Positions 1 through 64,000 of a stretch of 64,000 nt of DNA are shown one piece after another. The translations under genes were made by a program, and so were the position numbers. This DNA comes from Tetramitus jugosus (lineage: Eukaryota; Protista; Heterolobosea), in the NCBI GenBank assembly GCA_937625935.1, contig OW569392.1, forward strand, positions 248,001 through 312,000, given 5' to 3'. Within the stretch, counting starts at the first letter, position 1. The number at the start of each line of letters is the position of its first letter. The notes below the pieces were generated by a model. The model saw nothing but the letters and a program-made list of their open reading frames with translations, did not search any database and was not told the DNA's origin.

Positions 1-1807
1 TGGGTCAATACTGATGAATCATCAGAGCAACAACCCAATTTATCTCGTATGCTGTTCCCAAAGAAGCGAAAGAGCATTGTCTCACACAGCAAGCTTTTGA
101 GAGATTTACTTGAGAAGGAGAAGAGCAAATCATACAATAAGAATGTTCCAGATGAAGGTTTCTATACCAAGTGTCAAGTGCTGAGATCCATTACCAACTG
201 GTCAGGTGGTGGAAGAACAGAACGGTCAATTATGGAGGCATACATTGATCTGATCAACAAGGCCAAGCACTACATTTACATTGAGAACCAATACTTTATT
301 TCGAGCACTGCAGATGGAGGACAAGTCAAGAACACGATCGTCGAGCATTTGTTGAATAGAATTAGAAGGGCAATACGTGACAAGGAAACTTTTCGTGTAT
401 TTGTTGTTTTGCCCAATCATCCTGACGGCAATCTGGGAGAAAGTTCTTTGCAACAAGTGATGAAGTGGCAATACAGAACAATCAATCGATCACCTACCTC
501 AATCCTGCAGACTCTTGCTCGAGAGTTTCCCAATGTTGAACTCGAGAAGTACATTGGATTCTTCTGTTTGAGAAGCCATGGTTTCTTGAGCAATGATCAT
601 GTCTATGAGGATCTTCAAGGATATCTCAATGATGAGATTAATGATGATGATACGTTCTCTGTCAATTCAGCCTACACAAATCAAGGTTATACTGGATTGA
701 AGGCAGTTACTGAACAAGTTTATGTTCATTGTAAGCTAATGATTGGTAAGTTTACTTTTTTGTTGTATATTCTTGTTGTTGTTCGACGCATTAATGTGTA
801 ACTAACATAATCAATGAACTCTCTTAGTGGACGATTTGTATACCATCATTGGTTCGGCCAATCTGAACGATCGCTCTATGCTCGGTGACAGAGACAGCGA
901 AATTGCAATCATAACAGAAGATGAAGAGTTCTACTCAACAAAGATGAACGGAAACAGATATAAGGCAGGTAAATTTGCCTTCTCTCTTCGAATGAGACTG
1001 TGGAGAGAACATTTGGGACTGTTTGAGGATTTGTATGATGCGGATGACGATGAGGAAATTGAAGATCTCGAGAACACTCAACAATTCTCAGTGAGAAAAA
1101 AGTTGAAGGATACATTCGATAAACAAGTCATGAAAACCAAGATCAATAAGATTCGAGATGCAATCATTGATCCAATATCTTCCAAGACTTATGAACGAGT
1201 ATGGTTGATGAATGCCAAGAGAAACACACAAATTTATGAGTCTGTCTTTCCCAGTTTCACACCGTCGAGCAAATTCAAGACTGTGAAGGCCTACTACGAA
1301 GCAAGGAACAATCAACAAAAGGAATACAAGAACAAGCTCGAAGAGTTACAACAACAGATTCAAAATGAAGAAGAGAAGAGATTTATTCAATTATTGCAGG
1401 AGAAGGAGCAAGAAAAGTTCGATGTTGGCTCGAATGAAGACAACAAGATACTTGCAGCTGCCACTCTTCAAGTGGATGAAACCATGACAACAGACACAGA
1501 GACACATGCTGACTCTGCGACAACTGACATTGAAGACCATTCGCTCTATCGACCACGCTCAGGTTCGACAATGGAGGGCGGTACTCCTATCCACCAGCGC
1601 ACATTATCAACAACAAGCACGAGGGATGATGTCACTGCCTCCATTAGCACTCCTCGGAAGTTGAGAGAAGATGAACTGCATAAGCGTCAAGAATTGTCAA
1701 AGATTCAGGGTCACTTAGTCATGTTCCCATTGAACTTTTGCTATGGTGACAAATTTGTGAAATCCTATCAACTTCGAATGGTTGTTGATGATAACATATT
1801 TATATAA
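1..1807 (+). CDS. PLD: Phospholipase D (PLD1/2-type), C-terminal part; 5' end outside the window; exons <1-745 and 828-1807
   Basis: HYIYIENQYF motif. Removing intron 746-827 (GTAAGT...ACTAAC...TTAG) restores the second HKD motif VHCKLMIVDD followed by IGSANLNDRSMLGDRDSE. Confidence 0.93.
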
Positions 1808-1885
1808 AATCTTGTCAACTACCGTCTGAAGTCAAGAGACGACCTATACAACTAGTTATGAATGTTTTTTCTATTTATTCCCTCC

Positions 1886-3934
1886 CTACACTGTGTATGG
1901 CATGCATTCGATCCTGATTCGATCGATAAGCTTCTTAAGCGTGGGTTCATCTGTTGCACCCAAGCGCACCCTTCCAAACGCACGTGCCAACTCACTCTGC
2001 ACAGTCTTCCATTGACTTGCAGGCAATATGTCACGACAATAATAAAGCACAATATCAAACAAATCTTGTTTGCTATCAGCAACTGTACCAGGAGCGACTC
2101 TCATCCGATAAATGGCTCTTTCCATTCGTTCGATTGCAGCCCTGGATTCATTCAGTGCAAACAAGGCGGCTGCACTATGAAAATAGTGAGGCAAGTGATT
2201 GGGTAACACCTCTGAACACAAACCAAATGCGTCTACTGCTTTTTGAAGCCACGAGTCTCTCACTGCTTTATCATTCTTGTTCTGCATGGCCAATCCCTTG
2301 TAACTCAATGCTCTATAAATTAATACATCATCCTGATCCATCATCGCACTACTACCGATTGCATTAACATTCGCAGTTGTAGTAGACGTGGTCATTGAAG
2401 CAATTTGTTGTCTAATGGATGACAATGAAGCACAATCTTCCAACACCAGCGCAAAATTCTTAATCTTGAGATTGATTGTGATGCGCAACGTGTAATACTC
2501 TTGTAATTGAGGATCATTGTGGATGCACTCATTGAGACTCTGTGAAGCAAACAATGACAACTGTTTCTCAAATGATTTCAACTGTTCTTGGCAATGCTCC
2601 AACAATAGTGTTGTCATTTGTTGTTTTTCATTACTACCAGTATTACTACTAACAGTACTACTAGTATTACTACTGTTGTTGTTATGTTGTTTTTGAGAGA
2701 GGCGAATAGAGTTGATGGTGGATCGGAGTTGAGCATGTTGACGCAACGCATCCCACACTCGAGACTTCAAAATGAAAAAATTGCACACTTTTTTCATTAG
2801 AAAATATTCGTCTTGTTGTTTTTGTTTCTGTATTGCACTCATTGTCAATCCCTCACTATCATTATCATTACTACTTTCACTAGAAGAAGAAGAAGAAGAT
2901 GTAATGATAATGTTGTTGGACATCATTTTTTTCGATTGTTTCAATTCAATACTCTTCAACAACTTATCACAACTAGATGATGTATGGGTCAACTGTTCAT
3001 TCATCATGCACACACCAAACATGATTCGACAGAATTGAGCAAATATAGTGTCGTTTGTATAGGTTTGAAACCGTTGGAGTACAATGTGAAATTTATCATT
3101 GATTTCCTTGATAATCTCCTCTGGTTTCAATGTTTTGATATTCATTTTTGTGAAATGATTGAATGATGATGATGATGATGATTTGTTTTCTTCACTATGA
3201 TTAACATTTGATTTTTCTTGTTGTTGTTTTTTCTTCAAGTGTGATGATGATGACGATTGTTGTTGTTGTTGTTGTTGTTGTTGAGCCATTTTGAGCAATT
3301 GAGTCATGGATAGAGTATATTGTTGTATTCGTTGATCCATTTCTTTTCGAACATCTCTTGTCAAATAATGAAAATCATGTGTCCAATCCATCAACATTGA
3401 CAATTGTTGTTGTTGTTGTTGTTGTTGTTGATTGTCATTTGATACATTTTGTTGTTGTTGTTGTTGAGAGTGATGATGATAGGCTATTTTTCGTTGATTG
3501 GTTCGAATGCGCCAACAACTCTGCAAGAAATGAATGTAGAACGTGTGGACAAATTCGTTACCAAGTGTACTGTTGGGAACATCTGCACAATACTTTTCAA
3601 AAAAATGTTTCCAATCAATGTTTGTTCTTGAATGACCACTGCTACTACCACTACTATTACTACTACTTGTTGTTGTTGTTGATGTTGATGGTGTCACAGG
3701 TTGTTGCTTTTGTTGAGTAGATGTTGATGTGCTAGTTGAATTGTATCGTACTTGATTGGATGAAAAGAGACAAGAAGATTGATTGTATTGTTGTGATTGA
3801 TGTTCGAGAAAATGATTTTGATTGAGGAGTGAATGGTGGTGAGAAAAGGGTATCAATAATGATGATGATGGTGATGATGGTTTAGTGGAGATCCATTTGA
3901 GCAATATTTGTTGGTGCTGCCTTGTGCTCTTCAT
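1886..3934 (-). CDS. PolyQ/S-rich protein with C-terminal helical (TPR-like) repeats, possibly mitochondrial
   Basis: Long ORF; probable start ATG at 3934 in an A-rich context (MKSTRQHQQ). N-terminus is nearly free of acidic residues and has a presequence-cleavage-like QVRY|NST motif. C-terminus has TPR-like helices (YFHSAAALFALNESRAAIERMERA). Confidence 0.65.
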   Translation of the reverse strand: MKSTRQHQQILLKWISTKPSSPSSSLLIPFSHHHSLLNQNHFLEHQSQQYNQSSCLFSSNQVRYNSTSTSTSTQQKQQPVTPSTSTTTTSSSNSSGSSSGHSRTNIDWKHFFEKYCADVPNSTLGNEFVHTFYIHFLQSCWRIRTNQRKIAYHHHSQQQQQQNVSNDNQQQQQQQQQLSMLMDWTHDFHYLTRDVRKEMDQRIQQYTLSMTQLLKMAQQQQQQQQQSSSSSHLKKKQQQEKSNVNHSEENKSSSSSSFNHFTKMNIKTLKPEEIIKEINDKFHIVLQRFQTYTNDTIFAQFCRIMFGVCMMNEQLTHTSSSCDKLLKSIELKQSKKMMSNNIIITSSSSSSSESSNDNDSEGLTMSAIQKQKQQDEYFLMKKVCNFFILKSRVWDALRQHAQLRSTINSIRLSQKQHNNNSSNTSSTVSSNTGSNEKQQMTTLLLEHCQEQLKSFEKQLSLFASQSLNECIHNDPQLQEYYTLRITINLKIKNFALVLEDCASLSSIRQQIASMTTSTTTANVNAIGSSAMMDQDDVLIYRALSYKGLAMQNKNDKAVRDSWLQKAVDAFGLCSEVLPNHLPHYFHSAAALFALNESRAAIERMERAIYRMRVAPGTVADSKQDLFDIVLYYCRDILPASQWKTVQSELARAFGRVRLGATDEPTLKKLIDRIRIECMPYTV

Positions 3935-4602
3935 TTTTTTGGACGGAAAATGCTTTTTGTTTGGAGTGGTGAAAATTGCTTCGGAGAAAACCCAAAGGAA
4001 TCTGGAGTGTATTTGCATGGAAAGTTGTCAAGTGGTAGGTGAGTTCAATGGCTGTGTTGGGAGTGCTACTTCACATCATCGTCCAAGGGGACTTGACCCA
4101 TTGTTCCTCGACCAGATTCTCTGGAAAATCTATCTCCTTACTACTATTTACAAATGAAAATTGTCTGAAATCTACAGGTAGTTTCCTCAGTGATGGAATT
4201 GTTGGAAATCTTATCGGATATTCCTCTGTTATCTGTCTATCAGTCTCCTCAAAAGGGAATGTGACATCTCCCTTCCATTTGGTCGTGGGCCGAGGAATGA
4301 ATTTATGCGCAATCAACTCTTCAAAATAGCTCCTAACTTCGGACTTTATCCGCAACCCTTCAATCATCCTGGATAAACAATGTTGAATCAAGTATTGTGT
4401 CAACACCTAAACTGCCATCTCCAGCCACTTATACACGTGTATTCATTGTGTCACAACTTTGCCCTTGGTAGTCAAGATCCGCGACCGACAAAACCTGAAT
4501 GAAAAAAATCAAAGTTCACACTCCTCCAATCACAAAAAACAAAACAATCAACGTTCAATATTATCATTATTATACTCGTCTTATTAATTTTACTACCCAA
4601 CA

Positions 4603-7600
4603 ATGATACCAACAAGTGAGCAAGATAAAATGGCAGAGATTATCAGAATGATTGGCAGTCAAACCAATCGAACCTCAATCATGTCACAACAACCTCCACT
4701 GTTACAACCACAGCCACCACGAATTCCCTTCATGTTGTCCTCTACTGCTCCTCCACAGACAACAACAACACCAACACCAACTGTTGCCAACATGAATATT
4801 CATCATCATCATCACAACAATAACAACAATCATAATAATAACATGTTTTCCATCTCACTGCCGCCACAACAACAACAACAACCTCAACAACTTCAGCAAC
4901 AGTTACCTCAAGTGCAACAACCATTTCAACAACAACATGTTCAACAACAACAACCACCACCAGTTCATTTGCAATCCTATCAATCACCCATCTCATTTGT
5001 GCCGCAACAACCACAACCACAACAAATGACTGCATTTGAAAAACAACAACATCAACTCATGCAACAGCAACAACAATTACAGAAACAATATGAACAACTT
5101 CAACAACAACAATTACAGTTCCAACAACAACAACTTCAACTTCAAATGCAGTATGAAAAAATTTCTCCGAATTCTTGTAAACACTGTCGGGATAGTCATC
5201 GGAGATGTGATCGGAAATTACCATCGTGCACACAGTGCTCCAAACGTTCGATACAATGTCATTATGTACCATCGAAGAAGCGTAAGAATGAATCACCAGC
5301 CATCATTCTTCAACAATCTCAACAATCATTGTTGACTACCACAGGCAACAACAACAAGCATAGGAATAATAATAATACAAGCAGCAGCAGTAGTAATGAT
5401 GATAGTGAGAGTGATAGCAACAATAATAATAATAATAATAATAGGATGGAGTTGATGATGAGTCGACCATTGAAACAAGCAAGAGTCGAATACAATAATA
5501 ATCATCATACTGTCGAACAATCATCCTCCTTATTTTCATCATCTGTATCATCCATGTCATCTTCATCCTCATTATCAACAACAAGTAGTAGTAATGTTCA
5601 TTCACCTCCACTCTTATCAACCATTCAACAACAACAACAACAACAGCAAGAAGTGTATCAAGTGTTGAACCAAATTCCACACTTACTTGCTAGTCAACAA
5701 CATCAACATCAACATCAGCAGCAACATCAAACATCTCAAATCACTACTCTACCTCATGACAACATTATGAATCATAATAGTAACAATCTGAGTAGTATGA
5801 AGAATAATAATGACAATAACAGTAATAATCATAGTAGTATTAGTAATAATGATTATCAGAGATTATATCTCGCAACGTCTCAAATCTCTGACAAGTTCAT
5901 TACCATGACATCCAGAGAGCCCATTATTCAATTGTCTGCTGCTGTTGCTGCTGTTGCCAATTCTTCTTCTTCTCATTCTTCTTCCTTTAATACACTACAG
6001 CAACAACAACAACAACAACAACATAGTCAATCATCTCTACCATCACCATCATCATCATCAACAGCATCGCCATCATCATCAATCAATAGTCCATCTCCTA
6101 GTTACACTTCAGAGTCATCACCCATCAACACAAGTGCAAGTGACAGTAATGATGTTGCAATGGTACACCACCACCAGCAACAACAACAACAACCAACCCC
6201 TCCTCCTCTTCTCTCTTTATCATCATCACCTGCTGTGGCATCTGTGAGTATTCTTGAAGCGTGTTTTGATTTGATTGAACCTCAGAATGCAGGTAAAGAC
6301 TTTAAGGAATCAGTCATTGCACAACTGCTGTGGAATCAAATGACTTCCAAATCATCACTCGCATCGTCATCATCATCATCTACTTCACCATTGTCAAGTT
6401 CCACTGCCAATGCCGATGATCGTTCTGCCATTGCAAACATGAGTCAAAAAGATCAGGAACAGAGAGCACAACAAGTATTGGAAGAAAAGGCAAATCAAGC
6501 ATTGTGGTATTCGATTCAAGCAGTTGCACTGTTGCATATGCCATCCAAGGAACAAGAACCATATTTTGATGCACAGAAACGAATGATGATTTATGAGATC
6601 ATGTCCAAAAAGTTGGGTCAATACAAGGCAACGAGTCAAAATGACACGACATTCTTTCCGTGCAGCTTTGGTGTCAATACGGAATTTTTACTCAAGAGGA
6701 AGCGCAGTGAAATGGAGGACCATAATGATGAGAATGACGATGATGAAAATGGCGAGAATGATATTGAAGACAAGGATAATGGAGACAAGGATAATAATGA
6801 ATTGGCAAAGGCTATATCAGAGTTGCCTGATTTGGCTCGCTTGTTTTGCAAATTCTCCAAACTTCAACTCATTGAAACTGCAAGACTCATGTTCAACAGT
6901 GCTCGAACACTGTTGTTGGACGTGGAAGTGTTTCCTCATATTGGCACGCATATGAAACTGGCGCAAACATCGGCTCATTTGGTCAGTTTTCTGTTGGTGT
7001 CTGGTGAGAGAACAGAGGAGGCACATGTGTTTTTAAACTCGGCCAAAGTGTACCTGGATCGCGTGCGAGATGTTTTGCGCTTGGACGCAACCAAACTCAG
7101 TGGTCACGCACGAGATCAATTGGAAACGCAACAGCTTGCCATTGGAGGCTTGTACTCGGCATACACGTCTCTAAAGTCCGTTCTCTATGTCAACTATGCA
7201 CCGAGGACATCCGACTTTTATCGCAAGAAATCACTGAAAAAGTACTTGAAATTATCGATACGTGCATGGAAGGCGGTCGGTAATACCTCGAGAAGAGTCT
7301 TGTGGTCTCAAGACTGTCAAAATCCGCTGAGAAAACTCAAAGCAATCATCAATAGGAATCCTGAAGATGCAACGCACGACAGAAGACAATTGTATGACTT
7401 TTTGATGGGATGCAGAGAAATGAGAGGTAATATTGAACACTGCTCAGGGTTCACAAGAATTTGGAGACTCTTTACATTCACAATAGACATATTCGCTTTG
7501 GAGATTTTTGCAAGTCAAGCAGGTACTTGCAAAGACAAGTCCTTCTTCGATGTTTTGTGGGAGTTACAGCTCGAAACTGCTCATTTAGTGATCAGAGAGA

Positions 7601-8133
7601 TTTATTCGAGTCTTGGTCTCGTGATTACTGCTGGTGCTCGTCTTCTCATGATTATCAAGTTTACTTGTCGAATTCATATCGAACACTCTGCTCGTTTATG
7701 CTCTGGATCAACAAACAAGAAGGAACTTTTAGAGTGCTTGGCTTTTATGCACACAGATAGTTTGACATTGGATGCCATTGGTTTAAGGACTCCTGTGGCC
7801 GCGCTACAGGAACTCTCGGAGCAAATCAAACTTCAACAACAATACCATCAGCAATACCTTGCTCAACTGGACGGTTCATCTTGGTTAACCAACGCACCAA
7901 ATTCAACTCTAAGCAATCAAGATAATGGCAAGAGTGACATTTCGTTAGGTTCCATATCGAACATAACTTCCTGTGATGGAGACGAGAAGGGTGAAGAAGA
8001 GCCAGCTACGCAGTTCTTTGGATCCATTTATGAAACTTTTCAGTCAGGAGGAGACTTCACTCAGGAGCAACCTGTTGCAGAAGAGACAAACTTTTTCTTG
8101 GAATTCTTCAACTTGGAGGAGGGTTTCCAATAA
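4603..8133 (+). CDS. Zn(II)2Cys6 binuclear-cluster transcription factor with polyQ/N/S tracts
   Basis: CKHCRDSHRRCDRKLPSCTQCSKRSIQC (C-x2-C-x6-C-x6-C-x2-C-x6-C) at 5176-5259, followed by a basic KKRK and an acidic/aromatic C-terminal tail. Confidence 0.9.
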   Translation: MIPTSEQDKMAEIIRMIGSQTNRTSIMSQQPPLLQPQPPRIPFMLSSTAPPQTTTTPTPTVANMNIHHHHHNNNNNHNNNMFSISLPPQQQQQPQQLQQQLPQVQQPFQQQHVQQQQPPPVHLQSYQSPISFVPQQPQPQQMTAFEKQQHQLMQQQQQLQKQYEQLQQQQLQFQQQQLQLQMQYEKISPNSCKHCRDSHRRCDRKLPSCTQCSKRSIQCHYVPSKKRKNESPAIILQQSQQSLLTTTGNNNKHRNNNNTSSSSSNDDSESDSNNNNNNNNRMELMMSRPLKQARVEYNNNHHTVEQSSSLFSSSVSSMSSSSSLSTTSSSNVHSPPLLSTIQQQQQQQQEVYQVLNQIPHLLASQQHQHQHQQQHQTSQITTLPHDNIMNHNSNNLSSMKNNNDNNSNNHSSISNNDYQRLYLATSQISDKFITMTSREPIIQLSAAVAAVANSSSSHSSSFNTLQQQQQQQQHSQSSLPSPSSSSTASPSSSINSPSPSYTSESSPINTSASDSNDVAMVHHHQQQQQQPTPPPLLSLSSSPAVASVSILEACFDLIEPQNAGKDFKESVIAQLLWNQMTSKSSLASSSSSSTSPLSSSTANADDRSAIANMSQKDQEQRAQQVLEEKANQALWYSIQAVALLHMPSKEQEPYFDAQKRMMIYEIMSKKLGQYKATSQNDTTFFPCSFGVNTEFLLKRKRSEMEDHNDENDDDENGENDIEDKDNGDKDNNELAKAISELPDLARLFCKFSKLQLIETARLMFNSARTLLLDVEVFPHIGTHMKLAQTSAHLVSFLLVSGERTEEAHVFLNSAKVYLDRVRDVLRLDATKLSGHARDQLETQQLAIGGLYSAYTSLKSVLYVNYAPRTSDFYRKKSLKKYLKLSIRAWKAVGNTSRRVLWSQDCQNPLRKLKAIINRNPEDATHDRRQLYDFLMGCREMRGNIEHCSGFTRIWRLFTFTIDIFALEIFASQAGTCKDKSFFDVLWELQLETAHLVIREIYSSLGLVITAGARLLMIIKFTCRIHIEHSARLCSGSTNKKELLECLAFMHTDSLTLDAIGLRTPVAALQELSEQIKLQQQYHQQYLAQLDGSSWLTNAPNSTLSNQDNGKSDISLGSISNITSCDGDEKGEEEPATQFFGSIYETFQSGGDFTQEQPVAEETNFFLEFFNLEEGFQ
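4800..6200 (+). repeat. Coding trinucleotide microsatellites (CAA, AAT, TCA, CAT)
   Basis: Runs of caacaacaa, aataataat and tcatcatca encoding Q, N, S and H tracts. Similar tracts occur at 3160-3900 on the minus strand. Confidence 0.9.
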
Positions 8134-8357
8134 AAAGCAAACAAATACAATTACTTCACCTGAAACGGTTTAATCTCGGAGTTTGTTATCTGAAATAGAA
8201 AACTCAACTTTCCAACAAAAAACCAACAGATTGTCTTCAATGTTAACGTGAGAACCAGTGACAAACTCTTAATTAAATACGTCTTTATTTGTTTTATGAA
8301 ACCTTTTGATAGAGGTTTTCGGCACTATGTACAGTGAACCGCATTGCTTAGTTCGAT

Positions 8358-9596
8358 TTAGGCACTAGGATCAATTCTCTTTGGAGAACTCGGTCTGCAT
8401 CCATCTCTTCTTCTCAATGATCCGTCAGACACTTGTTGGCTCGTTATCATTGCTTCATCATCATTATCGTTCTTCACACTGTCGAGGCTACCTTGTTCCG
8501 ACACTTCAGCTTCCTTGAGAGCAGCCACTACTGGAATTTGCTTCCTATTCTTCGTTGTCATCACATCATTTTCATCACTGTCCATCTGCTGCTTCTTGTT
8601 CTTGTTCTTAATAACTCGAGGATCTCCTTTGACAACACCACCCTCCTTCAACGTCTTGATCAACAATTTGACAATCAGAGTGAACCAGTACATGTGAAGG
8701 AATAAGAGGCAAAACAGACAGAGAGCCATGAGATACATTGTACTGACGCAATACCCTCCAGCAACACATATGCCATAACCAGAGAATTCAAATCTAGATG
8801 TAATATTTGGAATCTTGCCCAGAATATACCTCGTACTGGGATACAAGTGACTGTATGGACCCATGGCTGCATAGAATGGCACACATGGGAAAATGACCAA
8901 TCGAGTCACTGCAAACGTCACTGTAAACAAAAAGAACAAAACGTTGGCCAACGTCTGAAAATTGCCGACATGGAAAAATTTGGCAGTGTACAGGAAAACA
9001 TCACCCACGTCGTGCAACAGCACAATGGTACTACCGATACGATGCATATTGGTCGACATGCTCAATCCCATGACCAAAATAGTAGCAATATGATGTGTGA
9101 GCATCTCGCTAAAGTCCTTCATTCGCTCATCAACGTACAATAGACCAAACAGAGCCTGCGAATAGAATGCCATTGCAAACAAGCAATATTTTCTCATGAG
9201 CGGATAATTGTGCTCATCCATCAAGTGACCTTCCGGATAGTCCGAATAGATGGCTCTCCAATCAGAGAACCATGGAGTATCCCACATGGAATACACTGCG
9301 AAACCGACCATGAACGGATAATAGAGTGAGAACCATCCATTCTCAATGAATCGAGATCGTTCCTTTGGATTGACATTCCACCGAATGGACAATGGGTGAA
9401 GAATGAATCGAGAGATCAATTTTCGTAGAGTAAACAACAGTATGCCCATGGAGATGATGAATGAGAACTCGAAATCAAATTTGAAGATTCTAGAGTTTTC
9501 AGGTGCAGGTTCTCTGCCAATGGTTGTCAGAGGAACGGTAAATGTGTCGACCATGCTTTGACCTATGTGTCGAACTGTTTCCACGATAAAGCTCAT
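8358..9596 (-). CDS. LAG1: Ceramide synthase (TLC/Lag1 family)
   Basis: Lag1 motif RMKDFSEMLTHHIAT...RIGSTIVLLHDVGDVFLYTAK; multiple TM segments; LHMYWFTLI. Confidence 0.92.
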   Translation of the reverse strand: MSFIVETVRHIGQSMVDTFTVPLTTIGREPAPENSRIFKFDFEFSFIISMGILLFTLRKLISRFILHPLSIRWNVNPKERSRFIENGWFSLYYPFMVGFAVYSMWDTPWFSDWRAIYSDYPEGHLMDEHNYPLMRKYCLFAMAFYSQALFGLLYVDERMKDFSEMLTHHIATILVMGLSMSTNMHRIGSTIVLLHDVGDVFLYTAKFFHVGNFQTLANVLFFLFTVTFAVTRLVIFPCVPFYAAMGPYSHLYPSTRYILGKIPNITSRFEFSGYGICVAGGYCVSTMYLMALCLFCLLFLHMYWFTLIVKLLIKTLKEGGVVKGDPRVIKNKNKKQQMDSDENDVMTTKNRKQIPVVAALKEAEVSEQGSLDSVKNDNDDEAMITSQQVSDGSLRRRDGCRPSSPKRIDPSA

Positions 9597-10118
9597 GATG
9601 TTTGTTATTATTATAATTGTTGTTGTTGTTGTTGTTGTTGTGAAAGTTGTGATTGTTTGTGTGAGATCTGGTGGTGTGTGTTGTCAAGTACTCGTTCTAT
9701 ATTTATGTTAATGTGACGGCGATGATAAGAGTTGTAGCGCGTATTGATCTTGAACTATATATCAGAGTTCGTTCAACAAAAAGGATATGCGAACAATAGG
9801 GGGTGGAGGATGTAGTTCTTGACTATGTTGTTGTTGTTTGATTCTTTTTCAAGTCCTTTGGCTCGCTATTAATTTAAAGCTCCACGTGCAATGCAACGAT
9901 GGGAACTGATGCGGACCAAGAAACCAACAGAAACATAGCGATATCCAGTCGATGGACAATAGGCTTTTTTTAAGGTCCTCAGTGGGTTGACAATCGGCTT
10001 TTTTTGGCGTGCCGACATACTATTCCCCGCCACGCCGGTTCGGTGATTTCAACGGTTCGAATGAATTCGTCCTAAACTACGATGCCGTGTAAACAAGCGT
10101 ACATTGCGCAAGAGTTCT

Positions 10119-13100
10119 TTATTGGTGCAAGGGATGACTTACTTGGAAATTTGTTATCCATCGAGTACCGCTAACGGATGAGAGTTGAGTCCGGTTTGCG
10201 ATAAGCATGCAGTTGTGGTTTGGCGGTACGTATGCTTGTTGGAATTCGATTTGCTGCAATTGGTGGCAGTCTCCAACAACGAGGCATGTCAACGTGTTAG
10301 AGTTGATTTCGATGCGTTGAAGTCTGTTGCACTTTGCGAGTATGAGCTTTCCAACATTCATGGGAACGCTCAAGCACGGTGCGAGCTTGGCACCAATAAT
10401 TTCGATTTGACCCACTTGGAAACATGGTGAAGATGGAGCGGTCTGAAATGATGGAATAGAACTCTGGTGCGATACGGGAGCAAATGTTGATTGGAAGGGC
10501 AATCTCTCCATCATATTCTGAAATGGAGATGGGAAAGTTCCAATCCCTGGTAATTGCTGAGGTAGTTGTTGATATGGATGATGGAGTGGCATTGAGTCCA
10601 ATGGGTATGGCTGTGGTCGTTGACTTGGAAAAGGGAAGGTTGACACAACTGGTCGAACAACTTGCGCGAGATTGTTCACTTCCAGATTGATGCAGCCCTT
10701 GAATGACACAGATTGAATCATGTTGGATTCGATCACTGGGGCAACCAGGCCGAGACAGTCAATAAATTGCAATAGTCTTAAGCCTTGAATCGAGAACACG
10801 GGTCGGTGTAAGCTGTTACAGCCAATCACAGTGAGCATCTTAACATTGGGACACAGTGAGAGGAGATATTGGAATGCCGAATCGTTGAGAGAATGACACT
10901 GATTCAGAATGATTTCTGAAATTTGGAGACTAAAGGGCTTTGCGACACCAATGTGTTGGAGATTAACAGCACCAACAATGCTCAATTTGTTCAATCTCAA
11001 GCATGCCATGGAGATTACCAAATGAGTCATTTGAGAACAATTGTTGAGTTGCAAGTCAACAAGATGTGCAATGCTAATAAAAGGACAGCGAATCGAGGAG
11101 CAGTTGGTGACTTCGAGAGAATGAAGCTCTGGGCTACCAGCTTGTAGCACACTCAATGCCTCATCGCACAAACTGTGAGTATCCTTGAATGAAAGCTTGC
11201 GCAACATCGGGCATTGAAGCGCTGGCAACACTAGATTGGAGCACTCACAGAACTGCAACCCCTTCAACAGAGGTGCTGGAATCGATGGTTGCCTCAATCC
11301 ATGGCAATTAGCAATAATAAGTGCAGTTAGTTTTGGCCAACCACTGCACACTCGTTGCAAACTTTGATCACCCAGTGTTGGTGTGTTGCTAATGTGAAAC
11401 ATGTTCACTTCTGGGCATGATTCAACGAGATGGTCAGAAAATTGTGCATCAAAATTCATTCTTGGAGCACTCAAGGCAAGCTTTTGCAGTTTAGGGCATC
11501 TCAGGTTCAAAAACTCTAGCATCTTGAACTCACTCATATTGATGGCTGTCAGTTTGCTACACGAGACTGTAACATTTCTCAAATTGGTACATTTGGGCAA
11601 ACTGAGCACATCCAAGCTTGAACTGTTCAAAATGAGAGTATCCAGAATGGGAGGCTGTGCTTGAACCAGTGGGAAAAAGACACAATCCGTTAGACTGTCG
11701 CAGTCTAATGTGACTTTTTGAAGTTGCATACATGCATTCACTGAAAATGTTGTCATTTTTTCGCAATGAACACTCAATTCTTCCATATCATTGCACAAAA
11801 ACAGCTTTAGTTCCTTGAGCAATGGACTCACAATGTTCAATCGACCAATACCCGTGCAATCAAACAATTCTATTCTTTCAAGCGAGTTTGGCAATCGCTC
11901 TGTTTGCAAGAATTGATCAGGTTGGAAATTGTCCAATCGACTGCTGCTCAAAATAATTTCCGACAGTGCTGAATTGTGTTCTCTTTCGATCGAAGAGCAA
12001 TGAAAGCTCTGAACGGAATCAATGCGCAACTTTTTCAAGTTTGGACATTGAATAATGACTCCTGTGAGTGCTTCACAGTGACTCACAGACAACTCCAACA
12101 GAGATTGACTCTTGAAGGTTGGATTAATAATTCTTGTAGTCTCCTGAGCGCACGTAACGGTCAAGTGCTGAAGATTGGAACAGTGAGACACCATGTGTGT
12201 AATCGTGTCTCCGTTCATTGCCACTGCACCTCTAATGTGCAACTGCTTCAAGTGTTTTGCACTCTTTACAAACTGATAAACAGCATTTGCGTCATCGACT
12301 TGACTCCATTCGAGACCCACTGTCTCCAAATGAGAACAATGCTTACTCAACTCCAACAGTTGATTGGATGAGAAGTGAGCTCTATTACAATACAGTGCAC
12401 TCAAGTGCTTCAATTGATGACACTGAGAAGCGAGATGGACCAATGCCTCTGCACTAATCAACTCACAGTGATCAACATCAATGGACTCGAGTCGATGACA
12501 CCTGTTGGCCAAACTGAGAATTCCTTGATCTGTTATTTTTCGATGTGTTGATAAATGGACTCGAATCAAGTGATCACCCATCAGCATTGGCATCTGACTA
12601 ATGATCGCATCGGTCACACTGTGGTCCAGGGTTCGAATCATGGGGAATGAAACTTGTTCCAACCGAGGACACATTTGAATCAATTGATAAAACAGAGTGT
12701 GATCATAGGGTTGCATTTCACTCAAATAGAGTTGAGTAATAGGAACAACACTACTATGACTACCACAACCTGAAAGAAACAATGTACTCAGACATTGAAT
12801 CAACTGATCCAATTGAGAAATTTGATTGGAGAAATGAGAAACATGAAATTCTTTCCAGAGTAAATTGACTCGTGAAGCTCTTCTCCACATTTGATTCACT
12901 CGACCTAACCGAAGAATTTCCTTATCTGTAAAATGACTCATGACTAAGTAGAGAACTTGAATGGGTAGATAGGTTGTTGTAGCTCTAGTTGTTGTTGTTG
13001 ATTGTTGTTGATGAATGTGGTGATAATGATGAGTGTGATCCGAATGTTGTGATGATGGATCATATTGATATCGCGACCGTTTTATCAGTTGGTGATGATG

Positions 13101-13244
13101 ATTGGATAAATGTTGTTCGGTCGTGGTTGTTAGTGATAGTGACATGGATCGTTGTCTCTTTCTCTCATTGTTGTTGGATTCATGGATGTGATAGCTTTGA
13201 AAGCTCCCATTACTCGACGAATTGTTATTATTATTGTCGCTCAT
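10119..13244 (-). CDS. F-box/LRR protein (long Cys-containing LRR solenoid)
   Basis: F-box LPIQVLYLVMSHFTDKEILRLGRVNQMWRRAS..LW, then many LRRs of the CPxLxxLxL type. First ATG at 13244 (the track start is TTG). Confidence 0.88.
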   Translation of the reverse strand: MSDNNNNNSSSNGSFQSYHIHESNNNERKRQRSMSLSLTTTTEQHLSNHHHQLIKRSRYQYDPSSQHSDHTHHYHHIHQQQSTTTTRATTTYLPIQVLYLVMSHFTDKEILRLGRVNQMWRRASRVNLLWKEFHVSHFSNQISQLDQLIQCLSTLFLSGCGSHSSVVPITQLYLSEMQPYDHTLFYQLIQMCPRLEQVSFPMIRTLDHSVTDAIISQMPMLMGDHLIRVHLSTHRKITDQGILSLANRCHRLESIDVDHCELISAEALVHLASQCHQLKHLSALYCNRAHFSSNQLLELSKHCSHLETVGLEWSQVDDANAVYQFVKSAKHLKQLHIRGAVAMNGDTITHMVSHCSNLQHLTVTCAQETTRIINPTFKSQSLLELSVSHCEALTGVIIQCPNLKKLRIDSVQSFHCSSIEREHNSALSEIILSSSRLDNFQPDQFLQTERLPNSLERIELFDCTGIGRLNIVSPLLKELKLFLCNDMEELSVHCEKMTTFSVNACMQLQKVTLDCDSLTDCVFFPLVQAQPPILDTLILNSSSLDVLSLPKCTNLRNVTVSCSKLTAINMSEFKMLEFLNLRCPKLQKLALSAPRMNFDAQFSDHLVESCPEVNMFHISNTPTLGDQSLQRVCSGWPKLTALIIANCHGLRQPSIPAPLLKGLQFCECSNLVLPALQCPMLRKLSFKDTHSLCDEALSVLQAGSPELHSLEVTNCSSIRCPFISIAHLVDLQLNNCSQMTHLVISMACLRLNKLSIVGAVNLQHIGVAKPFSLQISEIILNQCHSLNDSAFQYLLSLCPNVKMLTVIGCNSLHRPVFSIQGLRLLQFIDCLGLVAPVIESNMIQSVSFKGCINLEVNNLAQVVRPVVSTFPFPSQRPQPYPLDSMPLHHPYQQLPQQLPGIGTFPSPFQNMMERLPFQSTFAPVSHQSSIPSFQTAPSSPCFQVGQIEIIGAKLAPCLSVPMNVGKLILAKCNRLQRIEINSNTLTCLVVGDCHQLQQIEFQQAYVPPNHNCMLIANRTQLSSVSGTRWITNFQVSHPLHQ

Positions 13245-13785
13245 GTTGTTCAGATACTGTATTGGAGGATGTTTTTTTTGTGTTGTTGAAATGTTGTTTG
13301 TTGGAAAGAGAGAGCGAAGAGATTGGATACTGGTTGTGGTGGAAGTTGGTTGTTTCTCTTGTTTTTCGTCTCGCAATAGGTAAACTTTTTTTTTGGACGT
13401 CTTTCCAAAAGTCCTTGCTCGTTCTCTTTGTCAAATGGAAGTATGGATTTTGGAAACCAAAAACGGAGTGCTTCAGGTAGGAGAATCTACTTGGAAGTGT
13501 CTCGGACGAATACATGTCCGCGGAGGTTGGAAATTCGCAACGCTCATCGTCATTGAGACTTCCTTCGCAACCGGAGTTATGACCTCTTCGAACTATGCAA
13601 CACTTGAATGTGAGCTCCACTTCAACGGTTGGATTTGGATTGGTGATTGTTGTTACCACGGGAACTGTTTCGCGCCCAAATCTCTCATTGACATTATTCG
13701 AATGTCTCCAATCAAAAACAAAACAGCTTAGCTTCCAAAGAACTCTCATGCTGTTTTTACGACTGTTGAACAAAAATCATCAAAC

Positions 13786-14802
13786 ATGAATTTGGATTCG
13801 ATAACTACCAGCAAGTCCATGGACATGCTGCACGTGTCCGACTCTGTTCTATTTGATGACTTGAGAATCAATGATAACGACGATGATGACGATCAACAAC
13901 ATTTGCCATCCATCTACAATGACGATCATCAACATTATCATCATCATCAAGATGAAGATCATAAAAATGACTCTCATCAACATCTCTTCCAAGGACATCA
14001 ACACTCTCACCACCATAACACCAACAAAAATCATCATCACAAAAAAAAGCATCATTCTCATCATTCTTATCATCATAACGATGACAATGATGAATTTGTG
14101 GATGAGATGAAAATGGGTCACAAACCAATGATGCAATCCTCCATGGTCATGACATCAGAAAATCTTCAACTCACACTGCACAAGCTTCACTTGCTATTTG
14201 GACAGTCTCAGCGCAGAATAACCATTTTTTCTGTTCTCTATCTCATTTTGTTGTGTCTCACTGTGAATGTCATTGTCATATCGGAGAATGTGTTTTTTGT
14301 GAAACGTGTTGTTTTGGATGCCAATAGTTACTTGGTGGATGAAGTGACTGGTTTACCGAATCGACTCTTACTCTATTCGTACAATGCTCTCTTGTTGGTT
14401 TCACTGGGTGTTGCATCGGTGAGTGGAATTTTGACTGGTGGTTTAACAGTGCACAAGAATCATCATCGATTGGAAACTACGGTGCGATTGAATGTGATTG
14501 TGAGTCGTGTGTTTGCTGCCAGTGTACTCAGTTTCATGATTTTGATTAGTGGTGAGTTGATCATGTATGGTGCGTTGGCTGGGAGACGCATGTGGGATCA
14601 TTATGGAATACCGTTTGTCATCATGGGTTTAATTGAGTTGTGCATGGTGATTCTTGTTGTTTCCTGTGTAGTGTGCTTGTGGAGGCATTGGAGAGTGGCA
14701 TCCACAATGAAAAAGTATGCATCGTTGCGAGTGGCGTGTCAACAGGAAGCAATCGAGGAGGAGAGATGTCGTCAGTTGCGTCAATTGCACGGATTGGAGT
14801 AA
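13786..14802 (+). CDS. His/Asp-rich N-terminus plus four-TM membrane protein of unknown function
   Basis: 338-aa ORF with an ATG in an A-rich context; poly-His stretches followed by four hydrophobic segments. Confidence 0.75.
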   Translation: MNLDSITTSKSMDMLHVSDSVLFDDLRINDNDDDDDQQHLPSIYNDDHQHYHHHQDEDHKNDSHQHLFQGHQHSHHHNTNKNHHHKKKHHSHHSYHHNDDNDEFVDEMKMGHKPMMQSSMVMTSENLQLTLHKLHLLFGQSQRRITIFSVLYLILLCLTVNVIVISENVFFVKRVVLDANSYLVDEVTGLPNRLLLYSYNALLLVSLGVASVSGILTGGLTVHKNHHRLETTVRLNVIVSRVFAASVLSFMILISGELIMYGALAGRRMWDHYGIPFVIMGLIELCMVILVVSCVVCLWRHWRVASTMKKYASLRVACQQEAIEEERCRQLRQLHGLE

Positions 14803-14896
14803 CTTGTGGAACAGAAGGGTGGTGGTGGTTGATTTCCCCTTTTATTGGTTTCATCTCTTTATGATGTGAGTATCACACATTCAACAATTTTTTCTT

Positions 14897-15289
14897 TTAG
14901 AAAGACACTGTGAGCTGTTCAGTCTTGGTGACTCCGGATTCTGGGCCATCGGCAACAGGAACAATGATCTTGTAGTTCTTGCTAGAACATAGATCACCCG
15001 AACAAACGTATAAACTGATCTCAATCGTTATCTTTTGAGCGGATGAAGTGTCCAATGTTTTGAAATCGATTTGAATTTTCTTGTTTGTTTTCAATTCGTC
15101 GTTGCTACTTGTTTGAGATAGCTGAATTGCACTTGGATCACTGAGTGTCACCTTGAAGGAGGAAGGAGCATCAGCATTCAAATGAGCATCACCACTGAAT
15201 GCAAGATCAATGATCAGAGTGTTCGTTGAATCCTTTTCTACTTGGAACTTTGTTTTGGTTTTGTGCTTGTTTGGTGCAGAACCCCACAT
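14897..15289 (-). CDS. Small beta-sandwich protein resembling the NHLRC2/SOQ1 C-terminal (DsbD-N-like) domain
   Basis: HLNADAPSSF...ISLYVCSGDLCSSK resembles, from recall, the NHLRC2 C-terminal domain pattern (KLTEG..S.W...LYYC...C). Confidence 0.55.
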   Translation of the reverse strand: MWGSAPNKHKTKTKFQVEKDSTNTLIIDLAFSGDAHLNADAPSSFKVTLSDPSAIQLSQTSSNDELKTNKKIQIDFKTLDTSSAQKITIEISLYVCSGDLCSSKNYKIIVPVADGPESGVTKTEQLTVSF

Positions 15290-15362
15290 CGCAATTTACT
15301 TTTGACTCTCGATTTGTTTTTGTTGTTTGAACCAGGCGTGAAATTAAGATTTGAACTTTGAA

Positions 15363-17684
15363 TTAGGCAATAGGTCCGCGGTCATCCATGATGACTGAAA
15401 CTTGAATAGAGGAAAGTAGTTGATGTTTGAGGTCGTTGCTGTTCTTCGTCGTGTATAGATCTTGAACAGCCCAGGGCGTCAAAGTATGATCATCTTTCTT
15501 CGTTCTTGACACCTTGAAGATTGCTGGAATGCTAGTCACATTGTAAGCATCTCGTATCAAGCCTGGTATGTCATTCTTGTCAACATTCATGTACATGAAT
15601 AACAAATGATCCAAGTACTTTGTCTGTTGTATCAATTGATTCATGATAATGTTTGTTTTGTGACAGAAGACACATCCAGCTTCAGCATACAAATACACGA
15701 ACACATCTGTAATCGAGGGGTCAATCTGGTTGTCTTCAATTAATTGAGTAAATTGGACATTTGAAACGTGTACGTGGTTCAATGTCGCAGATTTCGTTAA
15801 CGTAGTAATCTCTTCGGTTCTCAAGACTCTGTGAGATGTGACTTGATTGTTAGATGTGGGATTGCTTGATGACGCATTAAGGTAGTGCTCCAAAAATTGT
15901 TTCATCACTTGCTTCATATTCTGTCGTTGATCAGATGATAGTTCATTATAGAAGTTCTGCATACAAACTTGCTGATTATTCTTGCATGTGTACCGTTCTT
16001 GATCGCTTGCTTTTAGAACAACAATTTGTGGTAGCACAGCATTCCCATATGTCCAATCTTCAAGTGTCGTCCGCCTAACAAATTCTTGATACTTGTCTCC
16101 GTCCATATACACAAAATTGATCCACTTTTCTTTGCTTAGTGGTACATTATACTCTCGACCTAACCTTCGATATTGTTGCAATAACATGGAGTTTAGTTCT
16201 TGATCTAGTGTTTCATTCAAGAACAGAATCATATTCGGTTGTTCTAAGGCTGACGAAACTTGCATGTTGAAATTGTAAGAAGAAGCATGAACTATTGATG
16301 GCTCAAACTTGTTCAGCCAATCCAAATAAAAGTCATTGCTCACTTCGTGATCACTTTTGCTAACGTGATCATTGGGCTTATCGTAGAATACTTCACACTT
16401 TCCGTTGGAAGTACTGAAAATGATTCCAAATGATACTAAAGAATCATTATTCTTTGTTACGATAAGTTCCCGTAGCTGTAATTTACAATTTTCGTCAAAT
16501 ACCTTTCCACCATCATTAAACAGTGATTCAAGGTGAGAACTCTGCCAATCACTAGCTTCCATGAAAAACGATTCAGTAGAGTCGATTTGCACAATCTGTT
16601 TCCAAATTGATTCAATCGCAGACCTGGAAGAATGCATTAGGTGAACATAATCGCTTGTGATCATATCACTCTGACTCCGTAGACACGACCAGAAGTCGCA
16701 ATTATCCCACGCATTAGAAAATCTCTGTTTTAGATCATTCAAACCACTCTTCGGATCGAGCAAGATATGACTTAATAACATCGTAGATTGTTCAATAAAC
16801 TTTTGTAAATGACTCGTTTTCCACATTCCATCATACTCAAACACATCAATCGAAATTGTTGATCTTAAGAGTTCTTCTATTTGCTCTCTATTGTTCGTAA
16901 TTTCATCCTCTGTCCGTTCGTCATTTTCTCGTTCATTCGAATTCTCTTCTTTTCTCTCATCCTTTTCGCTATTGTCAGTAGCAGGTCGATTCGCATCGAT
17001 ATCATCATCCTCGACAACACCATCAGCTTCACTCACAATATTGCTCTCGATAGTCGATAAAAGTGAGTTATAATCCGAAAATTGTCTTCTTTTGTTCACA
17101 AACAAAACAAATGGACTTGTTTCGATATTAAAGCTTCTCTGTAACCATTGTAGTGATGACACTGATGCATTTTCATCCTTTTGGGCACCCTGTTTTTGTT
17201 GTTTCTTCTTCTGATTAAGCTCAATTCGCTTCTTGTAAAAACATGTTGTCGTCGTTGAAGATGCTGTCTTGTGAGTGTGAGCGTGCTGCAGCTTTTTCAG
17301 GTCTGTCATCATACCAAGCACATGATCAGCAATCGTATCCCATGGATGATAGAACATGATCAACAATGAAACACAATTTTCAACAACTACTTGCATATTG
17401 CCTTCTTCTTCATCAACCAATGCAGCAGTATCATTCTTCTTCTTCTTCTCGGTAGGAATAGAGGAATTTTTAAATTTTTCGTATTCGTCTTGTTGTAACT
17501 CTGGTATCATCGTTGCTGCATGCATTGTACTAGCAGTGTCATACAGAGGAGATTTTCTTCTTTTTGAGTGGTCATGTGGATCCACAGCAGCCACTGCAAC
17601 AACGACAAGAACAATGATCAAGCATGATAGGAGCAGCAGTCGTGATAAATGTGTGGAACTCTTGGTCCACACTGATGATCTCAT
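15363..17684 (-). CDS. Secretory-pathway multi-thioredoxin-fold (PDI-like) protein
   Basis: Signal peptide after ATG 17684 (MRSSVW...LLLLSCLIIVLVVVAVAA). Degenerate first Trx domain (IMFYHPWDTIA). C-terminal Trx domain YAEAGCVFCHK...MNVDKNDIP...VTSIPAI. Confidence 0.75.
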   Translation of the reverse strand: MRSSVWTKSSTHLSRLLLLSCLIIVLVVVAVAAVDPHDHSKRRKSPLYDTASTMHAATMIPELQQDEYEKFKNSSIPTEKKKKNDTAALVDEEEGNMQVVVENCVSLLIMFYHPWDTIADHVLGMMTDLKKLQHAHTHKTASSTTTTCFYKKRIELNQKKKQQKQGAQKDENASVSSLQWLQRSFNIETSPFVLFVNKRRQFSDYNSLLSTIESNIVSEADGVVEDDDIDANRPATDNSEKDERKEENSNERENDERTEDEITNNREQIEELLRSTISIDVFEYDGMWKTSHLQKFIEQSTMLLSHILLDPKSGLNDLKQRFSNAWDNCDFWSCLRSQSDMITSDYVHLMHSSRSAIESIWKQIVQIDSTESFFMEASDWQSSHLESLFNDGGKVFDENCKLQLRELIVTKNNDSLVSFGIIFSTSNGKCEVFYDKPNDHVSKSDHEVSNDFYLDWLNKFEPSIVHASSYNFNMQVSSALEQPNMILFLNETLDQELNSMLLQQYRRLGREYNVPLSKEKWINFVYMDGDKYQEFVRRTTLEDWTYGNAVLPQIVVLKASDQERYTCKNNQQVCMQNFYNELSSDQRQNMKQVMKQFLEHYLNASSSNPTSNNQVTSHRVLRTEEITTLTKSATLNHVHVSNVQFTQLIEDNQIDPSITDVFVYLYAEAGCVFCHKTNIIMNQLIQQTKYLDHLLFMYMNVDKNDIPGLIRDAYNVTSIPAIFKVSRTKKDDHTLTPWAVQDLYTTKNSNDLKHQLLSSIQVSVIMDDRGPIA

Positions 17685-17806
17685 TGTTGTTATTGTCGTT
17701 TGGAGCAAGTTCTGATTGCTGTGATGTTGTTTCGTTTTTTGCAAGTTTATTATTGTTTGGGTTTGCATGTGCAAGTTGGTTGTGTTGAGCTTTTCTCCTA
17801 CTTCTT

Positions 17807-19246
17807 TTAGTGGGAGAACTCGCCCACAAGCACAGGTAGGTGATCCTTGGAGTGTGAGTGCTCTTGCCACGTCGTTCTCTCAATGACACTATAATACACT
17901 TGAACAGAGAAATGGCGGGAGAATTTGGTGTGTTTCTTGTCTCTGTGTGGTCCTTCAATTTCACTCTTGGTCAACCGAATGTGTCGTTGAATACCATGGT
18001 TACTATTGTTTCTGTTACTGTTGTCACCATCTTCACTGTTCAATTCTGTTTCGGTGCTATCATTGCACTGATTCATGTGAAGGAAATTGGTGTTGAGCCA
18101 GAGATAGGCTGCTGTTTTCATTGAAGGTTTCAAGAGAGCCATTTTTACATCACCTGACACGATCAACTCCTCTTGATTCATCATATCAATAACGAACGAA
18201 CTGTTTTCATTTACATCATTTGTTGTTGCTACATGATGATCATCAGATCGAGTTCTTTGAATGAACTCATCTGACAGATCAAATGAAACAGCTTGTTCAA
18301 TCACTGGATACGTTCCCAGATTGTCCACAGCACACTTGTACTGCTCCACAATCAATTGAGAAATTGCATTTTCATTCTCATTGACTCCTTGTTCTTCTTG
18401 TGCCTCAAGTTGACGACTTTCTTCTTTACTCGTAGTGGTATCGATACTCTTGCAACCTTCAATCACAATTCGTTCCAATCGAATCACTTGAGTCTTCTCT
18501 GGAAATGCACACTTTTCCTTCAAACAATACTGTAAATAGCTCAGATATCGATGTTGACTGGGCAACGTGACACCTTTGCCATCCATGGTTCTCATTCCAC
18601 CGAATGCACGAGCAGATTCACTTGCAGAGTCACACGTGCCATTCCACAACAGAAAAGCAGAGATCATGAACCCAGTTCTTCCCTTACCTGCTTTACAATT
18701 CACAGCAACCACATGTTCATCGTTTTGTGAGAGCCATTGATGAACAGATTGACAAAAGGGAAGAATTTGCTCAAACAGGGGTGGGTGATGGTCAGAGAAG
18801 CGAAAGCTTGCGTTGACAACATTGTTGGATTGCCAGTTCGAAGGGACCAAATCATGATAGGATTGTTCGACGCAAAGATTGTATAGTCGAAAGCTCAAAT
18901 TCATGTTTTTGTTGGAAGAGGGGTGTTGGTGTTGAAGGTGCTGATGCGGAGGATGATGGTGGTAGGAACTGAAAAAATCAATAATGGAGGGGAGTGTATT
19001 CCTGTAGTGACGTTCGTAATCCGTGCTTGGATACCCAAATGCAATAATCCGCTTTGTAATGTATGTCAGATCCAAATCGAACTTTCCATCTTGGAAACGG
19101 CGTTTTTGTGCGCTGACCAAGCGCCGTAGATGAATGGACTCATGCTCGGAGATGGTGTCTGTTAGAATTTTGTGTTGAGTTTCTGGGTCGTTTTTGATGC
19201 ACTTTGGAAAATAGGGTCGCTTGTGCTTGTGATGATTGTTTGTCAT
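17807..19246 (-). CDS. PTEN: PTEN-like phosphoinositide phosphatase with C2 domain
   Basis: RRLVSAQKRRFQDGKFDLDLTYITKRIIAFGYP, YRN, YNLC, FSDHHPP, NCKAGKGRTG, GVTLPSQHRY, then C2-domain WLNTNF. Probable ATG at 19246. Confidence 0.92.
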   Translation of the reverse strand: MTNNHHKHKRPYFPKCIKNDPETQHKILTDTISEHESIHLRRLVSAQKRRFQDGKFDLDLTYITKRIIAFGYPSTDYERHYRNTLPSIIDFFSSYHHHPPHQHLQHQHPSSNKNMNLSFRLYNLCVEQSYHDLVPSNWQSNNVVNASFRFSDHHPPLFEQILPFCQSVHQWLSQNDEHVVAVNCKAGKGRTGFMISAFLLWNGTCDSASESARAFGGMRTMDGKGVTLPSQHRYLSYLQYCLKEKCAFPEKTQVIRLERIVIEGCKSIDTTTSKEESRQLEAQEEQGVNENENAISQLIVEQYKCAVDNLGTYPVIEQAVSFDLSDEFIQRTRSDDHHVATTNDVNENSSFVIDMMNQEELIVSGDVKMALLKPSMKTAAYLWLNTNFLHMNQCNDSTETELNSEDGDNSNRNNSNHGIQRHIRLTKSEIEGPHRDKKHTKFSRHFSVQVYYSVIERTTWQEHSHSKDHLPVLVGEFSH

Positions 19247-19790
19247 GATGGTGATTCGCGCTTTTTTTGTTGTTGGCAGCAAACAAGAAAGAAGTCGTTT
19301 GGCGGAGTTTGTGGGCAGAAAGTTCTTTGCCCCACAAGACGAGAACGTTAGATGAGTGATAAGGAGGTGTGTTTTGACTGAGTCATTTCGTGTATTCATC
19401 TTCTTCACGCCAGACTTGCATTCTCACATGAACCTTGTGATAGTCATTGATGGTCAGAAAACCAGCGTTGATTGCCTTATGTATAAGAACGATCCAACAC
19501 CTTTTTTTGGTAAAGTTCTCTGGTCAACTCGATATCGATAACTTCCTATTCTTTGAATTGGAACTTTCTTTTCGTTGTATTTTTACAAAAATTTTTTGTA
19601 TGGGATCATTGAATGACCTCTTAATTTGTGCTAAGAATGTCTCTCACATTTTTTTGACCAGAGATAGAAGATCCATGAATTGACCCATCGATAATACATT
19701 TGAACAGTACCATCAGGATTGCAGAAACCAAAAACAATCACATAACAACAGAGAATTGTACAGGTCCAATTCAGAATTCAGAACAAAAAA

Positions 19791-21255
19791 ATGTCATCAT
19801 CAACTCATGACAATTACATTGTTTCTTACTACAATTCTCACAGTGAGGAATATCTCGTGAATCATAGTAGTTTGACAAGCTCTGGTAAGGACGCCAGTGG
19901 ATCTGGTGGAAACATTTTGTATTCTTTTTTGAAGGTTTGTAATTTATGAGAAGGAGTTGTTTTGTACTTTAACAAGTTTACTGACGCTTGACCATATTTT
20001 TGATTGATGTGTACAGCAATTGAGACCAGGAATGGATTTGGTGTCTCTCAGTTGTCCTTCATTTGTTCTCTCTCCGTTTAGTTATCTGGAGGCAAGAACA
20101 GATTATATCGCGCCATTACCATGCCTATTGAACATTAATCATGAACCTGATCCTGTCAATCGATTCCTCAGAGTATGTCAATGGGTCATCAGTTCACTCA
20201 CGTTTATTCCATCGTATGGTGTAGCAGGTGTGAAGCCATACAATCCAATTCTTGGTGAACGATACAGTTGTATCTATACTTTTGACAGTAACGCACGCGG
20301 TGGTGGCAGTGGAGATCGAAACAAGTACACTGATAGTACTTATGCTTATGCAGAACAAGTTTCTCATCATCCACCAATCTCTTCTCAGTACATGTGCAAT
20401 GATGAGCATCAATTTGTTTATACAAGTACAAGCCAATTTCAAGTCAAGTTTAGAGGAACATTCGTGGAGACTCAAATCATTCCTGAAGGTCCATACGGTG
20501 TTCCTACACTCGAGCTCACTGGGATTGGAGAGAAATATGTCATTACGTATCCCAATATTGTTGTCACTGGTTTATACTGGGGAACGACTCAAGTATCTCA
20601 CGATGGAAAATGTAGCATTGTTTGCGATCGAACCGGGATGGAGCTCAGATTAAATTGTTCATCCAAGAAACATGCTGTCGAGGGAGAGATTTTAAGCTCT
20701 GGTAAAAAGTTGTTTACTGTGAGTGGAGGATTGGACGGCACAATCGAGTTTAAGGACTGTTCAACGAAGAAAACTGGTGTGTTGGTTGACTCTAAAAATA
20801 TTGAGTTTCCGAAGAAACTTGTGAGACCATTGTCTCAGCAGGACGAGATGGAGAGTAGGAAGGTTTGGGATCGTGTAACACAAGCCATTGTTCGTCAAGA
20901 CTTTGAAGCTGCATCGAGAGAGAAGAATTCGTTGGAAGAGGAGCAGAGGTTGAAGAGATCCAAGATGGATGTAAGTAAGTATGAGCCAGCCTGGTGGTCC
21001 AAACAACTGATTCAACAAGATGCGAATACAATGGTGCCAAATTATGTTTTCAAGGGACAAAGGGTTGTGAATGAACAGAATGTCGGACAAGAGTACCACT
21101 GTGTTCAGAAGAAGGATTCTTTCACCAATTATGTGCGAAAACATAGTTTTGAACTCGTGAGAAACAATCAGGCTGAGGAGCAACAACAAGGTCATCATGT
21201 GACTCACGGTTTCACTCAACCATTGCTCCACAACCACTCTGTTCATCAAAAATAA
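19791..21255 (+). CDS. Short oxysterol-binding-protein-related lipid transfer protein; exons 19791-19934 and 20017-21255
   Basis: OSBP fingerprint EQVSHHPP, KPYNPILGE, ESRKVW. Intron 19935-20016 (GTTTGT...TACTGAC...ACAG) gives SFLKQLRPGMDL. Confidence 0.9.
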
Positions 21256-21391
21256 ATATCACTCACTTTTACCCTGTTCAATCAATGAAGCGCACTTGTC
21301 TCTCATCTTACTTTCACTATGTTGTATTTTGGAAAGTGGAGAAAAACATTTCACCGACTTCCAATCAGAAAAAAACAAAAAACAAAGAGTG

Positions 21392-24300
21392 ATGAACATC
21401 AACCAGCGGAGTTTTAGCTCTCACCAACAACAACTTCGGCCTTGGAATGGGTTTGGCTTCTCCCATTCTCTGGACATGGAAATGACAGATTATCATCCAA
21501 CATTCAATCCAAACAGTGAACCTGGTAAACCCATCAATTCCATCATTTTCAAATATTATGATGTGGAACGTTTGGAACAAAAATTATCAGTCAAAATGTA
21601 TGGAGCTTATTATGTCTGTTCTGCAGATATCTGTGGGTGCATCCAGTTTTTTGTTGGATGTTCCATTTTTTTTGTTGTCGTTTGAAATTTCAATTTTTGT
21701 TTACTTGATAATGATGTATATTCACTCTGCATGATCATCCATCATCGATCGAACACGCACACATATTTTGTGTGTCTATAGACATTCAATCGAAGGAGAC
21801 GTATCACAATTCTTTAAGCCATTGTACAATAGTGAGAGTGAGGCCTTTAGTGGATGCATGTATGTGGAAGTTCGTCTGGAACACAAGTCATTCTTTGGTA
21901 CGGGATTCAACAGTTTGCAAGACAATATTCCATTGTGCTTGCCCAAGAGAACTCGTTTTATTAATTGTATGGATAACAATTCGATGAGTGGTGGTAGTAA
22001 TAGTCATCATAGTAGTAGCAGTGCCACAGGCATGAATAATCAGAATAACATGAATACGGGTAGTGGTAGTGCAGGTGGAAAAGTGTGGGATGAGTGGATT
22101 CATTTTAAAGTCAAGTACAATGAACTACCAGAGGAAACTGTGGTACATTTTATTGTCTGGGACGTGAGTGAGCCAATGACACAGACTGTGATTGGAAGTG
22201 CTACTTTTCCCTTGTTCGGCAAGAAGGGTAAATTGAAGACTGGACCATTTAAAGTGTGTTTGAATTTGTTTGAGGAGGATTCGACAGAGTTGAGTTCTCA
22301 CCTACGTGCAGGTGACGATGATTTGGTGAAGATTGAACAGTTGGCTCGCTGTGTGTCATCTGAATACAGAATCGAGTGGCTTGATCGATACACTTTCCAG
22401 AAGATGAAACGGATAAAGCAACGAAGAGTGACAAACGGTTCGTGTAATACACTATTGTTGAATATTGAACTACCAATGTTTGAACATCCTGTGATGAATA
22501 GTCAGTTATTAGATATGAGTTCTCAAGGCTCGCAGCAGCTGAATAATGTGAATTCCCTGTCGGCATCAGAGTCAAGGACCGAAATTGATACATTGGCAGA
22601 ATCACCACGTGAGTCTCCCCCTGATATATTTGATGCCCTGGCAGGCTCGAGTCATTTTACATCAGAACAAATCCCATATGAATCAAGTAAGAGTAAGGGC
22701 AATGATCAATTTCGTGTCGAGTTTACCATGCGACAATTGGATTGGATCGATGATGGAGAGGTAAATCAGGAGAACTTGGTCGAGCAGAAACATTTGAAGT
22801 TGTCGATTGGTTTGTCGAGTGGTCTAACAGATCACGATTTGAAACCAAACGCAGAGCAAACGAGGAAAATACAACGAATTCTGGACTATCCACCTCTACA
22901 CGAAACATCTATCGAAGAGAAGAGTCTATTGTGGCGATTTAGATACTATTTGAGATCAAACAAGAGAGCATTGATTAAGTTCTTAAAATGTGTTGATTGG
23001 GGTTATATTAAAGAAAGTAAAGAGGCAACAAAACTTATTGAACAGTGGGCAGAGATTGGTACTGTTGATGCGTTGGCTTTGCTCAGTCGGTTCTTTAAGA
23101 ATGTGGGAGTTGTTCGAGATTATGCAGTAAATATACTGCGCAATGCTGAAGATGAAGAAATATTGGATGTGCTGCTTCAACTAGTGCAAGCATTGCGATA
23201 TGAAATTGATAGTTCTCAGGGTTCGTCTCTCATGAATCAAACAGGTCTCGAAAATTCCAATTTGGCCAAGTTTTTATTTATGAGAGCAACAAACAATTTC
23301 GTCATCGCCAATAATCTTTACTGGTACTTGAGTGTGGAGTCTGAGGGGCCAAAATGTGGTGCAATGTTTAGTGAGCTCCTACACAAGTTTAGTCTTTTTT
23401 TAAAGAAGAACAACCTGGAATATCTTGAGAAACTCTTGAGACAACACAGGCTTGTTCAGAAACTGAGGGAGCTCGGTAAATCGATCAAGCAATTAAAGGA
23501 GATTAGACCCAAGAAGGTAGTTGCACTGAAGAAAATTCTGGCTACAAGAGAAGCTCCATGGGACTGGGATGTCATCTTTACGTCAAGCATCTCACCAAAG
23601 TTCCCTTCGAGTCCACTTACGCTACCCCTATCACCCACAACACTCGTGACTGGTATTTATGAAGACAAGGCCAATATTTTCAAGAGTGCCATGAGTCCTC
23701 TTTTAATTCCTTTTAAGGAACATACGGGAGAAACATATCATACCATTTTTAAGACTGGTGATGATTTGCGTCAGGATCAACTCATTATCCAGCTCATCAC
23801 ACTCATGGATAAGTTACTCAAGAGAAATGGTTTGGATCTAAAGTTAACCCCCTATCCGGTACTGGCGTGTGGTCAATCCTATGGATTCGTAAGGTGTGTC
23901 TCTCCTAGCATCGCCATTTCTCAAGTCATTGCTCAAGGAGATATCAAGTCCTACCTCCGAAAGTACAATGATGATGATTCGTTCGATCAAGCCTGTCTCA
24001 ATTTCATTCATAGTTGTGCTGGCTATTGTGTGATCACATACATTTTAGGTATTGGTGATCGTCATCTGGACAATGTACTTCTCACTCCTAAGGGCCACAT
24101 GTTCCACATTGACTTTGGTTTCATCCTCGGTCGCGATCCAAAACCGTTTGCTCCACCAATGAAGTTATGTAAGGAAATGGTTGAAGGCATGGGAGGCTCA
24201 AACTCCGAGGGATATATTACCTTTAAACAATTGTGCTGTACCGCGTACAACATTCTCCGGAAGAATGCCGATTTGATCCTAAACATGTTTATTTTAATGG

Positions 24301-24536
24301 CTGACGCTTCCATTCCAGACATTGAGCACAATGCCAATTCGGCAAATGGTCAGTCAACAGGCAAAGCATTGGACCCCCTGAAGAACATGATGAAGGTACA
24401 AGAGAAGTTTAAACCGGAGCTCAACGATGCGCAAGCGATTATATTTATGCAGAGTATCATCAACGAGAGCGAGAAGGCGTTGTTCCCTCAGGTCACGGAA
24501 ACAATCCACAGGTGGGTGCAGTACTGGCGGAGCTAA
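21392..24536 (+). CDS. VPS34: Class III phosphatidylinositol 3-kinase Vps34; exons 21392-21597 and 21782-24536
   Basis: C2, helical and kinase domains: FKSAMSP, FKTGDDLRQDQL, GIGDRHLDN, HIDFGFILGRDPKPF, C-terminal IHRWVQYWRS. Intron 21598-21781 gives LSVKIHSIEG. Confidence 0.96.
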
Positions 24537-24683
24537 ATTAAGAGCCTTTTTTGTCATTCTCGACCTAAAAAATTGTTCCGTCGGTGAATCAGCTATACCG
24601 TACAGTTTCCAACAGCGAGTTGAAAACGCTGTGGTCCGACGTACCACTATTCGTGTGCGAATAACAACAATATTGGGAGAAGA

Positions 24684-27600
24684 ATGGGATTGAGAACTAT
24701 TGTTGATAAACGATTGTACATACTCTGTTTTACAATATTTGCAGCAACAATTCTTTTCAATGTCGGTCGGGTTCACTCTTTATCTCTCACATTTGGTCAG
24801 AGTTGTCCTCTCACAGGGGTTACTGCAGGCTTAGGTATCAATATGCGATATGGAATTCAAGCTGCTTTTCAACAGATCAATGATAATGGTGGTGTGAATG
24901 GTCACACGCTAGAGTTGGTTACCTTGGATGATGGATATGACCCAGGACCATGTCTGGACAACACGAAACAGTTTTTGCAGAACAGCACCATATTTGGCTT
25001 AATAGGTTATGTCGGTACTAGTTCATCTCAGACAGTTATTCCTTACACTGTGAATGCTTCAGTTCCTTTTATTGGTCCACTAACGGGAGGCGCCACAATT
25101 CGATATCCCTTTCGGAAACCAGTTTTTAATATTCGTGCTTCTTATGCAGGTATGTTTACATTCTGTTCAGATCTTTCGTGATGATATTTACAAGTGAGAT
25201 TAACCAACTTTCAGACGAAACTGCTGCAATGGTAAATTTTCTCATCAACACACTACAGAAACGGAGAATATCAATCATGTATCAAGATGATGCTTTTGGT
25301 TATGCAGGTTATGATGGTTTAGTAAATGCTCTTCGAGGTGTGAAGGTGCCCTTGAGGAGTGAGGGAAAGTTCCCTAGAAATACTTTGGCTGTTGAAGGTT
25401 TAGTAAGTACCATCGCAACAGGCAAGCCTGATGCCGTTGTCCTGATTGCCACTTATGCTGCCGCTGGAAAATTTATTCGTCTTGCCAGAGCGTCTGGCTT
25501 GTACAATTCTGATATCACATTCTTTACTGGCTCTTTCGTTAGCTCTGCATTGTTTGCTGAGGAAGTTGGAGAGGATTACAGGAATATTTATGTGACTCAA
25601 ATCGTTCCTTCTCCCGAGACAATAAGCATGAAAGCTGTCAGAGATTTTAGGGACGCTATGACTCAATATTTTCCTGGCGTTCCGTTGGATTATGTTTGTC
25701 TTGAGGGCTACCTCAGTGCCAATTTTGTGATCGAAGTTTTACGAAGACTAGCTGTCTTCACTCGTGACAATTTTATTGCGAGTGTCTATGATATTGGTGA
25801 ATATTTTTTTGGAGGTTTAAAGTATGGCCCATTTCGAGATTCTTGTTCAGACTCTGGCGATTGTGAGTGTAATCAAGGTCTTCGTAGTGTTTGGATGACT
25901 CAATTATCTGCAAACCACACCTACAGTATTATTCCAAGTGGGTATTGGTCATGGAGCACATGCCAGTCTGATCCAACCTCGATCAAAACTCCAATTATAT
26001 TTGGTCAAAGTGCTCCATTAACTGGCTCTTTAGAGTTTGTTGGAAATTCAATGAGGGCCGGTATTCTAAGCGCGTTTGCTGAATATAACGAAATAGGGGG
26101 ATTCAATGGACGCGTCTTACAGTTGATTTCTTTGGATGACATGTATGACCCAGCTAAAACAACGAATAATACAATTGACTTCATTCAACGAGAGGGGGTT
26201 TTTGGGCTGATAGGATATGTTGGTACTGCTACAACGTTGGGATCACTGGATATGATTAGAACTGCTAACATTCCGCTGATTGGGCCTTATTCAGGGAGTA
26301 GGTTACTTCGATCCCCATTCTCAGAGTTAAAGAATGTGATTAACATTCGTGCGTCCTATGATGACGAAGTAGCAGCAGTGGTAAAGTATCTAATCACTTA
26401 CAAGATGGTGTTTCGAATAGGAGTCTTGTATCAAAATGACTCATTTGGAACGTCCACGTTAGATGGTTTAATGAAAGCTTCAAATTCTCTAGGGATCTCT
26501 GTTGTTGCATTGGGAACATATTTGAGAAGTACTTTAGATGTAGAGAATGCTGTCGATTCTATTCTCGCATCTAAACCAGAGGCAGTTGTTTTGATTGGTC
26601 AAGCTAAACCATTAGCAAAGTTCATACGATTGGTGAGATATTCGGGAGTTGAAAATGCAGATAGAATAATCTTCGCTACCATCAGTTTTGCAGGATCAAC
26701 AAATTTTTCCAAATTGTTACTTGCAGATGGTACTACAAATGAGGTATTCATGACAGAAGCTGTCCCCTATCCATTTGATTCTAATATCCCAACTATAATG
26801 AAGTTTATGGAGCAGTTGAACAAAACTTCTCCGGATACTGCAGTTAGTTCAACTAGCCTTGAGGGTTACTTAGCAGGCAAATTAGTGACAAATGTTCTCT
26901 CTGAAATGGCTCTATTGTCAACTCCTCTAACTGCAAGTAATTTCATTAGTTCCTTGTATACTATCTCTTCTTTTTCATTTGGTGGAGTGACATTGGGCTC
27001 GTATATTGATGGTTGCAGTTCGCTTGGTGTGGTAGCTCCTGCGAAATTCAAAATTAGTTCATTATTGATTGGAACTTACAGACCCCCAGATATGAGTGCA
27101 ACCACGCGATCTATCATGAATTGCTGTAATCAGGGAATGAGAGAAGTAATAATGGTCAATATCTCATCTTCGGGAGCGTTTCAACTTATTCCTGAAGGGC
27201 ACTTGTCTCATCCACTCACGTGCAATTTGAATGTAGATTCGCTCAAGGCACCTATTACCTTCGGTTCTGACGCACCGATAGATCCGGATTCATCTCAGGT
27301 ACAATTTCATCAAGGCGTCTTGACTTCATTTTCGATAGTGAACTCTGCTGGTGGACTGGACGGAAGACGCTTGAATTTAAAATTCTATTCTGATAATGGA
27401 ACAGATGCTTCCTACATGTCCAACCTGGCGACCATGTTTTCTCAAGATAAAATCGAAGGAATTATAGGAACAAGAAAGAGCGCACCATTCGAGGAAATAC
27501 TGTCCCTTACCAATAGAACATTCCCGATAATAGCACCTCAAACTGGCTCCTCGCGGATTAGGAATAGTTATGTGAAGAATTTTATCCATGTTCGACCTTC

Positions 27601-29569
27601 CCTGAAAGACGAAGCAGCTTCGATAGCTACATTACTTACTAATTTTTTTACGTTCAGTGGAAGTATTGTTGTTTATGTTCAACCGAATGACCCTTATTGG
27701 ATTGAAGCTTTTAATGCTTTTTCTAAATACATGAGAACAGTACTGCGAAAGTCATTCCACTATGAGTACATTGATGAATCTACGTTCTCAGCAAGGCGCA
27801 TTACTGATTCATCAGAGTCGCACCAGAAAAAGAAAGCTGTTGTGATATTTGCGAGTGATGATGTCATTATTGCGGCATGCAAACACGAGCTCATTTCCTC
27901 TGATGATTCAAAGATTGTTCTGCCATACGATGTACATTTGGAGCATATCATCAGTGAAGTAATTCATAGTTTGAATTACAGTGATTCAACTTTCATGCGA
28001 TCGCGAATGATAGTGAGTACTTCTTTCTCTGAGGCTCGGCTTATGGAAAAAAATCCAGAGCTATATCGAACTTATTACTATCAGATGAAAGATAGCGGGT
28101 CACCGCTCACGATTCATGCTTTTGATGGATTCATGACAGGGCTGTTAATGATCGATGTGTTGTCCCGAGATTCAACGAGTAGCTCCTTGCTTGACAATCT
28201 CTACTCAAGTGGCGCTTTTTCGATTGGAGGACATACATTAGGACCTATTGGTCAGAAATGTGAATCAATCAATGCTCAGTGTGCATCTATAGCCTTTTGT
28301 AGTTGTAATCAGCTCGCAAGACAAGTTTTCCTCTTATCGGTCAACAATCCTGCAAACCTAGACTATCAATCCCTTTATACATTTGAATTTAAAACTTGCG
28401 GCGTCATCTTCCCGGTGGCAAAGATCAACTATACACCATTAATCATCGTATTGGTTATTGCATTCGCTATCCTAGTTTTTATTATGATTGTTGCTGCCAT
28501 TGGTGTCTGTCAATATTCAAGGCTGAAAGAAACAATGTATGCTCCTAAATCTGGCAATCTGGTTGTGGCATTTACAGATGTTCAAAGTAGTACAAAATTA
28601 TGGCAGAAGAATCCAAAAGAAATGGAGAAAGCTCTAAAAGTTCACAATCAAGCCATGCGAATACTAATCAATAGGTATGAGGGATTTGAGATAAAAACTC
28701 AGGGCGATTCTTTCATGGTGGCCTTCTCCTCTCCAGAGAATGCTCTTAATTGGGCCTGTTCTGTTCAATTAGCTCTTTTAGACCAGGATTGGTCTACGCA
28801 GCTAGTTTCGATGTATGATTGCCGAATACAATTCGACCGATACAAGAGATTGATTTACAAAGGTTTGCGTGTAAGAATCGGTCTGCATTTTGGCGAGGCT
28901 CAACGAATATTGGATCCAGTCACGAGACGTCCCGACTATTTTGGTACCACTGTCAATAAGGCAGCGCGATGTGAAGGAGAGGCAAAAGGAGGGCAGGTCT
29001 TGATAACTGAAGAATTTTTTCAACAAGTGACCCATATGTTGCAGTTCGAGGAAGATGATGCAACTGATGATACCCCTTCGATTATCTCATCACCATCTCA
29101 TAGCAGTACACCAAGTGGTAAAAAGAGAAGGAGAACGAAAAGTGGGAAGGATATTCTTTATCGGAGGGGAAGTATGGGTGGTCTCTCGGAAGATTCTGAT
29201 TCAACAAATCTCAACACCAGCGAAGATTATGTTTCTTGTCGACTATTAGGAACATTCCAATTGAAAGGACTCACGGAAAGAGCTATCTTGTACGAAGTAA
29301 TTCCATCGAGTCTAAAGTTGAGAACATTCGATAACTCGAAAGATTCCGATTTGCAAGCGCGGATAGACGAGTTTGTCGACAACAATCTAGCAATCGAACA
29401 TGATCAGCTACTAGGCAAGCTATCACAGAATCAAGTAGTTCCGGCGACCGAACACTTCTCTTCTGACAATCCATACTACCTAACTCTTGAGGTGACCCCA
29501 CAAAATGACGATGGACATCCTGTTGCGAGCACAGACTCGCTGGAGGAACACAATCAAGAAGAATTCTAA
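24684..29569 (+). CDS. Receptor-type class III adenylate cyclase with three LivK-like solute-binding ectodomains and one TM; exons 24684-25149 and 25215-29569
   Basis: Signal peptide; repeated FGQS.PLTG...LDD.YDP...FGLIGYVGT...NIRASY.DE units. Intron 25150-25214 restores NIRASYADE. TM, then FTDVQSST, EIKTQGDSFM, GLRVRIGLH, DYFGTTVNKAAR; the K and D residues indicate ATP specificity. Confidence 0.92.
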
Positions 29570-29574
29570 GTAAA

Positions 29575-30918
29575 TTATTCTAATATTTTATGTGTGTCAC
29601 ATAGATTCTTCTTGCTTCGTTTATACTTCCAAGTGTTCAATATTTGTTTTATCAAGTGCAAGGCTCGCTCTACTCTCAACAAATCACGTAAATAAATTCG
29701 AGTTTGTCCTGTATGATAGTACAACGCCAAGTTGTTTCGTCCATTGTTAGTTAGTTTGGAATTGTCATGTAAATCCAACCATTGAAAGTCTGGACTATGA
29801 CTATGTTTTCCATTCAACATAAACAGAAGAAACCTCTCCATTCCTGCATCTCCAATCATATTTTCAGAGAGATCGATTGTCCGGATCAGATTTTCACCAG
29901 TCAACAGTGAATAGGTTAGAAACTTGATTCCTTCGTCTCCTACTGAACATCCTTTCATAGATAGATGATGAATATTAGAAAAACTCGATCCTGTGCATAT
30001 TGAACGAAGTGTTTGATCTGTTAAAGAAACATTCTTGTTCAGTATCAGAGAATTCAACCGTTTCAAGATGGTAAAATACTTGGCTGATTCATCCGTAATG
30101 GCTGTTGAAGAAAGGTCTAAATGAGAGATTTGAGGGAGGTTCGAACATATTGATGCTACTCCTTGGTCAGTGATGTCATTGTATTGGAGTATTAACTTCT
30201 CGATAATGTTGTTTATCCCCAGCAATTGGGGCGACTGTATTAGATTGTATGAAAAATCCATGTAGCAACTTGATGTAAGGCTGATTATTGAACAAAATTG
30301 TTGATCATCAATACTGGCAGAGTGATAACCATCATATGAAGGACTAGCACTATTTTCGTCAGGTGTTTCAATTTCATTCGTTTTCTGTTCGTTCCTATTG
30401 CCATCGTTGGGATATTCTAGAGGCAGTACTGGTGTTTCATAGATAACGTGAGGAAATACCTTCCTTATTGTTCTTCTCTGATCATACTTAAAATATCCAA
30501 ACGACACCAACTCATTCCTCGAGTTGAATCTCTCGTCATCATGAACGAAAAAATAGGGATACCACATGAAATAATCCAATTGATACATGGATAATATATT
30601 CATAATCGCCTTATGCGGTAGTTTCGAAAACATTTGCCCGTCGTCAATGACCACATCATCGCTTTCCATGACATGAATATCTCGAGGATCCAACCATTTT
30701 GCTCTCTCAATTAAGTCATCTAATTCTTTCAGCTCTAATTGGATGTTCCGATGATTTAACATACTTTTCTCACCTAAGGTAGCTCTCTTCACAATAGAGA
30801 ACTCTTGATTGGAACCGTTGAGTCCTTTTCCTAACAAATGAACTGTTTCGAGCATTCTCTGCTCAAACCGTTGAATAATCGAGCTCATTCCATCAAGATA
30901 ATGAGCCATGTTGTTCAT
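29575..30918 (-). CDS. Leucine-rich repeat protein (RI/F-box-LRR-like repeats)
   Basis: LxxLxLxxNxIxDxG repeats (LILQYNDITDQG, IDLSENMIGDAG, LDLHDNSKL). First ATG at 30918. Confidence 0.78.
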   Translation of the reverse strand: MNNMAHYLDGMSSIIQRFEQRMLETVHLLGKGLNGSNQEFSIVKRATLGEKSMLNHRNIQLELKELDDLIERAKWLDPRDIHVMESDDVVIDDGQMFSKLPHKAIMNILSMYQLDYFMWYPYFFVHDDERFNSRNELVSFGYFKYDQRRTIRKVFPHVIYETPVLPLEYPNDGNRNEQKTNEIETPDENSASPSYDGYHSASIDDQQFCSIISLTSSCYMDFSYNLIQSPQLLGINNIIEKLILQYNDITDQGVASICSNLPQISHLDLSSTAITDESAKYFTILKRLNSLILNKNVSLTDQTLRSICTGSSFSNIHHLSMKGCSVGDEGIKFLTYSLLTGENLIRTIDLSENMIGDAGMERFLLFMLNGKHSHSPDFQWLDLHDNSKLTNNGRNNLALYYHTGQTRIYLRDLLRVERALHLIKQILNTWKYKRSKKNLCDTHKILE

Positions 30919-30952
30919 AAGAGTAAGTTGGTTCTGTCTTTGTTTCACCAAG

Positions 30953-30957
30953 AAAAA
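30953..30957 (-). terminator. Pol III oligo(T) terminator of tRNA-Met
   Basis: TTTTT on the minus strand 6 nt downstream of the tRNA 3' end. Confidence 0.7.
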
Positions 30958-30963
30958 GGTGTT

Positions 30964-31037
30964 TGCGGGTTGTGAGGATCGAACTCACGACCTTAGGATT
31001 ATGAGACCTACGCGACTACCAGCTGCGCCAAACCCGC
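30964..31037 (-). tRNA. tRNA-Met(CAT), elongator type, intronless
   Basis: Minus strand GCGGGTT-TG-GCGCAGCTGGTAGTCGCG-TAGGT-CTCATAA-TCCTA-AGGTC-GTGAG-TTCGATC-CTCAC-AACCCGC-A: perfect acceptor and T stems, TTC T-loop, no encoded CCA. Confidence 0.96.
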
Positions 31038-31067
31038 CTATATTTGGATGTCACCAATTTGGATATC

Positions 31068-31083
31068 ACACAGTGGTTTTGGT
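31068..31083 (+). repeat. Left target-site duplication ACACAGTGGTTTTGGT
   Basis: Identical to 32396-32411. Confidence 0.92.
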
Positions 31084-32396
31084 AAAAAACGCAGAGAAAA
31101 CGGCATCACATGTCTGGTGATTCAACAAATTTGGTGCAGGAATACGGCAACAGCCGTTATGCAGTGTGGACCACTGCACGGAAAGGCTCTAGGCCAAGTG
31201 ACAGAGAGGTCGTCATTACTGGCAACGGTAATGGTGTCTCTCAGTCATCTTTGGCAAGAAAGATAGGAGAGGAGTTTGGTGACTGGCTCAACCGAGTCCA
31301 GGTCATCAAGAGGAAAGGCCAGCAACGCTTTGTTGCATGGGTGACGGTCAAGGATGACCGCATCTATGACTTTGTTGAGTTGTTCAACAAAGAGAGGAGG
31401 ATTGGCAACAGCACTGCTGCACCCAAGCGCAGTGTTGATTGCACAAGAAAGGTGGTCGTCCATGGCATGAAGAACATGTCAGTGGACGACATCAAGAAGC
31501 TACTGGGGCCTGAGAAGGTTGCCAGTGTGCTCAAGAAGCGTGACACTGCTTTCGTGGTCATGGGTGATGAAACCTATGCACGAGCAGTGCTCAGCGGAGA
31601 GCAAAAGGTCAAGGCCACGGTCACTCGATACGTCGAGAGACCACATGATCCTCTCAAGGCTGTCAACAAGAGATTGACGAAGATGTACGAGGAGCTGCTG
31701 ACGGTGGTTGACGCACTGCGTCGACAGGTCACAGAACTCACCAAGGAATTGGCAAAGACAAAGGGTCAAGAGGGCAACAAACCGGTTCCGATACAGGAAC
31801 AAGAAGTTGTACAAAGAACTGCTCCTGGTCTAATGGAGACAGAAGAACAAAGGAGTGCAACACCACTACCAACAGTGCCTGTTGTACAGCTCAGCGCTGA
31901 AAATCGGCAAATTCTGGAGCAAGTGAATGCCACTTCTCCAGTGTTCGCAAGAGTGAAGAAGGAAATTGCTGCATTGGCACTTGCTGCTGCACGCAAAAGG
32001 TATGGTTTGACTGAGGACGAACCAGTCATTGTGGATGTGGATGATGACTCCGAAAAGGAGATTCAGAGTCCACAACTCAATGACAACAAGAAGAGGAGTG
32101 CCAGGATCACACTGGGTGATCTGATGAGCAACAAGGCCCAAAACAAGAAAACAACAACAGATGGCTCTGTGTCCATCGACGGTCCTACTACAAGGTTACG
32201 CTCTTTGATGAAGGGCATCAACCAAAACACTCACCAGAGTGATTATTCCAACCTGTAGGTGCACCGTCGGGGACAACAAGAGAAGAAGAGTGAATGACGC
32301 CCTACGGGTCGTCACTCACAAAACAAGTCAATAAATGAGCAATCGTGTGCTTGCTGCGCAAGCACACATGGTTGTATGGAACAAAAAAAAAAAAAA
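31084..32396 (+). mobile_element. Poly(A)-tailed retroposed element (ORF1-only, non-autonomous non-LTR retrotransposon candidate) upstream of tRNA-Met
   Basis: 15-16 bp TSD; A14 tail at 32383-32396; AATAAA at 32330; intronless single ORF. Spot count gives ~50% GC versus ~37% in the neighbouring gene. Confidence 0.85.
31110..32258 (+). CDS. ORF1/Gag-like nucleic-acid-binding protein: two RRM-like domains, coiled coil, disordered tail
   Basis: RRM-like units EVVITG...RFVAWVTV and KVVVHGM...DTAFVVMGDETYARAVL; heptads VNKRLTKMYEELLTVVDALRRQVTELTKEL; intact 382 aa. Confidence 0.72.
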   Translation: MSGDSTNLVQEYGNSRYAVWTTARKGSRPSDREVVITGNGNGVSQSSLARKIGEEFGDWLNRVQVIKRKGQQRFVAWVTVKDDRIYDFVELFNKERRIGNSTAAPKRSVDCTRKVVVHGMKNMSVDDIKKLLGPEKVASVLKKRDTAFVVMGDETYARAVLSGEQKVKATVTRYVERPHDPLKAVNKRLTKMYEELLTVVDALRRQVTELTKELAKTKGQEGNKPVPIQEQEVVQRTAPGLMETEEQRSATPLPTVPVVQLSAENRQILEQVNATSPVFARVKKEIAALALAAARKRYGLTEDEPVIVDVDDDSEKEIQSPQLNDNKKRSARITLGDLMSNKAQNKKTTTDGSVSIDGPTTRLRSLMKGINQNTHQSDYSNL

Positions 32397-32411
32397 CACA
32401 GTGGTTTTGGT
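32396..32411 (+). repeat. Right target-site duplication ACACAGTGGTTTTGGT
   Basis: Directly abuts the poly(A) tract; identical to 31068-31083. Confidence 0.92.
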
Positions 32412-32585
32412 TTTTGAGGACGGCGATGGAATGGGCGTTGTTGCGTGGTTTGGATTGTTTGTTGCCGTTTTGCAACTCTGTTGTGTCTGATGCTGTTTCA
32501 ACCTTCAAACTCCGACTTGGAACGCAAAAATAAGAACAGACAGAATTCGCCGCTTGCTTGCAAACAAAAAAACACATTAACAAGA

Positions 32586-33626
32586 ATGAGCAACAGATCC
32601 ACAAACAAGACGAGCAACAAATCGCGTCGCACAGGCAACGCCTTTACCAAAAACGCAACAGCAGCTGCACCCATAACCAACACTGATGATGATGACGATT
32701 TCGATTACCTCTCACCAAATACCAGTACAACCACTACTACTAGCAGTAGCAATAGCAAATCATCAAAAGTCACATCTACCACATCAACAGATCTATATGA
32801 AAATACTAGTACTCACAATGTAGATGACGATGCACAAACCATTAAACAAATGACTCAATTGGTGGAAACTACGGTTGAAAATCTCCGAAGCGACAAAAAA
32901 TTTTTTGAGGAAGCATTACCAAAGCTAGGCACAGACAAGGACAATCGAAAGCTCAGAACAGACATTAAGAAACATTCCTCGCAAACAACCCAATGGATCA
33001 AAAACACTCAAAGCACACTCAAACAGCTCTCTACTCCAAAAAACACTGGTTCCAAGCGACAATTTGAAAAATTGAAGAGAGAAATGGAAGAAAGCTTAAA
33101 CACTGCCCTGTCATTGCTCAAGCAAGTAGAACACAAGGAGAAACAGCATGTTCTCTCACAAAAGGATCAACTGGAACAGCTCAAGAGGGCTCAAGAGATT
33201 GAACAGGAGAATATGGAGAGCAAGAAGCAGAGAGAAGAAGAAGAGCGAATGCGACTTGTGGACTACCAGAAAAAAAAACAAGAACACATTTTTTTGGAAA
33301 ATCAAATTGCGCACAATGAAAAAATCATTGGTGAACGAGAGGATGACATTATGGAAATTGAGCAGGATATTCGTGATATTCATCAAACGTTCAAGGAGAT
33401 GAATATGATTGTGAAGCATCAACAGGTTGGATTGGACATGATTGAGGAGAATGTGGAAAGAACTGTGATTCATGTGACTGAAGGTACGAACAATCTGGAG
33501 AAGGCCAACGGCTATGACAAGAGGAGCAGAAATTTGATTTGTATCATCATGTTGATCATTTTGATTTTGGCAGTTGTTCTGGCGATTGTGTTGGTTGTCG
33601 TACTCAAATTCACTCTTCACTTTTAA
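32586..33626 (+). CDS. Endosomal/vacuolar Qa-SNARE (syntaxin-7/Pep12/Vam3-like)
   Basis: Habc region LGTDKDNRKLR; SNARE motif EREDDIMEIEQDIRDIHQTFKEMNMIVKHQQVGLDMIEENV; C-terminal TM anchor. Confidence 0.9.
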   Translation: MSNRSTNKTSNKSRRTGNAFTKNATAAAPITNTDDDDDFDYLSPNTSTTTTTSSSNSKSSKVTSTTSTDLYENTSTHNVDDDAQTIKQMTQLVETTVENLRSDKKFFEEALPKLGTDKDNRKLRTDIKKHSSQTTQWIKNTQSTLKQLSTPKNTGSKRQFEKLKREMEESLNTALSLLKQVEHKEKQHVLSQKDQLEQLKRAQEIEQENMESKKQREEEERMRLVDYQKKKQEHIFLENQIAHNEKIIGEREDDIMEIEQDIRDIHQTFKEMNMIVKHQQVGLDMIEENVERTVIHVTEGTNNLEKANGYDKRSRNLICIIMLIILILAVVLAIVLVVVLKFTLHF

Positions 33627-33800
33627 GTGGTGTGTGTTTTCATTTTTCAAGTCTTTATAAATATATTTACACATTCCCTCTGCGCAGTCTGATCACTTCA
33701 CACAGATTCATTGAGCTAAGCGTCTGTGTTCTGACATCAATCTTTGACATTTTGTCCGCTTGCGACATCTGAATTACGGTAAGCATCCGAACAACAAACA

Positions 33801-34484
33801 ATGGGTAACAAGCAAACAGAAGGAGATTTGGATCTTGAACTTGTTAGATTGTACGAAAATCAATCATTCTTCACTCAAAATGAGATTAATTTATTGTACC
33901 ATAAGTTCAGAGCACTCGCAGAGAAGGATAAGAGACATAGTCAACGGGTGTTGGATACCAATGGACTTTCATCTTCTTCGAAGGAATTGGTTGTAGAACT
34001 AAACACGATTTTAGAGCTAAAACCGATACGGAACAACCCTTTTGCTGACAAGATTGTTGAACTGTTTGCATGTAAGCACCATTTATTTTCCAGTAGTATC
34101 AAACATATTCGTAACACTTCTGATTTTATTCTCTTAGCTGAATCTGGCACTCTAGAATTCGAAGACTTCCTGGATATGTGCTCGGTCTTTGCACCAAACG
34201 CCCCAGTTCATCTCAAAATTCGTGTGGCATTCTACATATTCGACAAGGACAATGATGGAAGATTAGACAAAGACGATATTGATTATGTGATATCGAGAAT
34301 GGTTGATGATTTCATGGCCAGTGACCCATCGAACTCTCAGAGCATACAAGCAGCACGTTTAAAACTATTCGAAGAAGCGGACATTGACCACAGCGGTGAA
34401 ATTACGCTCAAAGAGTTTGAGAAGTTATGCGATCGTATGCCAGACTTTGAGACACGGTTCTCCTTTCGCATTCATAGCCTATAA
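33801..34484 (+). CDS. Myristoylated EF-hand protein (CIB/calcineurin-B-like); probable intron 34072-34137
   Basis: MGNKQT start, NNPFADKI, AFYIFDKDNDGRL, EADIDHSGEITLKEF. The 66-nt GTAAGC...CTTAG insert interrupts LFAS|ESGTLEFEDF. Confidence 0.88.
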   Translation: MGNKQTEGDLDLELVRLYENQSFFTQNEINLLYHKFRALAEKDKRHSQRVLDTNGLSSSSKELVVELNTILELKPIRNNPFADKIVELFACKHHLFSSSIKHIRNTSDFILLAESGTLEFEDFLDMCSVFAPNAPVHLKIRVAFYIFDKDNDGRLDKDDIDYVISRMVDDFMASDPSNSQSIQAARLKLFEEADIDHSGEITLKEFEKLCDRMPDFETRFSFRIHSL

Positions 34485-34638
34485 AACAATTATGATTGTT
34501 CTTTAACTGTAAACGAATGATCAACACCAATTGGATGCCACAAGGACTTGGAAGGAATTTTCTCCGATGACGACATAATTTACACCCGACATAAATTCAA
34601 AGAAGCATTTCGGGCGGTAAAATTCTGCCAACCAAACA

Positions 34639-35614
34639 ATGTCCAACAATGAACAGGAGAGTTACTTGCAGCAACCTCTGGTAGAAGACCCATCATCACC
34701 CTATAATCCATCACAAACTCCTAAAATTTATAATGCACCAACAGCAAGCTCTCGGATTTTGCAAATCGTCAAGCTTTTGGTTGTTTTGCTCTTGTTTGTT
34801 GCGTTTATTGCACTAGTGATTCTTGTTGTGACATTTGTCAGCCAAAAACAATTCATGAAGGTAAGAAGCTTTTGTGATTGCCTTTGTTGCCCTACTTTTC
34901 GCTAAACGTTTTTTCGCGCTCAAATACGATTTACAGAAAAAAGTCCGATTGAACATTCATGTTGCGCTGTCTTTAGCTTGTGCAGAGCAAGTTCTTGCGA
35001 TTAATCATAACTTGACAGTGTATGATACGCCAAATCATCAAAAGATTGAGTTCATTGACAAGTATGAACCTCATTTAACACTTTACTTGACTGATTTCCA
35101 GTACCATGAATTGGCCCATATCAAGACTCAATTAGTAGAGTTGGCTTCGCTGAATCGAACAGACGGAGGAATAGCTGACTCTTGTATGGTTCATCTCCTA
35201 CCCAATGTTACTCTCTCTGGTCAGTATATCATGTGGGAAGCAGAGATAGAATCATGCTTACAACACATGTCAGATGCAATTGTGAACAGGACGAGTCGCT
35301 ATGTTGATTCTTCAGCGAAAAGCACTATTCCAGATTGGTTAAAATCACAGCCAGAGGATGTTCGTATATTGAAGACTGAAATGATACGGAAATATGGCTC
35401 TCCAAACGTCTTTTCACAGTTTGATCCACATGTGACTGTTGGTTATAGCACGACTAAAAATCAAACCATTTTAGAAAATTTGGTCGCACAACATGTGCAA
35501 GCATACAAGCCACAGTGTAAATTTAAGGTGACAAGGCTCAAGGTTGGTTCGACTGGTCTCTATGGCACAGTACTTCAAGACGAAGATTATATTCAAATCA
35601 ATCTTAAGGGATAG
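34639..35614 (+). CDS. Type II membrane-anchored 2H phosphoesterase; exons 34639-34860 and 34937-35614
   Basis: In-frame intron 34861-34936 (GTAAGA...GCTAA...ACAG) joins a TM-anchor exon to a domain with two HxT motifs (PHLTLY, PHVTVG). Confidence 0.78.
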
Positions 35615-35826
35615 ACTATCTGTTCACCATTGAACATTTTTACTTCGTAAAGCGATTTTTGAGTTTTGTTACTCTAGTTGAAACTTATTCTTCATTTCTG
35701 TTAGAGTTTTTGAGTGGGCATCTAAACTTCGAGATCGATTGTATCTGAGAAAACATTTGTGGTATTCAAGTTTATTTTTACAATTTGGACTTCGTATGAC
35801 TTTTGAAATCATACCGTTGTTGCTAT

Positions 35827-36363
35827 TTACACAAAAAGAAGAGGCCGTCTGTAAGGATCCATCAAATCCTTCTTATCTTCAATTCTAGTCATCACTCTTT
35901 GCACCATGTCTTCTCTCTTGTTCGCTTCATTACCAGGAACAATTGCATTGACTGCTTCCCTTACTCTGCTTCTCAATTCATTGTCGTTGTCCACATCGAC
36001 ATGCTCCTTAAACATTTGACTCACAATCTTCCACACGTTTCTCTCGGTCGATAGGCTCGCGGGACTTACTGGAGAACGTTGCTGTTGAGATTTCAATCTC
36101 TCGGTTGAATTAAACACTTTCAAATGATCTGTTGTACTCATCAATATTTGCTTTTCTGTTCTGTTGTTGAACAGGGAAGCATTGGTTGACTTTGAGTTGA
36201 CTGGTGTTGGACTGATGGGAGTTTTTGGTGTGATGATATTAGCCACGGATGGTTGTGGTACGTTGACCGATGTTGCACTGTTGGCTGCAGCAGAGGCAGC
36301 AAACGAGGAATACTGCGCATGTCTAGGAGATAATTCACCCTTTGATAGTACTCTCTTCAACAT
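35827..36363 (-). CDS. Hypothetical protein, possible mitochondrial presequence
   Basis: 178-aa ORF, ATG after an A/C-rich leader, basic N-terminus MLKRVLSK. Confidence 0.65.
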   Translation of the reverse strand: MLKRVLSKGELSPRHAQYSSFAASAAANSATSVNVPQPSVANIITPKTPISPTPVNSKSTNASLFNNRTEKQILMSTTDHLKVFNSTERLKSQQQRSPVSPASLSTERNVWKIVSQMFKEHVDVDNDNELRSRVREAVNAIVPGNEANKREDMVQRVMTRIEDKKDLMDPYRRPLLFV

Positions 36364-36627
36364 TGTTGTGACTTGTTTGTTGTTTTGTTTCCAGTTTCAA
36401 AATTGTCTTGAATTTATGTGGTTGTATTGTTCGTCAAGTTCGAGAAATTTCTGTGAACAATCCATAAATGACCATTACAAGATTCAAGATCGCATAAAAT
36501 TTCCCGATTCTTCAACTTCACCGCACCAAAGGTACGATTCTTGCGGAATTGATTCTATCTTTACAACATCAAGGCGGAACATGCCCAACTACAGTGACAA
36601 CGGTTGTTCTTTTTCGTACTGTTAGGA

Positions 36628-38406
36628 TTACACCAATGAGAGATCCTTCTTGGTAGCTGTCAGAATCACACCTCTGGGTGAGATCTTTGGATGGAAGACA
36701 CGAATCAAGTCAGCCGTTTTAACACAGTCTTGGTCCCGAAGATACAGCAGTCTGTCAACCAGCACCAAAGCTTCTATGACAGGTGATAGAGCTTGCCTGA
36801 TTGCCGCAAAACATTGGACCTCCGGTAAAATGTCATCAGCGACAGGGTTCAGCGTTTTGTAGAAATCATTTAACTGCTCCATCAAAATGTCTTCACCTTG
36901 AGCAAACAACTCTTGCAAACGTTTGTCCAACCGAGTCTTGTAAGTTGGATCATGGAATGGATGAGTATCGTGTTTTGGTTGCATTTTCTTCATAGCAGCA
37001 ATGGCATACTTGCCAAAGCTAGTTGTGTGTTGAGGACGGATACAACCACTGAAATGTGACTCTGGGAACGTTGGTGCGATTTGCTTAAATAAATATAACT
37101 CTAGTGCTGCGCGATAGCTGTGCATCTTAAACATATACTTTGCAGCCTTCAAATCAGAGAACATTGGATCCGAATTGCTGGCCAAATATTTTCCTGCACT
37201 GAGTGGAAGTTTCCACTGTTGACGATTCAAAAATTGACTCATTGGATAGCCAAAATCTGGAGAGGAGTACTCATGATGGAAATAATCTGGATCTTCCGAT
37301 AATTTGTGATAGCAACAAGCAACATTTGCTAATGAAACTGCACTTGTTTTCAAAAAGAGTTTGATCATTGTTGCTGCAAGATCACCACAAGTATGTAAAC
37401 CAATCAACAAAATGCGCTCCGTTTCACTATTTAAATACGGTTTGAGCAACTCGATAAATTCATCTTGAGTAATAGTTAAATTCAAATGCGCTGTTACTGA
37501 ATGAACAGTTGCATTCTTCTTCACTGGTTGCGTCGTAGTAGAATTAGCAACTACTATAGTTTGATCATTACTACTATTTGTTTGCTTATCAATTTTGTCC
37601 AACTCTTTTTCAAGCTTATTCTTGATTTGGAGAGTTCTTCGATCACATCCACTTGTTTGAAGCTCATTTCCATCAATTGCAATCACATTCACTCGCTCCT
37701 TCTGATCAGTGACTTGATTCTCTTGGCAAAAGGCAATATACTGAGAGAGATAACCTTGCCCGGCACCCAAATCCACAACAGTTTGACAATTGGACTCATG
37801 TGCAAACTCAATAATTGCATTGCCTAACCGTTCAATCTCATGCTTCTTCTTGTCATTCATTCCAAACAGTCTCATCATCTTGATAAGCTTATTGCTCTGA
37901 CTCTCAGTAGCAATAGAAGAATCAGACACATCTTGTAACAATGGATTAAACATCTTTAGTTCCTGAGATCCTTTAATATAGTTCATGAAGGATGTTGGAC
38001 ACATTTGAGTAAAAATGGAGCTTTCCTCCATTTTACCCGATTGTAAGTCAAGCAAGAACTGGAAGAGCTGTTCCATAGAAGCAGAGTTATGGGAACCTTG
38101 CTTTGCAACTTCATGGATCTCTGCAAAGTAATTGCGCCACTCACTGTGCACACGTTTTTCCCAATGTTGATTCACCAGAAAAAGGACGACTTTGTCCTCC
38201 TGTGCAACTGTAGATTGATCCTCCCGCGGAGTAATTATTGGCGCGTTTTCTTCCTGGAGGGAAATTGTTTGGCGCTTCGAATGGTCTTCATCGAAATAAT
38301 AAAAGAAATTGAACAAGTGTTCGTACTGTTGCAAGAATTGAACAAGCGCTTCTGCATATTCTTCATATGAATTGAATTGAGGTGGCAACACACTTCCAGC
38401 CGTCAT
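36628..38406 (-). CDS. METTL25/RRNAD1-like SAM-dependent methyltransferase
   Basis: MNDKKKHEI, VVDLGAGQGYLS, IGLHTCGDL, CCYHKL, IEALVLVDRLLYL, FHPKISPR. Confidence 0.88.
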   Translation of the reverse strand: MTAGSVLPPQFNSYEEYAEALVQFLQQYEHLFNFFYYFDEDHSKRQTISLQEENAPIITPREDQSTVAQEDKVVLFLVNQHWEKRVHSEWRNYFAEIHEVAKQGSHNSASMEQLFQFLLDLQSGKMEESSIFTQMCPTSFMNYIKGSQELKMFNPLLQDVSDSSIATESQSNKLIKMMRLFGMNDKKKHEIERLGNAIIEFAHESNCQTVVDLGAGQGYLSQYIAFCQENQVTDQKERVNVIAIDGNELQTSGCDRRTLQIKNKLEKELDKIDKQTNSSNDQTIVVANSTTTQPVKKNATVHSVTAHLNLTITQDEFIELLKPYLNSETERILLIGLHTCGDLAATMIKLFLKTSAVSLANVACCYHKLSEDPDYFHHEYSSPDFGYPMSQFLNRQQWKLPLSAGKYLASNSDPMFSDLKAAKYMFKMHSYRAALELYLFKQIAPTFPESHFSGCIRPQHTTSFGKYAIAAMKKMQPKHDTHPFHDPTYKTRLDKRLQELFAQGEDILMEQLNDFYKTLNPVADDILPEVQCFAAIRQALSPVIEALVLVDRLLYLRDQDCVKTADLIRVFHPKISPRGVILTATKKDLSLV

Positions 38407-38509
38407 CTTCTTTCTTTTTGTTCTTTGATTTTTGGCGGAATGAATTTTGCCGATGAAGGAGAAATTCTAATTGTCAGTTTATTTCATACGAAGAGCCGTG
38501 TATTCCGAA

Positions 38510-39127
38510 TTAATGACCATATTGTTGATACCACTTGCCTCCTTCGAGTGTGTAATCAATGAGGAATGTCAATAGATCATCACTTGTCAGAAATGGGTCG
38601 CCCCCTTCATAATTGTCATTGGTGTTATTCCCTTGTTCAGGCAGCACGTCGTAAGAAACGTAAACTTTGCACTTTTCGTCCTTGTTGTTCCACGCAGCAT
38701 ACCAGAAACAACATCCTTGGTTTTCATTGATGAATCGTACCATGTGTGTCATATCGGGCGCGACCGAGGAGACAACGCTCTGTTTGACCAAGTGCCAATG
38801 TTGGACATGATCTGGATAGTAAACATTGGAAGATCCAGGAACACAGAAATCATTGTTTGTGGGAAAGGCGTGACAAATAGCATAACGAATATTTGTCCAA
38901 CTTGCGACAGTCTTGAGAGTTGTTGGTATATTGACACCCCACTGTTGTTCATACTGTTCCAAGGTTTGAGCTACGGCTTGGTTTATCTGTGGTGCATCTG
39001 TTGTACCAGGATACAGTAATCTCCACAGGTGATCCATGGAAATTTCTTGTGTCGTTCCATCATCATTGTGGATGGCCAGTGGTGGACCACCGATTCTGAG
39101 ATCATTAATGCATACTGGTTGGGCCAT
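38510..39127 (-). CDS. SMI1/KNR4 (SUKH)-like protein
   Basis: LEQYEQQWGVNIPTTLK, FINENQGCCFWYA...KVYV, and terminal LLTFL match the SUKH pattern. Confidence 0.6.
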   Translation of the reverse strand: MAQPVCINDLRIGGPPLAIHNDDGTTQEISMDHLWRLLYPGTTDAPQINQAVAQTLEQYEQQWGVNIPTTLKTVASWTNIRYAICHAFPTNNDFCVPGSSNVYYPDHVQHWHLVKQSVVSSVAPDMTHMVRFINENQGCCFWYAAWNNKDEKCKVYVSYDVLPEQGNNTNDNYEGGDPFLTSDDLLTFLIDYTLEGGKWYQQYGH

Positions 39128-39289
39128 TTGCTATTGTTTTGTTGGTTTCTTTCACAAAAGAATTGAGTGGGCAAGTCGAGAAAAAAGTGGATTGTCGAGT
39201 TCGGGTGTCCAACTTCCCGTCTGACTGGTAGCAAACTTACGACAGGCGGATTATTTACAATCAGACTCTTACGAATACAACGAGTTTCT

Positions 39290-40678
39290 TTATGGAAGTG
39301 CGGCATAGTAGTTCTTTCTGTGTCTCAAGAACAAAACAGAAAGAACGGCCATGAATATGGCACATACTCCAATTGTGATAGGCAATGAGATCAATAGAAC
39401 AGTGTTCTCTGATCTCTTCTTGTTCAACAAGTGTTGCGTGCAATACGATGTAAAGTCATTGCCACAACGATCACACCAAGCTTTAACGGTCAAGCTACTC
39501 TTTGAGTTCATTTGACTCTTGAATTGATTCCAGGCACAACTAGCATTTGGGCACTTTCCTCCTAATGGATAAGCCACAAAATCTGCATTGTATCCCAATC
39601 GAATCACAACTTGCACACTATACTTGTTTGTTTCAGTATCTCTGTGCAACTCAAAAATCACCTGGGAACCATAGGGTGGAACACCTTGCAACTCCTCATG
39701 AGCACCGTCAATATCCAACGTTGCAAATATCGATTCAAGAGTAGAGTCATGAGCAGACATGTGAATGTACTTTGGAGATTTTTCTTTGGCAATCAACATT
39801 TCAAAAGAATCGAGCACTCTTTGAACCAATGGACCAGCACCCAAATTCTGTTGAATTTTTCTCGTAAATTTCTGATAATTGACCAAATTACCCAATTTTT
39901 GAATCTTTGACCATGTTTCCTGATTCGTCAACTCACTTAAATTCAACAAATTGTGACTCTTTTGAACCATTAACACATCATACACCCAATAATAATCTCT
40001 AAAGTCTCCAATCTTCACACCAGTCACATTGGCCACAAGTTGCATCATGGGATCCTGTTCTTTTTGCAATTGTAAGAAATCCTTGCTCACATACAGATTA
40101 CTCAATCGATCATCAATCGTAGGACACCTCTCAAACCCTCTCAACAAAATATCTTCATGTTCAGGTATCGTATGAACAGGAACTAATGAAATATCACCAT
40201 TCAATGATGGTTGTTTGGACAAGTCATTGTTCAATCCTGTTCCATTAGGAAACAATCCTTGACTCACTGCGTTCAATGAGATGATGGTTCGATCCACCGA
40301 CGTGCTCGTAAATTTGAACTGTTCGGAATCAAATTTTGTAAATGTAATACCGGAAATTTGATTCTCCGACTCGGGCAATAAATACCGCGAACGTAAATGC
40401 TGACCCATGGTAAAGCATTGAGAAATACCGAGACCAGTGAGTTGACCCTGAGCCAAACCTAATTTGGATGTCCAATTGATTGGATCCATGGGTAACTCTA
40501 CATCTGATATTGGTGTTCGATCACAGTGTCTACTAATGATGAACACTTGTTCAATGACTGATGATGCTTGGATAGTGTGGATGAAGAGGGTAGTTAGTAG
40601 TAGTGATAGGAGAAGGATGGTGGTGGTGGTGGTGGAGGAGGTTCGTGAGTGAAGATGGTGGAGGTGAGAGGGTGTCAT
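39290..40678 (-). CDS. Lysosomal-type histidine acid phosphatase (type I membrane)
   Basis: Signal peptide; RHCDRTP, GQLTGLG, STSVDRT, SAHDST, PPYGS; TM and a YxxL tail (YYAALP). ATG at 40678. Confidence 0.9.
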   Translation of the reverse strand: MTPSHLHHLHSRTSSTTTTTILLLSLLLTTLFIHTIQASSVIEQVFIISRHCDRTPISDVELPMDPINWTSKLGLAQGQLTGLGISQCFTMGQHLRSRYLLPESENQISGITFTKFDSEQFKFTSTSVDRTIISLNAVSQGLFPNGTGLNNDLSKQPSLNGDISLVPVHTIPEHEDILLRGFERCPTIDDRLSNLYVSKDFLQLQKEQDPMMQLVANVTGVKIGDFRDYYWVYDVLMVQKSHNLLNLSELTNQETWSKIQKLGNLVNYQKFTRKIQQNLGAGPLVQRVLDSFEMLIAKEKSPKYIHMSAHDSTLESIFATLDIDGAHEELQGVPPYGSQVIFELHRDTETNKYSVQVVIRLGYNADFVAYPLGGKCPNASCAWNQFKSQMNSKSSLTVKAWCDRCGNDFTSYCTQHLLNKKRSENTVLLISLPITIGVCAIFMAVLSVLFLRHRKNYYAALP

Positions 40679-40997
40679 TTGCTTTGATGCATTCGTTTTT
40701 TTTTCTGGTGTTGCTTTTTTCTTTTTGTTGTCGCGGGGAAAAATACGTGCATCCAAGAAACGTGTTTCATTCTCGAGAGGTTGATCCCCTCGAGAGATAA
40801 ATCAACAACACCATCCTCTGAATAAAACACGAACATGTTGAGCTTTAAAAATACTTGTTGGATCTCAAGAGCCACGGAAGATTCCAACTTTGGCAAATGG
40901 TATCGACAATGATGTCTGAAGCGGAGTAATCTTGTGACTGTCAAAAGACATTTGACATCAAAATCTGAAAAAAAACTGAGCAAACGACAAGTGCGGA

Positions 40998-42362
40998 ATG
41001 ACAGAGTTTGATATCCGAAACTACCAGTTTCTATTTGATCAGGTTCTGGCTGATCCTCTGGCGAGAGGGCAACTCAAAAAGTACATGCACAAGGAGCGGA
41101 ACAGTGAACTCTTTGATTTTTTTGAGTTGTGTGAGAGTTTACAACACAAAAAGTGGCCAACAAGCATTACGATAACAGATATAAACCAAGCCAAGACATT
41201 TGTAAAGCAAATGTATGATACCTTTATTGATCCAATGAGTTTTAGGCAGATCAATGTCGGATCTGACACACTCAAACGTGTGAGAGATGCAGTTCGAATG
41301 TTTTGTGAGGAAGCGGATGAGACTACCTTCGATCTGACTGTAGTGAATCAGCAGGATTCTGAGATTTTCGATGTTGTACTTCTAATTTTCAGACCTGCCT
41401 ATCTATCTGTGATGAATAGCTTAGAGAGGGACTCATTTGTTCGATTTGTTCGCAGCCCGGAATGGAAAAAGTTTGTAAAGGCCAAGTACAGGAGATTATC
41501 TGATCTGGAGCATATAGCAGTGCACAAGACTCAATTGAAACAAATATTGGTGACCATTCAAGACGAAGAAAGAAATTATATTTCAGCTAGGGACATTGAG
41601 ATGACAAGAAATGTGATGAGAGATGGTGTAGATTCGAAATTGATTGATAGCGTTGATTACAATCTCAAATATGTTCAATCCATGTTACTATTCTCTTGTA
41701 GCTTGAAGATTAGCGATCCAGCGTTAGAGAAAAAGTGTGGGCCTCTCGTCACATACAAACGAGTGGTAACTTACAATTGTCCTGCTAGAGATGTTCTGAC
41801 CGCGCTTCAATGCGGACTCTTGTCTGACTTTGTACTAGGGGAGATCAAATTTGATGATATCGAGCTCGTTAGAGCTAACAATGATACTTTGGAGCAGAGA
41901 GACAACACAAATGATGTATCGCTGAATTCTCTAGTATTCAAATATGATCATTTAATCCCATTGGTTGCCAAGAGAAGATCCATATTTTGTTTTTCAACAG
42001 TCTATGTACCCAAAGATGACACGTACTATGTCATTATTAAGCCAGGACCTCCCAAGGAGGCTACTCCTCCAAATGTTGTTCCCATGAGATTTTACTCTAG
42101 AGATACGTTCGAAGTCATTGACAACAATAGATCTAGGCACACTTCTGTCCTGTCTCTGTCTCTAGGAGGAAAGCTCGATGGTAATGCCTTGCTAGACTAT
42201 TTAGGAAAGAAGATTCAAATTGCCACACACAGAGGAATTGTGCAGCGAACAGAGGCGGCTCTCGTGTCGTATATCGATCATATGCAACGGGCACCACTCA
42301 GAGATTCCAAAAGAGCTGTCGAGATTATGCAGATGAACAAAGATATTGGGGATTTGCTGTAG
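40998..42362 (+). CDS. RGS domain plus START-like domain protein
   Basis: RGS: FDQVLADP...YMHKERNSELFDFF...TFIDPMSFRQINV...LERDSFVRFVRSPEW. C-terminal START-like region: PLVAKRRSIF...YYVIIKP...SLGG. Confidence 0.78.
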   Translation: MTEFDIRNYQFLFDQVLADPLARGQLKKYMHKERNSELFDFFELCESLQHKKWPTSITITDINQAKTFVKQMYDTFIDPMSFRQINVGSDTLKRVRDAVRMFCEEADETTFDLTVVNQQDSEIFDVVLLIFRPAYLSVMNSLERDSFVRFVRSPEWKKFVKAKYRRLSDLEHIAVHKTQLKQILVTIQDEERNYISARDIEMTRNVMRDGVDSKLIDSVDYNLKYVQSMLLFSCSLKISDPALEKKCGPLVTYKRVVTYNCPARDVLTALQCGLLSDFVLGEIKFDDIELVRANNDTLEQRDNTNDVSLNSLVFKYDHLIPLVAKRRSIFCFSTVYVPKDDTYYVIIKPGPPKEATPPNVVPMRFYSRDTFEVIDNNRSRHTSVLSLSLGGKLDGNALLDYLGKKIQIATHRGIVQRTEAALVSYIDHMQRAPLRDSKRAVEIMQMNKDIGDLL

Positions 42363-42446
42363 TCAGGCATCAGCAACCGTAATACAGCCAATCAGAAGGA
42401 AATTGTAGGAGTGTGATGTGTGAACATGCTTTTTCATGCAATTTTA

Positions 42447-43265
42447 TTATACAGTGGCTGATTTGAGAACGTACGATTCGAGTTTCTGCTCAAATCGTTC
42501 CTTTGTGGGAGTCCCTTGTTCTGCAGCCTTATGAGCACTCTCATAATCTTTCATTCCCTGTTCCTTCTCGCCCAACTTGAAATAAGCGAGTGCACGATGC
42601 TTGAGAATCGTAGATTTCATCGTTTCCATATTTGAGTCACTGAGAACCGATAGAGCTTTCGTTGCCAGTTGAACATTTTCTTGATACAAGCCCAATATTT
42701 CTTGAACTTCTAGCAGTTTCAAGTACGCACCAATCAACCTTGGATAATTATGGATGCACTTCTCAAACGATTCAATAGACAATTGCAAAGCAGACTCATC
42801 AAAGCTTGCCATCTCCTTGTAATACAATCCGAGCATATAACTACAGATGGGTCCATATTGAGCACTACGATCATTTCGATTGATCCAATTCTTGTTCAAT
42901 TCATTCACAATCACATTCCACTCACTCTGTGTCATTGGTTCTGACATGTCACCAGCCAAGCAAATGGTGGCGAAGAAACGGTACAGCATTTTGGCGAATT
43001 CCACATGTGAAGAATGAAATTCTCCCGAGAAGACATCGAATTGTTGGTTGATCCATTGTAAATAATCGGACAAAATTGCCCAATTAATCTCATCAGAAAC
43101 TCCTCGAGAGGTGTAGATATCGGATGATAGTACATCGGATCCTACGAGAACAAACACTTTTTCCAGTGCTTCAGTCTGTTCCTCTAAAGGATAATTAACA
43201 AGATCATAAGCATGATTAAGAATGGTTTCAAATATATTGCTGTTGGAACTTTGAAGGGTTGACAT
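42447..43265 (-). CDS. TPR-containing protein
   Basis: TPR helices: SYMLGLYY, AYLKLLEV..ILGLYQE, KHRALAYFKLGEKEQGMKDYESA. Confidence 0.75.
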   Translation of the reverse strand: MSTLQSSNSNIFETILNHAYDLVNYPLEEQTEALEKVFVLVGSDVLSSDIYTSRGVSDEINWAILSDYLQWINQQFDVFSGEFHSSHVEFAKMLYRFFATICLAGDMSEPMTQSEWNVIVNELNKNWINRNDRSAQYGPICSYMLGLYYKEMASFDESALQLSIESFEKCIHNYPRLIGAYLKLLEVQEILGLYQENVQLATKALSVLSDSNMETMKSTILKHRALAYFKLGEKEQGMKDYESAHKAAEQGTPTKERFEQKLESYVLKSATV

Positions 43266-43556
43266 GATTTTTGCGCGTTACTACCGGTATTCCAATGTGA
43301 TGTGTTATTCACGTGTTGTTGATGTTGTTTTGGATGGATCCAAGGATGTGTGGATTAGGAAAAGTTCTGTGTCACACAACGCGTTTACAGAAATAGCCAA
43401 TCAACCTGGTTACGAAGCCTCAAAATAGAATCTGTTCCTTCAAAAAAAAATGCACTTGATGCTTCAAGTTCGCGCAGTTCTTTACAAAGATCATCTACGA
43501 TTATGGATGAGTAGATCACCATCTGATCTGAAGATGTATTGACTACCTTCCAATTG

Positions 43557-44084
43557 TTAATCCTCTTTGGTCTTAAAGGTAATCAAAGGCTTGGCGTAGA
43601 TGGGTACAAAAACAACATGTTTGATGAAAATGATCACATTGATCAACACTGCCAAGAACAAAGTAATGATGAGAAACAGTCGAAAGAAGAAGTGATTATC
43701 CCTTTCCTTTTGATACTCACTGTTTTAGCTTCATGAACCAATCCAGTGCACATAGATTCCAAAAAGCGCACATACCGTATCATTCTCTCCCGTCAGATTG
43801 GTGTTAACTGTAGCTGCGAGTGGAGCTTTGGGAGCCAACAAGAAGAATAGGAACACAATTAGAGGTAGCAGAAAGCCAAAGCTACAACAGCAACTAATAG
43901 GAATGATATGGATTAGCTCGAACCATTTCTTAAGAAGAATCATGAGCACTACTTACACCTTCTTCCGTTTGGCATTGAGGAAACAAGCCATCACAAAAGC
44001 TATGGCAGAAATGCCAAGAGAAATGAAGAATATCAAGAGCCCCCATCCAATACCTAGCCTATTCATAACGCCTGATTGCACCAT
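43557..44084 (-). CDS. TMEM218: TMEM218 ciliary transition-zone membrane protein, 131 aa; exons 44084-43957, 43893-43776, 43706-43557
   Basis: Manual splicing gives three TM segments, N-terminal LGIGWGLLI, D.HFFFRL and C-terminal PIYAKPL, as in TMEM218. Introns 43956-43894 (GTAAGT..TAG) and 43775-43707 (GTATGT..AAG). Confidence 0.85.
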
Positions 44085-44416
44085 AGTTTAGATTTTGTTG
44101 CGCAAAATTTGTTTCGAACCAACTAAAAAAGCCTACATTACTGAGGGTTCTCGAGTAGTCTCCTATCTCAATACTAACTCAGCCAGATGGTGCTTAACTT
44201 CTCTATTCGAAATGGGAAGAGGTGGTTCCACCATTGTATGAACGTAGACACTCTACTATAGAAATTGCCCTATTTCTGATCTGTTTGCAAGACGCTATGG
44301 ACTTCCATAGGGGCTGCTTGATTAGACTGGTATTGACAACTTGCATCTTCTGAAGATGCAATGAAGAATGGAGAAGATGAACAATAGAAAACGTTTGCAC
44401 TTTTTTACTTTACATT

Positions 44417-45034
44417 TTAGAACAAGTAAGCCAAAAGAGCGAGCAACAAGACACCCACACTCACAGTCATTTGAGTGGCTCCGTTTGCGCAAGTTGGGCA
44501 TGCAGTACATCCAAGCTTGGAGCTACCATATGGTGTTGCTACACAGTCAAGAGTGAGAGTCACAACTCCTGAACACTTGCTGCACCACTCGTCAGAACAA
44601 GAAGTCAAAGTCATTTCTCCGTCCTTGTTACAAACATGCTTGTAATACTTTCCTGCAGTCTTTGATTGAACACATGAGCTAGAAATGCTTCCAGTGTATC
44701 GTTGGCTCTTGATTGCTCCGTCACACTGTTCATTGGCGTATGATGTAGTAGTCCAATAGTAGTAGCTCGTGTTGCTCACGTACAATTGAAGCTCACTAAC
44801 ACCTGTTGAACATGTAGCGATCGAACTTTGGAAATCTCCTGGAGGGAATTCAGATGTAGTGCAGTTGGTTGTTCCGACTCCGCTGCAACTACCGGCGTTT
44901 ACCTCTTCATACCAGAGTGATTTTGGATCTTTGGTGCCACCGCAGACTTTTCCTTCGTAAGTTCTTTCAAGTCTTCCATAACAGTTGACGTAGGTGACTA
45001 AGAGCAGCAATGCCAGTATGATGAGAATCTTCAT
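44417..45034 (-). CDS. Cys-rich GPI-anchored surface protein, paralogue 1
   Basis: Signal peptide, many Cys, GPI-type tail NGATQMTVSVGVLLLALLAYLF. Confidence 0.85.
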   Translation of the reverse strand: MKILIILALLLLVTYVNCYGRLERTYEGKVCGGTKDPKSLWYEEVNAGSCSGVGTTNCTTSEFPPGDFQSSIATCSTGVSELQLYVSNTSYYYWTTTSYANEQCDGAIKSQRYTGSISSSCVQSKTAGKYYKHVCNKDGEMTLTSCSDEWCSKCSGVVTLTLDCVATPYGSSKLGCTACPTCANGATQMTVSVGVLLLALLAYLF

Positions 45035-45981
45035 GTTAATGTAGAGTGAATTGTGTTATTGTTTCTTAGTTAGCTTTGAGTTTCAAACTCGTACGCAATC
45101 CTCGAACAGTTATGTGGGGCAGAGAGGTACGTTGTGGCAAGAGTTCTCGTGTGAACATTACTCTACCCATCATCTGTCCAATAACACTCTGGTCAACCAA
45201 CGGAGACGAGAACTCTCGTGTCAAGAGCTATGCACAAAAAAGGAATGCGCGACCGAATCGAATTTGAAGGTCGCGGAAAATTGACGCTTCGATCGCTTCG
45301 ATTGGCACAAATGAGAAAATTCAAATCTCAATGTGGTTGGTGTGGATTTTGTTGGGGGATGTATATCCAGTCTTGTGTTCCATCACTCGTTCCAGAATGA
45401 TGATAACGTGAGGTTTATTAAAGCTTTAATAGATAAGTGCACTCATTTGTAGTTCGGTGGATATCTGTCTCACCGGACACCAAAGTTCTACAGTCTCGCC
45501 CTCGATGTGCAAGAATGTCCAGAATACGTTACTCAACTAATTGATTTCCGATTTTCTTGTATCACACTCAAAAGGTAGAACCGTTGTGAAGTTGTATGAG
45601 GAGAATTCCGGTTACTTGATACATGACTGATCTTCCCATATTAATGGTTAGTTTTCCATTTATGAATTTCATGTTAGACAATTTTTGATCTGAATGGTCA
45701 GTGGTACACGCTGTAAATGTCGGTTGGCAGATTTCTTAATCGCGTTTCAACAAGTACTTGTTACGCAATTTTTACACATTCCCTCTCAGGAGCTTGTACT
45801 AGAGGGTTCAGCTGACGTAGTTGTTTACAGTATTGTGAACAGACAAGCATCAACTTGCTTTCAACCATCGAACATACGAGATAAGATACATCTTTCTCCC
45901 AACTGCACAAATGGGTCTTGATTCATCAACAAAGTAGTGTTTTATTCTAAGCATTCATCTTGAAAGCATCGTTCTTTAGTT

Positions 45982-46587
45982 TTAGAATAAGAAGCACAAA
46001 AGAGCTGTCAGCAAAACTCCAACACTCAATGTCATCTGAGTGGCTCCGCTTCCAGCAGTACATCCCAACATGGTACTTCCCATAAATGTCTCGAAACACC
46101 CATTGGGTGGTGTCACAACCCCTGAACACTTAGTGCAATAATAATCAGAACAGGAAGTCAATGTCATTTCTCCATCCTTGTTACAAACATGGCGGTAATA
46201 CACTCCTGTAGTCTTAGTAGGAATGCAGCTGTTGCTTATACTTGAAATGTAACGTAGCGTTTTGATTACTCCATCGCATTGCTGACCAGTGTAATCAATG
46301 GAGGTAAAGTACGCGGTGGTATTCCCGGCAAGAGGTGGAAGTTCATTAGGGCTTCTAGCACAAATTGTATATTTGCTTTGATAGTCCCCTGGAACTCGTT
46401 CTGAAGTGGTGCAATTAGTTTCAGTCACTACATTGCAAGAGAGAGAGTTCATATCTTCGTACCGGAGCTCTCTTGGACCTCTACCAGATGTACAAGAACG
46501 ACCAGCATAAGTTACTTCAAGATATCCAACACAGTGCACATAGGTGATGAAGAGGAGAAGAAATGATAGAATAATTGTTAATCTCAT
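45982..46587 (-). CDS. Cys-rich GPI-anchored surface protein, paralogue 2
   Basis: Shares HVCNKDGEMTLTSCSD, KCSGVVT and GATQMT.SVGVLL with 44417-45034. Confidence 0.85.
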   Translation of the reverse strand: MRLTIILSFLLLFITYVHCVGYLEVTYAGRSCTSGRGPRELRYEDMNSLSCNVVTETNCTTSERVPGDYQSKYTICARSPNELPPLAGNTTAYFTSIDYTGQQCDGVIKTLRYISSISNSCIPTKTTGVYYRHVCNKDGEMTLTSCSDYYCTKCSGVVTPPNGCFETFMGSTMLGCTAGSGATQMTLSVGVLLTALLCFLF

Positions 46588-46856
46588 GATACTGTTTTTT
46601 CAATTGTTTGTTGGGTGAAACAGAACAAACGTCAGCTCTTCAAAATCCTTGGTCAACCATCGGGCTGAATCGCACATACTTCAAAGTTGAGGTTGGAAGC
46701 TGTGGTTCGGAAGAATTCAGACATCCTTCTTAGGTAATGCCTAACCGATAACACAAAGCTCGAAATCGGGAAAGGTGTTCGTCACTCCGTTGAAATGTTG
46801 GACAAGAAAATACTTAATTACACAATTTTACATTTACATGGTCGTGCTCCAATCTC

Positions 46857-47666
46857 TTACCACAAGAAACCAGAGACTCTAGCATTCATCAGTTCAGATT
46901 GGTACACTTTCTGTCCCTTGTTGCTACCTGCTGCTCCAGCAACCACCAACAATGGCATCAAATGCTCTGCCTTGTTCACAGGATGTGCCTCGTGACTCTT
47001 TGGCATATTCGCCCATTCCACCAATTTTTTTTCTCTGTCTTCTTGTGATGGACTGATGCAAGCTTCAGTCAACGCTTCATCAAACTCTGCACCATATACC
47101 TTTCTTGATCCACCGCCACTAAAGAAAATGGACATGTTGTGAAAAGATAAGCCACTACCAACAATGGCCACTCCTTCATCTCTCAACGGTTCCAGAGCTT
47201 TACCCATACGAATGTGTAGAGCTGGATCCTGAGACGACAAAACACTCATTTGAACAATAGGGATATCAGCATCGGGCACCATGAGCTTCAACGGAACAAA
47301 AACTCCGTGATCCCATCCACGTTTATCATCTAGCTTTGGAGAAAATCCAGCTTGCTTTAATAAATCAAAAGTTCTCTGGGCAATCAAAGGCTCACCTGGA
47401 GCAGGATACTTGATATTGTAGGACTCTTTTGGAAAACCATAGTAATCATAGTACAGGTCATGCTTGGAGTTGCTTGAGATGGTTGGTTGAGATGTTTCCC
47501 AATGAGCAGTCACCAACAGAATGGCCTTTGGTTTATTGTTCGATGAGAACAAGAGCTTTGGAGCTTGTTTGGAGAGAAATTGGGTCAGAGAGGCATGTGA
47601 GGGATCACCTAGGATGGGTAATGGACCACCACCATGAGGAACAAATAGAGCAGGTGCGCGTTGCAT
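46857..47666 (-). CDS. LigB-family extradiol dioxygenase (4,5-DOPA dioxygenase/YgiD-like)
   Basis: PHGGGP, TAHWE, YYDYYGFP, RGWDHGVFVPL, GSGLSFHN, AHP..EHLMPL. An in-frame upstream ATG also exists at 47789. Confidence 0.92.
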   Translation of the reverse strand: MQRAPALFVPHGGGPLPILGDPSHASLTQFLSKQAPKLLFSSNNKPKAILLVTAHWETSQPTISSNSKHDLYYDYYGFPKESYNIKYPAPGEPLIAQRTFDLLKQAGFSPKLDDKRGWDHGVFVPLKLMVPDADIPIVQMSVLSSQDPALHIRMGKALEPLRDEGVAIVGSGLSFHNMSIFFSGGGSRKVYGAEFDEALTEACISPSQEDREKKLVEWANMPKSHEAHPVNKAEHLMPLLVVAGAAGSNKGQKVYQSELMNARVSGFLW

Positions 47667-47969
47667 TGTTTTTGATCTGTTGGTTGTTAGTTGTTGTTTC
47701 GTTATAGGTTTTGTTGTTGTTGATCGATGGTGCAAGCTAAAAAGCTCTCGAACAGCCTGTCTAATGGTGGGAATTGCGCCGACGGGCATTTCTCAGGAAC
47801 AACTAGAAGAAAAGAACGTCGGTGAATTCTTTATGGAGGAAGGGATGAATGGACGTCCAATTGTTCTTTTGGTGGTGTAGAGCTGATAATACCATAGTAC
47901 AGATGTTCGATGATTGCATATATTCTCGATATTTCTGAAGAATGTTTACGATTATGTCTTGGCGTTTTC

Positions 47970-50900
47970 TCAGAGCTGATGGCTAATCTCTTGTAAGACT
48001 GTTGTAATGGTTTCAAAGTTGGGTCGATCAGTTGCCTGGTGAGCCCAACAACGAGTACAGAGATCAAAGTATTGACGAACCAGAGTGGCAATCATTTCTG
48101 GGGAAATATTGTCATGTTCCAGACCATTGCTCCGAGTGAAATATTGAGAGATGAGCTGATAGTGTTTTTCGTCTTGAGGTAGATCAACTCGAGTGATCTG
48201 TTCTGGGATGGATGGTCTGTGGCCTTGAATTACCTTTAGTCCAAGAGCAAATTGATTCGCAAATAATTGAGAGGAGGAACTGTTGCTCAAGTATGGTCTT
48301 TCGAGGGTGAAAACCTCGTGCATCATTACACCAAAACTATAGACATCACACTTTTCATCGTATGGTTCTTGTTGCAGCAATTCAGGACACATGTATTGCA
48401 TTGTACCATAACTTACGCCAATGGTTAAAGACGTATCTGCAATCCTTGATAATCCAAAGTCACAAATCTTGCACGTACCGTCCTTCTTCATGAGAATGTT
48501 TTGTGGCTTGAGGTCTCGATGTACAATCTTGTTCTCTCTTGAATGAAGGTATGTCATTCCTTGAGCAACATCGATGAGAACACGAAGTTTTTCGTCAAAT
48601 TTCTTCAAATGTCTTTTGCTGAGAGCATCATCCAGACTTCCTCCATCAACATACTCTGTAATAATATATTTTTGATCTCTGCGATCTACACTAAAACCAT
48701 AGAGCATTAGAATGTTGGGATGTCGAAGGCAGTTCAACACAGACACTTCTCTGACAAATGAATCTTCGTCTTCAACTTTCAGTCTCTTAATTGCAACATC
48801 TTGATTATACCAAATACCTCGGAATACTGAGCCATACGCACCTTCACTAATTTTAGAAGAAAATTTGAGTTCATCAATGTCGATTCTTATCGTAGATAGC
48901 AGTTGAGTGCTCTGCGATTCTAAATCATCATCAGCCATTGATGAGAGTTCAAAATTCAAGAGCTTCTCATGTAACATTGAATCCTTCTTTCTCTGAACTC
49001 TTCGCTTATTCAGATACCACAAAATAGCTGATACTAGAGACAGGAATAAACATGCGATGACACTGACACTTGGTACTGCAATCGAAACAATGACCTTCCA
49101 TTTGGTCTCTGTTCTCATTGTGTTCTTTCCTTCATCGACGTCTTTATATTGGCAATTGTTCGGTTGGACAATATAATAAAGAACATCATCTTGATCAGCG
49201 CTACTCAGTAGGAGATGAAAGGTCTCGAAAACATTATCTACATAGAAATCGACAATTCCATCATGGGGACGAGGGATATTTAAAATATAGTTCCACACGA
49301 AATGAACACCGTCGAATTTGATCAGCATTGTTTCTGCTGCAGTATTGGTCGTTGTGTTGATGCATGTATTGGACACCAAATAGAAATTATGCCCTGCAAC
49401 ATAGAAAGAGCGAAGGAACTTTCTTGAGTGTCCATTTGATCCACAATTCAACGATGCTAAGTATGGGATTTCTGTCTCTTTGATGTTGGATCCTGGTAAA
49501 GGAAACACCTTCGTTCCAATTAACAAAATTCTATTCTTTTCATCAATAGTAATTTGGGCCTCAATGTCTGGAAACACTATAGGATCAATGTTCAGCAAGA
49601 TCGGAGTTGTTGATGTGGGAAGTAGTTCATACGGATCAAAGTGATTAATAATAATCCTACTAAGGGACGTATTAATTGTTTTCATGATGATTCCATTATA
49701 ATAAGGTATAAAGGTAGCCTCCTCTGTTGCTCCATCATTCACCATACCAAACGATAGGAGACGAGTTACGCACAGCGAAGCAGAATTGAGCTCCAATAAC
49801 ACAAACAGAGGATATTCCCAACCACTCAACGATGAAGGAACAGTTACAACTTGAGAACAACCATCAAAGTTAAGCTTGCCGATATCCAAAATGTTAGCTA
49901 TCTTGGCGATCCCTATTAGTTTTGATTCGAATAATCGAACTGGGATAAAATCTTGGAGTTTCGGAAACTTGTATTTTCCTCTCAAAGGTTCGATTTTGTC
50001 ATTAAAGATGTTATGGATATCATATTCTTCAACCTGAAACAAACTGTTAATACGAGTCGCTCTAGTGATCGTAGTTGATTGCCATGAGGGACTGAGAACG
50101 TTGATATGAACTAAATCACCTGATTCAATCGATTTCTTCTTTGTTAAAGATTGTCCTGCTCCTGTATAAAAGTTAATCAATCCGTTCTCTAAGCGAATAG
50201 CAACTCTAGTTGCATTCGACCATACAACTCGTGAATTGCTCGGCAACTTTGCTTCTTGTAATTTCACAACAAAACTCTCGGGCCCGAAATTACAGATAGT
50301 GTCTCTTGAAGGCAAAATACGGTCTTGACAATTTTCTGGTTGAGTAATGGCATTGGATAAACAAACACAATTGTTAGGTCCAGTGCAAGTTTCCTTCCCG
50401 CAAGAATTTGTTGTGTTAGCTGCAACTCCATTACAAATGGGAATTGAACACGAACTTCCAGACCAACCATTCGAACAAGAGCAACGATCATGTGCAATGC
50501 AGCTCCCGTGTCCTGTACACACAAAGGGATTCGTCTCAGGGAATTCATGGCAGATACTAAAATTACAGATTTGGCCATAATAACCTGTCACACAATCGCA
50601 ATGGTTCGGTGAGGTACAATTACCTTTTCCTGAGCAAACCAAGTTGTGATTCTCTGAAACACCATAACACACATTGTGTTCGCAACTATCACCTGAAAAG
50701 CCGATATCACACTCACAATAGTCGAAACTCGAACAATTTCCATGGCTGGAGCATACCTGGTTCGATGCACTACTTATCCCATTACACATTGTGTGCTCAC
50801 AGTTAGAACCTGTCCATGAAAGCTCACATGTACAATTTTCTGGTACAGAGCAATTTCCACGTCCTGAGCAAACCCCATCCTCATTCGCAGCCAATCCTGC

Positions 50901-52688
50901 ACATATGGCATACTGACAGTTATCACCTCTCCAGTGATCTCCACATGAACAATTATTGTGACCAACACAAAGGCCAACTCCATTACAAACTTGGTCGGAT
51001 CGGGAGGAGTTTACTCCGAAACACGTAGTAAACTGGCAGAGATCACCAGACCAGTACTGGTCACACTGACATGAGTCAGGAGCAACACATGATCCATGAC
51101 TTGAGCAAACATCATTACTTGAGGATAAAATGTTGTTACATGTGTGATTCCCACAATCCTGACCTCCCCAACCGTGATGACACATGCAAATATCGAGTTC
51201 AACACATTCACCGTGTCCAGCACAAACTGTATCTATATCAGTCCAAATTATTCCAAAGCAAGATGCTTCAACCATGGTGGCTAAGAATGATTGATCTTGA
51301 AGTGTTATATTGTTATTAAGCTCAACATACCCCCGTGTTCGACCAGAAACAAAGATATTATCCAACCCGCTAACATGAACTCGGCTTAGAACATCATCAT
51401 CACCAGGTTTCTTACATGAACTTATTGTGATGACGTTTAAAAGTTTTCCATCATCTGAATATGTGGCGATGAATCCACCTAGATCTTCTCCAACACCAGC
51501 AAATATTTCATGAGAGGAAAAGGATGCTGATCCACTGAAACAACCAGTCACAACAACACTTCCATCTGACAATACATCGAGATCTGAGGCAATATCGTAG
51601 CCTTGACCACCGGCAGTATTTACCCATCTTACTTGACAATTCATGTCCATCTTCACAAGAAAGATATCGGTGTCTCCAACAGATACAGCTGGCAGAGAAC
51701 CAAAATTGGCCTGGTTGCTGAAATATCCTGCAACAAACACAGAATCACCGCTCTTCGATAGGCGAATTACCTGAGCTGAATTTTGATTGAAAACTCCAAA
51801 CCGTTGCTCACAAATTGGTGACCAATCACTAGAGGATAACCTAGCAACAAATCCATTCTGATTCACTGCAGTATGCGAGAAGAGAGTTCCCGTAAAACGG
51901 CCTGCTACAAAGAGAGAATCTGTTGTGGGAGCAATACTCAGTCCATATGAATTTGTACCCAGATGAAAAAGAAATGGGTCACTACCTACGTGTCCCCAAG
52001 ACCAAATGTTCGCTCTTTGAGACTTGCGACCAATTGAAAATATAGAGTTTTCTGAGTTCATGGCTACGTCGACCATAAGGTCTTTATCGTGAGAGGTCCA
52101 GCTTGCTACTCCAGCAGCATTAAAATGTGCGATATAAGCACAGTAATCACACGTCACATTGGGTTCCGCAGCATTGCCAAAACGCACTGTTGCTCGACTG
52201 TTTGCTGCAGTGCCTACAACTGCGATTAAATTTTCTGACGCTTCAATACCATAGACTGTACCCATAGCAGTATCGATGGGGTTGATAATGTTTGATGTCC
52301 ATTCTGTCATAAAAGTGTTCCCAGAAGGTACCAATTTAGTCAAAAACCCTCCAGTTCCATCTAAATGACCAGAAATGTACAAAGCTGTACCGCTGGGCGA
52401 GGTGGTAATCCCACGAACATCACTCTGCAACGATATCACCCGATTGAAAACATATCTTCTCTTCAATCCAACATGTTCGCACCATTTTCCATAACGTCGA
52501 CTGTTTACTCCACAGTCACATGTATCTTGTGCCACACAAACACCATTCGAAGAGCAGACAGTGCTTGCGTCGCTAGTTATCCCTTTGCAAGAGATGATTG
52601 GGGCACTCGCAATTGAACACCCAATTCCAGTGTAACAACACATCAACCCATACAGCACAAAGATCACTACCAAATGTAAAGTCTTCAT
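47970..52688 (-). CDS. Receptor-like TKL kinase: signal peptide, beta-propeller, ~10 EGF-like repeats, TM, kinase
   Basis: CSGRGNC...C.C...W.G..C repeats; TM; kinase motifs GAYGSV, VAIK, HRDLKPQN, DFGLSR, DVYSFG. ATG at 52688. Confidence 0.92.
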   Translation of the reverse strand: MKTLHLVVIFVLYGLMCCYTGIGCSIASAPIISCKGITSDASTVCSSNGVCVAQDTCDCGVNSRRYGKWCEHVGLKRRYVFNRVISLQSDVRGITTSPSGTALYISGHLDGTGGFLTKLVPSGNTFMTEWTSNIINPIDTAMGTVYGIEASENLIAVVGTAANSRATVRFGNAAEPNVTCDYCAYIAHFNAAGVASWTSHDKDLMVDVAMNSENSIFSIGRKSQRANIWSWGHVGSDPFLFHLGTNSYGLSIAPTTDSLFVAGRFTGTLFSHTAVNQNGFVARLSSSDWSPICEQRFGVFNQNSAQVIRLSKSGDSVFVAGYFSNQANFGSLPAVSVGDTDIFLVKMDMNCQVRWVNTAGGQGYDIASDLDVLSDGSVVVTGCFSGSASFSSHEIFAGVGEDLGGFIATYSDDGKLLNVITISSCKKPGDDDVLSRVHVSGLDNIFVSGRTRGYVELNNNITLQDQSFLATMVEASCFGIIWTDIDTVCAGHGECVELDICMCHHGWGGQDCGNHTCNNILSSSNDVCSSHGSCVAPDSCQCDQYWSGDLCQFTTCFGVNSSRSDQVCNGVGLCVGHNNCSCGDHWRGDNCQYAICAGLAANEDGVCSGRGNCSVPENCTCELSWTGSNCEHTMCNGISSASNQVCSSHGNCSSFDYCECDIGFSGDSCEHNVCYGVSENHNLVCSGKGNCTSPNHCDCVTGYYGQICNFSICHEFPETNPFVCTGHGSCIAHDRCSCSNGWSGSSCSIPICNGVAANTTNSCGKETCTGPNNCVCLSNAITQPENCQDRILPSRDTICNFGPESFVVKLQEAKLPSNSRVVWSNATRVAIRLENGLINFYTGAGQSLTKKKSIESGDLVHINVLSPSWQSTTITRATRINSLFQVEEYDIHNIFNDKIEPLRGKYKFPKLQDFIPVRLFESKLIGIAKIANILDIGKLNFDGCSQVVTVPSSLSGWEYPLFVLLELNSASLCVTRLLSFGMVNDGATEEATFIPYYNGIIMKTINTSLSRIIINHFDPYELLPTSTTPILLNIDPIVFPDIEAQITIDEKNRILLIGTKVFPLPGSNIKETEIPYLASLNCGSNGHSRKFLRSFYVAGHNFYLVSNTCINTTTNTAAETMLIKFDGVHFVWNYILNIPRPHDGIVDFYVDNVFETFHLLLSSADQDDVLYYIVQPNNCQYKDVDEGKNTMRTETKWKVIVSIAVPSVSVIACLFLSLVSAILWYLNKRRVQRKKDSMLHEKLLNFELSSMADDDLESQSTQLLSTIRIDIDELKFSSKISEGAYGSVFRGIWYNQDVAIKRLKVEDEDSFVREVSVLNCLRHPNILMLYGFSVDRRDQKYIITEYVDGGSLDDALSKRHLKKFDEKLRVLIDVAQGMTYLHSRENKIVHRDLKPQNILMKKDGTCKICDFGLSRIADTSLTIGVSYGTMQYMCPELLQQEPYDEKCDVYSFGVMMHEVFTLERPYLSNSSSSQLFANQFALGLKVIQGHRPSIPEQITRVDLPQDEKHYQLISQYFTRSNGLEHDNISPEMIATLVRQYFDLCTRCWAHQATDRPNFETITTVLQEISHQL

Positions 52689-52866
52689 CTCGTTGTGTGG
52701 TTTGAATAATGTTCGTTTTATTGGGATGTTTCCACGGGGATCGTACAAGTGAAAGATGACGTCTGAACTGGTTCCCCCTCCCAATAAAACGAAATTCACC
52801 CAATTTGGTTCTTCATTCGAACGACAACGATACAACTAACAGGGGTTTATTCTTCGATGAAAGCAC

Positions 52867-53832
52867 CTAAGCAAAGATGTCAAAACCAAAGGCTCCTTTC
52901 ACCTGAACAATTCTCTTGTTCTGGTTCAAGTTGTCAATCTTTTCCATTTCTTGTGGGGACAATTCAAAATCGAACACTTCAAAGTTGCTCTTGATTCGTT
53001 CGTCATGCACTGATTAGGGAATAACAACCACCCCTCTTTGAATAGACCATCTCAGAATGATATGTGAAGGGTCTTTGTTGTGTTTTTTAGCTATCGCAGC
53101 GATGGTGTCATCGTTGAGAGCATTCCCTTCTAAACCAGACCCGAATGGACTGTAGGCAGTCGTGGTAATATTACCCAACAATTTAGCGAATCGAATCAAT
53201 TCATATCGGTTCAAATAGGGATGAACTTCCACTTGGTTGATTGCAGGCAAAATTCTTGCATAGGTCCACAAGTCCAGTAGGCTCTGAATGTTGAAATTGG
53301 AGACTCCTATTGATTTGACGAGTCCATCATCAACCAACTTTTCCATCTCGGGCCACGTTTTATGCAATGGAACTTTAGCTAAAGGAACCTTGATAGGTTC
53401 ATTGCTATCATTCATTGCTTCATATCCAGTATCACCGCCACTCAAATCTAATCCACCGTTGCGCAATGGCATTGGCCAATGGATCAAATACAAGTCCAAG
53501 TAATCAAGCTTCAGATCCTTCAATGTTTTGAGACAAGCCTCACGCACATTTGCATGATGTGTGTTCCACAATTTACTTGTGATAAACAAGTCCTTTCTTT
53601 CCACAACTTTATCTCTAATCAGTTCTTCAATGGCTTCACCAACCTCTGGTTCATTCCTGTACATGGCTGCCGTATCAATGTGCCGATACCCTGCTTTTAC
53701 TGCTGTAAGCACAGCATTCTTCACCTGTTGTGATTCACTCTTCCAAGTACCGAGACCAATGATTGGCATGTGGATGCCATTGTTTAATTGTACAGTTTGT
53801 TGGGAATAATTGTTGGAAATGTCAGCCGACAT
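52867..53832 (-). pseudogene. Aldo-keto reductase with a single in-frame TAA at the conserved IPKS lysine
   Basis: GLGTW, GYRHIDTAAMY, TSKLW, DLYLIHWP, SIGVSNF. Reading through TAA (53016-53014) gives IP*SVHDERIKSNFEVFDFELS...DIFA* ending at 52867. Confidence 0.8.
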
Positions 53833-54435
53833 GATGATGGTTGTTCAATTGTGCTTTTTTTTTGCTTGTTTGATCTTGAGAATACTCTTGCACAACGTGG
53901 ATCCATGCTGATCACGACGTGACTCTCAATAAAAGTTCTTGGTACTGCTTTTTCTTGGATGTCTCTTGATCTTGGGTATTTATACGAGGTTTTATTCGAT
54001 CAGGTCCTAAAAAGGGATGAAAAACATCCGCTGATCGCGGAAACAGTTTTTTGGTGATTCTTCCAGAATTTGCTGGAAGCGAAACAAAGAAGGAGTAATC
54101 AGATTTTACAATTTTATTGTTTATTGGATGGTTGAGTGTGAATGACATAGGATATGTGCGAGTTGGTTGGAGTTATTTTATGTGTTCAATGTCTTGCTGT
54201 CCAACAGTAAGTTTTACTCAGTTTTCATCCCTCCAAACAACAGACGATCCAGTGTTTGGTCTGTGGTTAGCATCCCATACATGCAATCTTGTTTAGCCTT
54301 CTTTGATTGCTTGTTGGATTGGGTGGCCGCACGCTTCATCTTTTTGGTAGTTTTTGGCACGGATTACCCGTCTTAACGGTGGAACTCATCATTTAGTTCC
54401 ATCCATCCAAGGCCAAGCACAGAAAAAAAGAAAGA

Positions 54436-55930
54436 ATGCTGCGCCAGTCGTTGAGATGCATTTCCAACGCGTTTGGTCATCAGATCCAATGTGTCCAGGG
54501 GATGTTCCATGTTCGCCAATAAAACCCATGTTAAAATGTCCAAACAAGCATTCTTCTGCACTGAAACTGTAAAGAATGCTTCTGATGTTGTCGAGCCTCC
54601 TTTTGTTTCTTCCAATATAGAAGAATCGAAGGAACAACAATATGCATCAAACTCAACAAAGAATAGCCATGTGCCCGAGGCATTCGAGCGCATCAACTTG
54701 TTGTGCGATCAGGATACTTTCACTCCTCAGACACTGCCTAAGTCAGATAATGATGAAGATTTTGTAATTACTGGCCAAACTCTGATTCGTGGTCGAGCTA
54801 TACAGATCGTTTACCTCTCAGTGTCTGGGACCAGAGTATCCAAGGAACATGTTCGGCAACTGAAGGATGCTTTCCAGGATGCAGGAGCCATCAGAACACC
54901 TGTTGTTTGCCTGTATGATTTTCGATGCACAAGTATTCAAGAGGGCAAAAGCTCCTTAAGTGGACTTCCGTTTTTTTTCGGACGAAATATGTCGGTCTCT
55001 GGCGAAGTACCTCTAATTTCTTTGACCTTTGGTCCATCCTTAGGTGCTGTTCGCAGTCTACATCCTTCTTCGTCTTTTATCTTCAGGGTAAAGAATGGCT
55101 ATGATATGGCAGCTAGTTCCAAACCAGAGATGCCATATTTCTCATTCGAACAGGATATTGACGGCCTGAAGAGTGCAAGAGAGTTTATCCACTTTTTAAC
55201 ATCGTTAAGAGAGGAGACTGAAAATTTTGATCCAACAACAAGAAGGGATGACACTCTGAATTCTATAATTTCTCCAGATCCCAATACTACATATAATATG
55301 AAGAATATTATCCGATCGATTGTAGATGATGGAAACTTCTGCGAACTAATGCTAGATCCTGCTAGGAATATCCATACTGGTTTTGCTCAAATGAACGGAC
55401 AGGTGGTAGCAATCGTCGCGAATCAGACTTGTGAGACTGCAGGAGTTTTGAACTACGATTCCAGTGCTATGACTGCCAGATTCGTTAGATTCGCAAACGA
55501 CTACCACGTACCAATATTAACCTTTGTGGACGTACCTGGACTCTTGTATGAGGGAGATGTCCTTCGAAAAGGCAGGGAGCTCTTATTAGTGTATAAGGAT
55601 GCTACTGTTCCAAGGATTACTATTGTTACCAGGAAGGCGCATAATGACGCTTATGATGTCATTTCTTCGGAATATTTGAGAGGTAAATTCAATTACTCAT
55701 GGGCGACGACTCCTCAGATCTCGAGCAAGAACATGGCTGCAAAAAAGTCTCTGTATCACAGCATCGAACCTTCGACAACCAGACAACGTATATGCAAAGA
55801 TTTGGAATCGTTAAAGAGTAGAAAATCTGATCAACCCGAACACTTATCCTGGAAAGAGGTGACATGGGTTGTGAGAAATTGGTTATTGATACTCTTCTCT
55901 TTGTTCGTACTTATTCGTTATGTTTGTTAA
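54436..55930 (+). pseudogene. Divergent acyl-CoA carboxylase carboxyltransferase (PCCB-like) paralogue; apparent 5' frameshift, or CDS from ATG 54509
   Basis: Retains ERINLLCD, YNMKNII..IVDDGNF, ARFVRFA, PILTFVDVPG, ATVPRITIVTRKA, IEPSTTR. Gly-Gly motifs are lost and a hydrophobic C-tail is present. Confidence 0.65.
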
Positions 55931-56692
55931 TAAAACCACTTTGAGTGGAATGAAATCTACTTGTTCAATACAATTTTTCCAGCAATGAGTGTGCACCAAG
56001 TGCTTCATCTTCAATGAATAAATGCACCAAAGAACAGGCACACTGATGACCGACAGGCAATAAGTAGCATATGAAGGCAATGTATACTCATAATTAGATT
56101 TCCACAAATACAAAATCGATATCAGTCATCGCTTCAATTGTCTTGCCTTTGTTAGTTTTTTCAAAAGGATACTATCTGCTGAAGTATCATTCAAGCCTTC
56201 AGCCTTGAAGACAATCGTCTGGTGCTCACCACAAGCAACTGCTAAGCGTTGAGATGAGTTTGGAGTTTCGAGCTACATCCGTCTATCAGATCATCTTCAT
56301 TCAACAGATGGCCATTGATGACAAACAAGCATCCAACAAAAATAGCGACTGTCAACAAGGAAGAATCACAAATTTTAGCGTCAGAAACAAGAAGATCGAA
56401 TGGATCTCATGTGGCGCCTCAGATCCTTGTTTGTTGCAGATCAGGGTACACAGTCAATTTGACTGATGGAAAAAGGGAAAGGTAATCATTTGTTCAATGC
56501 TGTGCGCGCCATTCTCGTCCAACAACTCGGACAGATCATTTTTTTCATTTCGGAATAAATCACTGATTCAGTGCGGCCTAAAATACAACACGACTCCATC
56601 TCTTTTTCAACTTATTTTACTTTTCATAACTGTTCAGTTGAGATCACGCTGTGATGGGATGAGATAATGGTCTATTCCACACACGACGAAAA

Positions 56693-59245
56693 ATGAAAGC
56701 ACTCCTTATTTTTTTACTCATTACTCTGGCTCTATTGATCGTTCATGTGAGATCAGATGTTTCAGTGAACGTTGATGCGACGAACAAGATGAATATTGCA
56801 GCCAATATTGGTGCTGCAGGTTCCACAAGGGCTTATTCCATTGGACCTGGCTTCTTAGGTTTCTCTATTGAGATTAGTAGTATCCTCTACTATTTTGATC
56901 CAGTTACATTTCAACCTAGACCATGGTTCGTTCAACTTCTCAACAATTTGAAGAATCTAACCGGTAAAGCCCCTAGAATCAGACTTGGAGGTAATAGTAG
57001 TGATAGATCTTGGTATGATCCTAATGGTGTTCCAAATCCCCCTAGAATAACTTATGACATAACCCCCCAGCTTTTCCAAGCACTCAATAGACTGTCTGAT
57101 AGTACTGGAGTGCAGTTCGTGTTTGGGTTAAATTTCGCGAGGGGAGACAGTGCTGTTTATGCAATTGATGAAGTTCGAGCGATCAAATCACTTCTAGGTT
57201 ATGGAAAAATCCTCGCCTTCCAGATTGGGAATGAACCAGATCTCTATACTACATGTTCTTATCGACCATGTGGATATACGTATACACAATTCAAGAGTGA
57301 GACGAACATGTACATTGATTCTATTAGAAGCACTGAACCCACTGTACCTGGGTTTGAAGGAGGTAGTTTTTGCTGCCCTTGGCTTCCTTCCAATTCAATT
57401 GATTTGATAAGCACTCAAGCCTCCAGATACAAATCATTCTCATTCCACCTATATCCATTATCAGCGTGCGGACCACGTCCAACAATCAGTGAACTTCTCT
57501 CCGATTCCTCTGTTTCAATTCTTCGAAACTCTGCAATCTTTCAATCGATTGCACGCGAAGCTGATCGTGCAAATACTAATTGGTTCTTGGGAGAAACGAA
57601 CAACATAGTATGCGAAGGATTTCCTGGCACAAGCGATTCGTTTGCTGGTGCCCTATGGTCTCTAGATTGGATGTTCTCTGCCGCTTCTCTGGGTGCTTCA
57701 GGTCTTAACTTTCATGGCTCAGGATTTTCATCCTACAGCCCCATCATAATCGATCCAACAGGGGTCAATCCAAATCCACGGGTCATGCCACAGTATTATG
57801 CCATGATGATGTTTAGTTATGCTACTAGATCTGGTGCTTCTCTCTTGAATCCTGTTTTGATTTCAACCAATTCCTTGATTAAGATATGGGGAGTGGAAAG
57901 GACAGATGGAACTCTGGTGATTATGGTGAATCATAAGGATATCTCTGCTTCGGCAGGTACTCCAGTTCATATCACTCTATCACAACCAACGTTGTACAGT
58001 ACAGTTGGACAATTAGTAGTACTTACAGCTCCTTCGATGGCTGAAACCACTGCAGTGACTTTTGGAGGACAAACTTTCGCAGGAACAACTACAGGTACAC
58101 CATCAGGATCTTTTACTAGTACAAGCATACAATCCAGTGCAGGATCATTTCATTTTGATATACAACCTCACTCAGCTGCTCTATTGACTATTAGTAGATC
58201 AGGAACACCATCTCCACCTTCAATGCCACCTCCACCCCCTCCACCACCTGTTACAGGTTCAAGTATTCGATTGAATTGTGGTGGTCCTTTGTTTACTGAT
58301 CCAAGAGGGAATGTGTGGCAGGCAGATGATAGCCCTAGTTCCGATCCCAACAAGGGAGTTGTAGCTACATCAAGTGCACCAATGTCGAATACAGATATGA
58401 TCCCATTGTATCAATCAGAACGATGGAAACCATTGCCGGGAGACCAAATATTTTCATTCGTCGTTGCTAATGGTATCTACCAAGTTACTATTCATCTGGC
58501 AGAGTTTTATTCTGGTGCTATGACCATTGGTGGGAGAGTATTCAATGTTGCTATTAATGGGGTAACTGCATTTGCAAATGTGGATATCTTTAAAGATGCT
58601 GGTGGAGGGAACAGAGCCTTAGTAAAAAGTATCCAAGTCTCTGTAGTAACTGGAGCCATTGAAATCAGATGCAGTCATATCATCGAAAATCCTAAAATAT
58701 CAGCAATTGAGATTATCGTTGCAGGATCCGTACCACCATCTCCTCCACCTTCAACTCCGCCACCACCGCCTGTAGCCGGATCCGTAGTCAGAATTAATGT
58801 TGGAGGTCCAAGCTATATAGACTCAGAGGGAAATCCATGGGCATCAGATCAAGCCCTTGATACTGCAAAAGGATCAGTACGATCAATTGTAGATTCAGTT
58901 GTTATTACTGGAACACCGGATCCGACTATATATCGTACTTATCGCTTCAATATTGGATCGATCATGTACTCCATACCCTTAATCAATGGATTCTACAGTG
59001 TCAGGCTACATTTTTCAGAAACTTTCACAGGTACAATGTCGGTTGGGGCTAGAGTGTTTGATATCTCTTTGAATGGGAATGTTTCATTTGTGGACACCGA
59101 TATTTTCAAAGAAGCTCCTGGTGGTAATCGAGCTCTGATAAAGGCTAGCCAAATTCAGATTTCAACCGGTCTGATTAGTATTGTAGTATCAGCAAAGATT
59201 GAAAATCCAAGGCTATCCGGAATCGAAGTATTAAGGACCAATTAA
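56693..59245 (+). CDS. Secreted GH79 (beta-glucuronidase/heparanase family) glycoside hydrolase with two malectin domains
   Basis: Signal peptide; FLGFSIE, IRLGGNS, IGNEPDLY (acid/base), LGETNN (nucleophile), SFAGALW. Poly-Pro linkers and two malectin units (RLNCGG...LYQSER...HLAE...RVFNV; RINVGG...HFSE...RVFDI). Confidence 0.88.
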   Translation: MKALLIFLLITLALLIVHVRSDVSVNVDATNKMNIAANIGAAGSTRAYSIGPGFLGFSIEISSILYYFDPVTFQPRPWFVQLLNNLKNLTGKAPRIRLGGNSSDRSWYDPNGVPNPPRITYDITPQLFQALNRLSDSTGVQFVFGLNFARGDSAVYAIDEVRAIKSLLGYGKILAFQIGNEPDLYTTCSYRPCGYTYTQFKSETNMYIDSIRSTEPTVPGFEGGSFCCPWLPSNSIDLISTQASRYKSFSFHLYPLSACGPRPTISELLSDSSVSILRNSAIFQSIAREADRANTNWFLGETNNIVCEGFPGTSDSFAGALWSLDWMFSAASLGASGLNFHGSGFSSYSPIIIDPTGVNPNPRVMPQYYAMMMFSYATRSGASLLNPVLISTNSLIKIWGVERTDGTLVIMVNHKDISASAGTPVHITLSQPTLYSTVGQLVVLTAPSMAETTAVTFGGQTFAGTTTGTPSGSFTSTSIQSSAGSFHFDIQPHSAALLTISRSGTPSPPSMPPPPPPPPVTGSSIRLNCGGPLFTDPRGNVWQADDSPSSDPNKGVVATSSAPMSNTDMIPLYQSERWKPLPGDQIFSFVVANGIYQVTIHLAEFYSGAMTIGGRVFNVAINGVTAFANVDIFKDAGGGNRALVKSIQVSVVTGAIEIRCSHIIENPKISAIEIIVAGSVPPSPPPSTPPPPPVAGSVVRINVGGPSYIDSEGNPWASDQALDTAKGSVRSIVDSVVITGTPDPTIYRTYRFNIGSIMYSIPLINGFYSVRLHFSETFTGTMSVGARVFDISLNGNVSFVDTDIFKEAPGGNRALIKASQIQISTGLISIVVSAKIENPRLSGIEVLRTN

Positions 59246-59477
59246 TTAAATGTAGTCATACGTGCAATCTCAACTTCATTTCAGCAATCGGTTTACGGTG
59301 CTAGGCACCTGAAGTTGAAAAACACAATGTGGCTCCCTGGGTTTTGTGGTCCAACCTTTCCGAAAAATGTGGATGAATCTAAATATCATTGTTCTTTGTA
59401 CCTTTCGCACAAAAAAGGAAACAAGAGTCTGTGGTTCAATTCAGAAAAAATCTAAAACAAGAATTAAAAGGCTAAGG

Positions 59478-60060
59478 TTATTTACAAACATTTGGGCGGT
59501 AAATACAATGACGATACATTTTCAACAATCTCTTGTGTGTCAGTTTGGTGAGGATACCTATGATATCCTCCACCAATGTTATAGAGCCATCCTGATTGCG
59601 TCTCAGAGTGTTCTTGATGAACGCAAACACCAGTTCCGCAGGATTCAACTCGGGACTGTACATTGGTAGCAGGAGTTGTTGACTCCTACCTGCTCAATTG
59701 TTTGGCAAATTCAAACGTATCCCTTCACACATGAACCGAGACATTATCCATGATAAGCACATCTCCTCTCGTCAATGTCTTGGATGCAATACAGTCAGCA
59801 ATGAATAATCATACTGTGTGTTCGAGTCTGGTCGAATATATGCAGCGAATGGTACCTTACTGTTCGACGTGGTCATCAACAAATTTGTGAACGTTTCTTT
59901 CAAATTCCATCTCCTGACAGAGACTCTTTCCCTCTTGGCCACACACAATGTTTTTTTCCACTTGCTTTGACACAAAGTGCACATCATCGAGGAATTTGAC
60001 GTTCTTGAGGCCAAAACGATTCACAATCGATGGCATTGCTACTACATGATCGACAAATCG
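59478..60060 (-). mobile_element. Frameshifted IS630/Tc1-mariner DDE transposase remnant
   Basis: Minus-strand fragments in different frames: VKFLDDVHF, GDVLIMDNVSVH, LLLPMYSPELNPAELVFAFIK. Confidence 0.82.
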
Positions 60061-61546
60061 CTTTTCATTGGCGGATATGACAGGTACCGGTATTTAGTTT
60101 CAACCGAGGCGAATTCTCCGATTAAAGTTTTGTTTGAGGAAATACTTGTGTAAGATAATATCATTTCCTACAATTTCTCTCAATTCCCATCACAAGCAAA
60201 ATGAAAACCAATCAATTTCCTGGATATTTCAGATGAAATTTTGACATATCCCTTACGTTTTTTGAGTGAACCAACACTCGCGTTGGCTCTGACAGATTTG
60301 GAGGACTTGCTTTCAGAAACATCTGAAGGCTGTTGTGAAGGTGATTATGATGAAGAGGGTCGTAGTTTGAGAGGGTGGTTATGGGATAGATGACACTGGT
60401 GTGTGATTGGATTGAGTTAGAATTGCTATTACATCAACGCTGCTCATTTTTTTTGTTTTTTGTCGAAAAAAAAAATCGAACATGATGTTCTTGCTGATTG
60501 GGGATGATGATGGGATTGACTTCGATCCTGTGACCACACAGATGGCTGAGACCAACTTCGGGCTAGGAAGGGGAGTGGTCAAGGTGAACAACACACAACT
60601 TCAAAGTAAGTTGAAGGAAGCCAAAGACATACTCCGAAAGAAAAACCAAGAAATATAGAACTATCCACACTTCAAGAACAATGCGAAAGATTAAGTGCTC
60701 AAGTGAGTCCTGATAATTCCACTAAAAAACCCTAGCATGGTTACAAACAGTCCTCTACAAACTCGACACCAATGAAATTGTGACTGAAATCAGCACTCAA
60801 AAATTTGGCTTCACTACCGGACGAAGAGTTTGACCAAAACCGTTGGACCATATTGCATGCCAAAGTAAGACAGACACACTTGCATTCATGTTTGGATCTG
60901 TTAAAAATCTTTTATATAGTCCCAATTTCATTAAAGATGAGTCCCCAGAAACGAAGATTGAATTGAGAAAAAAATTGAAAAAATTGTGAGAAGTGTCAAA
61001 AGATCACTTGGAGGAAGGATTGAAATTGCTTTCAAATCATATAGCAGGAGCGACAAATCTTTTGCTTCTCAGATCAGGATGTTTGGGGACTGTGGGATTG
61101 AATCGTCAGTGTGATCTGTCACACTTCGCTTGAACTACATTCTTCGACAGAAGATAATAGAAGAGAGTTAATCCATGTAAGAACGATACATATGTAAATG
61201 GTATCTACCACACTATTTACCAAAATAGCTAAACTTATCTTATATGGTAGATGGTGTCTTGATCAAGAAAGAAGTTGCTTCTTCTTTGTTTACCTCAAGA
61301 CACAAAATTCATTGTAAAATCGGAGGATTCCAAAATGCCTTTACAATTGTAAATTTGTGAACCTTTAAAAAATGCATGTTGCAATCAGCGAATTGCGGTC
61401 AACTCGATACAACACCTCATAAACGCAAAAAAAATAATAGCAGATATTATTGATGGTGCTTATTGTACTTATCGTCCTTTAAAATGCTCAAATTAAGATT
61501 ATGAAGAAAAAAAACAATGTTATCTTCGAACTATCCTGCCAACTGC

Positions 61547-61612
61547 CTATGCTTCATTCCAAGCTACAAATCCAGTTGCTCCAGTTACACATACAGTTTG
61601 GTTGATTGACAT
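61547..61612 (-). pseudogene. 5' fragment of an NAD-dependent epimerase/reductase (extended SDR) gene
   Basis: MSINQTVCVTGATGFVAW then stop; Rossmann motif preceded by an A-rich leader; no continuation found. Confidence 0.6.
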
Positions 61613-62349
61613 GTTCTTGTTTCTTTTGTTGTGAAAGAAGAACAACCAACTTTACTTTCAATTCCTATGATTTTAAGAGTGGGACGCTACTGCAGGAAAT
61701 ACAGGAGCTGTTCTGCTCGTCTTGGACATCTATTCCTCTCTATTCTCGAAAGTAATGGAGCTGGAATGACTAAACTTCAGTATCTGGAGAGTGTCACAAT
61801 TTTCTCATCACCTTTTTAACAAATTCCGGATGAATCGGGAGATAACGATGCAATTAAAATTTACAACTCATTCAGGTTGTCTTTACCGAGAATTGCTCCA
61901 CATGATATAGTGACCGCAGCTAGTCCATTATTATTGCTTCTATTGATCCTTCTTTCGACTCACTTATGCATTCTTCTAAACAATTGCCAACAATTCGACT
62001 AAGAATTCTAGTCCAAATCAAAAACTGTGACACTATTGACCATAATTTTCTTGTATGCATTATATTGTACAATGATTCCTCCAATTCTCAACTAAACCAT
62101 GCATGAGTGAACAGTCGATTTCTAAAAATCTGGAGATTTAAATAGTTACATAATGATTAAATGATACTACTTAACATCAACAGCAGAATACCCAACCAAC
62201 AATACAAAAATAATGAAACAAAAATTCCCGTGGTGTGGATAATACGATGGATGCATTTTGACATTCAATATCAATTAGAATATCAGAGGTGATACAGTTC
62301 CACTGTCGATCAAAGTTCTAACGATTCTAAACGAGATGACAGGTTTTGT

Positions 62350-62532
62350 ATGACAGCGGAACCAAAAAAAATAAGCCAAAGAGGTGATAAAACTAATGTC
62401 AAGAAGGCGTCAAAAAAAACTAAAATTGATGGAGTGGTTGAGAATCCAGTCTTAAAATCCTGTTCATCCCTCTGCCTTGATGAGTGGTCCGTGGTGATTG
62501 AGTTCTGTGATACCAAAGAATTACTTCTGTGA
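62350..62532 (+). pseudogene. Truncated F-box-like gene fragment
   Basis: Basic leader, then SLCLDEWSVVIEFCDTKELLL* resembling the first half of an F-box. Confidence 0.4.
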
Positions 62533-63038
62533 AAAAGAAACAGGTGTTAAATTGATGATTTCAAACAGTAATTAATGCAGCAACGTGGTGACAGGAAGAT
62601 GAGGTTCTGTTTTGAGGGGTCTGTCAGGTAGGTATGGCTTGTACTCTGAACTTCTTGCTCTTTTGCTTCTTGGTTGGACTGGAACCAAAAGAACGTCGAT
62701 GAGTGTATTCGTACGTTTTTGTCTTAAAATTTTCAACTTAACATTTCGGTTTGTTTGCATTGTGGTTGTGGAACTACAGACCAAACATGTGATTTCCGTT
62801 GGGTTTCATATGTGGTGGCCCGTAAGAAAAGTCATGACTACGGGGGCCTAAGAGTTGATTTTTGTATAATTGTTTCCTATATTTTATGCTAGACGGCGAC
62901 GAGTCCAGAGGTTTCCCGACGTGAGTCCCGGACTCCAGAGAAGTGGCAACCAATGCATATGCTCAAATCGTGACATTGAATCATGATATGATAGTGGCCT
63001 CTGAGTCAATATTTTAGTGACCAATGTGGGGCTTGTAA

Positions 63039-63105
63039 CATCTACATAATGTAGATTCTCCGCCATCTACATAATTTTGTAAACAAGTTCCACCATCTAC
63101 ATAAT
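63039..63105 (+). repeat. Three direct copies of CATCTACATAAT plus an inverted ATGTAGAT
   Basis: Copies at 63039-63050, 63064-63075 and 63094-63105; palindrome ATCTACAT-A-ATGTAGAT at 63040-63056. Confidence 0.9.
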
Positions 63106-63215
63106 CAAGTTCGAAGTTGGAACTCCGCACCGAATAGAAAAAACACAACCAACGAAAGTACAACACCAATGGCAATCAACATTATTTTTTACACTAGCAC
63201 GCAATAATCACTAGA

Positions 63216-64000
63216 CTAAGCATGTTTAGCAGCTTTGTGAACTCTCTCCTCTTCACTGTCAGGCTTCCTTCTCCTTTTCTTGTTCTTGTTCTTTCTACTA
63301 ATTACTAGTGTACCATCATTAATCACTTGTGGTGACACTGGTGGAGCATCTACTGGTGGAGGTGACACAGGAGGTAACACTGGTGGTAACATTGGTGGAT
63401 GTGACACTGGAGGTGGCACTGGATGTTCATCATCTTCATCATAATCACCTTCATCGTAAATGACCTCACCATCATCATCTACATCCATTGTTGCTGGTTC
63501 AACAAACACATTATTTCCCAGATAGAAGGTCTTTAGATCTCTGGCCTCAATATATGGTGAAATATCTCCAGGTTTCTGTGATGGTTTAATACCTCCAGAT
63601 TCCAACCACTTCACCTTGTAACGGTACAAGCTCAGTCCATCATCACCTAATTGCTCATCAACAATTACACCCTTACGGCCAAACAAGTAACATCTGGATG
63701 ATCGGTACTTTTGAGGTACTCTGACCCGAACTATATCACCAACTTTGAATCTGGGAATGTTTGGATTCTTTCTGAGGTAATGTTCTCTAGCTGCTTCCCC
63801 TCTTGCTCTAATACATTTTCTAATTATATCAATGTGTCCCAACCTCTGCATCTTGTTCGCCAATGGCTCAGAAGATGGATCAGAACACCAGCAAATTCTC
63901 CAGGCAACAATTGGTTTCATCTTAATAGTAGAATGGAAAGCATTATTATATTCACTGACTACTTGAGGAACAAACTGTGACCACCTTTGAGTGTTGTTTG
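63216..64000 (-). CDS. Integrase/transposase C-terminal part (rve core end, SH3-like domain, acidic/Pro-rich/basic tail); 5' end outside the window
   Basis: Frame is open to the window edge: RWSQFVPQVVSEYNNAFHSTIKMKP...RFKVGDIVRVRVP. Confidence 0.8.
   Translation of the reverse strand, partial: NNTQRWSQFVPQVVSEYNNAFHSTIKMKPIVAWRICWCSDPSSEPLANKMQRLGHIDIIRKCIRARGEAAREHYLRKNPNIPRFKVGDIVRVRVPQKYRSSRCYLFGRKGVIVDEQLGDDGLSLYRYKVKWLESGGIKPSQKPGDISPYIEARDLKTFYLGNNVFVEPATMDVDDDGEVIYDEGDYDEDDEHPVPPPVSHPPMLPPVLPPVSPPPVDAPPVSPQVINDGTLVISRKNKNKKRRRKPDSEEERVHKAAKHA

What the first reader, a model, noticed from the sequence alone, without database searches (positions are those of the whole stretch)
30964..32411. 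Candidate tRNA-gene-targeting non-LTR retroelement inserted 46 bp upstream of tRNA-Met
Seen: a ~1.3-kb insert (31084-32396) ends in A14 and is bracketed by a perfect duplication, ACACAGTGGTTTTGGT (31068-31083 and 32396-32411). Its 5' end lies 46 nt from the first base of a tRNA-Met gene, head-to-head, and it is more GC-rich than the flanking gene. Established: poly(A) plus a ~15-bp TSD marks target-primed reverse transcription. Dictyostelium TRE5-A inserts roughly 50 bp upstream of tRNA genes in this orientation, with ORF1 contacting TFIIIB; yeast Ty1/Ty3 also use Pol III genes as safe havens in compact genomes. Inference: this is an independent tRNA-upstream-targeting retrotransposon family in a probable heterolobosean, which I do not know to be described. 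A single copy cannot prove targeting.
Basis: partly seen in the sequence, partly recalled or inferred. Interest (0 to 1): 0.93.

Follow-up and report, generated by a model that had tools for sequence, protein, structure and literature searches.

The report
Retrotransposon family aimed at tRNA genes
The 1.3-kb insert is one of at least 40 copies of a small poly(A) retrotransposon that lands about 45 bp upstream of tRNA and 5S rRNA genes, always head-to-head, in a heterolobosean amoeba. This lineage is very distant from Dictyostelium, yet the insertion geometry is that of its TRE5 elements.

Summary

- **The insert.** Window 31084-32395 has an A14 tail and a perfect 16-bp target-site duplication. 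Its 5' end lies 46 bp from tRNA-Met, in the opposite orientation.
- **Copy number and position.** The 26-Mb genome holds at least 40 copies at 90-99% identity. Of 30 copies examined, 18 sit 40-52 bp upstream of tRNA genes of 12 amino-acid types. Three sit 37-46 bp upstream of 5S rRNA genes and one next to a decayed tRNA. Seven lie in head-to-tail stacks behind another element's poly(A) tail. One is a 5'-truncated copy in a nest.
- **What the element encodes.** It carries only a 382-aa ORF1-type protein. The model shows two RRM-like domains, a long helix and a basic tail. The ORF is intact in 24 of 27 full-length copies, with dN/dS about 0.27. There is no reverse transcriptase.
- **Likely partners.** Related 5-kb elements with ORF1 plus an APE-endonuclease/RT/zinc-finger ORF2 share its 5' start, its 3' stem-loop and tail motif, and its target. 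They probably mobilise it.
- **Host and relatives.** The host is a heterolobosean: Vps34 is about 62% identical to Willaertia and Naegleria. Metagenome relatives repeat the pattern.
- **Literature.** I found no report of Pol III-gene-targeted retroelements outside yeasts and dictyostelids.

First readers of this scan noted the same system in at least 8 other windows of this genome. None of those notes had been followed up.

The parts
30964..31037 (-). tRNA-Met (anticodon CAT) gene, the Pol III target. It is intact after the insertion.
   Evidence: ARAGORN.
31038..31083 (.). 46-bp spacer between the tRNA 5' end and the element 5' end. It keeps the whole tRNA-proximal upstream region intact.
   Evidence: Sequence. 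The same 40-52 bp spacer occurs in 18 other copies.
31068..31083 (+). 5' copy of the target-site duplication, ACACAGTGGTTTTGGT.
   Evidence: the repeat finder family D1, 100% identical.
31084..32395 (+). Family-A element: a 1.3-kb ORF1-only, poly(A)-tailed, non-autonomous non-LTR retroelement.
   Evidence: At least 40 genomic copies at 90-99% identity, mostly full length. Each has its own TSD and A-tail.
31084..31109 (+). Very short 5' UTR that starts AAAAAACGC. The same start is shared by all families of the superfamily.
31110..32258 (+). ORF1-type gene, 382 aa.
   Evidence: the ORF listing. It is 30% identical (E 4e-27) to the ORF1 of an autonomous element. The ORF is intact in 24 of 27 full-length copies, and dN/dS is about 0.27.
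31197..31604 (+). Two tandem beta-alpha-beta-beta-alpha (RRM-like) domains, residues about 30-165.
   Evidence: AlphaFold2 model, pLDDT about 80 in this part. Top Foldseek PDB matches are tandem RRMs at E about 1e-4, with low TM-scores.
31650..31763 (+). Long predicted helix, residues 181-218, possibly a coiled coil. A disordered region, two more helices and a basic tail follow.
   Evidence: Weak coiled-coil-type Pfam hits over residues 183-289.
32330..32335 (+). AATAAA signal in the 3' UTR.
   Evidence: Sequence. It is conserved at the same place in the tails of the other families.
32339..32374 (+). 3'-terminal stem-loop closed by GCAAUC/GGUUGU. It is proposed as the site the partner's reverse transcriptase recognises.
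   Evidence: MFE -21.2 kcal/mol, z -3.4. Equivalent hairpins occur in the older A subfamily, in family B and in autonomous-type tails.
32375..32396 (+). Tail motif UAUGGAAC followed by A14. The last A is shared with the TSD.
   Evidence: The motif GTTGTAT[GT][GA]AAAAA occurs 277 times in the genome, against 5 for the reversed control.
32396..32411 (+). 3' copy of the target-site duplication.

Best explanation
**What it is.** The insert is a young, intact copy of 'family A'. This is an ORF1-only, non-autonomous member of a superfamily of poly(A)-tailed non-LTR retrotransposons in a heterolobosean amoeba. The superfamily integrates position-specifically upstream of RNA polymerase III genes (tRNA and 5S rRNA).

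**Shown.**
- Copies end in poly(A) and are flanked by 13-17-bp duplications of unrelated sequence. Some are 5'-truncated.
- Their 5' ends face the tRNA or 5S gene at about 37-52 bp.
- The duplication spans roughly -28 to -44 relative to the mature tRNA 5' end. The tRNA-proximal upstream region therefore survives, and the same site is hit again, which builds head-to-tail stacks.
- Related 5-kb elements encode a homologous ORF1 and an ORF2 with an APE-type endonuclease, a reverse transcriptase and a weak zinc-finger match. They use the same target.
- All families share a 5' start (A-run plus CGC) and a 3' module: AATAAA, a stem-loop closed by CAAC/GUUG, UAU(G/U)(G/A)A, then poly(A).
- The family-A ORF is under purifying selection.

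**Inferred.**
- Family-A RNA is bound by its own ORF1 protein.
- It is copied by target-primed reverse transcription using ORF2 protein borrowed from an autonomous partner that recognises the shared 3' stem-loop.
- The first nick falls about 28 bp upstream of the tRNA, on the tRNA-sense strand. The second falls about 16 bp further out.
- The site is chosen by contact with the Pol III initiation complex (most likely TFIIIB, which tRNA and 5S promoters share), not by DNA sequence. This parallels Dictyostelium TRE5-A.
- Which element protein makes that contact is unknown.
For: **Family and TPRT hallmarks**
- 55 matches in the genome, of which at least 40 are long copies at 90-99% identity.
- Poly(A) tails and individual 13-17-bp TSDs.
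- 5'-truncated copies.
- No LTRs or TIRs.

**Targeting within this genome**
- Of 30 copies, 18 lie next to tRNA genes of 12 amino-acid types, on the opposite strand, 40-52 bp away.
- Three lie 37-46 bp from 5S genes, and one lies next to a partial tRNA.
- Seven follow another element's poly(A) tail plus a TSD.
- The chance of 18 of 30 falling in such a window is about 1e-59, even assuming 1000 tRNA genes.
- In one stack the same TSD appears three times: tRNA, then 44 bp, then an autonomous element, then a family-A copy.
- In an element-blind sample of 20 tRNA genes, 11-12 carry a superfamily member upstream in the same orientation.
- At least 11 of 29 dispersed 5S genes have a correctly oriented 3' motif just upstream. 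This comes from a hand cross-reference; p is about 6e-11.

**Replication outside this genome**
- Metagenome contigs carrying ORF1 relatives at 41-95% identity have a tRNA at 44-58 bp (L051, L053, L054, L076, L079, L080).
- One has a 5S gene (L082), and one shows a stack (L084).

**Autonomous partner**
- ORF1 (341 aa) and ORF2 (1284 aa) overlap by 4 nt.
- RVT_1 matches at E 3e-25.
- The endonuclease model has pLDDT 84, and its best matches are the human L1 endonuclease structures 1VYB and 2V0R at E 2e-14.
- The QE, GDHN, SRID and SDH motifs are conserved in 8 lineages.
- zf-RVT matches weakly.

**ORF1 and its selection**
- ORF1 homology: E 4e-27 and at least 118 genomic matches.
- 24 of 27 ORFs are intact, and dN/dS is 0.27.

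**3' module**
-.
- One closing pair covaries: C-G, U-A and U-G.
- The stem lengthened from 6 to 10 bp in the younger A subfamily, with pairing kept.

**Comparison with TRE5**
- TRE5 inserts 40-54 bp upstream of tRNA genes and 37-41 bp upstream of 5S genes, in opposite orientation, and its ORF1 binds TFIIIB (PMC5911963).
Against: - No protein contact with the Pol III machinery was shown. The ORF1p-TBP co-fold gave no verdict.
- Trans-mobilisation is inferred from shared termini and the lack of an RT. It was not observed.
- The closest autonomous ORF1 found is only 30-38% identical to the family-A protein, so the actual partner lineage is not pinned down.
- The two U6 genes carry no element within 1.5 kb upstream. 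This is hard to square with a simple 'any TFIIIB-bound gene' rule, though n = 2.
- No empty allele of this particular site was recovered from public reads.
- The census covers 30 family-A copies, 20 tRNA genes and 29 5S genes, not the whole genome.
Confidence: 0.85

Rival explanations
1. Integration is aimed by DNA sequence or DNA shape upstream of Pol III genes. The endonuclease would recognise a motif or a bent or AT-rich structure, with no protein tether to TFIIIB, TFIIIC or Pol III.
For: - Upstream regions of tRNA genes here carry recurrent AT-rich motifs such as CTATATTTAG next to the coding region.
- Some APE-type LINEs (R1, TRAS, the Tx1 group) are sequence-specific. This point rests on general knowledge.
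Against: - The TSDs and the bases at both nick positions show no shared sequence across 20 or more sites.
- tRNA genes of 12 amino-acid types and 5S genes, with unrelated flanks, are hit at the same distance.
- The distance is measured from the gene, not from any upstream motif.
Confidence: 0.1
2. Insertion is random. Only copies in the harmless zone upstream of tRNA genes survive selection in a gene-dense genome, so the pattern reflects retention rather than targeting.
For: The genome is compact: genes flank the tRNA within a few hundred bp. That would make most random insertions harmful.
Against: - Retention cannot produce a window about 10 bp wide or a single orientation.
- It cannot produce re-use of the identical nick positions, giving three copies of one TSD.
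- Young copies at 97-99% identity show the same placement.
- Another LINE family in the same genome sits away from tRNA genes.
Confidence: 0.03
3. The insert is a one-off processed retrocopy of a cellular RRM-protein mRNA that happened to land near a tRNA gene.
For: - The insert looks like an mRNA copy: short 5' UTR, one ORF, AATAAA and a poly(A) tail.
- The protein has RRM-like folds.
Against: - There are at least 40 copies with independent TSDs at equivalent sites.
- The ORF is homologous to the ORF1 of RT-bearing elements.
- It has no Pfam RRM hit and only 34 relatives among 1.84 billion representatives.
Confidence: 0.01
4. Family A is a domesticated or host-serving gene family that is kept next to tRNA genes, rather than a selfish element. 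Purifying selection on the ORF would then reflect a host function.
For: - dN/dS is 0.27 and 24 of 27 ORFs are intact.
- Contigs of the family are present in a soil metatranscriptome.
Against: - Copy-specific TSDs, poly(A) tails, 5' truncations, stacks and 90-99% identity classes are signatures of continuing retrotransposition.
- Purifying selection among copies is expected if only RNAs encoding a working ORF1 protein are copied (cis-preference).
Confidence: 0.03

Closest known systems
Dictyostelium discoideum TRE5-A and other TRE5 elements (tRNA gene-targeted non-LTR retrotransposons)
   Same: [quoted passage not shown] Here the distances are 40-52 and 37-46 bp.
- Both have oligo(A) tails and short TSDs.
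- ORF2 has the same APE-RT-ZF architecture.
- Both have ORF2-lacking derivatives that still transpose. For TRE5-A.2 this rests on my own knowledge.
- Both build stacks at one tRNA gene, and both live in a compact genome.
   Different: - The host belongs to Discoba, not Amoebozoa.
- The 5' UTR is only 16-27 nt, with no A/B/C modules.
- ORF1 and ORF2 overlap by ATGA rather than needing a -1 frameshift.
- ORF1 is a 340-380-aa protein with tandem RRM-like domains. None of its 34 profile relatives is longer than 340 aa, whereas TRE5-A ORF1 is a 51-kDa protein (PMC5911963), so it is not among them.
- The 3' stem-loop and tail motif may have no TRE5 counterpart; I know of none.
- RT phylogeny was not done, so common descent or horizontal transfer is not excluded.
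Polysphondylium pallidum NLTR-B (Spaller et al. 2016, PMC5006619)
   Same: It is a non-LTR element unrelated to the TREs that independently sits 39-64 bp upstream of tRNA genes. This is a precedent for convergent acquisition of the TRE5-like position.
   Different: NLTR-B carries an RNase H domain and splits APE, RT and RNase H into separate ORFs. The elements here have APE-RT-ZF in one ORF2. The host supergroup is also different.
HAL1 (half-L1) elements of mammals and other ORF1-only non-autonomous LINE derivatives
   Same: These are poly(A) retroelements that keep only an ORF1 under selection and depend on the ORF2 protein of autonomous relatives. This comparison rests on my own knowledge.
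   Different: - HAL1 shows no Pol III-gene targeting.
- Family A is only 30-38% identical in ORF1 to the autonomous elements found, so it is an old independent lineage rather than a recent deletion derivative.
Yeast Ty3 and Ty1 (LTR retrotransposons targeted to Pol III genes)
   Same: They use Pol III genes as safe havens in a compact genome through contact with TFIIIB (Ty3) or Pol III subunits (Ty1) (PMC5911963).
   Different: They integrate through an integrase rather than by target-primed reverse transcription. Positions differ: 1-4 bp from the transcription start for Ty3, and a 1-kb periodic window for Ty1. There is no fixed orientation rule of this kind.
Stringent-type LINE/SINE pairs (for example the eel UnaL2/UnaSINE1 pair in the L2 clade)
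   Same: A conserved 3'-terminal stem-loop shared by autonomous and non-autonomous partners serves as the reverse-transcriptase recognition site. This comparison rests on my own knowledge.
   Different: Here the dependent partner is protein-coding rather than a Pol III-transcribed SINE, and the tail ends in poly(A) rather than short repeats.

Membership tests
Non-LTR (LINE-type, TPRT) retroelement | 3' poly(A) or A-rich tail at one end only | tested here: met
   A14 in the window copy. A-tails of 9 to more than 30 nt in the other copies.
Non-LTR (LINE-type, TPRT) retroelement | Target-site duplications of variable sequence and about 10-20 bp | tested here: met
   16 bp in the window copy. 13-17 bp, each with its own sequence, in about 25 copies.
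Non-LTR (LINE-type, TPRT) retroelement | 5'-truncated copies with intact 3' ends | tested here: met
   Family-A copies starting at element positions 236, 272, 308 and 321. Autonomous copies starting inside ORF2 directly at the tRNA-proximal site.
Non-LTR (LINE-type, TPRT) retroelement | No LTRs and no terminal inverted repeats | tested here: met
   The repeat finder on 30900-32500.
Autonomous APE-type LINE | The element's own ORF2 with an endonuclease and a reverse transcriptase | tested here: not met
   The 1.3-kb element has a single 382-aa ORF and no RT or EN. These domains are present in the related 5-kb elements. The insert is therefore non-autonomous.
TRE5-like integration behaviour | [quoted passage not shown] | tested here: met
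   40-52 bp in 18 copies, median 44. 46 bp in the window.
TRE5-like integration behaviour | Fixed orientation, with the element 5' end facing the tRNA gene | tested here: met
   All 18 tRNA-adjacent and all 3 5S-adjacent copies. All upstream hits in the sample of 20 tRNA genes except one distant fragment.
TRE5-like integration behaviour | Also targets 5S rRNA genes at about 40 bp | tested here: met
   37, 40 and 46 bp in L026, L007 and L020. 47 bp at C20:209823. A 5S gene in the metagenome relative L082.
TRE family proper (Dictyostelium TRE5/TRE3 lineage) | RT and ORF2 group with the TREs in a phylogeny | not testable with these tools
   No TRE reference sequences were available. ORF2 has only 24-28% identical word-sharing hits in the protein database, none named TRE.
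TRE family proper (Dictyostelium TRE5/TRE3 lineage) | Modular A/B/C untranslated regions and a -1 frameshift between ORF1 and ORF2 | tested here: not met
   The 5' UTR is 16-27 nt. ORF2's ATG overlaps ORF1's stop, a 4-nt overlap. The TRE features are taken from PMC5911963.
TRE family proper (Dictyostelium TRE5/TRE3 lineage) | ORF1 protein binds TFIIIB subunits | tested here: inconclusive
   The ORF1p-TBP co-fold returned no verdict.
SINE | Short, non-coding, with an internal Pol III promoter derived from tRNA, 5S or 7SL | tested here: not met
   The element is 1.3 kb and coding, and no tRNA or 5S-like part lies inside it.
RRM-containing LINE ORF1 proteins | RRM fold in ORF1p | tested here: inconclusive
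   The model shows two beta-alpha-beta-beta-alpha units at pLDDT about 80, and tandem RRMs top the Foldseek list (E about 1e-4). TM-scores are low (0.15-0.34), ACT domains score similarly, and the model rests on only 6 sequences. There is no Pfam RRM hit.

The most novel reading that the evidence does not exclude
Heteroloboseans (Discoba) evolved, independently of dictyostelids and yeasts, a whole guild of Pol III-gene-directed LINEs. It comprises several autonomous lineages and at least two ORF1-only lineages. These elements reach almost exactly the TRE5 geometry: about -45 bp, head-to-head, at tRNA and 5S genes. In this reading a tandem RRM-like ORF1 protein supplies RNA packaging and perhaps the tether to TFIIIB. 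A shared 3' stem-loop lets ORF1-only elements borrow the ORF2 protein. That would make the upstream edge of TFIIIB a universally 'discoverable' docking site for target-primed reverse transcription.
Probability: 0.45. Interest if true: 0.85.

Novelty: new variant of a known kind. Interest (0 to 1): 0.72.

Why it matters
Position-specific integration next to Pol III genes is the textbook 'safe haven' strategy of retrotransposons in compact genomes. So far it rests on two groups of organisms, yeasts and dictyostelids.

A third, very distant lineage with the same geometry gives an independent natural replicate. That geometry is about 45 bp upstream, opposite orientation, with 5S genes included. 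It allows a test of whether the TFIIIB-bound promoter edge is the common docking surface and which element protein reads it.

The system is also unusually rich. It has several autonomous lineages, and ORF1-only parasites under purifying selection. It also has a simple shared 3' RNA hairpin, with more than 300 tails in 26 Mb. That makes it a compact model for LINE partner recognition and cis-versus-trans preference.

For genome annotators, about half of the sampled tRNA genes in this organism carry such an insertion. These ORFs should not be annotated as host genes.

Tried and rejected
- **Pfam on the 382-aa ORF.** Nothing significant was found.
- **Word-index protein search of ORF2.** It gave only remote, unnamed LINE hits at 24-28% identity, so no clade could be assigned. 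The ESM Atlas look-alikes were generic APE+RT LINE clusters without taxa.
- **PDB sequence search with ORF2.** It matched R2 reverse transcriptases (E 5e-20) and not human L1 ORF2p. I do not read a clade from this.
- **PDB sequence search with the endonuclease domain.** It found nothing. The fold search did find matches.
- **ORF1p (residues 1-220) with host TBP core, complex prediction.** No verdict was returned, which is no evidence either way.
- **Empty-allele search in public runs.** The contigs laid on 30400-33000 are short and fragment at the repeat, and no joint skipping 31084-32395 was listed. Presence or absence polymorphism is therefore unresolved. The same call shows family contigs in a soil metatranscriptome, but contaminating DNA cannot be excluded.
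- **Second batch of 20 tRNA loci and the 5S loci.** The 5S occupancy was instead cross-referenced by hand from coordinates.
- **U6 genes.** No element lies within 1.5 kb upstream of either copy.
- **A fixed one-helical-turn offset between family B and family A.** I considered this (median about 55 bp against 44 bp). I do not claim it, because family B ranges from 47 to 58 bp with n = 7.
- **Species name.** The organism is coded in the run table. I did not try to name the species beyond 'heterolobosean, neither Naegleria nor Willaertia'.
Full report
**1. The observation**

- A tRNA-Met(CAT) gene lies at 30964-31037 on the minus strand.
- Forty-six bp further on, a 1.3-kb stretch begins with AAAAAACGC.
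- It carries one ORF, 31110-32258 (382 aa).
- It has an AATAAA at 32330-32335 and ends in A14 (32383-32396).
- It is bracketed by a perfect 16-nt direct repeat at 31068-31083 and 32396-32411. There are no LTRs or inverted terminal repeats.
- GC rises to 0.47-0.53 inside the insert, against 0.36-0.40 in the neighbouring genes.

**2. It is a repeat family**

A DNA search of the window's own assembly (26.35 Mb, 56 contigs) gave 55 matches. About 40 are long copies at 90-99% identity, and most are full length. I call this family A.

After orienting 30 loci, nearly every complete copy has its own A-tail. Each also has its own 13-17-bp target-site duplication of unrelated sequence. Several copies are 5'-truncated. 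These are the marks of target-primed reverse transcription.

**3. Where the copies lie**

ARAGORN and Rfam on the 30 loci gave the following.
- Eighteen copies have a tRNA gene on the opposite strand, with 40-52 bp (median 44) between the tRNA 5' end and the element 5' end. The genes are Met, Thr, Asn, Gln, Arg, Val, Asp, Lys, Gly and Ser, with several anticodons.
- Three copies face a 5S rRNA gene at 37, 40 and 46 bp.
- One copy faces a partial tRNA.
- Seven copies begin a TSD's length after the poly(A) tail of another element, so they sit in head-to-tail stacks.
- One copy is a 5'-truncated copy in a nest.

The duplication starts 26-30 bp and ends 42-47 bp upstream of the tRNA in most cases. 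Even assuming 1000 tRNA genes, 18 of 30 random insertions falling in such an oriented 10-bp window has a probability of about 1e-59.

In one stack the order is: an intron-containing tRNA, 44 bp, a 5-kb element, then a family-A copy. The same 13-bp duplication appears three times. The identical nick positions were therefore used twice. This is expected if the tRNA-proximal copy of the duplication restores the target.

**4. An element-blind check**

I fetched 20 tRNA genes chosen only by their Rfam score (4 Lys, 16 Ile). Eleven or twelve carry a member of the superfamily upstream, in the head-to-head orientation. These are family A, a second short family B, full-length autonomous elements and 5'-truncated autonomous elements.

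For 5S genes, at least 47 dispersed copies were found. I cross-referenced their coordinates by hand with the 3'-tail motif list. At least 11 of the 29 genes on contigs 1-13 have a correctly oriented tail within 3.5 kb upstream. The expectation is about 0.5, and p is about 6e-11.

The two U6 genes carry nothing within 1.5 kb.

**5. The autonomous relatives**

The genome has 74 RVT_1 matches. One complete element lies on the minus strand of L047.
- It starts AAAAAAACGCGAGCAC-ATG.
- It encodes ORF1 (341 aa) and ORF2 (1284 aa), which overlap by 4 nt.
- ORF2 has RVT_1 at E 3e-25 and a weak zf-RVT match near the C-terminus.
- Its N-terminal domain keeps the QE, GDHN, SRID and SDH motifs across eight lineages.
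- The AlphaFold2 model of that domain has pLDDT 84 and pTM 0.83. Its best matches are the human LINE-1 endonuclease structures 1VYB and 2V0R (E 2e-14, TM 0.66-0.73), followed by APE1.

Eleven of twelve RT loci examined are 41-72% identical to this ORF2.

The twelfth is an unrelated LINE (22% identity) with APE, RT and RNase H domains. It has a 17-bp TSD and no poly(A) tail, and no tRNA gene was found in its 9.5-kb locus. Pol III targeting is therefore a property of one superfamily, not of every LINE in this genome.

**6. What the insert encodes**

- The 382-aa protein has no Pfam family.
- It is 30% identical (E 4e-27) to the autonomous ORF1 over its first 209 residues.
- It is 47% identical to the family-B ORF.
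- It is 38% identical to the ORF1 of another autonomous lineage, in L059.
- At least 118 ORF1-type matches exist in the genome.
- A profile search of 1.84 billion representative proteins found only 34 relatives, mostly short metagenome fragments. It is therefore not a cellular RRM gene.

The AlphaFold2 model was built from six sequences and has a mean pLDDT of 58, rising to about 80 for residues 30-165. It shows two beta-alpha-beta-beta-alpha units, a long helix (181-218), a disordered stretch, two more helices and a basic tail. Foldseek ranks tandem RRM proteins first (UP1, HuD, TIA-1) at E about 1e-4. TM-scores are low and ACT domains lie close behind, so 'RRM-like' is a reasonable label but not a proven one.

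The ORF is intact in 24 of 27 full-length copies despite up to 7% DNA divergence. Pairwise dN/dS is 0.27. The lineages that produced new copies were therefore selected for a working protein. This fits cis-preference of an ORF1 protein for its own RNA.

**7. Shared ends**

All families start with an A-run followed by CGC, 12-27 nt before the ATG.

All families end with the same 3' module: AATAAA, a hairpin closed by CAAC(N)/(N)GUUG, then UAU(G/U)(G/A)A and poly(A).
- The loop varies from 3 nt to a 26-nt inserted hairpin.
- The fifth closing pair occurs as C-G, U-A and U-G.
- The younger A subfamily, which includes the window copy, lengthened the inner stem from 6 to 10 bp with pairing kept.
- The minimum-free-energy fold recovers the hairpin in five of the seven tails folded, with z between -2 and -3.5. 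It was not recovered in the two auto1-type tails, L047 and L023.
- The tail motif occurs 277 times in the genome, against 5 for a reversed control. That count does not include the commonest family-A variant.

I infer that this hairpin is what the partner's reverse transcriptase recognises, and that it is how the RT-less families A and B are copied.

**8. Host and relatives**

The Vps34 gene in the window is 63% identical to that of Willaertia magna, 62% to Naegleria lovaniensis and 51% to Acrasis kona. The host is therefore a heterolobosean outside those genera. Public runs holding the stretch come from one coded organism and from groundwater, soil, rhizosphere and freshwater metagenomes.

Metagenome contigs carrying ORF1 relatives at 41-95% identity repeat the pattern.
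- A tRNA gene lies at 44-58 bp in L051, L053, L054, L076, L079 and L080.
- A 5S gene lies upstream in L082.
- A stack is seen in L084.

Contigs of the family also occur in a soil metatranscriptome. This suggests transcription but does not prove it.

**9. Comparison with what is known**

The 2018 review of Pol III-directed retrotransposons lists only yeast and dictyostelid elements. TRE5 inserts 40-54 bp upstream of tRNA genes and 37-41 bp upstream of 5S genes, in opposite orientation. Its ORF1 binds TBP, Brf1 and Bdp1 (PMC5911963).

Spaller et al. found TRE-like elements only in dictyostelids, plus a convergent element, NLTR-B (PMC5006619). Full-text searches combining Naegleria or Heterolobosea with retrotransposon and tRNA terms returned nothing relevant.

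The present elements behave like TRE5 and share its ORF2 architecture. They fail two structural features of the TRE family: modular UTRs and the -1 frameshift. Their ORF1 is not detectably related. I therefore file them as 'works like TRE5', not 'is a TRE'. Whether the resemblance is convergent needs an RT phylogeny, which I could not run.

**10. Mechanism and how sure I am**

| Status | Statement | Confidence |
|---|---|---|
| Shown | Retrotransposition by a TPRT-type process into a fixed, sequence-independent position upstream of tRNA and 5S genes | about 0.9 together with the next row |
| Shown | Repeated use of the same site; an RT-less, ORF1-only family under selection; autonomous relatives with the same target and ends | about 0.9 together with the row above |
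| Inferred | Trans-mobilisation through the shared 3' hairpin | about 0.75 |
| Inferred | Site choice by contact with the Pol III initiation complex, probably TFIIIB | about 0.5 |
| Inferred | ORF1 protein acts as the adaptor | about 0.3 |

The co-fold of ORF1p with host TBP gave no verdict.

**11. Earlier notes of this scan**

First readers described the same system in at least eight other windows of this genome. None of those notes had been followed up. My results agree with them, with one exception. 'Every tRNA locus' is too strong, because about 55-60% of the tRNA genes I sampled are occupied.

Noticed in passing
L050 (G000:C1:198000-207500), minus strand about 2760-7960: An unrelated LINE family. 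ORF1 is 375 aa and ORF2 is 1324 aa with APE, RT and RNase H domains. It has a 17-bp TSD (TCCCCAAATTGCTGGAA) and no poly(A) tail, and no tRNA gene was found in the 9.5-kb locus. It serves as an internal control showing that not all LINEs here target Pol III genes.
   Followed up: partly
G000 contig ends: C3:2089-2301, C17:2337-2549, C1:4436-4678, C10:606104-606316, C9:603492-603713, C48:379851-380063: Weak RVT_1 matches (about 24 bits) inside long open frames of up to 1273 aa, all within a few kb of contig ends where contig lengths are on record. This may be a subtelomeric RT-related gene or element family.
   Followed up: no
G000, at least 47 places: 5S rRNA genes are dispersed singly over many contigs. 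They are not in tandem arrays or linked to rDNA. Two lie head-to-head about 1 kb apart at C1:57053-58313.
   Followed up: partly
L056-L075 and window 31038-31050: A recurrent AT-rich motif lies directly upstream of the mature tRNA 5' end. It reads CTATATTTAG on the strand running away from the gene, and TATATTTGG at the window's tRNA-Met. It may be a Pol III upstream or start-site element.
   Followed up: no
G000:C54 and C56: Two contigs have identical tRNA coordinates (941, 12773, 14364, 14438, 44585). They are probably the mitochondrial genome assembled twice.
   Followed up: no
L087 (G000:C13:144867-147971) and L088 (G000:C9:54165-57269): The two U6 snRNA genes have no superfamily element within 1.5 kb upstream, unlike the tRNA and 5S genes.
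   Followed up: partly
L056, L071, L054, L080, L010, L005: Family-B elements (5' start AAAAAAACGCCG-ATG, tail GTTGTATTAAAA) sit 47-58 bp from the tRNA, median about 55 bp. Family A sits at a median of about 44 bp. The difference is roughly one helical turn, but the sample is small.
   Followed up: partly
L046 (G000:C25:179980-183636), minus strand, start of the long frame: The open frame of a 5'-truncated autonomous copy reads straight through the reverse complement of the adjacent tRNA gene. Gene callers would produce a chimeric protein here.
   Followed up: no
window 21768-24533 (+): A class III PI3-kinase (Vps34) gene with PI3K_C2, PIK and kinase domains. I used it to place the host among heteroloboseans.
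   Followed up: yes
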